Source: Planctomycetia bacterium
GTDB lineage: Bacteria; Planctomycetota; Phycisphaerae; UBA1845; UTPLA1
NCBI GenBank assembly: GCA_015200345.1
Contig: CP054187.1
Location: forward strand, 416,470-480,469
Reading direction: 5' to 3'
Length of the DNA stretch: 64,000 bases
The notes under the pieces were generated by a model. It was not told where the DNA came from. It saw only the letters and a list, made by a program, of their open reading frames with translations, and ran no database searches. Positions within the stretch are counted from its first letter, which is position 1, and each line of letters begins with the position of its first letter. The translations under genes were made by a program, and so were the position numbers. This document shows, piece after piece, positions 1-64,000 of this stretch.

Positions 1-2
1 TC

Positions 3-1421
3 ACGTGGGAGCGAAACGGTCGCCGGACGCACATTTTCAACCCGTCGGCCTTCGGGCAGTTTCTCTTTGCGCTGGGGCTGATCTTCACGGGCACGACGAA
101 CGAGCTGACATGGGGCAAGCAGATCGCCGCATCGTTCGAAACGCCGCACATGCTGATCGTGATTTTCCTCGGCGGCCTGCTCGTCCAGTACTTGTTCCAT
201 GTCACGCTCATGACGCTGGCCGCGATGTCCATGCTCATCGTTCTCAATCTCGGGTACACACAGGCGACCGGGCTGTACTACTTTGTCAACGTCAACATCG
301 CCGCGCCGATCTTCCTCGGCCTGCACCTGCTCATCACCGACCCCGCGACGTCTCCGCGAACCAACCTCGGACGCGTGATCTTCGGCGCGCTGTATGGCAT
401 CGGCTACTTCGTGTTGTTCCGCATGCTTGATCTTTACGAGGTGCCTCTCTTCTGGGACAAGCTCCTGCCCGTACCGATCCTGAACCTGTGTGTTCCGATG
501 ATTGAAAGGCTGACGCGCAGCGGCATCCTCGGGCGCTTCAATCAAGGATGGGAGTCGATCCTCCCGCCGCGCAGACTCAATCTTGCCCACATGGCTTGCT
601 GGGCCGCGGTCTTCGGCGGAATGTATGCAACAGGCTATATCGAAGCGCCCCACCCCGGCAATTCAATCCCGTTCTGGAAGAAAGCCTTCGCCGAAAACCG
701 CATGCACGCCGGGCACAGCCTCGTCCTCGCGGCCGGCGCGCAGGCGGAAGGGGGGCATTCCGGCGCCGCCTACAACGAACTCGGCCTGATCTGCATGGAG
801 GGCAAGATCGTCCGCGAGAACCACGCCGCCGCCGCGAAACACTTCGCCCGCGCCTGCGAATTGGGCAACGTCGACGGCTGCGCCAACACGGTGATTCAGT
901 TTCTCTTTCTGAAAGAGTGGAAATCCGACGCCGACGTGGACCATGCGCTGGATTTGCTTGAGGCAGTCTGCGACGCCGAGCCGGGTGTGGGCGCGTGTTT
1001 CCTCGTGGGCAAGGCTTACGAGACCGGTCGCGGGAGGCCGCGCGACTTGGCGCGAGCGATCGCTCTGTATGAGCGGTGTGGAAAGGACGATCTCTACGCG
1101 GCCAAAGGCCTGGCCCGCATTGCACTGCTGCCCGACGCGCCGTCGTATGTTCCCGGGGGAATCGAACAAACGCTCGTGCAGGCGAGCGTCTATGGCGATT
1201 CAGAAAGCTGCTGGTATCTTGCCTTCCTGTACGACCGCGGTTTGGGCGTCGCGAAAGACCCCGTCAAATCGCGGCGATTCCTCGAAGCCGCGTGCCGATT
1301 GGGCGTGAAAGAAGCCTGCGACATCAAGGCGATGCCGAGCCTGCCGCCGTTCACCAAGCCGCGCATGCTGGTTCCCGGTTGGTACTCGGCTTTCCCGTTG
1401 TCACCTTCCCCCGCTTCATGA
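3..1421 (+). CDS. Multi-pass membrane protein (NqrB/RnfD-like motif) fused to C-terminal Sel1-like repeats; 5' end cut by window edge
   Basis: Frame 3 is open from the window edge (TWERNGRRTHIFNPSAFGQFLFALGLIF...), so the listed ATG at 150 is internal. The hydrophobic N-terminal half contains LITDPATSPRT, resembling the TDPxTSP motif of NqrB/RnfD-type subunits. The C-terminal half has Sel1-like repeats (AAKHFARACELGNVDGC, GKAYETGRGRPRDLARAIALYERCG, YLAFLYDRGLGVAKDPVKSRRFLEAAC). Confidence 0.6.
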   Translation, partial: TWERNGRRTHIFNPSAFGQFLFALGLIFTGTTNELTWGKQIAASFETPHMLIVIFLGGLLVQYLFHVTLMTLAAMSMLIVLNLGYTQATGLYYFVNVNIAAPIFLGLHLLITDPATSPRTNLGRVIFGALYGIGYFVLFRMLDLYEVPLFWDKLLPVPILNLCVPMIERLTRSGILGRFNQGWESILPPRRLNLAHMACWAAVFGGMYATGYIEAPHPGNSIPFWKKAFAENRMHAGHSLVLAAGAQAEGGHSGAAYNELGLICMEGKIVRENHAAAAKHFARACELGNVDGCANTVIQFLFLKEWKSDADVDHALDLLEAVCDAEPGVGACFLVGKAYETGRGRPRDLARAIALYERCGKDDLYAAKGLARIALLPDAPSYVPGGIEQTLVQASVYGDSESCWYLAFLYDRGLGVAKDPVKSRRFLEAACRLGVKEACDIKAMPSLPPFTKPRMLVPGWYSAFPLSPSPAS

Positions 1422-1439
1422 CCTGGTTGCCGAATCCTG

Positions 1440-2177
1440 CTAAATGACGGACCTGGTCGCCACACCCGCGCGGAACATCGCCGGAAGATCACTCACTCGT
1501 ACCGCGCTAAGGCTGTCCAATTTCAGGTCCGCATGCGAATCCCGCACGGCTCGTCCTAGTCCGATGACCCGCATCCCGGCACCGCGCGCCAATTCGACAC
1601 CGATTTGCGAATCTTCCACGACCACGCACCGCGCCGGATCGCATCGCATTGCAACGGCAGCGTGGGCGTATCGATTCGTCTGCCCGCGCGGCAGCCCAAC
1701 CTGGCCATCCACGACGCGCTCAAACCGGTGAATCAATCCAATGCGGGTCAGCACCGTGCGCGCGTTCCGGCTGGCCGACACGGCCGCCAATCGAACGCCG
1801 GCATGCGAAAGATCGGACAGCAACTCGGCCGCTCCGGGCAAGGCGTCGCCGGGCGTCAGCCCTTCAAGACGTGAAACGTAATGGCCGTTCTTGCGATCCA
1901 TCACGCGCTCGAAGTCCTCTGCCGGCAGTTCGCGCTCGCCCAGAATTAGCCGCAGGGAGTCCTCCCGCGAGCGGCCGCGCAGCAACGGAATGACGGAAGC
2001 GGGAATCTCAATGCCGATTTCCTCGGCGGCCTCGCGCCAGGCCGCGGCGTGAAGGTCCGCCGTGTCCGCCAGGACGCCGTCCACATCAAACAGAAATACG
2101 TCGATATTTAATCCCGACACCGCGGAAGCGGTCTGCGCAGCGATCGGGTTCGCTCGTTTCAAGATTGTGACGGCCAT
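1440..2177 (-). CDS. HAD-superfamily hydrolase, beta-phosphoglucomutase-like
   Basis: 245-aa ORF with HAD motif I FLFDVDGVLADT. It also has later HAD-like motifs (AAVSASRN, VVVEDSQIGVELARGAGM). Confidence 0.75.
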   Translation of the reverse strand: MAVTILKRANPIAAQTASAVSGLNIDVFLFDVDGVLADTADLHAAAWREAAEEIGIEIPASVIPLLRGRSREDSLRLILGERELPAEDFERVMDRKNGHYVSRLEGLTPGDALPGAAELLSDLSHAGVRLAAVSASRNARTVLTRIGLIHRFERVVDGQVGLPRGQTNRYAHAAVAMRCDPARCVVVEDSQIGVELARGAGMRVIGLGRAVRDSHADLKLDSLSAVRVSDLPAMFRAGVATRSVI

Positions 2178-3519
2178 GCCCCTTTATCGACCGATCCCAC
2201 CGCCGCCTTCACCCTGCTCCAGCCGCTTGACAGCACCCGTTGCGGCCAATGGAATCCGCCCGATGTCCGACACGCCGCACAACACTGCCGCGCAGCTCTG
2301 GCGCGTCCGCATCCCGCTGATCCTCACAGCCGCGGCCGTGTACATCCTGACGCCCCGATTTACCGGCGAAGTGTTCAAGACAGGCGGCCGCTTTCCTCCT
2401 TTCGCCGCGGCCTTTCTGGAGGGACGCTTGTCCGTCGAAACCGCGACCGCGCCGCTCGACGTGTTGGAGGAACTCATCCCCAGACCGGATGGAAAGCGGC
2501 TCTTTCTCGCGTATCCGCCTCTGCCGGCGATCCTGATGATGCCGTTTGTCGCGCTGCTTGGCGTCGGCGCGGTGACGACGCAACTGGCATGCCGCGTGGT
2601 AAGCGTTGTCAACGTTGCCGTGTTCGACCTCTGCGTCGTCCGCGCTGCGAAACTGCTCGGCAGACCTCCGCCCACACCGATCGCACGCGCCGCCCTGGGG
2701 CTGTTCTTTGCCTTTGGAACGGCGACCTGGCACAACGCACAATTCGGCGGCGACTGGCACTATGCCCATGCCGTGGCGCTGGCAGCCATGCTCGCAGGCA
2801 CGGCTGAACACTGCGGCCGAAGGCGCCCCACCGTCGTCGGTGCGTGCATCGCCGCAGCACTCCTGACCCGACCGACCGCCGCGCTCTGCGGCGTATTCTT
2901 CCTGATGCCGTGGGTGCGTTCACGCGATTACTTATCGCTTTCTCGCGCGCTCATGCCGATCGGTGCTGGCGGACTGATGCTCGCCGTCTACAACGCCGCG
3001 CGCTTCGGCGACCCGCTGGACTTCGGTTACTCAAGAATGCTGCTCACCGGAATGGGCGAACGATTGATGGCCCAGTACGGCCAGTTTCATCCGCACTTCA
3101 TTCCGCGAAACGCGTTCTGGTTCTTCCTTGCCCCGCCCTGGATCGCCACCGAGCCGGTCCTGCGGCTGACCTATGATCCGCGCGGATTGAGCCTGTTCCT
3201 CGCCTCCCCTGCCTTGATATACGCTTTCGTTTCGCTGCGAGCGCCACACCGCCAGGTCGGGCTGCGCGACGCATGGTTTGCCATGGCGCTGTGCCTGTTG
3301 CCGCTGCTCTCGTACTTCAACTCCGGCTTCTGGCAGTTCGGGCATCGCTTCGCGCTGGATTACCTGCCGATTCTCCTGCTCCTGATGATGGCCGGCATGA
3401 GTCCGCGCCCCAGTCGCACGACCTATATCCTGATGGCGATGTCCGTTGCCATGCAGACCTGGGGCGTCTTGATAGCCATACCCGCCCCGCTGCCGGCTTG
3501 GCTGGCCCCCGCACCCTGA
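2176..3519 (+). CDS. Multi-pass membrane glycosyltransferase-like protein (ArnT/PMT, GT39/GT83-like)
   Basis: Long ORF with many hydrophobic segments (LILTAAAVYILTP, LPAILMMPFVALLGVGAV, LLLLMMAGM). The listed start at 2062 overlaps the divergent HAD gene, so in-frame ATG 2176 (MPLYRP) or 2263 (MSDTPH) is more plausible. The family call is only a similarity impression. Confidence 0.5.
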   Translation: MPLYRPIPPPPSPCSSRLTAPVAANGIRPMSDTPHNTAAQLWRVRIPLILTAAAVYILTPRFTGEVFKTGGRFPPFAAAFLEGRLSVETATAPLDVLEELIPRPDGKRLFLAYPPLPAILMMPFVALLGVGAVTTQLACRVVSVVNVAVFDLCVVRAAKLLGRPPPTPIARAALGLFFAFGTATWHNAQFGGDWHYAHAVALAAMLAGTAEHCGRRRPTVVGACIAAALLTRPTAALCGVFFLMPWVRSRDYLSLSRALMPIGAGGLMLAVYNAARFGDPLDFGYSRMLLTGMGERLMAQYGQFHPHFIPRNAFWFFLAPPWIATEPVLRLTYDPRGLSLFLASPALIYAFVSLRAPHRQVGLRDAWFAMALCLLPLLSYFNSGFWQFGHRFALDYLPILLLLMMAGMSPRPSRTTYILMAMSVAMQTWGVLIAIPAPLPAWLAPAP

Positions 3520-3611
3520 CGACCCGATGCAAGACACATTTCAGGACTCAAAACGAAGCAATCCGATTGAATTCGCCCGGCTTCGCAGGGTAGACTTGTA
3601 GCGGAGGACTC

Positions 3612-4649
3612 ATGCACTCGTCGAATCGATTCCGGTTTTCGGTCGCCGTCCTGGTCGCAACGTCGATGCTCGGTGGTCGGACCTCGAACGCCGTAGCCCA
3701 AACCAAGCCTTCCCAAGATCGCGGCGGACGCGGCATCCTGCGGAATCTCGCGGCTACTCTTCTAAACAACACCGGCCGCCGACCGTGGATCCCCAACGGT
3801 GGAAACCGTACCGTGATCGTCACGTCACCCTCGTACGTTTATTCCAACGAACCGAGCAATCTCATCTTCAGTCCCGGCGCATATGATGTCAACCGGCCGA
3901 CACAAGTTAATACGCCGCCCCCGCTCGCAACGCTGTACAATCCCGCACCCGCCTACGTGTCACCAGTGCGGGAACCGCCCATCACCACGTACATGAACAC
4001 CACGACTCTTCGGCCGATCGGCGTCGCGGGCGGCGGCATGATCCCACGTTCGTCTCCCGCGGGATCCAGCATGCCGACGGCCCTGCCTGCCCGCCCCGTC
4101 CGTGATACGCGTGGGTTTTTTCCTCTTGGGCGCACCGCGTCACTGGAGGCCGCCAAATCAGCCGGCATTGCCATTGGCCGGGGCGAAATCGCATTCCAGC
4201 AAGGTCGTTACGAAGAGGCCCGTGGCGAATTTCTTCGCGCCCGAGAATGGGTGAAGGACGATGCCCACGTTTGTTTCAACATCGGCGTCTCGGAGTTTGC
4301 GCTGGGCCAATACGATCGCGCCGCGAAGGCGATTCACGAGGGGATTCTCCTTTCTCCGGACGACTACCTGACGTATCGCCTGCTGCCCCGCTATGACAGC
4401 CCTGAAAATCTCCGGGCGCAACGTGAGCGACTCGAGACGCACACGATCGCGAATCCGAAGGACACCGCCGCCTTGTTTGTTCTGACTTTGGTGCGATGGT
4501 GGTCGGGAGACGCCCGCGGCGCAATCAATGCGCTGGATCAATGGGAGAACGCGACCGAGAATCAAAGCGACGCAACGAGCCGCTTCAGTCAGAACCTGCG
4601 CCACTGGGCGGGCCGGGCGGCAGCGGCTGATCCAACCGCGCCCAAATGA
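3612..4649 (+). CDS. Secreted TPR-like repeat protein (hypothetical)
   Basis: GGAGG lies 6 nt upstream of the ATG. N-terminal signal peptide MHSSNRFRFSVAVLVATSMLGGRTSNAVAQ. A Pro-rich middle region is followed by a TPR-like C-terminus (GEIAFQQGRYEEARGEFLRA, NIGVSEFALGQYDRAAKAIHEGI). Confidence 0.6.
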   Translation: MHSSNRFRFSVAVLVATSMLGGRTSNAVAQTKPSQDRGGRGILRNLAATLLNNTGRRPWIPNGGNRTVIVTSPSYVYSNEPSNLIFSPGAYDVNRPTQVNTPPPLATLYNPAPAYVSPVREPPITTYMNTTTLRPIGVAGGGMIPRSSPAGSSMPTALPARPVRDTRGFFPLGRTASLEAAKSAGIAIGRGEIAFQQGRYEEARGEFLRAREWVKDDAHVCFNIGVSEFALGQYDRAAKAIHEGILLSPDDYLTYRLLPRYDSPENLRAQRERLETHTIANPKDTAALFVLTLVRWWSGDARGAINALDQWENATENQSDATSRFSQNLRHWAGRAAAADPTAPK

Positions 4650-4947
4650 AGCCGCCGTCAACGCGCGTTTCGTAGCGGCGCAGGTGAACGGTCTCGGAGA
4701 GCGTGCACCGGCCGCTTTCGAGATCAAACTTCCAGCAGTGCCATGGACATGTTACTTCGCGCCCTTCCACCTGCCCCGCCGCCAGATTTCCCCCCGCGTG
4801 CGGACAGGAATTCGCCGTGACCCAATAACGATCGGGCTTGACCAAGCGAAAAACCGCCAGCTCCAAACCGCCCGCCTCGACATACTTCACCGTCCCCGCC
4901 CGCAGAGCATCGGCCGGCAACAGACGTGTCCACTGTGTGTCGTCCAT
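4585..4947 (-). CDS. Rieske [2Fe-2S] domain protein, NirD-like
   Basis: 120-aa ORF with the two Rieske boxes: CPHAGG (CxH) and CPWHCW (CxxH), spaced about 18 residues apart. Confidence 0.8.
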   Translation of the reverse strand: MDDTQWTRLLPADALRAGTVKYVEAGGLELAVFRLVKPDRYWVTANSCPHAGGNLAAGQVEGREVTCPWHCWKFDLESGRCTLSETVHLRRYETRVDGGFIWARLDQPLPPGPPSGAGSD

Positions 4948-5475
4948 TCAGAGTTCTCTTGGCAAATCCTGACACCGTTTGCCGTCGCACTGCAACAAAT
5001 TCTATAACATTTTCAATCCTCGTGCAGCGGTTTACGTTCTCGTCGGCAGGGGAAATGGGGCGTACGGGTCGTTCGGGCTTAGGCACCGACTGCTCCGGAC
5101 GCGATCAGAATTTTGTAAGATGGCAGGTCATCCGCTTCCCGCCCGCACGGGAACGACGCGCCCGGGGTGGTCTCCCGGTCCTCTCGATCCTTCCCTCGCC
5201 GCGCGAAGGCACTGTGCTCCCTTGTGTCCGTATTCGCCTCGATCAATCGCTACTGGGACGCTTGAGTGCGGGCAAATTCTGAACCATCGCGGCGGAATCA
5301 GGGGACTATTGCCCATCTCTGCCGATTTTCGTCGACCGATGCCGGTATGGCGAGGTCTCGTAGGCCTTTGCTTGACCTGGCACGGAGGTTGCTCTTCAAC
5401 CAGGCGTCGATCCGGCGGCGTGCCGGAGGACCGTAACCAGGCATCACGCTGGGACAAAAGGAGTCAAACGTAAAA

Positions 5476-5580
5476 ATGGAAGGTTTCGATCTGTTGGGCA
5501 CCATTCAGGCATTCTTGTCGGGAATCTGGGAGATTCTCGCTGGATTCCTAAGCCTGATCTTCGGCCCGATTCAACTGTAG
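5476..5580 (+). CDS. 34-aa hydrophobic micro-protein (hypothetical)
   Basis: Not in the ORF track because it is under 60 aa. AAAGGAG at 5457-5463, then ATG 5476. Product MEGFDLLGTIQAFLSGIWEILAGFLSLIFGPIQL, stop TAG 5578-5580. A stem-loop plus T-run follows about 50 nt downstream. Confidence 0.35.
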   Translation: MEGFDLLGTIQAFLSGIWEILAGFLSLIFGPIQL

Positions 5581-5630
5581 CAGCGGTCAGTCGCTTCTAA
5601 CTTCCCTCTCCTCTCTCCAGTGCGGCAAGA

Positions 5631-5663
5631 AAAAGGCCCGTGGCGCAAAGCCCGGGCCTTTTT
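5631..5663. terminator. Bidirectional rho-independent terminator candidate
   Basis: AAAA-GGCCCG-(tggcgcaaagcc)-CGGGCC-TTTTT. The A-run and T-run flank a GC stem. It lies between the + micro-ORF and the convergent - gene 5759..6076. Confidence 0.55.
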
Positions 5664-5758
5664 CGATTTCTACCGTACCACAAAAACCGGCGGCGCGGGA
5701 ACACACCACGCGCCACCGGCAAGGTTTGTTGCTCAATCGACTCTTCAACCGAACCTGT

Positions 5759-6076
5759 TTACCAGCCGCAGCGATTCCCGCGGCCCCAGCCGCCCCGGCT
5801 GTAGTTGAACGAGAAGCCCACCGGCCGCGGCGAGCGAATGTATCGCGGACCGCAATCGTACCACGACCGCGAGTAGCCCCAAGTCCGCACCGGCGGGTAA
5901 TACCGCGGCGCATAATACCTCGGGCCGTAATCCGACCAGGAACGGCTGTACGAGTACGAATAGCCGCCTCGACGCGGGCCGCACCGTCCATCGGCCTCGG
6001 CCGTGGCCGCACCGACCGTGCTCACCGCCAGCGCGGCGACGGCCCCCAGTACCATCACTCTCATACGCTTGTTCAT
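5759..6076 (-). CDS. Small secreted Tyr/Arg/Ser/Trp-rich low-complexity protein
   Basis: Signal peptide MNKRMRVMVLGAVAALAVSTVGAATAEA. The mature part has reiterated YSRSW, GPRY and RYY units and 3 Cys. Confidence 0.55.
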   Translation of the reverse strand: MNKRMRVMVLGAVAALAVSTVGAATAEADGRCGPRRGGYSYSYSRSWSDYGPRYYAPRYYPPVRTWGYSRSWYDCGPRYIRSPRPVGFSFNYSRGGWGRGNRCGW

Positions 6077-6582
6077 GTCTCAAATCTCCTGCAAACGACA
6101 GAGTCTTCGCCGACTTGGCCGTTTACGGCGCTGCGGGTGGCCAACCCACAGGCGATCCCTGCGATGCGGGGACAGTGGTTCAGACACAAGCCGGAACGGT
6201 TTGGTTAGTGGAATCCGGGCCGCCCACGCACGGGCGCAGCGCGCGGTTTTCACCCAGCTATCCCAGCGAACAGCTGAAACGGGGGCGGTTTGTTTTTGGC
6301 ACGCTAAACGGAGCAGGCGGATTCAATGGCACCGCTGGTCCGTGTCCGGTTACCGCTATCGTCCGGATCGGCCTTGTGCGTTTCAGGTTGGGTCCGCCCG
6401 GGCGATTCCGCGAAGTACCTAACCGGCGGTCGCCGGCTTAAGAAACCGATCAAGAATGGCTTTGTAACCTCTCACAAGAACCATCAGAAGATACCTGACT
6501 CTGTTTTGAATGGTGAGTCAGAACAGAGGCCACGCAAGGGACGTTCATTGCTTCACGCCCCTTCGCCCGGTGTAATACGCTC

Positions 6583-7581
6583 ATGGCCTTTGAACAGGTG
6601 GCAATGATCGGCGACGGGCAGATGGCCACGGTATGCAGCGTCATGCTGGCCGACCGGGGCTTGCACGTTCGCATGTGGGGCGTGAGCCGCGATCACATCG
6701 AGGCGCTGAAAACCACGCGGGAAAATAAACGTTACCTGCCGGGTCTGCGCATTCCCGAGCGCGTGTCGTTCACGAATGACCCGGCAGCCGTGTTTCGCAA
6801 TGCCGATCTGGTCGTGTCAGCCGTACCCTGCCAGTATGTCCGCTCGGTGTGGAAACAACTGGCGCCGGCGTATCCTGCGGGGCTGCCGGTGGCAAGCGTC
6901 TCAAAAGGCATCGAGAACGACACGCTGCTCCGTCCGACGCAGGTGATTCAGGACGTGATCGGCTCCTGTCCGGTGGCGGCGCTCTCCGGGCCGAACATCG
7001 CGATGGAGCTGGCGCGCTGCCTGCCGGCCACGATTGTCGCCGCCAGCGAAGATGCCGATCTCGCGGCGGGCGTTCAGGAAGCCTTCTCATCCCAGTGGTT
7101 TCGTGTCTATACGAATGACGATTTGCTCGGTGTGGAGCTGGCCGGCGCGACCAAAAACGTCATCGCCATCGCAGCCGGCATCGTGGACGGCCTCAAGGCG
7201 GGCGACAACGCCAAGGCGGCCCTGCTGACCCGCGGCCTGGTCGAGATCACGCGGCTGGGAGTCGCGTTGGGCGCAAAACGCGAGACCTTCGCGGGCCTGG
7301 CGGGACTGGGCGATCTGGTCACGACCTGCGTCAGCCCGCACGGTCGCAACCGCACTGCCGGGGAGATGTTCGGCCGGGGGAAAAAGTACGAAGAAGTCAT
7401 CGCCGCGACCCCATCGGTCATCGAAGGCATCCCGACGACGCGGAGCGTCTATCAATTGGCGCGGCAACATCACGTCGAGATGCCGATCACCGAGGCAGTC
7501 TACGGCGTATTGTTCGAGGGCAAGGATGTGATCGCGACGCTTAGCGAGCTGATGACGCGCCGGCTCAAGGGCGAAACGTAA
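6583..7581 (+). CDS. gpsA: NAD(P)H-dependent glycerol-3-phosphate dehydrogenase
   Basis: N-terminal Rossmann motif VAMIGDGQMATV. GpsA-typical blocks: ENKRYLPG, SVSKGIE, LSGPNIAMELA, GATKNVIAIAAGI, GLGDLVTTC. Confidence 0.9.
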   Translation: MAFEQVAMIGDGQMATVCSVMLADRGLHVRMWGVSRDHIEALKTTRENKRYLPGLRIPERVSFTNDPAAVFRNADLVVSAVPCQYVRSVWKQLAPAYPAGLPVASVSKGIENDTLLRPTQVIQDVIGSCPVAALSGPNIAMELARCLPATIVAASEDADLAAGVQEAFSSQWFRVYTNDDLLGVELAGATKNVIAIAAGIVDGLKAGDNAKAALLTRGLVEITRLGVALGAKRETFAGLAGLGDLVTTCVSPHGRNRTAGEMFGRGKKYEEVIAATPSVIEGIPTTRSVYQLARQHHVEMPITEAVYGVLFEGKDVIATLSELMTRRLKGET

Positions 7582-7726
7582 TGCGATGACGTTTGCCGGT
7601 CGATACCGCACCCACCGAGGAGTCCGCGCCGGTCCGGTGAAACCATGAGACCTCCGATGTTCGACCAGCCGGTCTGAAATCTTGCCAATTGGATCAACCG
7701 TTTGGAAAGGGGCAACCAGCCGACAC

Positions 7727-8716
7727 ATGCCGATGGCGACTCCAATCCGATGGGCGATTGTCGGCTGTGGCCGCGTTGCGCAGCGGCGAGTCGCGCCGGT
7801 CTTTGCTCACCTGGAAAATGCGATCTTGCATGCATTTTGTTCGCGCGACCTCTCGCGCGCTCGTGAGTTCGCCGGCCGGTTCGGCGCGCCCGCGGCATAC
7901 GGCTCGCTCGATGATCTCCTGCGTGATCCCGCGGTGGACGCCGTCTATGTCGCCCTGCCCAATGTCCTGCACGCGCCGACAGCCATTCAATGCCTGAATG
8001 CCGGAAAACACGTGCTCTGCGACAAACCGCTGGCCATGTCCGCGGCAGAAGCGTGCGCGATGGCCGATGCGGCACAAAAAGCCGATCGAACGCTTTCGGT
8101 GCTGCACCAGCAGCGATTTCACCCGGCGAATCAGCGGCTGCTGGAGCTCATACGGATCGGCGAACTTGGACGACTGCTATCAATTCGCATTCACATCGGT
8201 TTCTTCTATCCGCCCGGCGACTTGTGGCGACTCGACCCGGCGCGATCCGGCGGCGGTGCCTGGATGGACCTTGCCCCGCATGCGCTGGACCTGATGCTTC
8301 AATGCGGGGGGCCAATGCAAATCACTGCGGGCCGCGTGCGCAATCTGTGCTTTGACTACCCGGTGGAGGACGACGCCCGTGCGGAACTCTCATTCCAAAG
8401 CGGAGCAGTCGGCGCGGTGGAGACTTCCTACTGCACGCACGCCTACGGCGGGCGAATCGAGGTCTACGGCGAATCCGCGTCGTTCATCGCTGACGGAACG
8501 TTGCAGGCCGCGCCGCGGTATCGCACCATGCTCCGCAAGCCCGGCGATGTCATGGAGATCGACGAGCAGCCCGCCTCCGTCGACTGCTTTGAATCGGCCG
8601 TCCAGGATTTCTCCGCCGCCATTTCCGATGGGCGACCCCCGCGCGTCCGCATCGAAGACGCGCTCGCAGTCATGGACGCGGTCGATGCCCTTTACCGCAT
8701 GGCGCGGTCGCGGTGA
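7727..8716 (+). CDS. Gfo/Idh/MocA family oxidoreductase
   Basis: IRWAIVGCGRVAQRRV Rossmann N-terminus. VYVALPNVLHAPTAIQCLNAGKHVLCDKPLA is typical of this family. The start is set at ATG 7727 (MPMATP) rather than the listed TTG 7682. Confidence 0.8.
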   Translation: MPMATPIRWAIVGCGRVAQRRVAPVFAHLENAILHAFCSRDLSRAREFAGRFGAPAAYGSLDDLLRDPAVDAVYVALPNVLHAPTAIQCLNAGKHVLCDKPLAMSAAEACAMADAAQKADRTLSVLHQQRFHPANQRLLELIRIGELGRLLSIRIHIGFFYPPGDLWRLDPARSGGGAWMDLAPHALDLMLQCGGPMQITAGRVRNLCFDYPVEDDARAELSFQSGAVGAVETSYCTHAYGGRIEVYGESASFIADGTLQAAPRYRTMLRKPGDVMEIDEQPASVDCFESAVQDFSAAISDGRPPRVRIEDALAVMDAVDALYRMARSR

Positions 8717-8733
8717 CTCCGCGCGATCGACGA

Positions 8734-9186
8734 TTATCCCCCGGTTCGCGTCGCCGTCGGTCGCGCGCGCTGCTCCGCCTGATCGGCGGCTTCGGCCTCG
8801 CCAACCTCTTCCTTTGAGACGGCGGACTCGTCCCCGGACACTACGACGGAGACATCCTTCTTCGTCGCACCGGCCGTTTCGCACTTCGGGCAAATGATGT
8901 CCCCCCGGTCGCGTCGCACCTGGGCCGACTTCGCCACCGTCAACTCGAAGTCGTGCCCGCAGCGGGAGCAGTGATACGCGATTTGCATGCTCGAAACACC
9001 GGAATCCACTTCAGCATCACCGGCTGTCCACCCGTAATACGCCGCGATGAACACGCCAATGGCCAAGGTCGCAATTGCGGCGCCTTGCTTCAAGCCGCCG
9101 CGTCCGCCAATCGCTCCCCGGACCCCGCGCGCCGCGCTTCCATGATCGCCCCCCTGAAGCTCATAACGACGACGAGATTGCGGCAC
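8734..9186 (-). CDS. Membrane-anchored zinc-ribbon protein (hypothetical)
   Basis: C-terminal CxxC...CPxC ribbon (YHCSRCGHDFEL...IICPKCE), preceded by a TM helix (AAIATLAIGVFIAAYYGW). The listed 253-aa version overlaps the upstream gene. GTG 9186 has AGGAAG 6 nt upstream. The minimal version starts at ATG 8988. The start is uncertain. Confidence 0.45.
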   Translation of the reverse strand: MPQSRRRYELQGGDHGSAARGVRGAIGGRGGLKQGAAIATLAIGVFIAAYYGWTAGDAEVDSGVSSMQIAYHCSRCGHDFELTVAKSAQVRRDRGDIICPKCETAGATKKDVSVVVSGDESAVSKEEVGEAEAADQAEQRARPTATRTGG

Positions 9187-9292
9187 AACGCGCTTCCTTG
9201 ATCCTGCGGCGGCTCCAACTACGACAACATTGCCCGAAACCGCGGCACCATGCAGGCGAAATCCAGACGTCCGTTGAACGTCATGGCGTGCG

Positions 9293-10318
9293 TCAGGAAT
9301 TGGGCGGCGGCGGCGGTGGCAACTGCGTGGCGCCGGGCGGTGATGTCCCGGCCGGCCGATGCGGATTGAGCAGCTCCTGCGGGAACGTATCCATTCGGCC
9401 CCAGGTGCCGCGGGCATCCTTGCCGCCGTATTGAGGAAGGTGGTCGTAATAGGTACCGCGGCCGAAATCGACAAACGCCGCATGGCCGTCGGCATAGGAG
9501 ACGTTGAAAAACCCGAGCTTCTTGTGATACCCCGTCAGTTCCCCGGCGGTCAGCGTGCCCGTGACTTCGTTTGTCCACAGCGTCTGGTAGACCCGCGCCT
9601 CGAGGAACGCAAGCGTGATCGAGGTGTCGGGGATGCGCGTGTGAGAACGACCGTAAATGCCGGTGACCGTCCCGTCATTGAACGCGAGATTGTTCATGCG
9701 GAACGACGTGCCGTTCGCCGCGAAATAGGGGTTCTCCACTTCGACAGCCATGCCTCCGAACCCGGGCCACTCCTGCCAGCCGCGCTCTTCACCCGGGCAC
9801 TGGAACACCTGGAAGAAAGATCGATCCCCCGGGGCCGAGCCGGCGGCGACCCCGCGCGGCCCATAGATGAGATGGTTCAGCGGGCGCGTGCGCGGGTCAA
9901 AGTAATCGTACCAACTCTGATAAGGCGCCAGGCCCGGTCCTCCGCCGTACTCGGCGTAACCCGTGCCCGCTAAAAAGACTTTTGCATTTGGATGCACCGG
10001 CCCGAGGATGCCGTTGGGATCATCCGAGGAATAGGCGAACGCGGCACCGGTCACCTCGCGCAGGTTAGCAAGACAGCGCACCTTCTGCCCTTCGGCTCGC
10101 GAGGCCGCCAGCGCCGGCACGAGGATGCTCATGATCACCGCGATGATCGCGATGACGATCAACAACTCGATCAGCGTGAAGCCGTCCCGCGATGGACTTG
10201 CGTGCTTCGTCACGGAGGTGCCCTTCCGCAGCGGTTGTCCGCTTGCCCCTGGCTGGCCAACTCGCTCCAAGGCCATGTCGCCCATCGATCGCGCCGATTT
10301 CACAGGCCCTATATCCAT
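9293..10318 (-). CDS. Prepilin-type N-terminal cleavage/methylation domain protein, DUF1559 (H-X9-DG) family
   Basis: GFTLIELLIVIAIIAVIMSILVPAL pseudopilin N-terminus. C-terminal VSYADGHAAFVDFG (DGH motif), typical of the planctomycete DUF1559 expansion. The start is one of the in-frame ATGs at 10318/10285/10276, not 10525. Confidence 0.85.
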   Translation of the reverse strand: MDIGPVKSARSMGDMALERVGQPGASGQPLRKGTSVTKHASPSRDGFTLIELLIVIAIIAVIMSILVPALAASRAEGQKVRCLANLREVTGAAFAYSSDDPNGILGPVHPNAKVFLAGTGYAEYGGGPGLAPYQSWYDYFDPRTRPLNHLIYGPRGVAAGSAPGDRSFFQVFQCPGEERGWQEWPGFGGMAVEVENPYFAANGTSFRMNNLAFNDGTVTGIYGRSHTRIPDTSITLAFLEARVYQTLWTNEVTGTLTAGELTGYHKKLGFFNVSYADGHAAFVDFGRGTYYDHLPQYGGKDARGTWGRMDTFPQELLNPHRPAGTSPPGATQLPPPPPPNS

Positions 10319-10726
10319 GAACGACGGAACCGGGCAAACCTTGCTGTGTATTCTAACCAGACCCCTACCAGGAATAAAGCGCGCAAATGTAAATCCTTGC
10401 CCTGCCTGAACCAGCAGCCAGGCCGGGATAGCTCTCACTTGTTCTTCTTCGACCAACTCAATCGGCCCAATCCGACGAACCACCACGCTGACGTAGAAAA
10501 AACGAAGCACTACAATTCGCGACACGCCATAAGAGCAATATACATAGAAAGTTACGCGCCAGCCCCTCCAAACGGGGTATAATTTAGCGTTCGCCGACTG
10601 ATTCGGCGGTTAATTTCAGCTTGGCAGGAGAGCGAGGGGCCTGCAAAGCCCAGCTGCGCGAAGGAATGGGGAAGTCCTATCAACGCGGCGGAGGAGCCTC
10701 GAGGCGGATTCCTGCGGGAGTGTCTC

Positions 10727-11575
10727 ATGCGTGTTTTCAATCTAATCATTGTTTCTACAGTTGTCTATTCTTTGTCCGTGGCCCCTGCGGCCCTTGCCGT
10801 CGGCGTCGGTGAACCCCTCGGCTTCACGATCAACATTCAACACGGCGCGACCAACGTCGCCAACAAGGCGGTGACGATCGGACCGGGCATGGACCTGCCC
10901 GACATCAAGATCTCCGACGGCACACCCGAGAGCTTCACGCAGATCGGAACGCTCCCCGGCGGCAGCCCGATCATCCTCAAAGTCGTGACCGAGGACGACG
11001 CGCTCTATCGCATCCTCCACGCCTACATCCTCGCACCGGTCAGCCTTGCCGACATTGACTCCCCCGGCCCTGTCTCGCTCTTCGATCCGCTCAAGGCCGA
11101 CCCGATCACCGTCTCGCTCACCAATTTGATCTTCACCGGCGGCAGCTTCGTCGAGCCGCGCGTCGAGAACAACAACAGCTATTTCGTCTCCTACATGCGC
11201 GACATCGAGGGTAAGTTCTATCACTTGCCGAACGCCAACGCTTTCAACTCCTACGGCCACGGCGTCCTTGATATCCAGGTGCCCGGCCAGTACTACCTCG
11301 ACGGCACCGCCAATCCCTACCAGTTCTCCTCCACCATCGGCTCGCCCGCTTCGGTCACGTGGGCCAATATGGTCAACCCCGGACCGGCCGGCTCGCAGGT
11401 TCACAACGGATTCTTCAGCCACAACCCGGCGTCGCCCGGCTATGTCTTCGAGCTGGGGCTATCGGTCGCGTTCGTGAAGGCGATCCCCGAACCAGGCTCG
11501 CTGTCGCTCCTGGCCATGGGCCTTGCGCTCCTCGTGAAGCGCCGCACGCGCCGCGCCGTGCTAAACTGCCGCTGA
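10727..11575 (+). CDS. PEP-CTERM sorting-domain protein
   Basis: Signal peptide MRVFNLIIVSTVVYSLSVAPAALA. C-terminus IPEPGSLSLLAMGLALLVKRRTRR is PEP motif + TM helix + basic tail. Confidence 0.85.
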   Translation: MRVFNLIIVSTVVYSLSVAPAALAVGVGEPLGFTINIQHGATNVANKAVTIGPGMDLPDIKISDGTPESFTQIGTLPGGSPIILKVVTEDDALYRILHAYILAPVSLADIDSPGPVSLFDPLKADPITVSLTNLIFTGGSFVEPRVENNNSYFVSYMRDIEGKFYHLPNANAFNSYGHGVLDIQVPGQYYLDGTANPYQFSSTIGSPASVTWANMVNPGPAGSQVHNGFFSHNPASPGYVFELGLSVAFVKAIPEPGSLSLLAMGLALLVKRRTRRAVLNCR

Positions 11576-11588
11576 TCATCCTGCTCAC

Positions 11589-11625
11589 AGCAGAGCGGAC
11601 TCGGCCCGTTTTCTCTGCTTTTTTT
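11589..11625 (+). terminator. Rho-independent terminator candidate after the PEP-CTERM gene
   Basis: AGCAGAG-(17 nt loop)-CTCTGCT followed by TTTTTTT. Confidence 0.55.
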
Positions 11626-11654
11626 CCACTGCGCGCGGGACACCCATCGGTCGC

Positions 11655-13250
11655 TAGCCCGCATATTTCATCAGTGCTTTCCGAAGCACGTTGATAGCGT
11701 GGTAAGTCGGAGTTTGCGTGGGTCTGGAGGCGGTGACGTGGTTTTTGCGCGCAGAACCCCCTTACCCCCATGCGATCGTCGGGTTGTTGGTGGGTCATGA
11801 CGGGGCAGGCGGGATCAGATGCAGTCGCGGAAGCAGGGATCGCCACTGATCCTGCAACGGGTAGCTGCTCGAGAGTCGCAGCACGACGCGACGCACCGAG
11901 ACGACCACCCGGGCCGCAACCTTGAAGAGCTTGAGGCGAATCGTCTCCACCTGGGCCTCGGCGAGTTCGGTGCCGGCCAGCGCCGTGCGGCGAAGCGTTT
12001 CCACCAGGACGTAGGCCGCCGAGGACAACAGCAGCCGGAACTGGTTGGCCATGAAGCCGTAACACTGGTGCGGTCGGCGAAGAGCCCGAGCTGCTGCTCC
12101 TTGATGCGGTTCTCCATGGCACCGCGGGCCGTGTACAGTCCGTCGTAGATATCACTCGGCGTGCGGTCCGTCAGGTTGGTCACCACGAATCGAACGTTCG
12201 GTCCCTGCGCCAGTCGTTCGGCCTTGACGATCACGCGACGCGGGCGATCCCAGGTCTGCGCCGCGTATGGGACCTCGTGGAAGTTCCGCACCTTCTGCTG
12301 CGTCGCGGCGAACTGCGCCTCGGCCGCCTGCATGAAAGGCTCGGCCACTTTCTCCAACACGACATTCCGCGCCAGCCCCAGCACATACTCCACCCCGTGC
12401 CGGTCGCACCATTTCATCATCCGCCAGCGGCAGAAGCCGGAGTCCCCGCGGACGATGATCCGCACGCCGGGCCACGCCTGTCGCAAGCGCTGCACCAGGA
12501 GCTTCAGGATGGGCCACGCATGATGCGCCCCGTCGATGTTGCTGGGCCGCAGGTAGGAGACCAGCAGCCGCGCGCCGCAGAACACATACAGCGGCAGGAA
12601 GCAGTGGTGGTCATAGTAGCCGTGGAAGAAGCGGCCCTCCTGGTTGCCGTGGATCGGATCGTCGGTCGCGTCAAAGTCGAGGATCAATTCCTCAGGCGGC
12701 TTCTCGTACGACGCGATGAACTGCTCCACCAGCACGCGCGACATCCGAACCAGGTCGCCGCGCGTGACGCGGTTCTCCAGTCGGCACAGGGTCGGACTGC
12801 TGGCCAGCGGCTCATCCGGACACGGCGGCCGCCCGGTCAGGACCGCCAGCACGGGATCGGTCCGCAGCGTTTGATGGTCGTTGAGGTCTTCGTATCCCAG
12901 CGCGATGGCGAAGATGCGCTGGGCCAGCATGACCCGCTGGTCGTGTTGAATGCGGTCCGGATCGCGCGGGTCGTTGATGACCGCAGCGAGTTGGTCGACC
13001 AGACCCAGACGCCGCTCGACCTCCCGAAGCAGCAACCCCCCGGCGTCGGAGGTCAGCGTTCCGCCTGTAAAATCGGCGACGATTTTCTTGCGGCCGAGGC
13101 TGGAAAAAAGAAGCGGTTGTGCGTTACAGTCTGTCACGAAAAGGCCTCCCTGCCTAAGGACCGGAATGTTCCTGTCAGAACCCCAGTCTACAAGGCTTCG
13201 AGGCTTTTTCTATTTCAATTCCACATCAAACTGATGAAATATTCGGGCTA
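11655..13250 (-). mobile_element. IS1380-family insertion sequence (about 1.6 kb) with terminal inverted repeats
   Basis: Left end is TAGCCCGCATATTTCATCAGT (11655-11675). The reverse complement of the right end (13230-13250) is TAGCCCGAATATTTCATCAGT, a 20/21 match. The repeats enclose one DDE transposase reading frame. The target-site duplication is ambiguous (CTAG/CTAA or TA). Confidence 0.8.
11795..13137 (-). pseudogene. IS1380-family DDE transposase, interrupted by a frameshift near 12053-12070
   Basis: N-terminus MTDCNAQPLLFSSLGRKKIVADFTGGTLTSDAGGLLLREVERRLGL...ALGYEDLNDH is typical IS1380 transposase. After ...LFADRTS the frame becomes nonsense (VTASWPTSSGCCCPRRP). The canonical continuation MANQFRLLLSSAAYVLVETLRR... 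is in another frame (ORF 11795..12052). One missing base around agtgttacggcttcatgg would restore S-C-x-G-F-M-A-N-Q-F. Confidence 0.75.
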
Positions 13251-13381
13251 AGGACGATGGCGCCACGTCAAAGCGCAGATTGCGATCGTCACTAATTGAC
13301 ACAAACAAACGTGCCCGGAGGCTTCCCATCCCCCGGGCACGCTCGCATTGAAAGGAGCAGTCGTCTTGGTGTTCGCTCAAG

Positions 13382-13407
13382 GAGCCGCGCACTTCAGCTC
13401 GCGCGGC
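13382..13407. repeat. REP-like imperfect palindrome (variant copy)
   Basis: GAGCCGCGCACTTCAGCTCGCGCGGC has the same outer arms (GAGCCGCG...CGCGCGGC) and TTCA centre as the 26-mer at 14120 and 43431. Confidence 0.5.
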
Positions 13408-13482
13408 TTATCAAACTTGAGCGAATGCTTCATTCCTCTTGGCCGGGTCTCGCGCAGCGAGGCTCCCACCCGTTGAGCCGCG

Positions 13483-13827
13483 TCACGGCCTGCCTGGCCG
13501 TTGTGCCGCGCCGACGCTGTAACTACGGAAGTTCCGCTGCGGCGTCTGGCGCTCGGAGAATTCGTTCCCGAAGAAGTCGCGATAGTACTCGATGTACACC
13601 GTCTCCTGCGGGCTGTGATAGCCGTTCCACGTCAACGGCCAATCGGTGCGGCCGATCTGCCCCGCGACCGAGTCTTCCCACGGATCACCCATCAGGAGGT
13701 TCGTTCCGACGGATGTCGCGATCGGCGACGGCGCGTCCTGCCGGCAGCCGATCATCCCCCCCGCGATCAGCAGCGCCGCCGCGCCGCCGATGATCCACAA
13801 CCCCGGATGTCGAACCCCCCGATCCAT
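13483..13827 (-). CDS. Small lipoprotein (hypothetical)
   Basis: 114-aa ORF. N-terminus MDRGVRHPGLWIIGGAAALLIAGGMIGC contains a lipobox-like IGC. Confidence 0.5.
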   Translation of the reverse strand: MDRGVRHPGLWIIGGAAALLIAGGMIGCRQDAPSPIATSVGTNLLMGDPWEDSVAGQIGRTDWPLTWNGYHSPQETVYIEYYRDFFGNEFSERQTPQRNFRSYSVGAAQRPGRP

Positions 13828-14100
13828 GTCCCCTTCTCCCTCTCGCGCTCGCTGGGAGGATAGGGCACCCGCCGTGCCAGGGACGGATAAATCGGCGGAT
13901 CACCGCGTGTTCCGAAAACCCGAATTCCGTGCAAATCAAGTCAATTGCTTGCGGTGCAACGGGTTGCAGCGAATCGGGTGGTCCTCGCACACGTCTGTTT
14001 ATGACGATTGGCGAAGAGAATCATCGTATGACGACATGAATGCGTGGGTGGAATTGCTGTAGGAATTCATCATGAGTTGCCGCAGGCGGCAGAACCCAAA

Positions 14101-14208
14101 GAGCCGCGGGCTGCCCAATGAGCCGCGGGCTTCAGCCCGCGCGGCCATTCGATCACGCGTGAACGCTTCGCACCGAATCCCAACGCCGCGCGAGCTAACG
14201 CTCGCGGC

Positions 14209-14210
<2 letters not shown>
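14101..14210. repeat. REP cluster (half-site + full REP + inverted variant REP; BIME-like)
   Basis: Half-site GAGCCGCGGGCT at 14101-14112. Full GAGCCGCGGGCTTCAGCCCGCGCGGC at 14120-14145, identical to 43431-43456. Inverted variant GCCGCGCGAGCTAACGCTCGCGGCTC at 14185-14210, which abuts or overlaps the stop codon of the M28 peptidase gene. Confidence 0.7.
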
Positions 14211-15651
<1,441 letters not shown>

Positions 15652-15854
15652 AGAACGAATAATGCTAGCTACCCTGTTGAAACCTCGGCGCGAACGTCAC
15701 GCCGAGGCTGCCTCCGATTGCTCGCGCAATCGGCTGGTTGGCGGCGAATTGTACCGGTGCGTGGTTTCCTCATAAACCCGCTAAAACTCACACGCGACGC
15801 GGCGATAACGCGCGTTACAATGGCCAGCGTGCCTTTGGCGGCTATCGATTGCCC

Positions 15855-17264
15855 ATGCAATCGATGTCCTTCACGGAGCCGATTGCGCAAGTAATCGAAA
15901 AACGCATGCAAACCGATCGACGGATGTTTCTGCGAACACTGACCGGCGCGACGGCGGCCTACACGCTGCCCAGCCTCATCGACGATTGGCCCTCGATCAT
16001 TCACAGAGCAAACGCGAGTCAGCCGGTGGAGGGCGACAATCCGCGAAACGGCAAGACGATTCCGGGCCGTGATCAACCATCGTCCATGGACGACAAGAAT
16101 GACGAGTCGTTCTGGTTCAACGTTCAGCAGGCGTTTTCGATTGATCGATCGTACATCAATCTGAACAACGGCGGGGTCTGTCCGTCGCCGCGCGTGGTCA
16201 TGGACGCACAACGGCGGCAACTGGAGTTCACCAACAACGCCCCCGCGCGCCACCTGTGGCAGGTGCAGGATCCCCAACTTGAACTCGTCCGCGCCAAGCT
16301 CGCCCGGCTTTATGGTTGCGATCCCGAGGAAATGGCCATCACGCGCAATGCGAGCGAGGCGCTTCAAATCTCGTTGAACGGGATCGACCTCAAGCCTGGT
16401 GACGAAATTCTCACCTCGACGCACGATTACCCGCGCATGATCGCCACGATCCGCCAGCGCGAAAAACGCGAAGGCGTCGTCATGAAACAAGTCCCCCTGC
16501 CGCCGCCCGACGCGTCGCAGGATGAAGTCGTCGGCGCGTTCGAGCGCGGCATCACCAGCAAGACGCGCATTTTGCTTGTCTCGCACGTCGTCTTCCTGAC
16601 CGGCCGAATCCTGCCCGTGCAGGACATCTGCGCCATGGCGCGAAAGCGCGGGTTGATCATCATCGTCGACGGCGCACACGCCTTCGGACAAATCGCCTAC
16701 GACGGCCGCGAGATCGATTGCGACATGTACGGCGTCAGTTGTCACAAGTGGCTGACCGCGCCGATCGGCACGGGGTTTCTCCATGTGCGCCGCGGCATGA
16801 TCAAGGATCTCTGGCCGCTCACCGCGCCGGAGGATCCCAAGTCGGAAAACATCCGCAAGTTCGAGGAGATCGGCACGCATCCGGACGCCGGCCGGCTGGC
16901 CATCGGCGAGGCGATTGCGTTTCATCTGGGAATCGGCCCGAAGCGCAAGGAGCATCGGCTTCGCACCTTGAGAAACTACTGGGCCACCCGGCTCATGAAG
17001 CATCAAAAGGTGAAACTGTTCACGAACCTCGCGCCCGATCGGTCCTGCGCGATCGGCACGATCGGCATCGACGGCATCGAACCACTGGCCCTTACGTCGC
17101 ACCTGTGGGACAAGCACAAGATCATCGTGACGCCCATCGATCACGAAGACATCCACGGCGTGCGTGTCACGGCCAACGTCTATACGACCTTCGACGAGTT
17201 GGATTTGTTCTGCGAAGCCATGGAAAACGTCGCGCGGGAAGGCTTGCCGAAGAACGGCAAGTAA
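15855..17264 (+). CDS. Class-V-fold PLP-dependent aminotransferase/epimerase-like enzyme with twin-arginine signal
   Basis: MQTDRRMFLRTLTGATAAYTLPS Tat-type leader. Class V fold blocks: ITRNASEALQ, LLVSHVVFLTG, IIVDGAHAFGQ, SCHKWLTAPIGTGFL (PLP lysine). Alternative start at ATG 15906. Confidence 0.75.
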   Translation: MQSMSFTEPIAQVIEKRMQTDRRMFLRTLTGATAAYTLPSLIDDWPSIIHRANASQPVEGDNPRNGKTIPGRDQPSSMDDKNDESFWFNVQQAFSIDRSYINLNNGGVCPSPRVVMDAQRRQLEFTNNAPARHLWQVQDPQLELVRAKLARLYGCDPEEMAITRNASEALQISLNGIDLKPGDEILTSTHDYPRMIATIRQREKREGVVMKQVPLPPPDASQDEVVGAFERGITSKTRILLVSHVVFLTGRILPVQDICAMARKRGLIIIVDGAHAFGQIAYDGREIDCDMYGVSCHKWLTAPIGTGFLHVRRGMIKDLWPLTAPEDPKSENIRKFEEIGTHPDAGRLAIGEAIAFHLGIGPKRKEHRLRTLRNYWATRLMKHQKVKLFTNLAPDRSCAIGTIGIDGIEPLALTSHLWDKHKIIVTPIDHEDIHGVRVTANVYTTFDELDLFCEAMENVAREGLPKNGK

Positions 17265-17335
17265 TGCACGCCGATGCCAAGGCAGTCTGCGCAGCGAATC
17301 AACCCTGCGACGGCGGTCCCCCATCGCATCGATCG

Positions 17336-17686
17336 TTATCGAAGGTGGACGTTGAAAGCCTTCAGAGCCGCGGCGTCGTCGGCGTAGAAGCTGAACTCTT
17401 TCTCCAGCCCGGTGATCGAGAACATCTTCTTGATTTCCCCGTTCATCCCGCAAAGGGCCAGATCGCCCTTGATGGCCTGCACCTTCTTCTTCAGGTTGAT
17501 GAGCAGGCCCAGCGCCCGGGAGGACAGCGTTTTGACCCGCGTGAAATCGAGAATCAGCTTCTGCTTGTCCTGGGCGTCTGGCAGGGCGTACAGATCCTTG
17601 CCGAGCTGGTCGATGGCGGCGCTGTCCAGTATGGAACTGTCCGTGAATGTCACTACTGTGACACCTGCATAGTCCGTCACCAGCAT
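17336..17686 (-). CDS. STAS-domain protein (anti-sigma-factor antagonist-like)
   Basis: VTVVTFTDSSILDSAAIDQLGKDLYAL...LILDFTRVKTLSSRALGLLINL...LCGMNGEIKKMFSITGLEKEF matches SpoIIAA/STAS architecture. The start is set at ATG 17686 because the longer listed ORF (to 17746) would reach within 9 nt of the tRNA at 17755 and its first 20 residues precede the recognisable STAS domain. Confidence 0.75.
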   Translation of the reverse strand: MLVTDYAGVTVVTFTDSSILDSAAIDQLGKDLYALPDAQDKQKLILDFTRVKTLSSRALGLLINLKKKVQAIKGDLALCGMNGEIKKMFSITGLEKEFSFYADDAAALKAFNVHLR

Positions 17687-17754
17687 GCGATTCGCCACGC
17701 GCAATCCTCCACGGCTTCGTGGGTCAGTCGACAGGACCCGACGCAAACAACCAA

Positions 17755-17828
17755 CGTCCCCGGCAGGATTCGAACCTGCAACCTTCGGCTTCGGAGGCCG
17801 ACACTCTGTCCAGTTGAGCTACGGGGAC
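17755..17828 (-). tRNA. tRNA-Arg (anticodon CCG)
   Basis: Minus-strand sequence GTCCCCGTAGCTCAACTGGACAGAGTGTCGGCCTCCGAAGCCGAAGGTTGCAGGTTCGAATCCTGCCGGGGACG folds as a cloverleaf. Anticodon stem is TCGGC/GCCGA, the loop is CTCCGAA, and the T-loop is TTCGAAT. Confidence 0.9.
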
Positions 17829-17929
17829 ACAATACAGCCGTTCGCCGAGGAATTGTATCGGTGCTTCGAGGCGTCGCAAGGCCCGCCCTCGGCCCGTTGC
17901 AGTGCCCTCTCACGTGGCAGCGAGAGGAA

Positions 17930-18553
17930 TTACGCCGTGGTTGACAAAGACGCATGGCGGGCCGCAGCCGTCGCGCGCAGCCGCTCCCAATCAGCCCGGC
18001 GAAACAACACGATCATCCACACGAAAACCGGCATGACAAACGACGACGCGACGATTGAGGCAAAGACATGCTCCACGAGGAAACCCATGACCGTCTTCAA
18101 CCAGCCGGGCGGGTGAAATGCGTTGATGGCATCCCCCTGGCTCAACGTGTTTACAATCGACACCCATCGGCGAAACAACACAAAGCCATGAACCGCCAGC
18201 ATCGAGCCGACGAGTCCGAACAGACGCCGCCGCCAGGAAACCGGCGTGGCCACCACCAGTGCGCAAACAAGGCTTGCGGGGATGTAGCCGTCGTAACGCG
18301 CGCTGACGGGGCGGGTCCCGAACGCGCCGGGCAACGCCTTGTTCACAAGCACCATTTCGGTGTCCATCACCTCGTCGGCCGAATCCAGCGGACGAAAGGT
18401 CACCGAAGCGCGCCCTCCCACGGAATAGAAAACGGTGTTACACAGGCCGCGATAGAACGCGCGATAGCCTGTGCCGACCGCCGGCCAGGCCAATGCCAGT
18501 CCGACGTAAACGCACAGTACCACGAAGAGAAAGCGAAACGCAGCTTTAGGCAT
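17930..18553 (-). CDS. Multi-pass membrane protein translationally coupled to the exosortase (exosortase-associated)
   Basis: 207-aa ORF with 5-6 hydrophobic helices. Its start overlaps the exosortase stop by 8 nt. Confidence 0.55.
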   Translation of the reverse strand: MPKAAFRFLFVVLCVYVGLALAWPAVGTGYRAFYRGLCNTVFYSVGGRASVTFRPLDSADEVMDTEMVLVNKALPGAFGTRPVSARYDGYIPASLVCALVVATPVSWRRRLFGLVGSMLAVHGFVLFRRWVSIVNTLSQGDAINAFHPPGWLKTVMGFLVEHVFASIVASSFVMPVFVWMIVLFRRADWERLRATAAARHASLSTTA

Positions 18554-19145
18554 GTTGAACGCGCGCCCGCGCGACCGATTCCCGGCCCAGCGCCCACCAA
18601 GCCCACGCGAGCCAGATCGCCACGGCCAAGAGGATGAAGATCACCTGCCAGACATCGACGTGCATCACGTGAAACGCCGCGGGCCAGTACACGCCAAAGA
18701 GGAAGAGCGTCACGATCCGCATTAGATTCATCGCCATCAGGCACAGCGCGCCGGCCGCCATGCCCGCGAGGCGGGCACGAATCGACATGGGTGACGCCAA
18801 TATGGCAGAAACGAGCAGCGCAATCGGCTCGATCGCGTCGCATCCGCGGGCGACTTCGACGCTGAACCGTTGCGAGCAAACAGCGCTCCCGTTGGCTTCA
18901 ACAGGCCCCTGACCGACCCCTTCCAGCACGCGCGCGGCGACGATCGCATTCCCTTTCAAAAACGCAGGGAAAACGCGCGCGTGAAAAAGGGAAAGGCTTG
19001 ACAGAACGTAGTAAATGGCCATGCAACCTGCGAAGGTGAGCACAAATCGAAACACGGGGCGGCGCGAGGGCCGCGGACCCGCGGGAACCGGCGACTCGCG
19101 TATGACACTTCCCGTTGAAGCAGACCGTTTGTCGCGTCGCGCCAT
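18546..19145 (-). CDS. xrtH: Exosortase/archaeosortase-family transpeptidase, probably exosortase H (IPTLxxWG-CTERM-specific)
   Basis: Small polytopic protein with the family's conserved Cys (VARGCDAIEP), Arg in a TM helix (NLMRIVTLFL) and His (FHVMHVDVW). It lies two genes from a protein ending in VPTVSEWG + TM helix + RRR. Confidence 0.7.
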   Translation of the reverse strand: MARRDKRSASTGSVIRESPVPAGPRPSRRPVFRFVLTFAGCMAIYYVLSSLSLFHARVFPAFLKGNAIVAARVLEGVGQGPVEANGSAVCSQRFSVEVARGCDAIEPIALLVSAILASPMSIRARLAGMAAGALCLMAMNLMRIVTLFLFGVYWPAAFHVMHVDVWQVIFILLAVAIWLAWAWWALGRESVARARVQHA

Positions 19146-19175
19146 GCGCTGCCATGAATCCTGCTACTCGAAGGA

Positions 19176-19424
19176 TCAATCATCCTGCTCGCGCCGTACA
19201 GGGCGCGACAGGCCGATCCACAAGTGTATCAGATAGGCGGCGAGCGTCCCACTGATGGCGGTGCCGATGATGTCGCGCAGGGCGAGTTCGCCGTGAATGC
19301 GATAGGCGACCGCGCAGCCGATCACTGCCGCCACGACGACGACGATCAACGTCTTGGCGAAGATCGAAGGGTAAAACAAAGGCGGCTGGGGCGATAAATC
19401 CTGCATGGAGTCCGCTCTCTGCAC
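19176..19424 (-). CDS. Small two-TM membrane protein (hypothetical)
   Basis: 82-aa ORF located between the cargo and exosortase genes. Hydrophobic helices TLIVVVVAAVIGCAVAY and AISGTLAAYLIHLWIGL. Confidence 0.4.
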   Translation of the reverse strand: MQRADSMQDLSPQPPLFYPSIFAKTLIVVVVAAVIGCAVAYRIHGELALRDIIGTAISGTLAAYLIHLWIGLSRPVRREQDD

Positions 19425-19560
19425 ATCGACTGGACTGGATCCTGAAACAACGAGAATTCCGGAAGCCCCGCGATCCCCGCGCGGGCTGGGCGACGAGGGG
19501 CGGACGCCGATGCATCCACCCCTCGCAACCGCGAAATCGTCGCTTCAGCTCACTACGAGA

Positions 19561-20160
19561 TTACGCCATCGGCAGGACACTCTCTTTCGCTCGACGACGA
19601 GCGATCACGATGGTACCGGCTGTCAACAGCAGCAGCCCCATGATGATCAGGCCCCATTCAGAGACGGTGGGTACGCTGGGGTGATAGCTCGGAATAATCT
19701 GCGTGGCGCCCGGCGGGTTAGGAACATTGTTGCAAACATGCGAGAATTTCGCGTCGATGTCGATGCTCATGTCCGGCTGAATCTCCACCCACACTGTCCG
19801 TGGACAAGCGTTTGGCAGCCAGTAAGGGCCCGTATTGATCGGCAGGTTCAATCCCGCCATAGCATAGTTGATGGTAACCCACTGTGAGCATTGTATTGGA
19901 ATCGCGGCGTTTGCGGCCGGATTCCAGCAGAAGCGCACATTGACATTGGTATTCGGTTGAAAGATGTTCACCAATCCGGCGAGGCTGAAAACTTTATCTG
20001 TGCCCGCGTTGTTGGCGAACGGGCCAAATCGCATGAGGGTATTCATTGGGATGGCCGCAGTGACCTGATCTTGGGCGGCGTGAGAGCGCGGTGATACACC
20101 AACCAACACCACACCGGCCAGGACAAGGGCTGTTGGCGAAAGAACGTTATGAGTTTTCAT
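19561..20160 (-). CDS. IPTLxxWG-CTERM sorting-domain protein (exosortase H cargo)
   Basis: AGGAGG RBS precedes the ATG. Signal peptide MKTHNVLSPTALVLAGVVLVGVSPRSHA. C-terminus VPTVSEWGLIIMGLLLLTAGTIVIARRR is the IPTLxxWG motif + TM helix + Arg cluster. Confidence 0.8.
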   Translation of the reverse strand: MKTHNVLSPTALVLAGVVLVGVSPRSHAAQDQVTAAIPMNTLMRFGPFANNAGTDKVFSLAGLVNIFQPNTNVNVRFCWNPAANAAIPIQCSQWVTINYAMAGLNLPINTGPYWLPNACPRTVWVEIQPDMSIDIDAKFSHVCNNVPNPPGATQIIPSYHPSVPTVSEWGLIIMGLLLLTAGTIVIARRRAKESVLPMA

Positions 20161-20862
20161 GTGCTACCCTCCTTTCGACCGCGTCATGATCGGCGGTCAG
20201 TGTCCGTTATTGTTTTTGTCGGCAATCACCGACGGCCGCCCTGCACGGCCAGTCTCCACTCAAACCGAGACCTGCGCTCTAGCTGTCGCTCGCGCACAAA
20301 ACCCTCGCGCACAAACACGACCTCTTCGCATCCTGCGAAATGCACGAGAGAGGATGAGCGACATGTAGCGCCGTCCTGTCCGTAAATCTGCTCTCTACTT
20401 CATTTCACACCTTTGAAGCCCAAGATGTTTGCTCAACCTGCATCCGGCAGCACAAAACGATTAACAGCACCGGCCGGCTGCTCGTGTGTTACCTGCTACT
20501 CGATCACCCGGCAGGGGATGTGTAGAGCAACGCCTGCCCGGCTTCACGAATCGCGCAATTTCAAAAATACCACGCCGCGGGAGTCGAGCTCAAGAATCGG
20601 ACCTTCGCTACTCGCCTCCGCAATCACCAAGAAGATGATCTCGAACGGAGGCGTGCAAGAATGCAGGTACAACGATAGGGAACATAACACAATGTCAATT
20701 TAAAAGTCAATAGTTTCTGGTATAAAATATTTTCTTCGAACGTATCAATCTGCTCAAAGCGCAGCCTTCATGCCTAACTATCTGATTTAACACTATTTGC
20801 GAAAATCCATAGGGAATTCTCCCCACGCAATCCGAACCTTAACATCGCTCCGTCATGGCTCC

Positions 20863-21456
20863 TCACGGCTGCACAAACAAATCATCAACTGCAAGCACCA
20901 CCAAGCCCTCACCGTTGTTCTGTATAACTCGACCGGTGACAAGGACTTCCGCAAGCGGCCGCAAACGGCCTGCGCCATCGAGACTGATGTGAAGCGGCTT
21001 GCGCTCCGGCCCGAGCACCTGTGCCGTCAGGGAGTGTGCCGCAATCCGATCCGAAGGCTCGCAGCAGTAGTCCCACGGCGTCGGGCACTTGTCTTCGGGA
21101 TTCGCGTTGCACGGCGGCAGGCTCATGTCGGTCAGCGTGAACATCGCGCGGCCCTCGACAAACGGCGACTTGCTCCCGCCGATGCGGCCGCGCACGACGA
21201 TCTTGTCACCGATTTTCGCAGTGCGCTTCACTTCCAGCACGCTCTTCGCGCCGGCCGGCGCGGTGTTGAGGAAGAAACCAGGCGGGAGTGCATCGGCCGC
21301 GCCGTTGGAAGCGTTGGGCTTGGCCTCCTCGTTCGCCCCGCGGTCGCAGGCGCCGGCAATGAGCGCGCAGAGGACGCCGATGCACGCATGTGTGCCGACG
21401 CGGCGCGTTCGGAAAAACCGATTCACACTCATCGGACTCATTCGCCGAATCACCAT
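20863..21456 (-). CDS. Cys-containing lipoprotein, last gene of the ABC exporter operon (hypothetical)
   Basis: Lipobox LIAGAC. Mature part has an OB-like block (GDKIVVRGRIGGSKSPFVEGRAMFTL) and a Cys cluster PPCNANPEDKCPTPWDYCCEP. AAGGAG lies about 10 nt upstream of ATG 21456. The listed start at 21534 overlaps the upstream permease. Confidence 0.55.
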   Translation of the reverse strand: MVIRRMSPMSVNRFFRTRRVGTHACIGVLCALIAGACDRGANEEAKPNASNGAADALPPGFFLNTAPAGAKSVLEVKRTAKIGDKIVVRGRIGGSKSPFVEGRAMFTLTDMSLPPCNANPEDKCPTPWDYCCEPSDRIAAHSLTAQVLGPERKPLHISLDGAGRLRPLAEVLVTGRVIQNNGEGLVVLAVDDLFVQP

Positions 21457-21491
21457 CACGCACTCACTCCTTGTTGATTCAAGCCTCCTGC

Positions 21492-22658
21492 TCACGCTGC
21501 CTTCAAGGCCTCGCCGATTGTCGGCCGCAGGCATCGCCAGCCCGGCGGCAACGCGCCGAACAATCCAAGCAGCAGCGCCGCACCGATGCCCAGCGCGAGC
21601 GTCGGCCCGTCAATCGCCAGCGCGAACACTCCCATCGAGAAACGCACCGCCAAGCCGTCCAGCCAAAGCACGGCTGCGAGCGATGCGACCAGCGCACCGG
21701 CGCAGGTCAGTACCTGCGATTCCTGAATCAGGCTCAACAAGATCGCGCGGCGCGAGAAGCCCAGCGTTTGCAACGTCGCCAGCTCGCGCACGCGCGAGGC
21801 GAACGCCGCGTAGAGCGTGTTCAACCCGCCGAAGAGGCCGCCCAGCGCGATCAGCGCCGCGGTCGCCCATACCACCATGCGGATCGGTCTGAAGAAATCC
21901 GTCAATTTTTCGTAATAGTCCGATTCGCGAATCGCCACCAGTTCCAGGTCCAGTCGCTGCTTGCAGAACGCATCGACATCCGCGAACTCTGCGTCGCCCA
22001 GCGTCAGCACGACGCAGGAGTAACCCGTCCGCTTCATCATGATCTGAATGTCCGACAGCGGGCACCACAGCTCCGATTCAATCACACTGCCCGGCGCCGC
22101 GAAGCGGCCGACGACCTTCCATTCGCGACCATCCACCCAAATCGATCCGCCGGGCGCGAGCGACGCATTGGACAGCCCTAGACGCACCGCCGCATGGCGA
22201 CCGGCGAGCAACTCGCGGTTCCCTGCGCGCGGAAAGCGCCCTTCCACGATGCGCACCTGTCGATGCACCAGCAGCGCGGCCGGCGTGACACCACGAATCA
22301 GCGCCGACCGCGTTTCCTGTGCATCCGCTCGTTCGCGAATCTCCACCTGCACATGCGATTCTTCAGAGACATACGCCTGGCCCAGGTCCGAGCGAATCCC
22401 GCTGATCGCAGCCGCGACAATGCCCGGCACCGCGGCGTCGACCTCGCTTCGCTCAATGCTCTCCTCGCTCCCTGCGCCAAGCAAAATGACGTTGTCCGGC
22501 TGCCCTGTCACCGATAGCCCGCGAATCATGCCGCGTACGAAGCCCCCTGCGCACAGAATTAGCAGCACCACGAGCGCGCTGCCGACCAGCCCGGCGGCGC
22601 ACCGCTGCGGCGAACGCCCCAGGTTTCGCACGGCATATTCAAATGGAATGCGTCGCAT
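21492..22658 (-). CDS. ABC transporter permease, FtsX/MacB-type
   Basis: 388 aa. N-terminal TM (FEYAVRNLGRSPQRCAAGLVGSALVVLLIL), a large periplasmic domain, and a C-terminal 3-TM FtsX block (LATLQTLGFSRRAILLSLIQES). Confidence 0.8.
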   Translation of the reverse strand: MRRIPFEYAVRNLGRSPQRCAAGLVGSALVVLLILCAGGFVRGMIRGLSVTGQPDNVILLGAGSEESIERSEVDAAVPGIVAAAISGIRSDLGQAYVSEESHVQVEIRERADAQETRSALIRGVTPAALLVHRQVRIVEGRFPRAGNRELLAGRHAAVRLGLSNASLAPGGSIWVDGREWKVVGRFAAPGSVIESELWCPLSDIQIMMKRTGYSCVVLTLGDAEFADVDAFCKQRLDLELVAIRESDYYEKLTDFFRPIRMVVWATAALIALGGLFGGLNTLYAAFASRVRELATLQTLGFSRRAILLSLIQESQVLTCAGALVASLAAVLWLDGLAVRFSMGVFALAIDGPTLALGIGAALLLGLFGALPPGWRCLRPTIGEALKAA

Positions 22659-22670
22659 CAGCGCTTGTCC

Positions 22671-23825
22671 TCAAACGGTTCGAAAGCACGTTGCAATTTC
22701 CCGGCGGGAGACTTCCCACGCGGGAACCAGCCCCGCGATGATTCCCACGACCGCGCTCAACGCCGCGCCCTGTGCAAAGAGCGACAACCCCGCGCGGATG
22801 GGAATGCTGACACCCTCCACCGAGATGCTGTATTGCCCCCACGCCAACCACAGCACCACCACGCTGCACCCGGCCACTCCGCCAATCATGCTTAGCAGCA
22901 AGCCCTCGGTAACAACCCATCGAGCCAGCAGCCCGCCATCGAATCCCAGCGTCTGTAGCACTGCGTGCTCCGTGACGCGCTGACGCACCGCGAGGAACAC
23001 CGCGTTGCTCACCAGGGCCATCACGGCTGCCAGCGCCGCCCAGCCAAGCCAGCGCGTGAAGCCCGCGATCTCGACGATGTCCTTCGCCGCTCCGGCCACG
23101 AACGATTGCGCCGACTGCGTGAAAGTCGGATCGGCGTCCTTGGCGAACTCCTTGTCAATGGCCGCCGCGACGGAATCCGGCGGCACACCCGGTCGCGTGA
23201 GAATATCAAATTGTGTTACATATCCGCCCTGCCGCCCGCCGGTCGCGTATTGGATAAAACTCAAGTGCGCGTAGGCGACGTTTTCGTGCTGGGCTTCGTC
23301 CGATGCGATGATGCCCGCGACATAGACCGTGATCCCCGCCGCGTCGAAGCGGTCCCCCACCTTCAAGCGTCGGCGATTTGCAAGCGTCTCGCCGAGGAGC
23401 ACGGCGTCACTACGCCGTCGCCAGTCTTCGAGCGAGCCGGCGACGAATCGAATCTGGCCTGCATAGTCGGCCGCGAAAGCATCTTCCGGCACGCCTCGAA
23501 ACGTCACCACGTCCAGCGCCGTGCGGCAATTGTTCACCACCACCCGCACCGGCACCACCGACGCGACCCCCGGAACCGCGCGCAGCCGATCCAGGTACGA
23601 CTGCGGCAGTCGACTTGTCGCCGGGCAGTAGCGGTCCTTGCGATAGACGATCAGGCGAGAATCGTCGCTCGACGCGCGCGTTGCCTCCTCGACACCCGCC
23701 TGCATCGCGCGCACGCCGCCGAAGAAAACCATCATCAGCGCAACGCCGGCGATCGTCAGGCCGCTGCGCGTCTTCTGGCGAAGCGCCTGCTTGAGAATGA
23801 CCGGCCAGAACTTCGGTGCGACCAT
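22671..23825 (-). CDS. ABC transporter permease, FtsX/MacB-type
   Basis: 384 aa with the same architecture (ILKQALRQKTRSGLTIAGVALMMVFF...; HAVLQTLGFDGGLLARWVVTEG). Confidence 0.8.
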   Translation of the reverse strand: MVAPKFWPVILKQALRQKTRSGLTIAGVALMMVFFGGVRAMQAGVEEATRASSDDSRLIVYRKDRYCPATSRLPQSYLDRLRAVPGVASVVPVRVVVNNCRTALDVVTFRGVPEDAFAADYAGQIRFVAGSLEDWRRRSDAVLLGETLANRRRLKVGDRFDAAGITVYVAGIIASDEAQHENVAYAHLSFIQYATGGRQGGYVTQFDILTRPGVPPDSVAAAIDKEFAKDADPTFTQSAQSFVAGAAKDIVEIAGFTRWLGWAALAAVMALVSNAVFLAVRQRVTEHAVLQTLGFDGGLLARWVVTEGLLLSMIGGVAGCSVVVLWLAWGQYSISVEGVSIPIRAGLSLFAQGAALSAVVGIIAGLVPAWEVSRREIATCFRTV

Positions 23826-23828
23826 GTT

Positions 23829-24533
23829 TTATGCCTCCACTCCCGCAAGGCGAGGCTGCTCCGTCTCGACCAGCGCGCCCTTCTCCAGATGCAGCGTGCG
23901 CGAGGCGTGTTCGGCCGTGTGTGGATCGTGCGTCACCATGATGAGCGTCTTGCCTAGTTCGCGATTGAGCCGCTTGAGCAACGCGATCACCGCCTGGGCC
24001 GCGCTCGCGTCGAGATCGCCGGTCGGTTCGTCGGCGACGAGAATGCGCGGGTCGGTGACGATGGCGCGGGCGATGGCGACACGCTGCTCCTGCCCGCCAC
24101 TCAACTGCCGCGGGAAGTGATCGTAACGATCCGCAAGCCCCACCAGATCCAACGCGAGCGTGACTTTCTGATGCCGAACCTCTCGCGAGTAATCGTGCAA
24201 CAGCAGCGGCAGTTCGACGTTCTCGTACGCCGTGAGTGTTGGAATCAGGTTGTACAACTGAAAGATGTAACCGATGTATTCCGACCGCCAGCGGGCCAGC
24301 TCCGAACGCGACCTTGCTCCGACATCGACCCCGTCGATCACCAATCGCCCGGACGTCGGCCGGTCTATCCCGGCGATCAGATTCAGGAGCGTCGTCTTGC
24401 CGCTGCCCGACGGCCCCATCAGCGCGAGAAACTCCCCCGCCTCCACCATGAGGTCGAGATTGGACAGCGGCGTGATTTCCATCTCACCCTTGCGATACGA
24501 CTTGGTCAGGCGATGGCATTCGATCAAAGGCAT
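23829..24533 (-). CDS. ABC transporter ATP-binding protein (MacB/LolD-like)
   Basis: Walker A GPSGSGKTT, signature LSGGQEQRVAIARA, Walker B ILVADEPTGDLD. The start is set at ATG 24533 (MPLIECHRLTKSY). The listed upstream extension overlaps the HlyD gene. Confidence 0.9.
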   Translation of the reverse strand: MPLIECHRLTKSYRKGEMEITPLSNLDLMVEAGEFLALMGPSGSGKTTLLNLIAGIDRPTSGRLVIDGVDVGARSRSELARWRSEYIGYIFQLYNLIPTLTAYENVELPLLLHDYSREVRHQKVTLALDLVGLADRYDHFPRQLSGGQEQRVAIARAIVTDPRILVADEPTGDLDASAAQAVIALLKRLNRELGKTLIMVTHDPHTAEHASRTLHLEKGALVETEQPRLAGVEA

Positions 24534-24558
24534 CTTCGAGTCCTTGAATAGAATTCCT

Positions 24559-26127
24559 CTACTGCTTCGAACGTGTGTCCCCCGTCGCGCGAATTCGCGC
24601 CCCATCGCGCAGCGAAGCCGGCGGGTCCACGATGAGCGAGTCCCCCGGTTGAAGGCCTTCCGCGACCTGAACCCATCCATCCTGTTTGGCCGTCCCGAGC
24701 TTGATCGCGCGGCGCTGCGCCCGGCGCGCCGAGGAATCGACCAGCCAAACGTAGGGGTTGCCGCCGTCATCGCGACGGATCACCGCCTCGGGCGCGAAAA
24801 CGCTCAAGTCACTGCTCGCACCGGTCGCGGAATCGGTCGAGAGAAACCGCACGCGCGCGAGCATCTCGGGTTTGAGTTCCGCCGCGGGATCGGTAATCGC
24901 CACCTTGACCTGCAACGTGTTCTTCTGAATGTCCGCCTCATGCAAAACGCGCGTCACCCGCCCCCGAAAGACCCGGTCCGGCAGAACATTCACCACGACT
25001 TCCGCGTCCTGACCGATGCTGACCTGCGCCGCTTCTGCAAGCGGCACGTCCACGCGCACCTGCAATCTCCCGGGGTCATAGAGCCGCACCACGTGCGACG
25101 ACATCGGATTGTCCGTCGCCTGCATGACTTTCGACCCCGGCTCCACCAGTCGCGTCATCACAACACCCGCCACGGACGACCGAACCTCCATCCGTTCCAA
25201 CCGCAAGCGGGCCTCATCTCTCGCCGCGCGCGCGCGATCAACCGCCGCGTGTGCCGACGCCACGGCCGCACGGGCCTCATCCAGCGCTCGCTTCTCCGGG
25301 ATGCGCAGCCGGAGATTCTCCTTCGCCGCCGCCAGCTCCGCGCGCGCCGCATCGAGCTGCGCCTGAAGGATCGGCCGCCTCGCCTCGATCGAAGCGACGG
25401 TCGCCCGTTGCGATTCGCACCGCTGCGTCGCGCGGATGAACTCGATCTCGCTCGCCTGCTTATCCGCGTGCAGCCGCTCGATTCGAGCGCATTCGGCCCC
25501 CAGCTCGGCCGCGACGGCCTGCGCTGCCGCCAGTTCCGACGGCCACCGATGCAATTCCGCCTCGCGCTCGGCCAACGCCGCTTCGGCCGACGCCACGCGC
25601 CGCGTCAGCTCCACCGGGTTGTCCCACTCGCGCTGCGCCGCTTCAAGCGTTGCCTCGGCGAACCTCAACGCCGACTCGCGCTCCGCCAGCTCCGCGGCGG
25701 CCTTTTCCAGCCCGATTCGCGCGTCGTCGGGAATGAGCCGTGCAACCACATCGCCCGCCTTGATCCGCGCGCCTTCCAGCGCCAGCACTTCCGCGACCAC
25801 GCCATCCGCCAGCGCCGACACCACCGTCGGATATGGATCGGCCTCGACCCAACCGGGCGCCTGCACCGTCGCCGCAGCCGTGCCGCCGACGCCCGACTTG
25901 GCAACGACCTTCACGATTCGCACATCGGTGGCGGGCCACAGCGCATCGGCTGATACATAGACAAATAGTACGAATGCAAGGCTGACGATCCCGCCGGGTA
26001 TGCCCCAGCGCGTCACCCATCGCGGGCGGGGCCTTGCGATTCCGCTCGTCGGCGCGGCTGCGTCGCCGGTTGAAGCAGCACCGCGCGGCCGAGCGAGCGC
26101 CGTCAGATCAGTCGTGGGAGGAGTCAT
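24559..26127 (-). CDS. HlyD-family periplasmic adaptor (membrane fusion protein)
   Basis: N-terminal TM helix, lipoyl-like hairpin (GVVAEVLALEGARIKAGDVVARL), a long Ala/Glu-rich coiled coil, and beta-barrel blocks (VRSSVAGVVMTRLVEPGSKV, LQPGDSLIVDP). Confidence 0.85.
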   Translation of the reverse strand: MTPPTTDLTALARPRGAASTGDAAAPTSGIARPRPRWVTRWGIPGGIVSLAFVLFVYVSADALWPATDVRIVKVVAKSGVGGTAAATVQAPGWVEADPYPTVVSALADGVVAEVLALEGARIKAGDVVARLIPDDARIGLEKAAAELAERESALRFAEATLEAAQREWDNPVELTRRVASAEAALAEREAELHRWPSELAAAQAVAAELGAECARIERLHADKQASEIEFIRATQRCESQRATVASIEARRPILQAQLDAARAELAAAKENLRLRIPEKRALDEARAAVASAHAAVDRARAARDEARLRLERMEVRSSVAGVVMTRLVEPGSKVMQATDNPMSSHVVRLYDPGRLQVRVDVPLAEAAQVSIGQDAEVVVNVLPDRVFRGRVTRVLHEADIQKNTLQVKVAITDPAAELKPEMLARVRFLSTDSATGASSDLSVFAPEAVIRRDDGGNPYVWLVDSSARRAQRRAIKLGTAKQDGWVQVAEGLQPGDSLIVDPPASLRDGARIRATGDTRSKQ

Positions 26128-26265
26128 GAGTTATCCGCTCTGCCATCGAGACCATGATGGAACGATTTCACACGGTTGCGCAGCCAGAAAGGGTTGCAAC
26201 CATTTCGCGCGGACGCACTTCAATGTGGTCACGCGGCGTCGATCAACGAGAATAAAACGTGTGAA

Positions 26266-26670
26266 TCAGGCTCGAGGCGGGTGGAAGACGTCGGCGAGCG
26301 AGCGGTCGTTGGAAGTAATTTGTCCGACATGGAGGATTCCGCAGCATGCGACGGGCTGCGCAGAGCCGGCCTTCGGCGAAAGACCCATGACAACTTTCGC
26401 ACAGCAGTTGGCGGTGCAATGCGTGCATCGCTCCGGAGCAGGCGCCGGGGCATCCGGCGAGCCGCTGGTCGAGTCGTCGGCCGTCGCGCTGATGGCGGAT
26501 GGAGTGTCTGCGGCGATCAACGGCAGGTCGCATGAGACGCAGCATTCGGCGATCTTGCCATCGTCCGCGACGCGCACCGTTTCTTCGCAGCAACGCTCCG
26601 CCACGCGCGGCAGCAGCACGGAGGCTGCCAGCAGGAACGCAAACGGAATTTGAAGCTGCCCGGAGTTCAT
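26266..26670 (-). CDS. Secreted cysteine-rich protein (11 Cys, four CC doublets), hypothetical
   Basis: Start at ATG 26670 gives signal peptide MNSGQLQIPFAFLLAASVLLP. The mature part carries ERCCEE, AECCVSC, ERCTHCTANCC and VACC. It sits 138 nt upstream of the HlyD gene on the same strand. Confidence 0.5.
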   Translation of the reverse strand: MNSGQLQIPFAFLLAASVLLPRVAERCCEETVRVADDGKIAECCVSCDLPLIAADTPSAISATADDSTSGSPDAPAPAPERCTHCTANCCAKVVMGLSPKAGSAQPVACCGILHVGQITSNDRSLADVFHPPRA

Positions 26671-26933
26671 GCGACACGCGACCAACGAATCACTCTTCGG
26701 CGGCAGAAAGAGCCGCCCGGCACGACTCAATATCGTAGCATACTTCGAATCGGCCCTGTATCGATTTCAGGTTTCGTTTTGCGCCCCCTTTACATTCGAT
26801 TCGCCGCAAGCTACGGCCAATCTGGCCCAAGACTGCATTGATTCATCCCCCGTTCATTCATAGAATGGCGACCGATAAACCAAGGCGGGCGGCTCTGCCC
26901 GCGGGAAAGCCTAGCAGCGAAGGGATTCCAACC

Positions 26934-28172
26934 ATGACGGCGACGATGACGGCCAGCAAGACAGACGAGCATCTCAAGATCGCAGACCAGTACGGCGCGC
27001 ACAACTACCACCCTCTGCCGGTCGTCATCGAATCGGCCAAGGGCGTTTGGGTGACGGACGTCGATGGAAAGAAATACCTAGACATGCTCGCGGCCTACTC
27101 GGCGCTGAATTTCGGCTATTCGCACCCCAAGCTGATCGAGACCGCCAAACGTCAGCTCGACAAGGTCACGCTGACGTCGCGCGCCTTCCACAACGACCAG
27201 CTCGGCCCTTTCTGCAAGGAACTCTGCGATCTGACCGGCTATGAAAGCGTCCTGCCGATGAACAGCGGCGCCGAGGCCGTCGAAACCGCCATCAAGTGCG
27301 CCCGCAAATGGGGCCACACGCAAAAAGGCATCGAGGCTGACAAGGCCGAGATCATCGTCGCGCGGGACAATTTCCACGGCCGGACGACGACGATTGTCAG
27401 CTTCAGCACCGATGCGCAGTACCGGCACGGTTTCGGCCCGTTCACGCCCGGCTTCGTGCTCGTTCCCTTTGACGATGCCGCGGCACTGGAGAAGGCCATC
27501 ACCAAGAACACCGCCGCGTTCCTCGTCGAGCCGATCCAGGCCGAGAGCGGCATCCGAGTGCCGAGCGATGGCTACCTCAAGAAAGTGCGCGAGATCTGCA
27601 CGAAGCACAACGTCCTGTTCATCGCCGACGAGATTCAAACCGGAATGTGCCGCACCGGCGACCGCTTCGCCTGGCAGCACGAAGGCCCGGCGGCCCGCCC
27701 CGACATGATGTGCCTGGGCAAAGCGCTGGGCGGCGGCATTCTGCCGATCTCGGCAATCGTCACGTCGAAGAAAATCATGAGCGTCTTCACGCCCGGCGAC
27801 CACGGCTCGACCTTCGGCGGCAACCCGTTCGCCTGCGCCGTCGCGCGCACCGCGATGGAGCTGATCCGCACCGAGGGATTGGAGAAACGCTCGAAGGAAC
27901 TCGGCGAGTATTTCCGCAACAAGCTCAAGGCCGTCAACGCCCCGGCCGTGCAGGAGGTGCGCGGGCGCGGCCTGCTGATCGGCGTGCAAATCAAGTCGAA
28001 TTATCCCAAGGCGCGGTGGTTCTGCGAGCGGTTCATGGAGCAGGGCATTCTCTGCAAGGACGCGCACGACGACGTGATCCGCTTCGCCCCGCCGCTGGTC
28101 ATCGAGCAGAAGGAAATCGACTGGGCGATGGAACGCATCGGCCCGGCCCTGCTAAGCGCCAAGCCGGTGTAA
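26934..28172 (+). CDS. rocD: Ornithine--oxo-acid aminotransferase (class III PLP)
   Basis: YGAHNYHPLPVVIESAKGVWVTDVDGKKYLDMLAAYSALNFGYSHP, NSGAEAVE, DNFHGRT, ADEIQTG, GKALGGG, STFGGNP are OAT/RocD-like blocks. The start is set at ATG 26934. Confidence 0.8.
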   Translation: MTATMTASKTDEHLKIADQYGAHNYHPLPVVIESAKGVWVTDVDGKKYLDMLAAYSALNFGYSHPKLIETAKRQLDKVTLTSRAFHNDQLGPFCKELCDLTGYESVLPMNSGAEAVETAIKCARKWGHTQKGIEADKAEIIVARDNFHGRTTTIVSFSTDAQYRHGFGPFTPGFVLVPFDDAAALEKAITKNTAAFLVEPIQAESGIRVPSDGYLKKVREICTKHNVLFIADEIQTGMCRTGDRFAWQHEGPAARPDMMCLGKALGGGILPISAIVTSKKIMSVFTPGDHGSTFGGNPFACAVARTAMELIRTEGLEKRSKELGEYFRNKLKAVNAPAVQEVRGRGLLIGVQIKSNYPKARWFCERFMEQGILCKDAHDDVIRFAPPLVIEQKEIDWAMERIGPALLSAKPV

Positions 28173-28204
28173 GCTCGCAACCATATACCAAGATTCATCG
28201 AATC

Positions 28205-28241
28205 ACGCCCACGCGATTAACTGGTCGCCTGGGCGTTTTTT
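28205..28241 (+). terminator. Rho-independent terminator candidate after rocD
   Basis: ACGCCCA-(18 nt)-TGGGCGT followed by TTTTT. Confidence 0.55.
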
Positions 28242-28364
28242 CTTGCGACCGGCAGACTCTTGACAGGTATGCTATCATTGTTGAATGCCCGGTCGGTTGA
28301 ACGACACCGTCGGCCTTTTACACTTCCAGCGGACGTCCCGCCTTCTCATCGAACGGAGTCAGCC

Positions 28365-30125
28365 ATGAGCCATCAGGACATGCTGGGTTCCCTTGCGCAC
28401 GCCACGGACGACACCGAGTTCTACACACCGATGCCGCCGGGCTACAAAGCCGGCAAAACCAAATACGTCGGCGTCTTCGGCACGGTCATGAGCGGACTGG
28501 GCAAAGGCATCTTCGCCAGCAGCCTCGCGAAAGTGCTCAAGGACAAGGGCCTGACGGTTGCGCCCATCAAACTCGAAGGATACCTGAATCTCGACTCCGG
28601 CACGCTGAACCCCTTTCGACACGGCGAGGTTTTCGTGCTGGACGACGGCATGGAATGCGACATGGACCTGGGGACCTACGAGCGCATGCTCGACCAGGAC
28701 ATGAGCCGGATGAACTTCTCCACCAGTGGGCAGATCTTCAGCGCCGTGCTGGAGAAAGAGCGACGTGGCGGGTATCTCGGCCGCGACGTGCAGATGATCC
28801 CGCATGTCACCGGCGAGGTGAAGAGCAAGCTGCGCCAGCTCGCGGTCACGTCCGACGCCGACGTGGTCTTCATTGAGATCGGCGGGACGGTCGGCGATGT
28901 GGAAAACGCCTACTTCATCGAGGCGCTGCGGCAACTTGCGTTTGAGGAAGGCCCGGGCAGCACCTGCTGGGTCGCGCTGACCTACGTGATCGAGCCGCCG
29001 GCGCTGGGCGAGCAGAAGTCCAAAGCCGCGCAACTCGGCATCAAGCAGCTCATGCAGGGCGGCATCCAACCGCACATCGTGGCCTGTCGCGCCAAGTCGC
29101 CGGTGACGCCGAAGGTGCGTGAGAAAATCGCCCTGTATTCCAGCGTGCGGGAGGATCGTGTTTTCTCCATGCACGACTGCGAATCAATTTATGTGATTCC
29201 CGAGATGGTGCGCGAGGCCGGGCTGGATCGGGCCGTCGTGGAGATTCTCGGCTTGCAGGATCGCATGCATCCCGAGCTGGAGGCCAAGGCCTGCGGCGTG
29301 TGGAGCGAGTTCCTGGGCGGCATCCGCCAGGCGACCGAGCGCGTCACGATCGGCATCGCCGGAAAATATACATCTGTAAGAGATAGCTACGCCTCGATCA
29401 TCAAGGCCCTGGAGCACTCCGGCGCCCGGTGCCGCACGGCCGTGGACATCCGCTGGATCGACACGTCCACCGTCAACGACAATTGTGTGGTGCAATCGCT
29501 TGACGGCCTGGACGGCATCATCGTGCCCGCGGGCTTCGGCGCGCGCGGCGCGGAGGGCAAGATCACCTGCATCCGACACGCGCGAACGACCGGCCTGCCC
29601 TATCTGGGAATCTGCCTCGGTTTTCAGATGGCGGTCATCGAGTTTGCGCGGAACGTCTGCGGGCTGGAAGGCGCGGATTCCACCGAGTTCGACCCTGACT
29701 GCCGGCATCCCATTATCAGCGTCCTGCCGGAGCAGAAGCAGATCGAAGGACTCGGCGGCAACATGCGACTGGGCGGGCAGGATGTGCTGCTGACGCCCGG
29801 CTCACTCGCGTCGCAGCTTTACAGCGGCGCGCGAGAAACGCGTCTGCGATTTCGCCATCGTTACGAAGTGGATCCGCGCTACATCGAGCAGTTGGAATCC
29901 GCCGGGCTGATCTTCAGCGGACGTGCCCCGCACCTGCCGATCATGCAAGTGCTCGAACTTCCGGCGACGACCCACCCCTACTTCATCGGAACGCAATCCC
30001 ATCCCGAACTAACGAGCCGACCGCTGCGACCTGATCCCTTTTTCCTCGGTCTTGTGCGCGCGGCGATCGCACGGCGGACTGGGCACCCGGCGCCAACGGA
30101 ATTCGCGACGGGCCGCGCAGGTTGA
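28365..30125 (+). CDS. pyrG: CTP synthase (divergent N-terminus)
   Basis: GLGKGIFASSLAKVL, HGEVFVLDDGMECDMDLGTYERM, IEIGGTVGDVEN, and a glutaminase domain with GICLGFQMAVIEFARNV and SHPE. The start is set at ATG 28365. Confidence 0.85.
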   Translation: MSHQDMLGSLAHATDDTEFYTPMPPGYKAGKTKYVGVFGTVMSGLGKGIFASSLAKVLKDKGLTVAPIKLEGYLNLDSGTLNPFRHGEVFVLDDGMECDMDLGTYERMLDQDMSRMNFSTSGQIFSAVLEKERRGGYLGRDVQMIPHVTGEVKSKLRQLAVTSDADVVFIEIGGTVGDVENAYFIEALRQLAFEEGPGSTCWVALTYVIEPPALGEQKSKAAQLGIKQLMQGGIQPHIVACRAKSPVTPKVREKIALYSSVREDRVFSMHDCESIYVIPEMVREAGLDRAVVEILGLQDRMHPELEAKACGVWSEFLGGIRQATERVTIGIAGKYTSVRDSYASIIKALEHSGARCRTAVDIRWIDTSTVNDNCVVQSLDGLDGIIVPAGFGARGAEGKITCIRHARTTGLPYLGICLGFQMAVIEFARNVCGLEGADSTEFDPDCRHPIISVLPEQKQIEGLGGNMRLGGQDVLLTPGSLASQLYSGARETRLRFRHRYEVDPRYIEQLESAGLIFSGRAPHLPIMQVLELPATTHPYFIGTQSHPELTSRPLRPDPFFLGLVRAAIARRTGHPAPTEFATGRAG

Positions 30126-30163
30126 ATCCCGCGGCGCAATCCAAACGTCTCAATTCGCTGACA

Positions 30164-31648
30164 TCAGGCCTGAATCTGCTTCGACGGGCTGCGCCGCACC
30201 TGGGAAGGCCGAATGGCTTTGATCTGATTCTTGCCCGCCGCCTTGGCCTTGTAGAGTGCTTCGTCGGCGAGGTGGACCAGTTCGATGCACGTCGCGGGCA
30301 AGTTGTTTTCACGGCTCGCCAGGCCGATCGACAGCGACACGAAATGCGCATCGGGCATCCGGCGGAGCAGCTCGCGTTTGAAACGCGTCAGAATCCGCTC
30401 GGCGCTGGCGGTCGCCTCGGCCGGCGTGGTGCGCGGGAAGAGCACGGCGAACTCATCGCCGCCGTAGCGCACCGGCACGTCGGCCTCGCGGATGCAGGCT
30501 AGCAACACTTCGGATGTAATCTGAAGGAGTTGGTCGCCCATGTGGTGACCGAGCGTGTCGTTGACCTGCTTGAAGTTGTCGAGGTCCAGCATCATGCAGG
30601 TGATTTCGGTGTTGTATCGCGCCGCCTCGGCGAAGAGTTGCGCCAGCACGTCGTTGAAGTGCCGGCGGTTGTAAAGCCCCGTGAGCGAATCGCGCGAGGC
30701 CATCTCCGCCAGCCGCATGTTCGCACGCTCCAGATCGAGCGTCCGCTCGCGCACACGATCCTCCAGCTCCGCATTCAGCTTGACCAGCTTCTCGTGAGAA
30801 CCATTCAACTGATCGGCCATGTCGTTGAACGCGCGCTTCAGATCGGCGATCTCGCCCCACTCATGCTTGCCCAACGGCACGCGCACGTCGCGCTGACCCG
30901 ATGCAAACGCCGACACGGCTTCCGCCAGCCGGTTGATCGGCGCGATCACCACGCGCACCGCCTGGAACCCGACGGGGACCATCAACAACGCAACAGCGAC
31001 GCACAGCCAGATGATGTCCTGACGCAGCCGAGCGAGTCGAGCAGTAGCCGATACCAGGCTGACGCCCAGCCTGACAAATCCGACGGTCGGCGCGGCCAAG
31101 CCGCTTGCTTCCGCCGAGGTAATCGTCACGGGGTAGATAACGTCGATCCGCGGGCCGAACTCGCCGTGATGAAGCAGCCGCGGCTGGTTGATGGGATCGA
31201 CGAGCACCCGATTGGTACCATCGACCAGTAAGCTGTTGATGTTGCCCGCGCCGCGCTGACAACTGGCGAGAATCTCGCCGCTGATGTCCGTGAAGACGAG
31301 ATAAGCCAGTTCGCCTTGTGAAACGCACGCCTGCGCCGTCCGGGTCAAGGTTGTCCGATCCTGGTTCGCCACCTCGCTGCTGCTGGAAAAGGCCACGGCG
31401 CGTGCGAGATCGGTGGTGTGCCGGCGCGATTCGCTTAAGATGAGCGATGAAGAAAAACGCGCATAGGTCCATCCGCACAATCCCGTGGCGACCACGACGA
31501 TGACGGCGAGCAGCGCGGTCGTTCGGAATTGAAGCCCGAACAGCCCACGACGCAGTTGAATGGCGGATTCTGCCACGGCAGCCTCCTGTGGGATCTTCGG
31601 TGACGAAGTCTCGCCCGCTGGGAGCAACGACTCCGATTCAATGTGCAA
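30164..31648 (-). CDS. Membrane sensor diguanylate cyclase (sensor domain-HAMP-GGDEF)
   Basis: Two TM helices, a HAMP-like linker (RVVIAPINRLAEAVSAFASGQRDVRV), a coiled coil, and GGDEF-domain blocks DSLTGLYNRRHF, LDLDNFKQVND, RYGGDEFAVLF. Confidence 0.85.
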   Translation of the reverse strand: MHIESESLLPAGETSSPKIPQEAAVAESAIQLRRGLFGLQFRTTALLAVIVVVATGLCGWTYARFSSSLILSESRRHTTDLARAVAFSSSSEVANQDRTTLTRTAQACVSQGELAYLVFTDISGEILASCQRGAGNINSLLVDGTNRVLVDPINQPRLLHHGEFGPRIDVIYPVTITSAEASGLAAPTVGFVRLGVSLVSATARLARLRQDIIWLCVAVALLMVPVGFQAVRVVIAPINRLAEAVSAFASGQRDVRVPLGKHEWGEIADLKRAFNDMADQLNGSHEKLVKLNAELEDRVRERTLDLERANMRLAEMASRDSLTGLYNRRHFNDVLAQLFAEAARYNTEITCMMLDLDNFKQVNDTLGHHMGDQLLQITSEVLLACIREADVPVRYGGDEFAVLFPRTTPAEATASAERILTRFKRELLRRMPDAHFVSLSIGLASRENNLPATCIELVHLADEALYKAKAAGKNQIKAIRPSQVRRSPSKQIQA

Positions 31649-31856
31649 TATCGAGTCGTCCGCGGCGAGACTTTGTCGTGAAATTCCCTCTTCGTCCGAA
31701 GCGTCCTAGAATGACTCGCCAGGGTTCCGCTTACATGAAGCAGGCGGCATTTGCCGACTTGCCCCGGCTGCGCAGACTCGGACTTGAAACGGTTCGAGTG
31801 CCAGCGATAATGTACGCATGCCGGGGGGCGCCGCAGGCAGACCACCGCGGCATGTT

Positions 31857-31931
31857 GGTGAGTGTAGCTCAGTTGGTTAGAGCACTAGGTTGTGGTCCTA
31901 GGGGTCGCGGGTTCGAATCCCGTCACTCACC
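31857..31931 (+). tRNA. tRNA-His (anticodon GUG)
   Basis: G-1 + GTGAGTGTAGCTCAGTTGGTTAGAGCACTAGGTTGTGGTCCTAGGGGTCGCGGGTTCGAATCCCGTCACTCAC + C. Anticodon loop is TTGTGGT. The extra 5' G is typical of tRNA-His. Confidence 0.9.
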
Positions 31932-32037
31932 CGTCAATGCTTGAAGCCGGCAGGCAGGGGTCGGCGAACCGGTTGATCAGCCAACCGATGCCGTCGTGCT
32001 GACATCGCGTCGATCCGCTGCCGGAGGGCGCTCACGG

Positions 32038-35000
32038 ATGGAGTATCGGTTCTCACTTGATCAGCCGGCGTTCCTGCTGCTGCTCCTTTCCCTGCTGACG
32101 ATTCCTTATTTCTCGTTCCGTTCGCTTGCCTCCCTCGGCCGCCTGCGGCGTGCGATGGTCTGGACGGCTCGCTGCCTGACACTGGGGCTTCTTATCTTCG
32201 CACTCGCGGGGATCGAATCGGTCCGGCGCGTGGATGATCAGACTGCTGTCTTCGTCCTTGACACGTCCAACAGTGTGCCGTCCAGGCTTCAGCAGGCTGC
32301 CTTTGATTTCCTCCAGCGCGCCGTCGGCGGCATGCGCCCGGGAAAAGACCGCGTCGCCGTTCTCGGCTTCGATGGACAGGTCTCCATCGAACAGCCCCCT
32401 CGATCCACTCTCGAGATCGATCGCGCCCCGGCCGCCGCAAAACCGGATCGAACCGATCTCGCCCGCGCGCTGCGCATGGCATCGGCCTTGATGCCCCCCG
32501 ACACGGCCAAGCGCGTCGTTATCCTATCGGACGGAAACGAGACAACGCCCGGCGGGATGTACGAAGCGCTAACGCTGAACGCCAACGGCGTGCCGGTCGA
32601 TGTGGTCCCCATTTTGCACGAGCGCCGGCGAGAGGTCGTGATGGATCGCATGGTCGCGCCGAATCGCGCCAGACAGAACGACACCGTCAGCATCAGCGTA
32701 TTGCTCCGCGCCGACGGACCCGTCACGGGTCGGCTCGCCCTTTCCTACAACGACCGATTCGTGGATCTTGACCCGCAGAGCGCAGGATTGGAAATGCCGG
32801 TCCGGCTCAAGGAAGGCCTCAATCGGTTTTCATTCCCCATTCCGCTGACGCGGCCCGGCGCGCACCGATTTCGCGCAACGTTCACGCCGGACGATCCGTC
32901 GATGGACGCCGTCGCCGAGAACAACATGGCGGACGCCTGCACCGTCGTTGCCGCGAAAGATCGCATCCTTTATGTCAAGGATGCATCCCTGAATCGCGCC
33001 GGGGAAGACGCGTCGGCCGAATTGCTCGTCGAAGCGCTTCGCCGCGAACAACTGGAATGCGATGTCCTGGAAATCGGCGACGCCGTGCTTGATCTGCCCA
33101 CGTTGATGAACTACTCGCTCATCATCCTCCAGAATATCTCGGCCAGTTACTTGTCATCCGATGCACAGGCCTCGATCGTGGCCTACGTGCAGGACGCGGG
33201 CGGCGGCCTCATCGTGATCGGCGGGGATCAATCCTTCACCGTCGGCGGTTATGAAAACACACTGCTCGAGCGGATTCTCCCCGTTGAAACCAGCCGGCAG
33301 AAGCTTCAACTCATGAGCACGGCGCTGGTGCTCGTGATTGACCGCTCCGGCTCAATGCAGGGACAGAAGCTCGCCCTCGCGCAGAAGTCTGCCATCGCGT
33401 CCATGGAGCTGCTAAGCTCGCTCGATTGGATCGGCGTCCTCTCCTTCGACTTCGTGGCGACGTGGGATGTCCCGATGACGAAGTGCAGTCATCGCGCTGA
33501 CATTCGCCGTCGAATTGGTTCGATCGCCGTCGGCGGAGGCACCGATCTGTATCCGGCCCTTAAGCAGGCTCACGCCGCCCTCAAGGGAATCGACGCCGGC
33601 GTGCGGCACATCATCGCCCTCACCGATGGCCAGTCCGTCCCCGGCGATTTCGACAATGCAGCCAACGCCATCCGCCGCGATGGGATCACCATTTCGACCG
33701 TCGCCGTCGGCGACGATGCCGATCGCGCTTTGCTGGCGCGAATCGCGAAGATCGGCGGAGGCCGGACCTATCTCGCGGACACGCCCGATGCTGTTCCGCG
33801 AATTTTTGTCCGAGAGACCATGCTGGCCGGCCGATCGGGTATTTATCAGAAGTCCTTCTCGCCCCAATTGACGCCGACGCTCAATGACGAAATCACCCGC
33901 GGGCTTTCTGGACCGTCGCTCCCACGTCTGGGCGCATACGTCATCACCGCGCTGAAGCGCGATGCGCACGCGCCCATCGTCAATCCCACGACTGAAAACT
34001 CCGACCCGATTCTCGCCTATTGGCAGGTGGGGCTTGGTCGCGTGCTCGCGTTCACCAGTGGAATGTGGCCGCAATGGGGGCCCGAATGGCCGAACTGGAC
34101 CGGCTTTGGAAAGCTCTGGAGCCAGGCGGCGCGTTGGACCGCGCGGCGAGAAACCGCCGCGGACATGGAATTGTCTACAACCGTCGAAGGTGAGTCCTTT
34201 GTCCTGCGGGTGGATATGGGCAGCGATGCGCCGGGGAAGAGCCTGCAAAACCAGATCGTCGGGCGCGTGATCGACCCCGCCTACCAGGGTGCGCCGATTC
34301 GGCTCGACCAAACCGGCGCCGGCCAGTACGTCGCACGGATTCCCATTTCGCAGGCAGGGAACTACGTCGTTCGCCTGGTTGGCCAAAGCGGGTCCGCTGA
34401 CACGGTGACACCGCAAGAGGCCGTAGCCGTCCTGAATGCCCCCTATTCCCCCGAGTTCCGCGAACTGCGTTCCAACGAGCAATTGCTGAAAGAGATCGCC
34501 CATGCAACCGGGGGGCGCGTCCTCACCCACGAGAAGCCCGATGCCGTCTTCGATGCAGCGAGCATCCGACGTCTGAACGTCCATCGCCCTCTGCGCAACG
34601 CGTTTCTCATCTTTGCGATTGCGGTCTTTCTGATCGATGTCGCAGTCCGACGTCTAGCCATTACACCCCAGGATGCCGCAGCGTACATGCGACGCTTTGT
34701 CGCGTCCCTGACCCCCGGCGGACACACGGCGAAAGTTGAAACGGTCCTTTCCAACTTAAAGAACGTCCGCACGCGTTCCCGCAACAGCCTCGCACGGGAG
34801 AGCGAGCTCCCAACCGCGAGCGATTCGGCGCCGCCGCGGCCGAGCTTCACTGTCTCGCCAAACCGACCCAATCCGAGTGCGGGACAAGCCGCTCCGCCAT
34901 CAGCAAGCACAAACATTGCCGAAACGCTGACGGGCAAAACGGCCGACGCGAACAGCGTCCCGAAACCGAGCAGCGGTCCCGCCGCCGATTCACCCTCCGA

Positions 35001-35055
35001 ATCAACGACGGCCCGTTTACTCAAGTCCCGTCGCCAACGGCAAGACCCCTTGTGA
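32038..35055 (+). CDS. Large BatA-N-terminal / double von Willebrand factor A domain membrane protein
   Basis: MEYRFSLDQPAFLLLLLSLLTIPYF is a BatA-type N-terminus. There are two vWA MIDAS-like blocks (VFVLDTSNSV; LVLVIDRSGSM...GGTDL) and a C-terminal TM helix (AFLIFAIAVFLIDVAV) with a Pro/Ser-rich tail. Confidence 0.75.
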   Translation: MEYRFSLDQPAFLLLLLSLLTIPYFSFRSLASLGRLRRAMVWTARCLTLGLLIFALAGIESVRRVDDQTAVFVLDTSNSVPSRLQQAAFDFLQRAVGGMRPGKDRVAVLGFDGQVSIEQPPRSTLEIDRAPAAAKPDRTDLARALRMASALMPPDTAKRVVILSDGNETTPGGMYEALTLNANGVPVDVVPILHERRREVVMDRMVAPNRARQNDTVSISVLLRADGPVTGRLALSYNDRFVDLDPQSAGLEMPVRLKEGLNRFSFPIPLTRPGAHRFRATFTPDDPSMDAVAENNMADACTVVAAKDRILYVKDASLNRAGEDASAELLVEALRREQLECDVLEIGDAVLDLPTLMNYSLIILQNISASYLSSDAQASIVAYVQDAGGGLIVIGGDQSFTVGGYENTLLERILPVETSRQKLQLMSTALVLVIDRSGSMQGQKLALAQKSAIASMELLSSLDWIGVLSFDFVATWDVPMTKCSHRADIRRRIGSIAVGGGTDLYPALKQAHAALKGIDAGVRHIIALTDGQSVPGDFDNAANAIRRDGITISTVAVGDDADRALLARIAKIGGGRTYLADTPDAVPRIFVRETMLAGRSGIYQKSFSPQLTPTLNDEITRGLSGPSLPRLGAYVITALKRDAHAPIVNPTTENSDPILAYWQVGLGRVLAFTSGMWPQWGPEWPNWTGFGKLWSQAARWTARRETAADMELSTTVEGESFVLRVDMGSDAPGKSLQNQIVGRVIDPAYQGAPIRLDQTGAGQYVARIPISQAGNYVVRLVGQSGSADTVTPQEAVAVLNAPYSPEFRELRSNEQLLKEIAHATGGRVLTHEKPDAVFDAASIRRLNVHRPLRNAFLIFAIAVFLIDVAVRRLAITPQDAAAYMRRFVASLTPGGHTAKVETVLSNLKNVRTRSRNSLARESELPTASDSAPPRPSFTVSPNRPNPSAGQAAPPSASTNIAETLTGKTADANSVPKPSSGPAADSPSESTTARLLKSRRQRQDPL

Positions 35056-35085
35056 CGCCGCTTTAAAACCGAGCCGATTTTGCGA

Positions 35086-36036
35086 TCAAGCTTGCCGTCT
35101 CCGGGCCGCAAGCGTGCCAAGTTGTCCGCAGGCTGCCATCGCCGCTCGGCCTTTCGTATTCCGGCGGAAGGCAAGCTGGCCCGCGTTCATCAGGACCTGC
35201 TGAAACGCGACAACCGTCTCCTCATCGGGCACGTCGTAGGGCGAGTTCTGGCGCGGGTTGTACGGAATCAGATTCACGCACGTCGGCAGGCCGCGCAGAT
35301 ACGCCGCCAGCTCGCGCGCATGCTCCGATGCGTCGTTCAACCCGCGGATCAGCACGTACTCAATCAACACGTGGCCGCCCGCGCGGACGGGATACTCCGC
35401 GATCGCCCGACGCAATTCCGCCATCGGCTCCACGCGATTGATCGGCATGATCTGCGAACGAATCGTGTCGTTCGGCGCGTTCAGCGACACCGCCAGATTC
35501 AGCCGCCGCCACCGCAGTGCCGCAAGCCGCCGAATCCCGTCGCACCGCCCCACCGTCGAAACGGTGATTCGTCGCCGAGGAATCTGCCGCGCTGGATCAT
35601 GGTGCAGCCGCGTGATCGACTCGATCACCGCGTCGAGATTGTCCATCGGCTCGCCCATACCCATGAACACGACGTTTCGGACGGTCGCGCCCAGCACGCC
35701 GCGCGCCGCCTCCACCTGCCCGACGATCTCATCCGCCGTCAGATTGCGGATCAAACCCATTTGCGCCGTCTGGCAGAACGTGCAGCCTCGCTTGCAGCCG
35801 ATCTGCGACGAGACGCAGAGCGTGTGCCAGGTGTTTTCGCGCGCGCCCATCGGAATCAACACGGATTCGATTTCGTAGCCGTCGGGCGTGACCTGACAAA
35901 ATTTGGTCACGTCACCATCGCGCACCACGCGCGCGATCGGAAAAGGCTCGGCGACCCGCGCCTCGTGCGCCGATCCGCAATTCACACCTGCGGTACGAGT
36001 TGTCGCGACGATCGGGATGGACGTGTCCGGTGACAT
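35086..36036 (-). CDS. rlmN: Radical-SAM 23S rRNA/tRNA adenine-C2 methyltransferase RlmN-like
   Basis: CVSSQIGCKRGCTFCQT (CxxxCxxC), VVFMGMGEP, ITVSTVG, LAVSLNAP, YVLIRGLNDS-like block, NLIPYNP, and the C-terminal catalytic ACGQL. Confidence 0.8.
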   Translation of the reverse strand: MSPDTSIPIVATTRTAGVNCGSAHEARVAEPFPIARVVRDGDVTKFCQVTPDGYEIESVLIPMGARENTWHTLCVSSQIGCKRGCTFCQTAQMGLIRNLTADEIVGQVEAARGVLGATVRNVVFMGMGEPMDNLDAVIESITRLHHDPARQIPRRRITVSTVGRCDGIRRLAALRWRRLNLAVSLNAPNDTIRSQIMPINRVEPMAELRRAIAEYPVRAGGHVLIEYVLIRGLNDASEHARELAAYLRGLPTCVNLIPYNPRQNSPYDVPDEETVVAFQQVLMNAGQLAFRRNTKGRAAMAACGQLGTLAARRRQA

Positions 36037-36161
36037 GTCCCGCCATCTTAATCGGACCCTCGCGGATACGCCCCCAACCGCCTCACCGCCTTGACCGGCC
36101 GGCCTTTCCGGGCTACAAACAGGGGTCCGGCGCGAGGTGTTTCACACACCCGCCGGCCATC

Positions 36162-36235
36162 GGCCGCGTACCCAAGTGGTTCAAGGGGACGGATTGCAAA
36201 TCCGTTATTCGTCGGTTCGAATCCGACCGCGGCCT
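36162..36235 (+). tRNA. tRNA-Cys (anticodon GCA)
   Basis: GGCCGCGTACCCAAGTGGTTCAAGGGGACGGATTGCAAATCCGTTATTCGTCGGTTCGAATCCGACCGCGGCCT. Anticodon loop is TTGCAAA and the discriminator base is U. Confidence 0.9.
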
Positions 36236-36571
36236 GTCAATTCTCCTGCAACCAGGCGCGCCACGGCGAGCCGATCATCTTCCAGGCCGCTCTCGCGGGA
36301 ATCTCAAGCACGCATTTGAGCAATTGCACGGCAACCCAAGCCGTGAAAGCCGAAAAAGTTGTTTATGCGTCGCTGCCAGGGGCTTGGGTTTTTGCTAGGT
36401 AGCGCCGCGATCTTCCCCGCACGTTGCGGCGCGGCAGCAACCAAGTCGCGGATAAATCACCGTCCGAAGATTCCAATTGAACGACAAGCCGCGAGTCGCC
36501 CATGTTTCCGATATCAGGAAACTTGCCCCACCGGCTTGTTCAATTAAACTGCGCGCGATCAGGAATTCAAC

Positions 36572-37225
36572 GTGTCCCTCGTCCCCAATCGCTACCTGTT
36601 CAAGTTCGAGTTCCCGTTGGTCCGCAGCAGCAAGCCGCCGAAGATCGACGGCCGGGCCGATCGATGGGACCAGCGCCTGCTCCTGCCGCCGTTGTACGAG
36701 CTGGACGGCGAACCTCCCACGGGGGACGTGCTGGCGACGTGGAACGACGCCGGGCTGTATCTTGGCTGCGTCGTCCGTGGCAAGCGGCGTGCGTTGCGAT
36801 GCAACCCTGCTCAATTCTGGAAATCCGACTGCCTGCGCGTCATGACGGACCTGCGCGACACGCGTGATATCCGCCGCGCGACACGGTTCTGTCAGCATTT
36901 CTACCTGCTGCCCGCCGGCGGCGGGCGCGGTGGGAACGACCCCGTCGCGGGAAACGCCAAAGTCCATCGCGCCATCGAGAACGCGACTCCGGTTCCGGCA
37001 AACAGCATCCCCATCGCCGCGCATCACTTCGACGACGGCTACGCCCTGACCGCGCATCTGCCGGCCGACGCCTTGAGCGGCTGGAACCCGGCCGAGCACC
37101 GGCGCATCGGGCTGTATTACATGCTGGAAGATACCGAGAAAGGGCAGCAGTCGCTGACGGTCGGTGATGAGTTGAACTGGTTCATCGATCCGAGCACCTG
37201 GCCCACCGCCGTGCTGACGGATTGA
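36572..37225 (+). CDS. Hypothetical protein (possibly CBM9/DOMON-like fold)
   Basis: 217-aa ORF with good coding appearance (KIDGRADRWDQRLLLPPLYELDG...ATWNDAGLYLGCVV...FYLLP). The family assignment is only an impression. Confidence 0.45.
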   Translation: MSLVPNRYLFKFEFPLVRSSKPPKIDGRADRWDQRLLLPPLYELDGEPPTGDVLATWNDAGLYLGCVVRGKRRALRCNPAQFWKSDCLRVMTDLRDTRDIRRATRFCQHFYLLPAGGGRGGNDPVAGNAKVHRAIENATPVPANSIPIAAHHFDDGYALTAHLPADALSGWNPAEHRRIGLYYMLEDTEKGQQSLTVGDELNWFIDPSTWPTAVLTD

Positions 37226-37229
37226 TCCG

Positions 37230-38282
37230 TTACACGTTGTCGTAGTCGGATTCGAGCGCGCCCTTCAGATCGCCGAGGTTCTCCAGAAAAATGTACGTCC
37301 CGCGCGCGACGCACGAGAGCGGATCGTCCACGATGTGAACCTGCAAACCGGTCGCGTCGGCCATGATCCGGTCCAGCCCGCGAAGCAACGCGCCGCCTCC
37401 ACACAGATGCACGCCTGTATCAACCAGATCCGCCGCCAGTTCCGGCTCGCAGCGCTCCAGCGTGTGCGTCACGGCTTCGAGAATCTGGCTGACCGGCTCA
37501 CGCAGCGCCTCGCGAATCTCCTGGCTGGTGACCACCGTCTTGCGCGGCAGGCCGCTGATCATATCACGTCCGCGCACGTCCATTGACAATTCGTTCTCCA
37601 GCGGTGCGGCCGATCCGATCTCGATTTTCAGCGTCTCGGCCGACTGCGGTCCGATCTGCATGTTGTACGTGCGCTTCATGTAGGAGATGATTGCTTCGTC
37701 GAGATCGTCCCCCGCGACGCGGATCGACTCGCTGACGGAGATATCGCCCAACGACATGATCGCCACTTCCGTCGTGCCGCCGCCGATGTCCACGATCATG
37801 CTGGCCCGTGCCTCGGCGATCGGCAGACCGGCGCCGATTCCCGCGGCCATCGGCTCGGGAACGAGGTACACACGCCGCGCTCCGGCGCGCTCGGCCGAGC
37901 CGTACACCGCGCGCTTTTCAACGGCTGTGATCCCCGATGGCACGGCGATGACAACGCGCGGCCGACGAAACCAGCTGTTGCCGTGGACTTTGCGAATGAA
38001 ATAACCGAGCATCGCTTCGGTGATATCGAAATCCGCGATCACGCCGTCTTTAAGCGGACGCACCGCAGTGATGGAACCGGGGGTCTTCCCGAGCATTTCC
38101 TTGGCCACAAGACCGACGGCGTTGCCATCCTGCACAACTTCGTTCGTGCCCTTGCGCACCGCGACAACCGACGGCTCGTTGAGCACGATGCCCTCGCCTT
38201 TCACGCACACCAGCGTATTGCAGGTGCCCAGGTCGATTCCCATGTCGGTGCTGAACAATCCTCGGAAGCCGTCGAATAACAA
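37230..38282 (-). CDS. mreB: Rod-shape-determining actin homologue MreB
   Basis: DMGIDLGTCNTLV, EPSVVA, AVGLVAKEMLGKTP, PLKDGVIADF, VIAVPSGIT..EKRAV, DIGGGTTEVA and GGGALLRGLD are canonical MreB blocks. Confidence 0.95.
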   Translation of the reverse strand: MLFDGFRGLFSTDMGIDLGTCNTLVCVKGEGIVLNEPSVVAVRKGTNEVVQDGNAVGLVAKEMLGKTPGSITAVRPLKDGVIADFDITEAMLGYFIRKVHGNSWFRRPRVVIAVPSGITAVEKRAVYGSAERAGARRVYLVPEPMAAGIGAGLPIAEARASMIVDIGGGTTEVAIMSLGDISVSESIRVAGDDLDEAIISYMKRTYNMQIGPQSAETLKIEIGSAAPLENELSMDVRGRDMISGLPRKTVVTSQEIREALREPVSQILEAVTHTLERCEPELAADLVDTGVHLCGGGALLRGLDRIMADATGLQVHIVDDPLSCVARGTYIFLENLGDLKGALESDYDNV

Positions 38283-38642
38283 GGTCGAAATCCCTTCCTG
38301 TGAATAGACGCCCGTCGGATGATGCTCCGGCCGGCAAGGCGACGAGGCGCCGCCATGGGCTGAGCCATTCTACCCGCTTGGGACCAGTACGCCACCTGCT
38401 CGCAGTTGGATCGTGGTGAGACGAAGATTGGCAGCTGTGAATTCTCACTAAGCAGCCGCAGAATGATCCATATGCAGTGGCACCCGCCTCGGCGGGTGAA
38501 TCACAGGCGAGACGCCGGTGCCACAGATGAATGCTCATTGCGGTTCCACTTAGAAGAAAAAAAGCGGCCCGCGAACCAAAGTCCGCAGGCCGATCGATTC
38601 AACCGAGTTTCGCGGCAATTGGCAGAGCGGTGTTCCCGTCGG

Positions 38643-38792
38643 TCAGAAGATGAACCCCGGCGCGACGGTACCCAGCACTTCGTGGGATCGAATCATCACG
38701 TAGGCAATCGCCCCCAGAACCAGCGCCAAGGCAATTCCGGTCAGAATCGTGTAGATGTCGTTGTCCGCGTCTGGTACCGCACTTTTTGCCAT
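38643..38792 (-). CDS. 49-aa single-TM micro-protein (hypothetical)
   Basis: Not in the ORF track. GGGAG lies 8 nt upstream of ATG 38792. Product MAKSAVPDADNDIYTILTGIALALVLGAIAYVMIRSHEVLGTVAPGFIF. It sits between the coiled-coil gene and mreB on the same strand. It is preferred over the Arg-rich 77-aa ORF 38599..38832 in another frame. Confidence 0.4.
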   Translation of the reverse strand: MAKSAVPDADNDIYTILTGIALALVLGAIAYVMIRSHEVLGTVAPGFIF

Positions 38793-38828
38793 GATTCTGC
38801 TCCCGGTCGGAGATCCTCCGTCGTGAAT

Positions 38829-39743
38829 TCAACCTCGCATGGCGAAGCTGGCTTCATCGCGAGCGAGATCGCCCGGCCGAATGTCGCCCTCGGCCTGCTC
38901 GATCGTGCCGCCCGATTCGTTGGCTGTGACCCGCGTGACCTTCAGCGTGCCGAGGTATTGCGGTTTGCCGCCCTCGCCAACGCCGCGGCGATAGATGAGA
39001 AACGTCATGCCCGGCACCACGCCGTCGGCACTGCCGATCGAGATGCTCGCGAGATTATCCTTCACGCTTTTGACTTGACCGCGGATCGGGGCCGCCACGA
39101 ACTGACCCGCGACCGGCTGAACCGACGGCAGGCCGCCCTCGACAATGCCGCTGCCACCCGGAATCTGCGTCGCAGCCGTCAGGCCGCCGGCCCCGGCCCG
39201 CGCCGCGTCATCCATCGAGGCGATCTGCTGTTGAAGCGCCCGCACCTGCGCCCGGGCCATGTCCACGCTCGTGGTCAGCTCCTTCACGCGGTCGGTCAGG
39301 TCGATGTTGCCGCGCTCCAGCTCGCTGTTTCGCTGCGCCAGGCGGGCCGCGAAATCCTTCTCCTTGTTCAGGCCGGCCAGCAGAATCTTGTTCTCATCTG
39401 CGAGACTCGTGACCTGGCTCTGCTCCTTTGAAAGCTTGTTCTGCGCGTCGGCGACGGCCAATTCGAGCTCCTTGATCTTCGCCTCGCGCGCCGTCAAATC
39501 CGCCTGCAAGGCCGCGATCTTGCCGCTGTCGGTTTTCGACTGGGCCAGCGCACGCTGTTGCTCGATGGCGGCATTGGCGACCGCCGCGCGCTCCTTCGCC
39601 TGGGCCGCAAGCGCCGTCGCCTCCCAGTCGGTGGCCGACTTGCGCCAGTTGTCCTGCTGCGAGAAGGCGGCCACGACCAGCATCGACAGCGCGATGGACG
39701 AGACCGTCAAGAGGACGACCAATACTTTCGTCAAAACGCTCAC
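38829..39743 (-). CDS. TM + long coiled coil + C-terminal beta-domain protein (MreC-like architecture)
   Basis: GTG start with a GAGGAGG RBS. N-terminal TM helix VLVVLLTVSSIALSMLVVAAF. About 150 aa of heptad-like Ala/Gln/Glu/Lys sequence. C-terminus GQVKSVKDNLASISIGSADGVVPGMTFLIYRR...GTLKVTRV...GDIRPGDLA. Confidence 0.6.
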   Translation of the reverse strand: MSVLTKVLVVLLTVSSIALSMLVVAAFSQQDNWRKSATDWEATALAAQAKERAAVANAAIEQQRALAQSKTDSGKIAALQADLTAREAKIKELELAVADAQNKLSKEQSQVTSLADENKILLAGLNKEKDFAARLAQRNSELERGNIDLTDRVKELTTSVDMARAQVRALQQQIASMDDAARAGAGGLTAATQIPGGSGIVEGGLPSVQPVAGQFVAAPIRGQVKSVKDNLASISIGSADGVVPGMTFLIYRRGVGEGGKPQYLGTLKVTRVTANESGGTIEQAEGDIRPGDLARDEASFAMRG

Positions 39744-40175
39744 GGAAACCTCCTCGCTGCGATCTTGTCCCGCCCTGGGTGGTGTGACCGCGTAATTCCG
39801 TATCTGCCACTCCCCCCGGGGTGGGCGACCATTCGCAGCGCGATGTCGGATGCACGCCGTGCGTGCGGTGAGGATCGGGCGACCAACTCTTGGCGCCGGC
39901 TTGGGCAGCCGACCGTGCCCGACTCACAGGATTATCTCCCACGCAAACGGGTTTTGCAAGCCGATCCTCGAACGAAATCACCGACGTGCCGGTCCACGGA
40001 CTTCGCCCCAAAAGAGCCGGCCGGTTACCTTTGCCAGACCGTGTTTATGGGTCAGGACTCGGATCGCGCACGGGACGCTGTCGGATCGTGACTTCCGCCC
40101 ATAACGGACAAGGCCGGAACAGCCCACGTCTTGGCTTTGGCTTGACCTGCGATTGAAAGACCCATTAAATTAGGG

Positions 40176-40472
40176 GTGAAAGCGGTCCTTCGGACGTCGA
40201 TCATGGCCCAATCGCCCGCCAGCCCGCAGGCAAGCCCGCCGAACGAACTGTCCCCTGAAGACCGGATGCTGGTGCGACTCCGAGACCAGTTGTATGGGGG
40301 CAACTGGGAGGAAATGATCCTCGACTTGAAATGCCGGTTGCGCGGCGAGCCGTATATTTTCAAGCTCGCCAGCCGCATCCAGGACGACTTGAATCGCATT
40401 GAACGTCTCCGCGCGATGGGATCGCAGCGAGGAGACCCGCCCAACGAGCCGCCGTCGTCCCGAAACGCCTGA
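40176..40472 (+). CDS. Hypothetical small protein
   Basis: 98-aa ORF (alternative start ATG 40203, MAQSPAS...). The coding-like middle is DRMLVRLRDQLYGGNWEEMILDLKCRLRGEPYIFKLASRIQDDLNRIERL. It lies directly upstream of the propeller gene. Confidence 0.4.
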   Translation: MKAVLRTSIMAQSPASPQASPPNELSPEDRMLVRLRDQLYGGNWEEMILDLKCRLRGEPYIFKLASRIQDDLNRIERLRAMGSQRGDPPNEPPSSRNA

Positions 40473-40537
40473 CCTTCCCGCGATGCCGGGGGCATCGAGA
40501 ACCGGCGGCGCAACGCCGCACAAGGAGTTCGCTCGCC

Positions 40538-42427
40538 ATGCTGAACAGCGACCATTCGATCCGCTCTACCACACCGCGCGGCGCGATCCGCCTCGCTGCG
40601 GCGTTTGCCTGCGTGCTGAACCTCGGCATGTCGCTTCGGGCTTCCGCACAGATGATCAGCGACGAGGCCCTGGCCCGGCTCGATTTGCGATCGGCCTGGA
40701 GCATCGACCTGCCGCTTGAGGGCGGTGAAGAAGTCACGCGCACCGTCGCACTCGATGACAACCTCTACGTCCTCACGTCCATCAATCGCGTGTACGCCGT
40801 CCATCTGCACACGGGCATTCTCCGCTGGGCCTCCGATGTCTCGTCGGCGGGCGATCAAGTCCGCGGCCCCACGCACAGCAACGAGTATGCCGTATTCACG
40901 ACACCCGGCGCCGTGCGCATGCTCGATCGTCGCACCGGACTCATCCCCGGCGAGCCGCGCCATCTTTCCGGTGTTGTCGTGGAAATCAAGCACGACACGG
41001 CCGAAGTGAACCTCGGCGAGGTCCACGGCCTCAAGGGCGGTGAGATTCTCAACGTTTACATGGTAAACGAATACGGCGATCACGAGGGCGATCCCGTCGC
41101 CCGCATCCAGCTTGGCGCGGTCAAGAATCGGTACAGCAAAGGTCAAATCACATCGCTCAACTCCAGCGTCAAACCGCTCGCTGGTTACAAAGTCGAAGCC
41201 GACCTCACCATGCCGCTTGAGGAAATCAAACTGCCCTTCGCGGCGAGCAGTCCGGCCGTCGCGAACGCAAGCCATCTTTTCGTCGGCGCCGCCAATCAGC
41301 GCTTTTATTGCGTCGATATCCATCGCAACGTGACCCATTGGCAGTTGATGACCCCCAACACGGTGACGGTCCCCCCCATCCTCGACGGCAAGAATCTGCT
41401 GATCGCCGGGCAGGACGGCCTGGTCACCTCTTGCACGCAGGCGGAGAAAGCCAGGAACTGGACCTTCATGACCGAGGGGCCGATCTTCGCCAACTTGGTG
41501 ATCGACGGAGATCGGCTGTTTGTGGCATCGAGCGATCGGTCGCTGTATTGCCTGAACCGCGTGACCGGCAAGCGACTCTGGCGTGAGCGGTTTGATTCGC
41601 AACTCAATACCGCGCCGATGATCTCGGACGGGCGCGTTTACCTGCCAGTCCCGGATACGGGCCTGCACGTCCTCGACGCGACCAACGGCACGCAACTCTG
41701 GAAGCGGCCACAGGGTGGACGGTTTCTGCTGCAACTCGATCGTGATGCCATTCTGCTGTCAGGAGAGGGGACCGGCGCGCTGATTCGCGTCGATGCCGCC
41801 AAGGGAACACGCAAGCAAGTCGCTGAATTGAGCAGCGTGCGTCAAGTGACATCCAGCGCGGCGGCGCAGGCGATTCTGATCGCGTCGGCAGATGGGCGCG
41901 TGCAGAGTCTTCGCTCGCGATTTGCACCTCGTGTCCGCCCCGACGACGTCGCCGAGGTCCTGTACGACGCCGACAAGGCACGAGCCATCGCCAAAGTGGA
42001 CGCCGATCGCAAGGCGGCCGCCGAGAAGAAAACCGTTGAACAGCCCAGGCGACCCACGGCCCGCGAGCTGATGTTCGACGACGACTGGCTCTCCAGCCGC
42101 AGCACGGCGAAGCCGGTCGGCGGTCACGGGCTGGTGGATATTTCCGAAGATGCCGAGGGCCGGAAGCCCGCAGCGGAAGCAGACGAAGGCGCCGCAGCAG
42201 AAACGGATGACGACACGGCTGACAAGGACTCCGACGACAAGGAAGGCGACAAGGAATCCGCCAACAAATCGGATGAAGAATCCGATTCCGATGACGCCGA
42301 TGCCTCGGACGATGAATCCGGAGACGATGCGGACGAATCTGCCGACGACTCCGATGAAGGCGAAGGCGAAGATGACGAGTCCGACGAAGACAACGGCGGC
42401 GGAGGCGGCGGTGGTGGCGGCGGTTGA
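40538..42427 (+). CDS. PQQ-like beta-propeller repeat protein (BamB-like) with long poly-acidic tail ending in a Gly run
   Basis: Signal peptide. Repeated blades of the form xxVYAVHLHTGILRWA, QRFYCVDIHRNVTHWQL, DRSLYCLNRVTGKRLWRE, GLHVLDATNGTQLWK. The last ~100 aa are D/E/S-rich and end in GGGGGGGGGG. Confidence 0.75.
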   Translation: MLNSDHSIRSTTPRGAIRLAAAFACVLNLGMSLRASAQMISDEALARLDLRSAWSIDLPLEGGEEVTRTVALDDNLYVLTSINRVYAVHLHTGILRWASDVSSAGDQVRGPTHSNEYAVFTTPGAVRMLDRRTGLIPGEPRHLSGVVVEIKHDTAEVNLGEVHGLKGGEILNVYMVNEYGDHEGDPVARIQLGAVKNRYSKGQITSLNSSVKPLAGYKVEADLTMPLEEIKLPFAASSPAVANASHLFVGAANQRFYCVDIHRNVTHWQLMTPNTVTVPPILDGKNLLIAGQDGLVTSCTQAEKARNWTFMTEGPIFANLVIDGDRLFVASSDRSLYCLNRVTGKRLWRERFDSQLNTAPMISDGRVYLPVPDTGLHVLDATNGTQLWKRPQGGRFLLQLDRDAILLSGEGTGALIRVDAAKGTRKQVAELSSVRQVTSSAAAQAILIASADGRVQSLRSRFAPRVRPDDVAEVLYDADKARAIAKVDADRKAAAEKKTVEQPRRPTARELMFDDDWLSSRSTAKPVGGHGLVDISEDAEGRKPAAEADEGAAAETDDDTADKDSDDKEGDKESANKSDEESDSDDADASDDESGDDADESADDSDEGEGEDDESDEDNGGGGGGGGGG

Positions 42428-42532
42428 TCTGGCCGGGGGTTGGTTCGACGCTTACACTGACGGTTTCGCAGCGCGATTTCATGCGGCAATCGCCGCCCCG
42501 CGCAGCTGCCCTTTCAGCCGACGCCTCGAATC

Positions 42533-45064
42533 ATGCCGACGCAACGCATCCGCCGGGCACTCATTGCAGTCTATGACAAGACGGGCATCGCCAACTTCGC
42601 CCGCGCGCTCGTCGATGAGTTCGACTTCGAAATCATCTCCACCGGCGGCACCGCAAAGCACCTCAAAGACGCCGGCATTCCGGTCACAATAGTTGAGGAA
42701 GTCACCGGCTTTCCCGAACTGCTCGACGGCCGCGTGAAAACGCTGCACCCGAAGATTCACGCCGGCATCCTCGCCGACCGCGACAACCCCGAACACATGC
42801 GGCAGCTCGCCGAGCACGGCATCCAACCCATCGACATGGTGGTGGTGAATCTGTATCCGTTCGAGAAGACGGTGGCGGACCCGGCCTGCAAGTTCGAAGA
42901 CGCGATCGAGATGATCGACATCGGCGGGCCGTGCATGCTCCGCGCGGCGGCGAAGAATCATCGGCACGTCCTGCCGGTGTTAGCGACGGAATGGGCGTTG
43001 GATGCCGTGCTCCGGCACCTTCGAGGTCAACTCGACGAGGACTCGGTCCGATTTCGCGCGAAGCTGGCGGGGCGATGCTTCCTGCGCACCCGTGGTTATG
43101 ACGGCCATGTGGGTGATTACCTGCTCCTTCAATCCCTTGATTCGCCGGTATCTCCGTCGGAGCAGGCCTTCGCACTGTTCACTTGTCTATTGCTGACGAA
43201 GATATCCGATCTGCGCTATGGCGAGAACGCTCATCAGCGCGCGGCCTACCAACGGTACTTCGAGCAGTCAACGCCGTTCGATTCGGCGTTCGATTCAAGC
43301 ACGCCGACCAACACTTCCTTCAATAATCTCATCGACGCCGATGCGGCCAGGGGCCTGTGTGCGGAATTGGCGCGTTCCATCAATCCCGCGCAACGAGCCG
43401 CGGGCGATCAACGAGCCGCGGGCGATCAACGAGCCGCGGGCTTCAGCCCGCGCGGCCAATTGAACGCAGGCGCCAGCCCACTCGCGCCGCCGACCATCGG
43501 CGATCCGACCTGGCTCCTGACCTGGACCACCTATGGAACTTGGCTCCCGGGAGACCCGCGCGGATACGTGAGCCGAACGCCAACAGAATCCGGCACCCAT
43601 GAGATCTTCAATGCACCCGGGCAACCCTATTCGACCGATCAGCCGGAATTGTCCGAAGCGGCCAAAGATCGAATGGACGGAGAGCCGGTGCTCCTGGACG
43701 CAAGGCATGCGGCTGCTGCAAGCGATGCATTCATGAAAGCCGCAGCGGCACACAATATTCGGCTCGTGGCCTATGCAATCATGCCGAATCATGTTCACGT
43801 GCTGTGCCAGGCAACACAAAATGGTCCGGAACTACTCCGACTCTTCAAGGGGGTATCATCGCGCCGGCTGGGGCAGGCATTTTCGTTGGCAAGCTCACCA
43901 CGCTGGTGGACAAAATCGGGTTCGACCCGCCACTTGAAACCGGGCGACGATCCGACAGCGGCGATCGATTATGTTTGCGAGCAACTGAACTCGTTGCTCG
44001 TGCGATGCTTTGATGGACGGCGAAACAAGGGCGCGATTCGCTCTGATTCCAAAGCCGCGCGGGCTAAAGCCCGCGGCTCGATTGGCGAGATTGATCGTGC
44101 GCTGGAAAAAAACAAAGCCGCGCGGGCTGAAGCCCGCGGCTCGTTGCCTGAAGCCCGCGGCTCGTTGGCTGTCGTGTGTTTTATCAAACACACAAACGCC
44201 TGCGGGGTCGGTGTTGCGGACGATCCGGCCGAAGCCTATCGCCGTGCCTACCTCGGCGACCCCAACGCCGCCATGGGCGGCATCCTCGCGGTGAACTTTC
44301 CTGTCACCGCGGACTTCGCCGCGATGGTGATGGAGACCTACGACCGCCTCGGCAAGCCGCTGCGCGAATCCGGCGCTCCCCATGCACCCGGCGGATTCTT
44401 CGTCGAAGTGTGGATCGCGCCGTCGTTTGAAAACGCGGCCGTCGAAATCATTCGTGGCGCGACCCGCGCGCCGACGGGCGAATCGAATGCCGAAAGCCCC
44501 GGTTCTGCCTTGTCGGCGCGCCCAAAGAAAAAATGGGGCGAGAACGTGCGATTGCTCGCCGTCGGCGACCTGTCGCAGCCACCCGCGACGGATGAACTCG
44601 TCTACCGAAGCATCGCCGGCGGGATGCTCGTGCAGACGGCCGACACCGTTGGCCTTAACGAAGACCTGTGGGAAGTTGTCACGAAGCGCCGGCCCACCGA
44701 TTCTGAAATGTCAGATTTGAGATTGGCTTGGCTCATCGCCAAGCACACCAAGTCCAACGCGATCAGCCTCTGCAAGGACGGCATGCTGATCGGCAACGGC
44801 GCGGGGCAGATGAGCCGTATCATGAGCTGCCGCATCGCCACGTGGCTGGCCCGTGAGAATGGTCACGCCGACAAGCTCGCAGGCAGCGTGGCGGCTTCCG
44901 ATGCCTTTTTCCCCTTCGCTGACGGGCCGAACATTCTGATCGATGCCGGCGTGACGGCAATCATCCAGCCCGGCGGTTCGAAACGCGATGAGGACGTCAT
45001 CCATGCCTGCGACGAGCGCGGCGTCGCGATGATCTTCACCGGCACGCGGCACTTCAAGCATTAA
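42533..45064 (+). CDS. purH: Bifunctional AICAR transformylase/IMP cyclohydrolase PurH carrying a ~262-codon in-frame insertion
   Basis: N-terminal part: [80 protein letters not shown]-terminal part: [50 protein letters not shown]. At 843 aa it is far longer than a typical PurH (roughly 500-530 aa from memory), and most of the excess is the insert described in the next feature. Confidence 0.85.
43391..44163 (+). mobile_element. REP-RAYT-REP unit (REP-associated tyrosine transposase flanked by inverted REPs) embedded in frame in purH
   Basis: Left: 2 x 18-bp caacgagccgcgggcgat (43391-43426), then GAGCCGCGGGCTTCAGCCCGCGCGGC (43431-43456). Centre (about 43505-44017): [21 protein letters not shown] motif [11 protein letters not shown], and the Tyr region [12 protein letters not shown]...AAIDYV. 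Right: reverse-complement REPs GCCGCGCGGGCTAAAGCCCGCGGCTC (44054-44079) and GCCGCGCGGGCTGAAGCCCGCGGCTC (44117-44142), plus a half-site (44150-44163). Confidence 0.7.
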
Positions 45065-45876
45065 CGCGCGGGGATGTCCCGCCGCGTCCACGCAAGCAAG
45101 CCGCCCATCCAGAACGCTGCCGCGACAGATAACAGGATCGCAATCTCACGCACCTGCCACGATCCGGCGCGGACGATCGGCAGCGGCCGGTAGTAATGCA
45201 GGAAGCTCGTCCACGAAATTCGCTTGGCCGGTTCCCACAGCTCCGCCAGGAAGTTAATCACAAAGCAATAAAAGATGGCCACGAAGCAGATACCCGCCGC
45301 CACCCCGCGCCGATTGCACATCGCCGAGACCGCGAGACAACACGCTGATAGTGCTACATACACGACATAAAGATGCCCTCCCACGATCGCCAGCCGCCAG
45401 AACTCAATGTCCTTTTGCGGCTTGATGACCAGCCCCAATCGAATGCCCGTGAGGATGGCGGCGATGAATGGAACCCCCAGCGCGACCAGCACCACCGTGT
45501 GCGAGCCGTACTGCCTCGCCCGCGAGATCGGCAATGACGCGAGCAGGTCCATCGTGCCGCGGTCCACTTCGCCGGCCATCACGCCGGTGGAAACCGTGAT
45601 CAGCGTCGCCACGACCAGCGTCCACATCAACGGATGCACGAAGAAAAACGCCGTGACCCCGTTCGGCGTGAACTGCGAGCCGACATCGCTCCCCAGCAGC
45701 GCCGCGAGCAGGCTGCGCACCCACTCCAGGTTCAGCATCTCCAGGCTGCGCTCGATCGGCACCGATGCCGTCACAACCATGTACAACGCCGCGAACACGC
45801 ACAGCAGCAGGTGCGCCCCCACGATCACCACGGCGTAGCCTCGAAGCGTCTTGCCTGTCAACGGAAGACTGATCAT
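45061..45876 (-). CDS. ABC-2-type transporter permease
   Basis: 271-aa polytopic membrane protein with about 6 hydrophobic helices. Its start overlaps the stop of the upstream ATPase gene by 4 nt. Confidence 0.7.
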   Translation of the reverse strand: MISLPLTGKTLRGYAVVIVGAHLLLCVFAALYMVVTASVPIERSLEMLNLEWVRSLLAALLGSDVGSQFTPNGVTAFFFVHPLMWTLVVATLITVSTGVMAGEVDRGTMDLLASLPISRARQYGSHTVVLVALGVPFIAAILTGIRLGLVIKPQKDIEFWRLAIVGGHLYVVYVALSACCLAVSAMCNRRGVAAGICFVAIFYCFVINFLAELWEPAKRISWTSFLHYYRPLPIVRAGSWQVREIAILLSVAAAFWMGGLLAWTRRDIPAR

Positions 45877-46790
45877 GCTCGCGGAGCCTCCTCGTAGTAC
45901 GTCGCGAACAAGTCTTCCAAATCCGGTGCGCCGATCGTGACATCAGCCACGTCCAGTGTCGACAACCAGCGAAGCAGTTCCTCCACGGACCCCGCCCAGC
46001 TTCCGCAAATCACGCCATCGACCGACGGACGCGGTGTGAACCCGTGCGGTATCAAGTCTTCACGAAGCGCGCCTTGTTTCAATCGCAGCTCCACGCGGCG
46101 CAGCGCGCGCTGTCGTAATTCGCTGATCGAACTGTCTTCGATGATCCGCCCGGCGCGGATGATCGCGACGCGATCGCAGAGCAGCTCCACTTCGCTCAAC
46201 GTGTGACTGGAAAACAGCACCGTGCGCCCCTCTCCCGCCGCCGCACGCAATTCCTCATACACCGTCTGCTGCACCAGCGGATCAAGTGCCGTCGTCGGCT
46301 CGTCGAGAATCAACACCTCCGGCCGATGCATCAGCGCCTGGATCACGCCGAGCTTCTGTTTCATCCCGCGCGAGTAATCACGAATGCGGCGCGAGAGATC
46401 AAGATGAAACCGATCACACAAGCGGCGAATCTCGGCCTCACAGCCGCCGCCTCGCGCCCGATTGCAGAAACTCAAAAATGTGCGCCCGCGCATCCAGTCG
46501 TAGAACCGAACATCGCCGGGCAGATACCCGACGTGCCGGCGAATCTCGGTGCTTTGTCGCCATGCGTCCAGCCCGAGCACGCGCGCCGAGCCATCGGTCG
46601 CCCGAAGCAATCCGAGCAAAATTCGAATCGTCGTCGTCTTGCCCGCGCCGTTCGGTCCGAGAAAGCCGAAGATCGAACCGGCCTCGACGCGCAGATTCAC
46701 ACCCGCTACGGCCCGAAGCGCGCCGTAGGATTTCACGAGACCCTGAACATCGATCGTCGGGTTGGCGGCGTGAGGATTCGCAGAGGGCAT
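45873..46790 (-). CDS. ABC transporter ATP-binding protein (ABC-2/DrrA-like)
   Basis: Walker A GPNGAGKTT, signature YSRGMKQKLGVIQAL, Walker B LILDEPTTALD. The start is set at ATG 46790 (MPSANPH...). The listed extension overlaps the rhomboid gene. Confidence 0.9.
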   Translation of the reverse strand: MPSANPHAANPTIDVQGLVKSYGALRAVAGVNLRVEAGSIFGFLGPNGAGKTTTIRILLGLLRATDGSARVLGLDAWRQSTEIRRHVGYLPGDVRFYDWMRGRTFLSFCNRARGGGCEAEIRRLCDRFHLDLSRRIRDYSRGMKQKLGVIQALMHRPEVLILDEPTTALDPLVQQTVYEELRAAAGEGRTVLFSSHTLSEVELLCDRVAIIRAGRIIEDSSISELRQRALRRVELRLKQGALREDLIPHGFTPRPSVDGVICGSWAGSVEELLRWLSTLDVADVTIGAPDLEDLFATYYEEAPRA

Positions 46791-46822
46791 GGCGTTAACG
46801 GCTCGCTGGCCTCGACTGTTCG

Positions 46823-47665
46823 TCAGATGACGAGGTCGGCGTCTTCGTCGCTGATTTCGCGCCGGGCACGGTGCAGCAAGGGGCGATGCGGAAACAGGTG
46901 AATGAACGCCATGCCACCGACAAAGCCGCCCAGGTGCGCCAGGTACGCCACCGCGCTCGTGCTGCCTCCCGAACTGACGAAACCACCCAGCACCGGGAAG
47001 GCGTTTTGAAGCACAACGTACACACCGAGGAATATCCACGCCGGAAGCTTGACGGTGAACCAATACCACCCTGCCGGCACCAGCGCCAGCACCCGCGCAT
47101 GGGGGAACAACAACAGGTATCCGCCCATCAGGCCGCTGATCGCCCCGCTCGCGCCGACCAGCGGGACAACGCCGGAGTCGAATAGCGTGTGCGCCAAATT
47201 ACCGACGAGGCCTGTGGCCAGATAGAAAACGAGGAACAACAGCGGGCCGAGGCGATCCTCAACATTGTTGCCAAAGATCCACAGATACAGCATGTTGCCC
47301 AGCAAGTGCCCCCAACCGCCGTGCAAAAACATACATGTGAAGATATTCATCCACGCCGGCAGCGCCGTCGCCTCGTCGAACGGAAGCGGCACACGCCGCG
47401 CCAGCGGCCGACCGAACGGATCGACCAGGCGATGGCCGAATTGATCTGTTGCAGGCTGGAGCGGCGCGTCCTCGATCATCGCGCGTCGCAAATCCGTGCG
47501 CGATTCCGTCAGTTCCGCCGGAACATAGCCGTATTTCCAGATGAACTCCTGCATCCGCTGCCCTTGACCCAGCTCGACGAAGAACACGAGCACGTTGATG
47601 ACGATCAGGGCAATCGTCATCACCGGCGTGCCCGCGGTCGGATTGTCATCTCGAATCGGGATCAT
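46823..47665 (-). CDS. Rhomboid-family intramembrane serine protease
   Basis: FLHGGWGHLLGNMLYLWIFG, catalytic GASGAISGLMG, and AHLGGFVGG (His). Confidence 0.85.
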   Translation of the reverse strand: MIPIRDDNPTAGTPVMTIALIVINVLVFFVELGQGQRMQEFIWKYGYVPAELTESRTDLRRAMIEDAPLQPATDQFGHRLVDPFGRPLARRVPLPFDEATALPAWMNIFTCMFLHGGWGHLLGNMLYLWIFGNNVEDRLGPLLFLVFYLATGLVGNLAHTLFDSGVVPLVGASGAISGLMGGYLLLFPHARVLALVPAGWYWFTVKLPAWIFLGVYVVLQNAFPVLGGFVSSGGSTSAVAYLAHLGGFVGGMAFIHLFPHRPLLHRARREISDEDADLVI

Positions 47666-48180
47666 TCATGGCCCTGCGCAGGCGCGGAACAGTCCGTGAC
47701 CGTACGGGTGAGAACCCCCAGCGCATGGCGGATGGCCGGCCCGACCAGCTCCAGTCCCATGCGCACGCCGCTGACGCTGCCCGGGAGCATGACTACAAGT
47801 GTCTGACCAATCACCCCGGCCCCCCCGCGCGACAGGATCGACAGCGGTGTGCGATCAAACATGGGCGTCTTGGCGTACCCCCCCGTACGCATGATCTCGC
47901 CAAAACCAGGCAACTCCCGATCCAACAGCGGACCTATGGCTTCAGGCGTCACGTCGCGCGGGCCGATCCCCGTCCCACCGGTCGTAACGATCAGATTGAC
48001 CCGGCCGATCAGGGATCGGATGCAATCAGCGATTTGCTCCGCCTCATCCGGGGTCAATCGCCTCTCAACGACCTCGACGCCGAGTGACGAGATCACTTCG
48101 GCCGCAGCCGGACCGCTGCGATCTTCCTTTGATCCCGCGGATCGACTGTCCGAAATCGTGACCACCGCCGCCTTGAACAT
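47662..48180 (-). CDS. MogA/MoaB-family molybdenum cofactor biosynthesis protein
   Basis: AAVVTISDSRSAG..EDRSG and LIVTTGGTGIGPRDVTPEA are the MoaB/Mog signature. The start is set at ATG 48180 (MFKAAV). There is a 4-nt overlap with the rhomboid start. Confidence 0.8.
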   Translation of the reverse strand: MFKAAVVTISDSRSAGSKEDRSGPAAAEVISSLGVEVVERRLTPDEAEQIADCIRSLIGRVNLIVTTGGTGIGPRDVTPEAIGPLLDRELPGFGEIMRTGGYAKTPMFDRTPLSILSRGGAGVIGQTLVVMLPGSVSGVRMGLELVGPAIRHALGVLTRTVTDCSAPAQGHE

Positions 48181-48248
48181 GGTCGGATCGTAGCACGCGC
48201 GCTCATCGCCTGCAAAACCCTGAACGAGCCGCTGTCGCGTTGACCGGT

Positions 48249-50039
48249 TCACACCGCCACGGCCGCCACCGGCACGGTGAAGCTGACGCGCGTGAAGCGG
48301 CCTTCTTCACTGGCGATGGAGACCTCGCCGCCCATGCCGTGAACCGCGTGCTTGACGATGGCAAGCCCCAGACCGGTGCCGCCGATGCCGACGCGGCGGG
48401 ACTTGTCGACCTGATAGAACCGCTCGAAGACGCGATCCAGATCGCCGGCAGGAATGCCACAGCCATTGTCTTCAACCTCCAGCCGGGCCATGCCGCCTTC
48501 GTGACGACATCGAATCTCGATCCGGCCGCCGATCCCGACGAACTTGACGGCGTTGTCCACGAGATTCTTCAGCACCAGCTCGAGCCAGCGCGGGTCGGTC
48601 TCCAGCGCTTCGACCTCGTTGACAATCTCAAGCCGCACGCTCTTCTGACGCAATGCCTCGGCAAACACCGAGCGAACCGACGCGAAGACTTCGTCTGGCC
48701 TAAACCGCCGAACGGAGAGGTCGGGCGACTCGGACTCGACGCGGTTCAGATCCATCAGGTCTTCGGTGAGATTCTGGAGCCGCTCGACGTTGCGCGCGAT
48801 CACGGACATGAACCGCTGCGTCATCTCGCGGTCCAGCCCGTCGGCATTGAGCGTCTCCACGGCCGCGCGAATGCTGGCCACTGGCGTGCGCAACTCGTGC
48901 GACGCGTTCGCCACAAACTCCGTCTTCATCGCCGCCGATTGCGCCAACGCCGTGATGTCGCGAATGCATATCAGCCACGCGATCGGCGTCGATGGCTCGG
49001 TCACCCGAATGATCGTGACGCTTAATTGCGCTGCGCCCCTCACTTTGCTTCGCTTCAGTTCTCGGTGCAGTTCATTGCGACCGGCCGCCTGGGCCTCGTT
49101 CCACATCTGCTGCAAGGCCTCATCGGTAACCTGCTCCGTCAGTAGGCGGCCCACCAGTGGGGAATCCACCGCGAGCAATCTTCGCGCCGCATCGTTGGCC
49201 GTCAGGACCAGCCCTGCACGATCGACGGTGATGATCCCCTCCTCCAGGTGACTGACCGTGACCTCCAGGTCCTTCCGCTGCTGCTGAACTTCATGCACCC
49301 GCGCGAGCAGATTCTCCCGCATGGTCTCCAACGACTCGGCCACCTGCCAGATCTCGTCGTCCCCGCCTACCTCCACCCGTTCCTGCAAATCACCGGTCGA
49401 CAACCGCCGCGCCAGGATGCTCACCCGTTGCACCGGCTGCGCCAACGCCTTCGACAACACCCACGCCCCAAGCAGTGCCAGTGGAATGGCGATTGCCAGA
49501 CCGATCGTGATCCACTTAATCAAGGCTTCTTCGCGCCGCTTGATGTCCGCCGCCGGCGCCGCCACGCGAACGACGGCCGCCAGCCGACCGCTTTCGATTA
49601 ACGGCACCGCGATATAGACAAAATTCTCTCCAACCGAACTGCTCCGGCGAAGGTCCTGACCCATGCGGCCCGCCAGCGCCGCAGCCATCTCCGGCCGCTT
49701 CGCGTGATTCTCCATCTCCGACGGATTCGCGTTCGAATCCGCCAGCACGCGACCATCCGGCGCCATCACGGTGAGACGAAGCCCCGTAAGCTCGTGCATG
49801 TGGTCGCATTCGCGCTGCAACGCGGGTTCGTCGAGCGGCCATTGCCGGTCAATCGTCAACTTCGCAAGGTGCGCCTGCTTGATGATCTGGTCCTGCGTGT
49901 AGCCGGCCAGCCAGCGGTGCATGATCTGCCAGGTCACCGCGCAAACCAGCAGCATGCCCAGGCACAGGAGGGCCCCCAGGCGCAAGAAAACGCGCTTGAA
50001 GAATCGCCCCTGCCAGTGCATCTCGGAGTTTCGCGGCAC
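48249..50039 (-). CDS. Sensor histidine kinase (TM-HAMP-PAS-HisKA-HATPase; PhoR-like)
   Basis: H-box FVANASHELRTPVASI, N-box LKNLVDNAVKF, G-boxes VEDNGCGIP and GGTGLGLAIVK. Two TM helices and a HAMP-like segment lie upstream. Confidence 0.85.
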   Translation of the reverse strand: MPRNSEMHWQGRFFKRVFLRLGALLCLGMLLVCAVTWQIMHRWLAGYTQDQIIKQAHLAKLTIDRQWPLDEPALQRECDHMHELTGLRLTVMAPDGRVLADSNANPSEMENHAKRPEMAAALAGRMGQDLRRSSSVGENFVYIAVPLIESGRLAAVVRVAAPAADIKRREEALIKWITIGLAIAIPLALLGAWVLSKALAQPVQRVSILARRLSTGDLQERVEVGGDDEIWQVAESLETMRENLLARVHEVQQQRKDLEVTVSHLEEGIITVDRAGLVLTANDAARRLLAVDSPLVGRLLTEQVTDEALQQMWNEAQAAGRNELHRELKRSKVRGAAQLSVTIIRVTEPSTPIAWLICIRDITALAQSAAMKTEFVANASHELRTPVASIRAAVETLNADGLDREMTQRFMSVIARNVERLQNLTEDLMDLNRVESESPDLSVRRFRPDEVFASVRSVFAEALRQKSVRLEIVNEVEALETDPRWLELVLKNLVDNAVKFVGIGGRIEIRCRHEGGMARLEVEDNGCGIPAGDLDRVFERFYQVDKSRRVGIGGTGLGLAIVKHAVHGMGGEVSIASEEGRFTRVSFTVPVAAVAV

Positions 50040-50129
50040 AATAAGAATTCTACGCGATCAGGCCGCGGCGATCACGTGGATCAGCCAATTCGTGAATTCG
50101 CCTGAAATGCGCCCTCGCTTCGAGCCGGT

Positions 50130-50840
50130 TCAACATTCAACCGGCTCGCCTTGCCAGACGTCGGCGAACCGATAGCCGACGCCCCGCACCGTTTCCACCA
50201 GATCGCGGCAGGAACCGAGTTTACGACGCAATGACGTGATGTGAACGTCGATCGTCCGATCCGTAACCGCGATGTCCGGGCCCATGACCTTGGCCATGAG
50301 TTGATCGCGCGACAAGACCCGCGCCCGCGCCGCGATCAGCGCCTCGAGCAGGCGAAACTCGGTTAGCGTCACCGCGATCGGCTGACCCTCGACTTCGACG
50401 ACATGACGAGCCCGATCCAGCGTCACCGCGCCGGCGCGCAACACCGTCTCGTTCTCGGTCACGCCCGCCCGCCGCCGCAGAACCGCCGCCACCCGCGCCA
50501 TCAACACTTCCATGCTGAACGGCTTCGTCACGTAATCGTCAGCGCCGATTTGAAGCCCGGTCACGATGTCATGCTCCGCCGTCAGCGCCGTTAGCATGAT
50601 GATCGGAATGTGCCTCGTCGCGGAATCCGCGCGAAGCAGCGAGGCCACCTCGCGCCCATTGCGTTGCGGAAGCATCAGGTCCAGAACGATAAGGTCCGGT
50701 TTCTCACGACGAGCCAGCTCCAGCGCCGTGTTGCCATCGTGGCAACTCATGGGAACCAGTTGGTTCCGCTTCAGGTTGAAGCAAATCAGTTCGACCAGAT
50801 CGCGCTCGTCATCGACAACCAATACTCGTGATTGCGTCAT
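50130..50840 (-). CDS. OmpR/PhoB-family response regulator
   Basis: Receiver domain RVLVVDDERDLVEL...DLIVLDLMLP...MLTA. Winged-helix output LTLTEFRLLEAL...VDVHITSLRRKL...VETVRGVGYRF. The start is set at ATG 50840. Confidence 0.9.
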   Translation of the reverse strand: MTQSRVLVVDDERDLVELICFNLKRNQLVPMSCHDGNTALELARREKPDLIVLDLMLPQRNGREVASLLRADSATRHIPIIMLTALTAEHDIVTGLQIGADDYVTKPFSMEVLMARVAAVLRRRAGVTENETVLRAGAVTLDRARHVVEVEGQPIAVTLTEFRLLEALIAARARVLSRDQLMAKVMGPDIAVTDRTIDVHITSLRRKLGSCRDLVETVRGVGYRFADVWQGEPVEC

Positions 50841-51305
50841 GTGTTCGCTCCGCCGCTCCCCCGACCTCCGTGTGCACCCTGAATCGTTGCCCAGCACCGG
50901 CTGCCGTTGTTCACCGGTACGCCGCCAAGACCAGCATTATAAACCCGCCGAAGCAACTCCTGCACCGACGTTCGCTGTGAAAGCTTTGTTAATTCGCGCT
51001 GCAAAAACAATCGCTGGTGCGATCCAACCGCACTCCACCCACGGCACAAAGCGGTTTTTGCGGACGCGTGTTAATTGTTTCTTAATAATCAGTGAATGAG
51101 GGCTTCACAATGCGCAACCTCCGTTAGGAGCCTTTGTTACTCCTTCGTACCATGCCTTCGAATGATCACCTCATGAGACCTTAATGCTCTGAACGCTTGC
51201 GACACCGGACGCGCCGGGTATGATGCAGCCGTCAGCTGGTCAAGACGACCCAGCCCCAGATAGCCAGGCACGATTCGGCAGGCGCGGATCAGGAGCAGAA
51301 TCCCC

Positions 51306-51929
51306 GTGTTCTCGATCATTCCTCGCGATACGGTTTTCTTCGACATGTTTGAGCAGTCAGCCGATTTTGTCGCACGAGCAGCCGTGATTTATTGCGAGTT
51401 GATGGCGGATTTTCCCCGGCGCGACGATCACATCAAGCGCATCCGCCAAGCCGAGCATGACAACGATGAAATCGTGCACAAGGCGCTGGCCAGGATGGAC
51501 ACGGTGTTCATCACGCCGTTCGATCGCGAAGACATCCACATACTGCTGAAAAACATGGACGACGTGATCGACGAAATCGACGCAGCGGCCAAACGGCTTG
51601 CCATCTACAAGATTGATGCGCCGGACAAATGGCTCACCAAGCAGTCACAGCTTCTGGTCAAGTCAACCGCGCTCCTTCGGGATGCCGTCAATCGGCTGCG
51701 CGACCTGAAGCGGCCCAACGGCCTGCAACAGAAGCTCGTTGAGATTCATCTGATTGAGAACGAGGGCGACGAAAACAACCATGCCGCCGTCGCGGAGCTT
51801 TTTGAGAACGCCAGCGATCCGCTTCGCGTCATCAAGATGAAAGAAATCTACGATTTCACCGAGCGTGCGATCGACAGTTGCGAAGACACCGCGGACATCA
51901 TCGAAGCCATTGTTCTGAAGAACACGTGA
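51306..51929 (+). CDS. DUF47/PhoU-like phosphate transport regulator
   Basis: MFSIIPRDTVFFDMFEQ...HDNDEIVHKA...FITPFDREDIH...ENEGDEN match the TIGR00153/DUF47 pattern. It lies directly upstream of a PiT transporter. GTG start. Confidence 0.8.
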   Translation: MFSIIPRDTVFFDMFEQSADFVARAAVIYCELMADFPRRDDHIKRIRQAEHDNDEIVHKALARMDTVFITPFDREDIHILLKNMDDVIDEIDAAAKRLAIYKIDAPDKWLTKQSQLLVKSTALLRDAVNRLRDLKRPNGLQQKLVEIHLIENEGDENNHAAVAELFENASDPLRVIKMKEIYDFTERAIDSCEDTADIIEAIVLKNT

Positions 51930-51942
51930 GATCCTCCGCGGC

Positions 51943-52971
51943 ATGGTGACCTACGTCATCATCATCGTCCTCATCGCCCTGCTGTTCGACTTCAGCAACG
52001 GCTTCAACGACGCGGCCAATTCCGTCGCGACCATTGTCGCGACGCGCGTTCTTTCTCCCCGCGCGGCGGTCCTGTGGGCCGCTTTTTTTAATTTTATCGC
52101 CGCCTTCGGATTCGAGACTCACGTCGCCGCGACCATCGGCAAGGGACTCGTCGCGCCGTCCATCATCAATCCCGACATGATCCTCGCGACGCTCATTGCC
52201 GCCATCTCCTGGACGGTTATCTGTACACAAAAGGGATTGCCCATCAGCGTCTCACATGCCCTCATCGGCTCGCTGGCAGGCGCTGCCATCTGCCGCGGCG
52301 GTCTTGACGCGCTCCAGTGGGGAGTCATCGGCAAAACCGCGATCTTCATCGTTCTGTCGCCCATCATCGGCTTGGTCATCGCATGGATCCTCATGATCAT
52401 CAACCTGTGGATCGTGCGCTATCGAAATCCACACCGCGTCGATCGTGCTTTCCGACTCCTTCAGCTTGTCTCCGCCGCCATCTACAGCCTCTCGCACGGC
52501 CTGAACGACGCACAGAAAACCATGGGCATCATCATGGCCGTGATGATCGCCGAGCCGGCCCTCGCCCAGTATGCCACGCACTCCGGGGACCCGGCTTCTG
52601 GTGAGCCGGCTTTTTGGATCATTCTTTCCTGCCATCTTGCCATCGCGATGGGAACCTATCTGGGCGGATGGAAAGTCGTGAAAACACTCGGCCACCGCGT
52701 CACGAAGCTTCAGCCCATCGGCGGTTTCTGCGCAGAGACCGGCGGCGGCGCGACCATCCTCGCCCTCTCGCAGTTTGGAATCCCAGTCAGCACGACGCAC
52801 ACCATCACCGGCGCCATCTTCGGCGTCGGCCTGACGCATCGCGTCTCGGCCATTCGCTGGAGCGTCGGATCGGAGATCGTGACTGCGTGGGTCTTGACGC
52901 TGCCCTGTTCTGCCTTAATTTCTTCAGTAGTCTACTTTATAGTTGCAAAGGTTGCGGGCTTGTTCGGCTGA
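51943..52971 (+). CDS. Inorganic phosphate transporter, PiT family
   Basis: FDFSNGFNDAANSVAT, PISVSHALIGSLAG, SHGLNDAQKTMGI and GIPVSTTHTITGAIFGVG are PHO4/PiT signatures. Confidence 0.9.
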   Translation: MVTYVIIIVLIALLFDFSNGFNDAANSVATIVATRVLSPRAAVLWAAFFNFIAAFGFETHVAATIGKGLVAPSIINPDMILATLIAAISWTVICTQKGLPISVSHALIGSLAGAAICRGGLDALQWGVIGKTAIFIVLSPIIGLVIAWILMIINLWIVRYRNPHRVDRAFRLLQLVSAAIYSLSHGLNDAQKTMGIIMAVMIAEPALAQYATHSGDPASGEPAFWIILSCHLAIAMGTYLGGWKVVKTLGHRVTKLQPIGGFCAETGGGATILALSQFGIPVSTTHTITGAIFGVGLTHRVSAIRWSVGSEIVTAWVLTLPCSALISSVVYFIVAKVAGLFG

Positions 52972-52980
52972 CGCAGGGCA

Positions 52981-53940
52981 TCAGCGCCCGCCACGGCTCC
53001 GCCGCAATACCGAATCCAATTCCAAAAATCGAAAGTTGATTAACTGCACGATCACGCCGATGCTCGCGGCGATCAGGCTCATGGCCAGCAGCGTGAACGT
53101 CGCCACGATGAACAGCGTCCGTCGCGTCGAATCGGCGCCGGCCTCCCCAAACAACACCCACGCGCCGCATGCCATGCTCAACGCCATCAGCGCAAGACCC
53201 ATTCCACCGAAAAACGTCAGCGGTTTGTAAGAGCGAAACAAACTCAAAATGCGAAAGATTACGCGAAACCCGTCGCGGAACGTGCTAAGCTTCGACACGC
53301 TCCCTTCCGGCCTTTCGCGATACGCTATCGGCACTTCGCGCAAGACCCACTTGCGATACAGGCACTGCACCGTCATTTCCGTCTCAATGTCAAAACCATA
53401 CGCCATGATCGGCAGGCTCCGCGCCACCTCACGCGTGAAGGCCCGATACCCGCTCAAGATGTCCGTCAGCCTGGCACGAAAGATCATGTTGATCATCGTT
53501 CGCACAAGCCAGTTACCGAAAACATGAAACCGCCGATACGCAGCCGCCTCGTTCACCGCCTCGCGCCGGCCGACGACCATGTCGGCCTGACCGTTCAGCA
53601 CCGGCGCGAGCACGTCGCGAACGCGCTCCGCCGGATACGTGTCATCGCCATCGACCATGACGTAGCAGTCCGCGTCTACTTTTTCCAGCATGGCCGCTAC
53701 GACGAAACCCTTGCCCTGTCGTTTCTCTTGCACCACCACCGCGCCCGCGTTCCGCGCCAGCTCGCCCGTGCCGTCCGTGCTGTTGTTGTCAAACACATAA
53801 ACGGTCGCCTCGGGCAGCTCGCGACGGAAGTCCGACACGACCTTCCCAATCGTCGCGGCTTCGTTGTAACACGGCACCAGAACGGCGATTCGCACTGCGT
53901 TGCCGCTCACGGGCCTTTCTGGATTGGCTGACTCCATCAA
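52981..53940 (-). CDS. Family 2 glycosyltransferase with C-terminal TM helices
   Basis: IAVLVPCYNEAATIGKVV, VFDNNSTDGT, MVDGDDTYP (DxD). Two C-terminal hydrophobic helices. Confidence 0.85.
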   Translation of the reverse strand: MMESANPERPVSGNAVRIAVLVPCYNEAATIGKVVSDFRRELPEATVYVFDNNSTDGTGELARNAGAVVVQEKRQGKGFVVAAMLEKVDADCYVMVDGDDTYPAERVRDVLAPVLNGQADMVVGRREAVNEAAAYRRFHVFGNWLVRTMINMIFRARLTDILSGYRAFTREVARSLPIMAYGFDIETEMTVQCLYRKWVLREVPIAYRERPEGSVSKLSTFRDGFRVIFRILSLFRSYKPLTFFGGMGLALMALSMACGAWVLFGEAGADSTRRTLFIVATFTLLAMSLIAASIGVIVQLINFRFLELDSVLRRSRGGR

Positions 53941-54067
53941 TGAACGTCTCCCGGGGTTATGCGGTGCACGGCGGACAACTCACATGAAGAACCTTCACGC
54001 AACGTCTCGGCAGTTTAAGGGCAGCAAGCCTTTGCGCCACGTCGAGCAGGCGGGTACAATCACACGG

Positions 54068-55375
54068 ATGAAATTCGCCGGTTCCTGGATTGTCTTGCTG
54101 TTCCTCGTGGCGCTGACAAGCTGCACCGACCGCGCCGGAAACCGCGTCGCTACGGACGACTGGTTTCACGGTCGGTCCGCGCATTCCACCCCGGACGATA
54201 TCGACGCGACGAATCCCGATGCGACCTCATCGCATACAGCGGCTCCTGGACATTCTTCGCTCCACGATCTACCGGCGGATGCCACGCCCGCTCAACAAAG
54301 AAAAGCCGACCGCGCCTTGGCCGCCGAGTTTGCCAACGCCGCTCCCGCACCACCACCCGGCGCTGTGCTGCCCGATGTTCTCGTCGTCGATGACGAGCGA
54401 ATCAGCGTCACCGACATCCTCGAGCCGATCGAGCACCGCCTGGAGGAATTGGCGCGCTCCCTCCCGGCGTCGAACTATTTTGACGAAGCGGCCAAGCTCG
54501 TGCGTGCGCAAATCGTCGAACACGTCGCACAGCACCTGATCTGGCGGCGAGCCAAGACGCATCTCACCGAGGAAATGGAACCCCAAGTCGACAAAGCAGT
54601 GGGCAAGATGGAGAAGGACCGCATCAATCGCGAGTTCGGCGGCCGTGAGACGCTTTACGAAAAGTACCTCGCCAAACACGGCAAATCCCGCGACGACGTC
54701 AGGAAGCGCCTGCGAAAAATCGTGTTGATCGACAGCTACCTGCGCGATCGCCTCCTGCCGCAGATCAACTCACCGCGCAAGCAGGAACTGATGGCGTACT
54801 TCAACCAGCATCGAGCGGACTTCTCGCGCCCCGAGCGACGCGAAATGTTCCTGATCGACGTCCCGGTCAACGCTTTTCTCGATACGCGACGCTGGCCGAC
54901 GCGCCAGGAACAGCAAGAGGCCGAAGCCAAAGCTCGCATCGAGATCGAAGCCGCCCAGGCGGCCTTGCAGCGCGGCGAACCGTTTGAAGACGTAGCCCGT
55001 AAATATTCACGTGGTCTGCACACCGAATCCGGCGGCAACTGGGGCCTGATCACGAAACCGGCCGGCAACGAATCCGCTCTCCAAGGGCATTGGGAAGTGC
55101 CGTCACGCCGGCTGTTCGAATTGCAGCCCGGGGAGACGAGCGAAATCATTCACGCGGCCAATAGCTTTTTCATCGTTCGCGTCGGGCACATTGATCCCGC
55201 CGAAGAAATGACGTTCCAGCAGGCACAGCCGAAGATCGTGGACACCCTTCGGCAGGAGCGATTCATTCGCCTGCGCACCGAGTTTCTCCAGGCGGAACTG
55301 GAAAAAGCCACCATCGGCTCGCTGGAGGACTTCGTCACGCGTGTCATGCGGGGGATTCCCAAGCCGGCCCGCTGA
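54068..55375 (+). CDS. Lipoprotein peptidyl-prolyl isomerase (SurA/PpiD-like, parvulin domain)
   Basis: Start MKFAGSWIVLLFLVALTSC (lipobox). SurA-N-like helical region, then a parvulin-like block RREMFLIDVP...ARKYSRGLHTESGGNWGLI...ANSFFIVRV. Confidence 0.7.
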   Translation: MKFAGSWIVLLFLVALTSCTDRAGNRVATDDWFHGRSAHSTPDDIDATNPDATSSHTAAPGHSSLHDLPADATPAQQRKADRALAAEFANAAPAPPPGAVLPDVLVVDDERISVTDILEPIEHRLEELARSLPASNYFDEAAKLVRAQIVEHVAQHLIWRRAKTHLTEEMEPQVDKAVGKMEKDRINREFGGRETLYEKYLAKHGKSRDDVRKRLRKIVLIDSYLRDRLLPQINSPRKQELMAYFNQHRADFSRPERREMFLIDVPVNAFLDTRRWPTRQEQQEAEAKARIEIEAAQAALQRGEPFEDVARKYSRGLHTESGGNWGLITKPAGNESALQGHWEVPSRRLFELQPGETSEIIHAANSFFIVRVGHIDPAEEMTFQQAQPKIVDTLRQERFIRLRTEFLQAELEKATIGSLEDFVTRVMRGIPKPAR

Positions 55376-55527
55376 ACCCTGCACAATCCCGTCTCGTTCG
55401 CCTCGGTCCGACCGCCCAGTCGGCTTTCTTTGACAGGAACATGCCGCCTGATTCGTCTTATGGGTACATGCGGCGGTGAGGATTCCCGTTCAAATAGCCG
55501 TCGATCCACGTTCCAGGGGAGCGGTTT

Positions 55528-56610
55528 ATGGCAAGCGCCTCCATCATGCGTCATTTGACTGCATCAACGCTTCTGGTTCTTTTCTTTTCGGTGTATTCAG
55601 CAAGCGCGGATGAAAAGAAACCTACAGCGTCGCGACCGGCCCCGAAGGGCTGGAACATCGAGTTCACCCGGAATCCCAAATTACCGCCCATGTTCCGGCA
55701 ATTGGATGCACGCCGCGCGGACGGTAGCAACCTGTCAATCTACCTGGGCGATTTTGACAACGGCCTCGCGAGCAAGAAGCCCCTCCTCGTTTTCGTCGAA
55801 GGCTCCGGCGCCCACTCGCAATTCATGGTTCGTGACGGAAAAGTCGTCTACGGTCTGTTCGGCTTCATCGCCGACCGCTTCCGGAACGATTTTCACGTCA
55901 CCACAGCCGAAAAGCGCGGCATCGAGTTCGGGTATTTCCCGAAAGAACACTTCGGCTCGGCCGAGGACGCTCCCGAGGAATACCAGCATCACGCGACGTA
56001 CGAAGGTCGAACAGGCGACGTGTGCCTGCTGATTGACACGCTTCTGAAGCAGCCCAACGTCGATGCGAATCGCGTCGTGTTGATGGGCATGTCCGAGGGG
56101 GCGGACGTGGCCGCGCACGCCGCGGCGCGCGACCCGCGCGTGACGCACGTCATCTTCATGTCCGGCGGAGGGCCGACCCAATTCTTCGACCTCGTGACAC
56201 TTCGCCGAAAAGCCATGGCCAGGGACGGCGTCTCCGCCGAGGAGATTGACTCGGCCGTGCGCGAGATGGAGACCGAATACCGCGACATCATGGCCCGCCC
56301 CGACGCGATTGATAAGTTCTTCGCCGGGCACGCCTACAAGCGATGGGCCTCGTTCTGCGCTCATCCACCCGTGGAAAGCCTCGCAACGAGCCGCGCCAAG
56401 CTGTTCCTTGCTCACGGAACCGAGGATCTCTCCGTGCCCATCGAGTCGTTTGATTTCACCGTCAGCGATCTGATCCGCCGCGGCCGAAAGAACGTAACGG
56501 TACGCCGCTTCCCCGGCCGCGATCACAGCCTCGGCGACCCCAAGGCAGAACAAAAAGGACCGCCCATGGTCGACGTGATCGACGAGGCCGTCCGTTGGAC
56601 TCGGCAATAA
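55528..56610 (+). CDS. Secreted alpha/beta hydrolase (dienelactone hydrolase/peptidase S9-like)
   Basis: Signal peptide. Nucleophile elbow LMGMSEGADVA (GxSxG). Distal HGTEDLSVP and DHSL supply the Asp/His region. Confidence 0.7.
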   Translation: MASASIMRHLTASTLLVLFFSVYSASADEKKPTASRPAPKGWNIEFTRNPKLPPMFRQLDARRADGSNLSIYLGDFDNGLASKKPLLVFVEGSGAHSQFMVRDGKVVYGLFGFIADRFRNDFHVTTAEKRGIEFGYFPKEHFGSAEDAPEEYQHHATYEGRTGDVCLLIDTLLKQPNVDANRVVLMGMSEGADVAAHAAARDPRVTHVIFMSGGGPTQFFDLVTLRRKAMARDGVSAEEIDSAVREMETEYRDIMARPDAIDKFFAGHAYKRWASFCAHPPVESLATSRAKLFLAHGTEDLSVPIESFDFTVSDLIRRGRKNVTVRRFPGRDHSLGDPKAEQKGPPMVDVIDEAVRWTRQ

Positions 56611-56628
56611 CGCGCGACCGCGAGTGAC

Positions 56629-56682
56629 AAAAAAACCCCTCCCGCAACTACGGCGTAGACCGAAGTCGCAGGAGGGGTTTGA
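56629..56682. terminator. Bidirectional terminator candidate between convergent genes
   Basis: AAAAAAAA-CCCCTCC-(28 nt, partly self-paired)-GGAGGGG-TTTG. Confidence 0.5.
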
Positions 56683-56712
56683 AACCGACAAGAGTCGTTC
56701 AGTCGCCCCGTG

Positions 56713-59700
56713 TCACGGACCGACGAGCAACTGCACGAACGGATCGACGTCAGCCAACTCCACGGTCCCATTGGCTGACACGTCTGCCGCGCACCGTTCG
56801 GCCGGTGTCGCACTCGGAGGATCGAGCAACACACGGATGAAATCGCCGATGTCGCCACCGTCAACCAGGGTATTCTGGTTCACGTCGCCAGGCGTCGTCC
56901 CCAGACAGGGTGAGGGAACCAGGCCCCAGATCTCGACGTCGTCGATGTTCCAGCCCTGGTACGTGACCGACGAATCGGTCACGCCCATGCCCCATCGAAT
57001 GTATACAGTCGGCTGATTGTCAGCCGCCGGCACATCGTAACTCTGCGACGTCCACGCCTGCTCGGTGAAGGACCCGCCCGAGTGCGTCCAGACGGGCGTC
57101 CAGGTGGTTCCGTTCGTCGAGACCTCGATGTAAGCCTTGTCGAACGTCGCCGATTCGATGCCCAGCCATCGCTTGAACCGCAGCTGCACTTGAGTGATGT
57201 TGGAACAATCAATCGCCGTGGTCGTCAACCAGCGCGTCGGCGTCAGGTTGTTCGTGTAGCAGCCGATCAGGTTGTAGCCGTACACGTTCGATCCGGTGAA
57301 CCCGCTGGTCGGATTCGCGCGACCGGTACCACAGCTTCCGCCGCTGTTGTTCGGCACGCCCCAGGCCCAGCCATTGCCGTTTGGCCCGCTGCCGCCCGGC
57401 CCGGCATCGCCGATCCAGCCCGGATCGGTGTCCAAATTGAAGACATGCACTGGTTGCGGGCCACCCACGGTGATCGTCACCGTCGCCGTATTGGACGCAC
57501 CACCATCAGGCGCAACACCGCCGTCATTGGCTTGGAACTGGAGACTGTCCAACCCGTTGAACCAGCTCATCGGCTGGTAGTTCACGATATTCCCGCCACT
57601 CGCGAGGGTGTACGGCACGGCCGCGATCGCCCCGGCGTTTGGATCCGACAAAGTTCCGTTTGTCGGCAGCGACGTGATGATGTAATCCAGCGCGGCCGGC
57701 GGATCCGGCAACCCGTCGTCCGATGCCAGCAACGTGACGAGGACAGATGTATTCATGGCAGTCGTGGCAACGCCATTCGCGGCCGACGGCGGGCGCGGTC
57801 CGCACGCGCCATGGGCCGAGAGATCGTCCTCGAAGAAATCCGGTGACAGGCTCGTGCTGCCGGAAAGCCCTGCGAGACCGTCCGTCGCGCTGATCGCCAG
57901 CCAAGTGATCTGAATTCGTCCGTCAAAGTACATCTCAATCTGGAACGAATTCGCTCCGCCGGCATTGTGCTCCGGAACGTTCTGATACGTCACGACGGCT
58001 CGATCGGCCAGTTGCTTGTGACTGATGGTCCCGCCCTGCGACGGGTTCAAGTCGTCGAACAACGCCGAGATGCGCGGCCGATTGAAATGCGCCGTCAAGC
58101 TCTCGGTGTAGGTTCCATCCGATGCCGTGAACGTCAGATTGCCGTTGGAGTTGAGGAAGTACGATCCATACGACGCACCATACAACTTCACGGTTGATCC
58201 GCCGGTCAACGTAACCTGAATAGTTCCGTCATCCGACAACGTAACGGGCGTACCACCCGCCGGATCGGTCGGGAAACTTGTGTTGGGATACGAACAGGCC
58301 GAGTAGAAATCAATCGAGCCGTTCGGCACAAAGAGAATCGTCCGATTGTCCAGATCATTATCGCCCGACTCAAAAATCTCCGTGAAGAGATTTGGTATCT
58401 GCGGCGTGTTAAACGTGTAACACGAACCGCCGTTATCATCGCTTCCGGCATTTCCTGCCAGATCGCTCGCATCGACCGCGAAGTAATAGGTGCTGCTGGG
58501 ATTCAGCATCGTCAGATCGATGCTGTGCGAAGTCGGCGTGCCTGCGCCGGGAACCGTATTCGTCAGCGCGCCGCAACTGGTTCCCCAGCGGACCGCACCT
58601 TGAGCGGCCTCATCGGTGGTAAACGTAACCGTGGCAGTGCGGGCCCCGATGTTGATGACTTGCACGTTCGAGATCACCGGCGGAGAGCAGTCCACCGTCG
58701 CGTTGGCGGTCACGTTGACGTTGAAGCCGCCGTTGCCGTCGTCGGCGTCGACGTAGGTCGCCGTCACCGTATCGCCGTTCGCTATGTGCAGCACGCCGGC
58801 CGAGTCGCTCGTCGCGAGGTTGATGCTGCCCACGAACGTCGCCGATTCGGCGGCCGTCTCGGTCAGCGTCACCGTCTCGCCGCCCGGTTCGGTCGTCGAG
58901 GCGATGCTCACATTCACCGTCTGCACCGAACCGTCGTCGGTGTTCAGATCGCAGTCCACCACCCGCAGCGTCGCCGTGCTGGCACACGCGTACTTCGTCC
59001 GATCCAGCGACATCGTCCCCTGGCTCGAGCAGTTCACCAGCAGCGGCGAGGCGCACAGCGAAAACGGCTGCGGACCCTGCGGCACATTGAACCCGTGTAC
59101 CTCCACCCGGTACGCCCCCGGCGCCGGAGCATCAATCACCACCTGTTCAATATTGTCCACGCTGTTGCGCTGCGTCCGAACCGCCGGCGCCGCAGGGTTC
59201 GCGATGCCGCCCAGGGTCCACGGGTAGTACTGCGTGTTGCTCGCATCGAACACCCGCAGGTCCAGATCGTTCACCAGCTCGGGGATCGTGTTCGCCGTGC
59301 CCGGAACGTCGTCCCACGCCAGCGTCACCTTCAACTGCGTGTCCAGCGGACTGACGATCACCACCGCCTGGAACGTCTCGCCCGTCCCGCTGACCGTGTT
59401 CTCCAAAAAATTCCCCGTCCGCATGAAGTCCACCGCCGGCTGAATCCGAACCGATCCGTAACCCGTCTGATAGTCCGGACCCGGATTGAACAGATCCACG
59501 GCCGTATGAGCCAGCAGGATCTTCAGCGTCGAGTTGCGGAAATCGGGATTCCCCGGGAACTGTGCCCGGTAGTCCTGCAACAGCAGGGCCGACAGACCGC
59601 AGACCGTCGGCGAGGCCATCGACGTGCCGCACTTGCTCGTGTAGGCCGTGTCGCTGGCACTGCCGCACGAGGTCACCCCGGCATCCCCGCCGACCTGGCA

Positions 59701-61278
59701 CCCCGGCGCCGACAGGTCCGGCTTCATCCGATCGTCGTCGGCCGGACCCCAGCTTGTGAAGCTCGTCACGCTGTCATCGTTCGAGTTCAGCGCGCCGACC
59801 GTAATGTGATTCTTGGCGCAGGCCGGCGGGGCCGTCGTGCGGTACGTCGTGCCGCAGCGCCCGCTGCTTCGCTCGTTGCCGTTGGCCCAGACCACGCGGA
59901 TCGGCTGGCCCAGGCTGCCGCGGACCATCGAGTCGATCAGGATGTCCATCGCGCCGTAGTCGCCTTCCCAGGCGCAGTTGAAGCCGTTGGGCGCGGTGTT
60001 CGTGCCGATCGAATTGTTCGAGATGACCGCACCGGCCACGTTGAACGCGTTGGTGTAGTCCACCAGCGCGTCACCCGGATCGGTGTAAAGGAACCCCGCG
60101 GACAAGCTCGGGCAGGTCGTGCCCGTCGCGCTCTGCTGGAATCCGTAGCTGACGATGTCCACCCCCGGTGCCATGCCCTTGTTGTTCGCGTTCGCCACCC
60201 CCGCCCCGCCGATCGTCCCGGACACGTGCGTCGCGTGGTCGCTCACCGTGCTGCAAGCCGGCTCGCTCGCCCCGATCACCCCCCGACCCTGGAAGTCCTG
60301 GTGCGTCGTCCGAATCTTCCCCCCGTCATACACCATCACCTTCACCCCCGCCCCGGTCAGGTTGTACGGCGCGGCCTGAACGATGTTCGCTCCCGTCCGC
60401 ACGCGGTTCTCCGCGTTCAACTCGCCCATCGGCGGAAGCGGCGGCTCGATCCACTGCACCGAATCCTCCAGACCCAGAACCTTCAGATTCGCGTACGGCA
60501 GCTCCACCACCAGGCCGTTGATCGTGTACAGGTACGACATCACGCGGCCATCCAGCTCGTGGATCTTCGCCACGCCGTCTTCCAGCGACACGTCGGGATG
60601 GAAGATCACGTACGCCGCCACGAACGGATCCTTCAGGTCGTCTTCCGTCGCCGCCCACAGCCTGCCGGCATCGCCCAGGGCCGGGGACTCGTCCCCTTCG
60701 CCCTTCAGCTTCACCACACCGTCCCGCGGCACGACCGACCACGGCACGATCTCCCCGGCCGCCAGATCGGGATGCAGCTTGGCTTCGAGATGGATCGGCG
60801 CAACGCGCGAAAAACCCGGTACCTGTGCCGCCAACTCGGCATTCAGCTTCGAGCCATCCACGTGCGCGAAGTACGCATTGTCGCCGAGGTAACTCTGCAA
60901 CGTCAGGCCCCCGGCCGTCAACTGCTCGCGCATCGCACGCGTCACCGGGGTCTCGAACTGCACGATCACGTGCGCCGAACCCGCCGCGTTCGCTTGCGCC
61001 GCCGCCGCGCCCGCCTGCGATGAACCCGCGCCCGCCTGACCGGACCCCTCGCCCGCCTTAACCGCGCCGGTGCTCTGCATGCCTTCCGTCGCCGACACGC
61101 CTGCCAGCTCCAGCAGCTTCGCCTTCACCTGCTCGACGCTCTGCCGCGGCAGCGTCTGCGTCCCCGTCCGCCAGCGAATCACCGGCTCCGCCGCCTGGAC
61201 CCGGCCCCAGCCGACGAGACAAATAAGACAAAAGACTATATAAAACGACCACAATCCGGCGCGGCGATGTTCTGACAT
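56713..61278 (-). CDS. Very large secreted subtilisin-like (S8) serine protease with Ig-like/MAM-like modules and C-terminal dockerin-like tail
   Basis: Signal/anchor MSEHRRAGLWSFYIVFCLICLVGWGRVQA. S8 triad blocks VKVMVYDGG (Asp), DHATHVSGTIGG (His), GTSMASPTVCG (Ser). Many beta-rich modules. The C-terminus has two Ca-binding-like repeats, GDVNQNTLVDGGDIGDFIRVLL and ADVSANGTVELADVDPFVQLL. Confidence 0.85.
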   Translation of the reverse strand: MSEHRRAGLWSFYIVFCLICLVGWGRVQAAEPVIRWRTGTQTLPRQSVEQVKAKLLELAGVSATEGMQSTGAVKAGEGSGQAGAGSSQAGAAAAQANAAGSAHVIVQFETPVTRAMREQLTAGGLTLQSYLGDNAYFAHVDGSKLNAELAAQVPGFSRVAPIHLEAKLHPDLAAGEIVPWSVVPRDGVVKLKGEGDESPALGDAGRLWAATEDDLKDPFVAAYVIFHPDVSLEDGVAKIHELDGRVMSYLYTINGLVVELPYANLKVLGLEDSVQWIEPPLPPMGELNAENRVRTGANIVQAAPYNLTGAGVKVMVYDGGKIRTTHQDFQGRGVIGASEPACSTVSDHATHVSGTIGGAGVANANNKGMAPGVDIVSYGFQQSATGTTCPSLSAGFLYTDPGDALVDYTNAFNVAGAVISNNSIGTNTAPNGFNCAWEGDYGAMDILIDSMVRGSLGQPIRVVWANGNERSSGRCGTTYRTTAPPACAKNHITVGALNSNDDSVTSFTSWGPADDDRMKPDLSAPGCQVGGDAGVTSCGSASDTAYTSKCGTSMASPTVCGLSALLLQDYRAQFPGNPDFRNSTLKILLAHTAVDLFNPGPDYQTGYGSVRIQPAVDFMRTGNFLENTVSGTGETFQAVVIVSPLDTQLKVTLAWDDVPGTANTIPELVNDLDLRVFDASNTQYYPWTLGGIANPAAPAVRTQRNSVDNIEQVVIDAPAPGAYRVEVHGFNVPQGPQPFSLCASPLLVNCSSQGTMSLDRTKYACASTATLRVVDCDLNTDDGSVQTVNVSIASTTEPGGETVTLTETAAESATFVGSINLATSDSAGVLHIANGDTVTATYVDADDGNGGFNVNVTANATVDCSPPVISNVQVINIGARTATVTFTTDEAAQGAVRWGTSCGALTNTVPGAGTPTSHSIDLTMLNPSSTYYFAVDASDLAGNAGSDDNGGSCYTFNTPQIPNLFTEIFESGDNDLDNRTILFVPNGSIDFYSACSYPNTSFPTDPAGGTPVTLSDDGTIQVTLTGGSTVKLYGASYGSYFLNSNGNLTFTASDGTYTESLTAHFNRPRISALFDDLNPSQGGTISHKQLADRAVVTYQNVPEHNAGGANSFQIEMYFDGRIQITWLAISATDGLAGLSGSTSLSPDFFEDDLSAHGACGPRPPSAANGVATTAMNTSVLVTLLASDDGLPDPPAALDYIITSLPTNGTLSDPNAGAIAAVPYTLASGGNIVNYQPMSWFNGLDSLQFQANDGGVAPDGGASNTATVTITVGGPQPVHVFNLDTDPGWIGDAGPGGSGPNGNGWAWGVPNNSGGSCGTGRANPTSGFTGSNVYGYNLIGCYTNNLTPTRWLTTTAIDCSNITQVQLRFKRWLGIESATFDKAYIEVSTNGTTWTPVWTHSGGSFTEQAWTSQSYDVPAADNQPTVYIRWGMGVTDSSVTYQGWNIDDVEIWGLVPSPCLGTTPGDVNQNTLVDGGDIGDFIRVLLDPPSATPAERCAADVSANGTVELADVDPFVQLLVGP

Positions 61279-61484
61279 GTGAAAAACCCTGTTAAAAGGA
61301 CCCCACTCCTCCACTGGAGGCTCGGGCGATTTGAACACCAAGCCGCCCGTTATCGTTAAACCTCATCGTACCACAACTGTCCCTGACTCCAAAAGCGAAA
61401 TCGCCTCCGCAGCCCATAAAAATCTCCATCCCCCCGGCGCTTCATTCTTGTTCTTCGACCCTGCGGCCCTTAGATTGCCTGCAA

Positions 61485-62273
61485 ATGAGCGTTTCCAAGC
61501 CTGCCAGCGCTATTTTCGCTCGATCACTCGGTGATGGGCCCCCGATTCTGTTTGTCCACGGATTCCCCCTCACCGGCGACATGTGGCTCCATGTCGCGGA
61601 GGCGCTCAAGGAACGATACCTGTCCGTGATTCCCGATCTGCGAGGGCACGGCCGTACGCCGCCCCATTCGCAGGTGTCAATGGCCAGCTTTGCTGATGAC
61701 CTCGCCGCCTTGCTGGATCATGTAAGAATCTGGGAACCGATCGTCCTCGTCGGCTTGTCCATGGGCGGCATGATCGGGTTCGAGTTCTTCCGGCGGTATC
61801 GGCCGCGCGTTCGCGCCCTGGTTCTGTGCGACACGCGCGCGATCGCCGACCCCCCTGACGCGGCTGCGCGACGGGAAGAATTGGCGCGAAAGGTGCTTGC
61901 GGAGGGAAGCCACGTCGCGGCCGATGCGATGGTGCCGAAACTTTTCGCGCCCTCCACGCCGCAGGCGATTCGCGACAGATGGCACGCGATCATGTCCGCC
62001 AACCCGCCCGAAGGAGTGGCGGCGGCGGCGCGCGCTTTGGCGCATCGTCCCGACTCCACGGCGACGCTGGCGACGATCAACTGCCCCACGCTGTACGTCT
62101 GCGGCGAATTCGACGAATTGACCCCGCCGGACATGATGCGCGACCTGCACCTCGCCACGCCCGGATCACAATTTGTCCTGATTCCCCGCGCCGGCCACAT
62201 GCCGCCGGTCGAGCAGCCCGAAGCCTTCAACCAGGCGCTGGCCGGTTTCGTCGATTCGCTGCCACTGATTTGA
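61485..62273 (+). CDS. Alpha/beta-fold hydrolase
   Basis: ILFVHGFPLTGDMW, nucleophile elbow GLSMGGMIG, and C-terminal GHMPPVEQPEAF. Confidence 0.85.
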   Translation: MSVSKPASAIFARSLGDGPPILFVHGFPLTGDMWLHVAEALKERYLSVIPDLRGHGRTPPHSQVSMASFADDLAALLDHVRIWEPIVLVGLSMGGMIGFEFFRRYRPRVRALVLCDTRAIADPPDAAARREELARKVLAEGSHVAADAMVPKLFAPSTPQAIRDRWHAIMSANPPEGVAAAARALAHRPDSTATLATINCPTLYVCGEFDELTPPDMMRDLHLATPGSQFVLIPRAGHMPPVEQPEAFNQALAGFVDSLPLI

Positions 62274-62289
62274 CACTTTCCGCGTCTTT

Positions 62290-62850
62290 TCAATCCACCG
62301 CGAGGTGTGCTTTCATCGCATCGAGTGCCTTGCCCCAGAACGCCTTCATCTTCGCGGCCGTCTTCGCGTCGGGCAGCTTGTCGTGCTCCACGGCGACCAT
62401 GCTCTTGGCCGCGCCCTTCGCGTAGAAGTTCACATCCACCCGTGTGTCGTCGGCGTCCCACACGATTCGCATCGACTTGTTCTTCGTCGCCTTGCGAACC
62501 GTGAGCCGCGCCTTGCCCAGCCAGCGCGCCCGCGCCCTGGCGTCGTGGAACGCGTCGAACACGCGTCCCACCGGCACCGCCAGCGTGCGACTCGCGCTCA
62601 CCGAGAACCCGCCCGGCTTCTGGTGCTTGGCCCGCAGGCCCCTCGCCTGTTCGTACCCCACCGTGACCATCTGCCCCCACCACGGACCGACCTTGTGCTT
62701 GCTGTGCAACACAGCCACGATCTGCTTGTGGTCCATCTTCCGACAGCCGGCCTTGTCCAGCGCGGCGATCCACTGGTCCCACGTCTTGCCGGTGGCCTTC
62801 TTCACGGCCTCGTCGCCGACGCCGAGTTGCGGTTTGCGGTTTGTCGCCAT
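62290..62850 (-). CDS. Two-domain protein: DUF4287-like N-terminus + SRPBCC/AHSA1-like C-terminus
   Basis: KKATGKTWDQWIAALDKAGCRKMDHKQIVAVL...WWGQMVTVGYEQARG, then FSVSASRTLAVPVGRVFDAF...WL. The start is set at ATG 62850. The family names are impressions only. Confidence 0.55.
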   Translation of the reverse strand: MATNRKPQLGVGDEAVKKATGKTWDQWIAALDKAGCRKMDHKQIVAVLHSKHKVGPWWGQMVTVGYEQARGLRAKHQKPGGFSVSASRTLAVPVGRVFDAFHDARARARWLGKARLTVRKATKNKSMRIVWDADDTRVDVNFYAKGAAKSMVAVEHDKLPDAKTAAKMKAFWGKALDAMKAHLAVD

Positions 62851-63109
62851 GTGCGCCTCCCATCCAAGGACTTCGCGGGCCGGCTCGGCCGGTCGCGGAG
62901 ATGGGGATTGTCGGGGATGTTTAGCGAAACTCAAACCGCGCCGGATTGACCAAGCCGCGCATACCCGACCTTAACGTTGCGAAGAATTGTCAAGGGTGAA
63001 GAAATGGGTTCGCGCCGGTCCGAACCGCTGCAGTTCCGCCACAGCGGCTCTTCGACATGCTGCGGAATCCATTCGAGCCGTCCTGCCGTGTCGAGTTCGA
63101 TCCGCGGCG

Positions 63110-64000
63110 TCACATCTTCAGCGCCGCAACGAAGGCGGATACGTCGGCCCCGTTCACGTCGCCGTCGGCGGTCAGGTCGGCGAGGTAACGCTGGCAGTCG
63201 GTCGCAGCGGCCGGGGCGAGCAACACACTGACAAACGTCGCGATATCGGCCGCGCTGACCGCCTGATCGCAGTCCATGTCCCCGCGCGGGCATTCGGGCC
63301 GCCACCGCGCCCAGAAGCCCGACACCTTCCCGCCCGCCTTGATAAACTGCCCGCCCGCAATGAGCTCATTCCGAAAATTGGTCAGGGCATTGACCTTGTT
63401 GTAATCGACCCCCTCTCCAAGCGGACTCCACACGCCGTCGCGCCATCGCGCGATGAAATTAAAACCTGTGGGCAGACCAGGATTATCAAGAAAGTATCCA
63501 CCGGCGATGAGATCGCCGTTGTAACTGGCCAGCGACCAAACAGTCACCGGGTTGCCGGCGTTCAGATCGATCCACGTTGATCCATTCCACCGCGCGAGAC
63601 CGATGCTGCGAAGACCTCCAGCCGTTGAAAAGCCGCCTCCGGCGAACAATTGCCCCTGATGCGAACAAAGTGCCACAACGCCGTCATTCATCCCGGCGCC
63701 GATTGGCTCCCAGGTCGCGCCATCCAGGCGAGCGATCCGATTCACCGCCACACCGCCGGCCGTCGTGAAGAATCCGCCGGCGACCAGCTTCCCATCGTGA
63801 ACGGTCATGCAGACCACGCTCGCCTGGTCGAAGCCGCTGCCGACTGGGTGCCATTCTCTACCATCCCAGCGGGCGATGAAGTTCGCAGGCACGCCGCCGG
63901 CCTTGGTGAAGTTGCCGCCGGCGTACAGGCTCCCCTGATGCACGCACAGGGCGAAGGCGCTGGGCGGCGCGCCGTTCCCGGGTGGCGGATCACTCAATCC
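63110..64000 (-). CDS. Repeat (beta-propeller-like) protein with C-terminal dockerin-like tail; 5' end beyond window
   Basis: At least 5 tandem ~47-aa repeats (xLYAGGNFTKAGGVPANFIARWDGREWHPVGSG, KLVAGGFFTTAGGVAVNRIARLDGATWEPIGAG, QLFAGGGFSTAGGLRSIGLARWNGSTWIDLNAG, ...). C-terminus DMDCDQAVSAADIATFVSVLL ... ADLTADGDVNGADVSAFVAAL. The frame is open to the window edge and starts mid-repeat. Confidence 0.75.
   Translation of the reverse strand, partial: GLSDPPPGNGAPPSAFALCVHQGSLYAGGNFTKAGGVPANFIARWDGREWHPVGSGFDQASVVCMTVHDGKLVAGGFFTTAGGVAVNRIARLDGATWEPIGAGMNDGVVALCSHQGQLFAGGGFSTAGGLRSIGLARWNGSTWIDLNAGNPVTVWSLASYNGDLIAGGYFLDNPGLPTGFNFIARWRDGVWSPLGEGVDYNKVNALTNFRNELIAGGQFIKAGGKVSGFWARWRPECPRGDMDCDQAVSAADIATFVSVLLAPAAATDCQRYLADLTADGDVNGADVSAFVAALKM

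Follow-up and report, generated by a model that had tools for sequence, protein, structure and literature searches.

A REP-RAYT-REP unit lying in frame inside the purH gene of a planctomycete

Results

The chimeric purH gene

The window in this work is the whole 64-kb stretch of DNA that was analysed. One of its open reading frames encodes PurH at both ends and a transposase-like domain in its interior. The features of this gene and of the related repeats in the window are listed in Table 1.

Table 1. Features of the chimeric purH gene and related repeats in the window.
Feature	Position	Strand	Evidence or remark
purH::REPtron chimeric ORF	42533..45064	+	843 aa; MGS, AICARFT_IMPCHas, Y1_Tnp, PurH equivalog
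PurH N-terminal part, aa 1-282	42533..43378	+	IMPCH/MGS domain and start of AICARFT domain
Left REP-encoded linker, aa 283-321	43379..43495	+	predicted disordered; pLDDT <50 at residues 291-313
Two 18-bp tandem half-sites, left arm GAGCCGCGGGC at 43395 and 43413	43395..43423	+	sequence
Left REP hairpin GAGCCGCGGGCTTCAGCCCGCGCGGC, read here as RAAGFSPRG	43431..43456	+	exact match
Y1/HUH transposase core (RAYT-like, class-3-like TnpA_Y1), aa 322-489	43496..43999	+	Pfam, PDB profile, Foldseek, pLDDT, dN/dS
HUH motif H420-V421-H422	43790..43798	+	sequence motif
Catalytic Tyr480 and Gln484 (Y-x-x-x-Q)	43970..43984	+	sequence motif
Right REP-encoded linker, aa 490-545	44000..44167	+	predicted disordered; pLDDT <50 at residues 502-543
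Right REP copy 1, loop TTTA, read as AARAKARG	44054..44079	-	sequence; 1 mismatch
Right REP copy 2, read as AARAEARG	44117..44142	-	sequence; exact
Right half-site, arm only	44153..44163	-	sequence
PurH C-terminal part, aa 546-843	44168..45064	+	profile match; catalytic Lys552-His553 included
Dispersed same-family REP cluster, starting at the M28 peptidase stop codon	14101..14210	.	half-site 14101; exact REP 14120-14145 (+); inverted variant 14185-14210 (-) with GAGC/GCTC stem
Diverged REP copy, 3 mismatches	13382..13407	+	sequence; hairpin z-score -3.7

The first-pass annotation of this DNA had recognised PurH at both ends of the reading frame, and the profile searches agree. The Pfam scan of the product identified MGS at residues 18-133 and AICARFT_IMPCHas split over three stretches. 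The PurH equivalog of NCBIfam (PRK00881) scored 563 bits against a cut-off of 402. The PurH parts also matched the PurH structures 3zzm and 1pkx in Foldseek.

The segment 43379-44167 interrupts PurH with 263 in-frame codons, close to the 262 or so extra codons that had been estimated. The last PurH block before the insert ends at residue 282 and the block FIKHTNACG begins at residue 550, while the same gap in insert-free PurH relatives spans 6-22 residues. The insert is located in a variable loop just 5' of the catalytic Lys-His of AICAR transformylase. Lys552 and His553 are the seventh and eighth residues past the right junction, and both are invariant across 54 PurH sequences. The insert had also been described as free of stop codons and as keeping the PurH halves in frame; the host frame contains 0 stops, and the other five frames contain 3-9 each. 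Its GC content is 0.615 and that of the host gene is 0.620.

An intein was considered and rejected, as no intein family was found in the Pfam scan and the junction residues (ARS/INP ... SLA/VVC) vary among relatives. Unlike an intein, the insert probably stays in the mature protein, because no intein matches or splice-junction residues were found.

The Y1/HUH transposase domain

The first-pass annotation had assigned the insert to HUH/Y1 transposases of the RAYT or IS200-like type and had proposed profile searches as a test. The Y1/HUH part of this assignment stands on the profile match, the motifs and the fold. Y1_Tnp (PF01797) was found at residues 392-461 with 28.5 bits, which is above the Pfam gathering cut-off of 23. 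The RAYT part stands less firmly. The RAYT equivalog of NCBIfam (NF047646) scored 38.8-41.3 bits, which is below its cut-off of 80, and the domain is therefore described here as RAYT-like and not as a canonical RAYT. NCBIfam transpos_IS200 also scored below its cut-off (25.7 bits against 55).

Besides the catalytic motifs, the domain contains an 18-residue block at residues 327-344, RWWTKSGS at residues 457-464 and IDYVCEQ at residues 478-484. The H-x-H and Gln residues are invariant and the Tyr residue is nearly so in an alignment of 13 embedded domains. The exception is P0006, where Phe replaces the catalytic Tyr; given this substitution, transposase activity would not be universal among the embedded domains.

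The PDB profile search matched IS200/IS605 TnpA (E about 1e-7), and the stretch from Tyr to Gln aligns with the YIENQ end of 2fyx TnpA. In Foldseek, the AlphaFold model matched ISDra2, IS608 and IS200 TnpA as well as TnpA_REP 4er8, with TM values of 0.63-0.68 against ISDra2 TnpA. The pLDDT exceeds 90 over about residues 380-500. Structure prediction of the 843-residue product, which had been suggested earlier, thus gives a predicted folded TnpA-like domain hung on two disordered linkers.

The closest free-standing relatives are stand-alone proteins of about 190 residues with 47% identity to the window domain, and the proteins matched in a search with the RAYT core alone were all free-standing. 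The identity of the window domain to class-2 cassettes is just 25-33%, over partial stretches.

REP hairpins and the linkers they encode

Inverted 26-nt palindromes had been reported to bracket the insert, together with tandem 18-bp half-sites on the left, a half-site on the right and an identical 26-mer in a distant part of the window. All of these repeats were located (Table 1). The 26-mer GAGCCGCGGGCTTCAGCCCGCGCGGC has 5 matches in the 64-kb window with at most 3 mismatches, compared with 0.01 expected by chance. Only about 4 REP copies lie outside purH within the window, and the identical 26-mer and its variants lie in intergenic DNA about 29 kb from the cassette. Additional REP copies are also found at the loci of relatives.

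The left REP is predicted to form a hairpin of -9.7 kcal/mol as single-stranded DNA. The 5' end of the REP is (C/T)GAGCC and carries no GTAG or CGTC tag. In PurH and ValRS hosts, the REP flanks are inverted with few exceptions. The stem variants agree on both flanks (GGGC/GCCC, GGAC/GTCC, GAAC/GTTC and CACGGCC/GGCCGTG). Compensatory changes were identified in 5 of the 9 stem pairs, and the observed score was reached by 0 of 500 shuffles. The same REP DNA is translated in different frames across hosts: the left REP is read as EPRASARA in most relatives and as RAAGFSPRG in the window, and RPRGLKPAA is a further example. The REP stems are constrained as DNA, because the changes are compensatory and the stems are read in different frames.

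Recurrence in PurH relatives and in other enzymes

The arrangement is not confined to the window. Of the best 120 PurH homologues, at least 28 share this domain, its position in the loop and its REP flanks (a class-3-like cassette). In at least 38 others of the 120, that loop is occupied by a canonical class-2 RAYT, which has GTAG REPs. The class-2 cassettes exhibit RRxLPH...PDHVHLL...YIxxNP motifs, and GTAG tags flank the cassette of L083. Dozens of PurH proteins of 750-870 residues have an internal PF01797 match, including the protein of Phycisphaerae RAS2 and a cluster on 28 contigs. The insert-bearing hosts belong to Phycisphaerae and other Planctomycetota. Public records label these PurH proteins "transposase" or "hypothetical protein".

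The RAS2 locus, in a complete genome (CP036352), is syntenic with the window and its whole protein is 74% identical. The cassettes of the window and RAS2 appear to have been inherited vertically. A segment of about 260 residues is common to relatives and carries REP flanks in them; the first-pass annotation had set a shared segment lacking such flanks against a mobile element in the gene, and this check comes out for the element. The purH arrangement is old and widespread in Phycisphaerae, occurs with two transposase classes at one loop and is subject to turnover.

In-frame nesting of this Y1 domain extends to ValRS, LeuRS and MmeI-type enzymes, with MutS as a possible further host that would carry it in an N-terminal extension. 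The PurH-, ValRS- and MmeI-embedded domains form one clade each in neighbour-joining (NJ) trees without support values, where the MmeI clade also contains one MutS-linked and one partial sequence.

The reading frame is open across both junctions in all of the more than 60 cassette-bearing PurH proteins, and likewise in the ValRS, LeuRS and MmeI hosts. This bears on whether the transposase exists as a protein of its own, made from an internal start (e.g. TTG 43460, as the first-pass annotation had offered) or released by proteolysis in the linkers, with the chimera not being the functional species. A Met residue 3-4 residues ahead of the domain in P0004, P0006 and P0008 fits this reading, and the disordered linkers could admit proteases. 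However, no Met or other start codon ahead of the domain is conserved among relatives, and a frame kept open past the second junction in all of these hosts would be needless. The C-terminal half of PurH also lies within one domain and needs upstream translation. A separate product is hence considered very unlikely.

Selection on the chimeric gene

The dN/dS of each segment was computed against the Phycisphaerae RAS2 orthologue. The dN/dS is 0.06 for PurH residues 1-145, 0.112 for the C-terminal part of PurH and 0.133 for the RAYT core. The value of the RAYT core is near that of PurH itself and indicates purifying selection on the domain. Both linkers have low dS, which is 0.27 on the left (dN/dS 0.41) and 0.275 on the right (dN/dS 1.17). 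The low dS in the linkers points to constraint at the DNA level.

These values also bear on the remaining readings of the first-pass annotation, in which purH was inactivated or split or the locus was an assembly chimera; a recent one-off transposition could have caused such inactivation. All that speaks for them is the a priori oddity of the arrangement. They are contradicted by the dN/dS of 0.06-0.11 in PurH, the invariant K552-H553, the absence of host-frame stops and the matching GC content. The complete RAS2 genome also has the whole protein at its syntenic locus, and dozens of independent assemblies share the architecture. The probability left to either event is practically negligible. 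A second, clean purH elsewhere in these genomes is argued against indirectly, by the synteny with insert-free orthologues and by the strong purifying selection.

The domain and hairpins may instead have ceased to serve REP mobility and been co-opted for a host role, such as nucleic-acid binding that regulates PurH or, for the hairpins, regulation of purH at the mRNA level. Long residence, purifying selection on par with the host enzyme and the vertical inheritance of the cassettes in the window and RAS2 are consistent with such exaptation. RAYTs are also generally seen as domesticated transposases (PMC6006769; PMC8266576). However, the cassette is dispensable for PurH, as near-identical cores without it exist. 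Two unrelated classes interchange at the loop and the same domain occurs in unrelated enzymes. What has been conserved is the catalytic machinery (HUH and Tyr) together with the cognate hairpins, and identical REPs are found elsewhere in the genome. Exaptation is thus considered unlikely.

Turnover at the loop

Close purH relatives at one chromosomal locus have a class-3-like cassette, a class-2 RAYT, a solo REP or an empty loop. Many REP-only insertions were identified among relatives, as in P0013, P0029, P0035 and L014. PurH cores that are 95-98% identical differ in their cassettes, and the breakpoints of P0064 and P0096 coincide with the cassette ends. L084 and L085 differ in a mosaic tract, outside of which their DNA is 93-100% identical. 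The protein database was clustered at 90% identity, which enriches discordant pairs, and the frequency of such pairs is not interpretable.

A hypervariable segment of PurH lies at residues 146-260, just upstream of the insert. Cassettes that seemed more alike than their hosts (e.g. P0037/P0048, host 84 and cassette 99) are an artefact of this segment. When residues 146-260 are excluded, such pairs are close relatives, and the discordance between near-identical cores and different cassettes persists. Descent of both cassette types from a single ancient insertion was rejected as unparsimonious, since the window domain has 47% identity to free-standing class-3-like proteins versus the partial 25-33% to class 2.

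The turnover could reflect a homing-like selfish element, where REPtrons actively target the purH loop and the equivalent loops of ValRS and LeuRS. Site-specific insertion, or allelic recombination stimulated by REP nicks, would carry them from lineage to lineage. They would be comparable to inteins and homing-endonuclease genes, but without splicing. This would extend the explanation of a resident REPtron. Two unrelated Y1 classes and solo REPs at exactly one loop, the discordant cores with their breakpoints at cassette ends, the mosaic tract of L084/L085 and the separate clades of PurH-embedded and ValRS-embedded domains all argue for it. However, neither a target motif at the junctions nor an empty-site cleavage site was identified. 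The same pattern could also result from ordinary recombination and loss acting together with a strong filter, since few loops tolerate 250 residues. The discordant pairs are enriched by the database clustering, and the trees have no support values. We regard homing as a tentative possibility.

Discussion

Comparison with known systems

REPtrons are known as RAYT/TnpA_REP genes between inverted REPs in E. coli and Pseudomonas (class 2: Quentin et al., 2018, PMC6006769; Di Nocera et al., 2013, PMC3733652). The unit in this work is similar in having one Y1/HUH gene between inverted short G+C-rich hairpins that also occur elsewhere in the genome, and in its vertical inheritance. The class-2 cassettes at the PurH loop of relatives are canonical members. 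However, the known REPtrons are free-standing and intergenic, while the window unit lies inside an enzyme and lacks its own start and stop. Its domain also falls below the NCBIfam RAYT cut-off, and its REPs have a GAGCC 5' end instead of a GTAG/CGTC tag.

The window domain resembles class 3 TnpA_Y1 (PMC6006769) in its Planctomycete hosts, in the NHVH, W-T and Tyr...Gln motifs (here PNHVHVL, RWWT and YVCEQ) and in its atypical REP-like flanking hairpins. The free-standing form of class 3 has about 180 residues, similar to the stand-alone relatives of the window domain. However, the Y-x3-Q of the window domain differs from the reported YV[VI][AENY]EQ by a one-residue shift in spacing (PMC6006769). 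A CnGA foot has been described for the class 3 hairpins (PMC6006769), and the nucleotides 5' of the REP stem here (ACGA, TCGA or ATGA) do not clearly match it.

The window domain shares HUH, Tyr and Gln with IS200/IS605 enzymes (IS608 and ISDra2), which are its best matches in sequence and fold among solved structures. These enzymes recognise hairpins and perform single-strand chemistry. Unlike IS200/IS605 elements, the window unit has no tnpB and no distinct left and right ends, the same hairpin being inverted on both flanks. The whole unit also has one copy in the window, and it is the short hairpins that are dispersed.

In-frame palindromic repeats have been reported as Rickettsia RPEs and as "REP-decorated" proteins (PMC3733652). 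In these cases, too, REP hairpins are translated as an added peptide in functional and often housekeeping proteins, including tRNA synthetases. However, those peptides have 20-80 residues and consist of the repeat only, while the insert in PurH includes the transposase as a folded domain. The PurH insert is also similar to inteins and homing-endonuclease genes as an in-frame selfish nuclease insert at a conserved site of essential genes, sporadic among close relatives and with a clade for each host site. It differs from homing endonucleases in being an HUH single-strand enzyme and not LAGLIDADG or HNH. In a literature search of incomplete coverage, we found no account of a RAYT inside PurH or inside a tRNA synthetase. 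An in-frame REPtron in an essential gene is apparently an undescribed route by which such elements persist.

A probable REPtron resident in a permissive loop

The first-pass annotation had claimed a complete REP-RAYT-REP unit in frame inside purH. This claim holds, because such a unit was found there, with the reading frame, the domain and the inverted hairpins all verified. Among its four readings, the tolerated loop insertion that gives a PurH-RAYT chimera is favoured by the evidence. It is probable that the segment 43379-44167 is a complete REPtron that resides in a permissive loop of purH and is translated as part of a chimera.

The product would be one chain of 843 residues that comprises PurH (residues 1-282), a disordered linker, the transposase domain, a second disordered linker and PurH (residues 546-843). 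The frame kept open in every lineage is what suggests a single polypeptide. PurH activity would be kept because the loop is permissive, and the transposase domain is proposed to be still functional as well. The domain is most likely the REP-processing enzyme of the genome, which would bind and cut the GAGCC...TTCA hairpins on single-stranded DNA. The unit would borrow transcription and translation from an essential gene. Since this gene would be destroyed if the unit were deleted imprecisely, the unit would be protected against loss; on evolutionary grounds, this protection may be the cause of its persistence.

The resident REPtron could be extended, doubtfully, to at least two unrelated Y1 classes of REPtron that are splicing-free "homing" residents of permissive PurH, ValRS and LeuRS loops, where they are expressed within the host protein, cannot be deleted without loss of the gene and are exchanged between lineages through site-directed insertion or recombination that nicks at REPs stimulate. 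The same activity may then also create the hypervariable segment upstream in purH. If this is true, mobile DNA would have a strategy of persistence that is new and follows a logic like that of inteins.

RAYT/REP systems are abundant and have been treated as intergenic, free-standing and domesticated. Here, an essential enzyme of a whole bacterial class carries the transposase as a predicted domain, with the cognate hairpins presumably translated as linkers, and tRNA synthetases show this arrangement as well. Such genes offer a natural setting where the expression of a RAYT is tied to that of a housekeeping gene. Phycisphaerae RAS2 is a cultured and fully sequenced host that is suited to testing the activity of the domain and the dynamics of the REPs. 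Surveys that drop long "fusion" proteins (PMC6006769) will miss RAYTs that are nested in this way.

Domain content of the predicted chimeric PurH

The 843-aa protein encoded by the window's purH gene is identified as PurH by NCBIfam PRK00881 (563 bits). Pfam places MGS at aa 18-133, AICARFT_IMPCHas in three stretches and, between those stretches, Y1_Tnp at aa 392-461 (28.5 bits vs a gathering score of 23). The NCBIfam matches to REP_Tyr_transpos (38.8 of 80 bits) and transpos_IS200 (25.7 of 55 bits) are below threshold. The PurH sequence to the left of the insert stops at aa 282 and resumes with FIKHTNACG from aa 550, and the same loop consists of 6-22 residues in relatives without the insert. 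The cassette contains no stop codon in the host frame vs 3-9 in each of the five remaining frames, and its GC content equals that of the host gene (0.615 and 0.620). The first-pass annotation had reported PurH at both ends of the ORF, a Y1 transposase in the extra segment, 26-mer copies that bracket the insert in inverted orientation and recur at 14120, and an insert without a stop codon that keeps the PurH halves in one frame. All of these items are present in the sequence.

The REP 26-mer has five matches in the 64-kb window where 0.01 are expected, and every copy is predicted to fold into a ssDNA hairpin (-9.7 to -12.4 kcal/mol).

Features of the window (window coordinates)
Feature	Position	Strand	Remark
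DDE transposase ORF	11815-13137	-	
REP 26-mer, diverged copy	13382		
REPIN-like doublet	14101-14210		
REP 26-mer	14120	+	exact; intergenic
M28 peptidase gene	14209..15651	-	
BamB/PQQ-type beta-propeller gene	40538-42427	+	upstream of purH
purH ORF with nested transposase domain	42533..45064	+	843 aa
Hypervariable PurH segment	42968-43312		aa 146-260
REP half-sites	43395, 43413, 44153, 14101		
Tandem duplications	43395-43423, 44153-44163, 14101-14111		18-19 bp
REP 26-mer GAGCCGCGGGCTTCAGCCCGCGCGGC	43431	+	exact
REP 26-mer	44054	-	1 mismatch
REP 26-mer	44117	-	exact

The tandem duplications consist of the 5' flank and the REP left arm only and are common to the nested unit and the intergenic copy; slippage or cleavage/religation in the loop are possible origins. 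The REPIN-like doublet belongs to the same REP family and combines an exact REP (+) with an inverted stem-variant REP (-) and a half-site; it starts where the M28 peptidase gene has its stop codon. The DDE transposase ORF (Pfam DDE_Tnp_1_4, E 1e-135) covers only profile positions 2-352 of 435, so that a C-terminal truncation or frameshift is probable; the diverged REP lies at a distance of ~250 bp.

Recurrence of the nested unit in PurH

With the 843-aa protein as query, dozens of PurH were identified that are 750-870 aa long, contain PF01797 internally and align over 100% of the query at 46-74% identity. Among them are P0001, from the completely sequenced Phycisphaerae bacterium RAS2, and the P0021 cluster (28 contigs), and several are named 'transposase' or 'hypothetical protein' in public records. 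The insert is located at one and the same loop throughout the PurH alignment. The purH locus of RAS2 is syntenic with the window: in both, purH is preceded by a PQQ-type beta-propeller gene and followed by a gene for an ABC-2 permease.

The cassette was classified in 116 of the best 120 PurH matches. The window's type of nested domain (G1, W[LF]LTWTTYG...) is exhibited by 28 of the 116 and a canonical RAYT (G2, RRxLPH..PGxxYF.TF, PDHVHLL and YIxxNP) by 38, while the loop is plain in 34, holds a short insert in 15, of which several resemble REPs, and contains a long, unassigned insert in one. The G2 cassette of locus L083 is a textbook REPtron, since inverted hairpins tagged with GTAG or GTAC flank it in two pairs.

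The order of propeller gene and purH is kept in all relatives examined, and the C-terminus of the window's propeller protein is a long acidic tail rich in Asp, Glu and Ser and then a run of 11 Gly. Two records carry cyanobacterial labels, namely P0008 / L084 (GCA_002213405.1, 'cyanobacterium TDX16') with a Phycisphaerae-type purH::RAYT and P0273 ('Leptolyngbya sp. PLA2') with a free-standing domain, which suggests mislabelled or contaminated assemblies.

State of the nested domain and of the host enzyme

Between the window and RAS2, the core of the nested domain (aa 322-489) has a dN/dS of 0.133, of the same order as that of the AICARFT C-terminal part (0.112), and the PurH parts have dN/dS of 0.06-0.11. 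The H-x-H and Gln are invariant in 13 embedded domains and the Tyr is kept in 12/13. The insert profile matches structures of IS200/IS605 TnpA at E ~1e-7; these alignments cover the HUH region, and that to 2fyx extends up to the Tyr-Gln motif. The AlphaFold2 model from a 54-sequence alignment (mean pLDDT 75.9) exhibits a domain with pLDDT >90 over ~aa 380-500 and linkers (291-313 and 502-543) below 50. Foldseek matched the host part to PurH structures (3zzm, 1pkx and others) and the insert to ISDra2, IS200 and IS608 TnpA (TM 0.6-0.7) and to E. coli TnpA_REP 4er8 (TM 0.48). Judged from these sequence and model data, the nested domain appears to be a maintained Y1/HUH enzyme. One nested domain, that of the 806-aa PurH P0006, has Phe at the position of the catalytic Tyr (IDFICSQ), is otherwise conserved and may represent an inactivated copy. 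Exaptation of the domain is an unlikely reading of its conservation.

The nearest free-standing relatives are proteins of ~180-200 aa from Planctomycetota (identity up to ~50%), form ~1000 representative clusters and have the IMG name RayT. The NHVH, W-T and Tyr...Gln motifs of the nested domain and its hosts fit class 3 TnpA_Y1, which has REP-like flanking hairpins; unexpectedly long 'fusion' proteins were removed from that survey (Quentin et al., PMC6006769).

The host is probably a still working PurH. K552-H553, which we take to be the catalytic Lys-His pair of AICAR transformylase, and further PurH motifs do not vary among 54 sequences, and one syntenic locus occurs with or without the cassette (L084 vs L085 and L086; L082 vs L083). 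That the gene is an artefact or a pseudogene is scarcely credible beside this conservation and the recurrence among relatives. No conserved start codon was found ahead of the nested domain in the aligned PurH relatives and the frame is open across both junctions in all cases; therefore a single read-through polypeptide is the economical reading, and the transposase as a separate product is very unlikely.

Constraint on the REP flanks

REPs on the + strand before the domain and on the - strand after it are found in nearly all PurH and ValRS hosts, where the first downstream REP typically begins 52-55 nt past the core. The stem variants co-vary within the hairpin and across both flanks of one locus. 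Most loci have GGGC/GCCC, L003, L005 and L007 have GGAC/GTCC, L004 has CACGGCC/GGCCGTG, and L016, L020 and L022 have GAAC/GTTC (the downstream flank of L022 is past the contig end). L014 has GAGC/GCTC in its downstream REP only, its upstream copy being GGGC/GCCC. Among 23 distinct flank sequences, 5/9 stem pairs have changes on both sides, 93% of cells are paired vs 16-51% with the partner slid, and the covariation score was reached by 0/500 shuffles.

The peptide is not what is conserved in the flanks, because one and the same DNA yields EPRASARA in most hosts, RAAGFSPRG in both the window and RAS2, or RPRGLKPAA where the REP is flipped. Between the window and RAS2, the linkers have a dS of 0.27 vs 0.56-0.65 in the adjoining coding sequence and dN/dS of 0.41 and 1.17, which points to constraint at the nucleotide level.

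The same domain in other proteins

Of the 422 matches from the scan with the insert alignment, which used one genome per species, 80 were kept and assigned to hosts by tblastn, open-frame analysis and Pfam. The hosts are PurH (12 of 80), valyl-tRNA synthetase (10; L010-L012, L014, L016, L018-L020, L022 and L025) at a single site (...SDQWFV..GD / insert / PGLAQAAMD...), MmeI-type restriction-modification proteins (7; L023, L024, L026, L033, L040, L042 and L078) at more than one site, and leucyl-tRNA synthetase (1; L021). One match is an N-terminal extension of MutS (L041), an open-frame call made without a start-codon check that may be read-through upstream of the MutS domains and no true fusion. 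The remaining kept matches are mostly free-standing, with a few in longer or truncated open frames. The ValRS hosts have REP-encoded flanks around the nested domain, and in the MAG Bin_19R both LeuRS and ValRS carry a nested copy. In a NJ tree without support values, the PurH-, ValRS- and MmeI-embedded cores form one clade each, and the PurH, ValRS and LeuRS clades cluster apart from free-standing genes of Gemmatales, Pirellulales and Kuenenia.

In-frame insertions of REPs in proteins are already known (PMC3733652), and REP-only insertions are common in such host proteins (P0013, P0035 and L014). Cases are located near the C-terminus of P0013, in loops of P0035 and P0052, and at three further sites in one ValRS (L014:2360-6835). 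One PurH has a ~60-aa SRDRKGA/EARGMGQ repeat block. In these genomes, tolerance of translated REPs seems to be widespread.

Turnover at the purH loop

The PurH cores (aa 1-145 and the C-terminal part only) were compared between proteins from a database with clusters at 90% identity; clustering at this level raises the share of pairs with discordant core and cassette. P0008 (G1) is 97% identical in the core to P0088, P0068 and P0090, which have no cassette. P0048 and P0071, both G2, have 98% identical cores and just 44% identical cassettes. P0064 and P0096 are 95% identical in the core, 91% in the upstream segment and 47% in the cassette, and their homology ends exactly at the cassette boundaries. 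P0004 (G1) and P0032 (G2) are 89% identical across the entire host. The DNA of L084 and L085 is 93-100% identical outside a ~1.2 kb replaced tract. Solo REPs of the same family are found in insert-free loops of L087 (GAGCCACGGACTTCAGGCCGTGGC, - strand) and, as a degenerate copy, L086. This single loop thus shows gain, loss or replacement of cassettes. Site-directed insertion would fit these data, and so would ordinary allelic recombination with a strong permissiveness filter.

The most likely explanation is a REPtron resident in a permissive loop of purH, the transposase of which would be translated together with its host as a tethered, active HUH domain. This domain would act on the REP hairpins of the genome, presumably by cleavage, and the unit may persist by gaining from the expression and indispensability of the host gene. 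An actively homing element, which extends the resident REPtron, is a tentative reading of the turnover. RAYTs, REPtrons, class-3 TnpA_Y1 and in-frame REPs are each already known. The literature search gave no report of an entire REPtron lodged in frame within essential enzymes, across a bacterial class and with two transposase classes at one loop, and the only prior trace of the nesting in PurH consists of automatic double annotations ('PurH/RayT').

PurH aa 146-260 form a hypervariable segment within an otherwise very conserved enzyme. An apparent excess of similarity of cassettes over hosts was rejected as an artefact of this segment. It is ~30% identical between proteins with 95-99% identical cores, insert-free PurH included, a discordance the frequency of which is overstated by the 90% clustering. 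Its type is independent of the cassette type. Between the window and RAS2, the segment has 31% amino-acid identity and an apparent dS of 2.0 vs 0.6 in its flanks.
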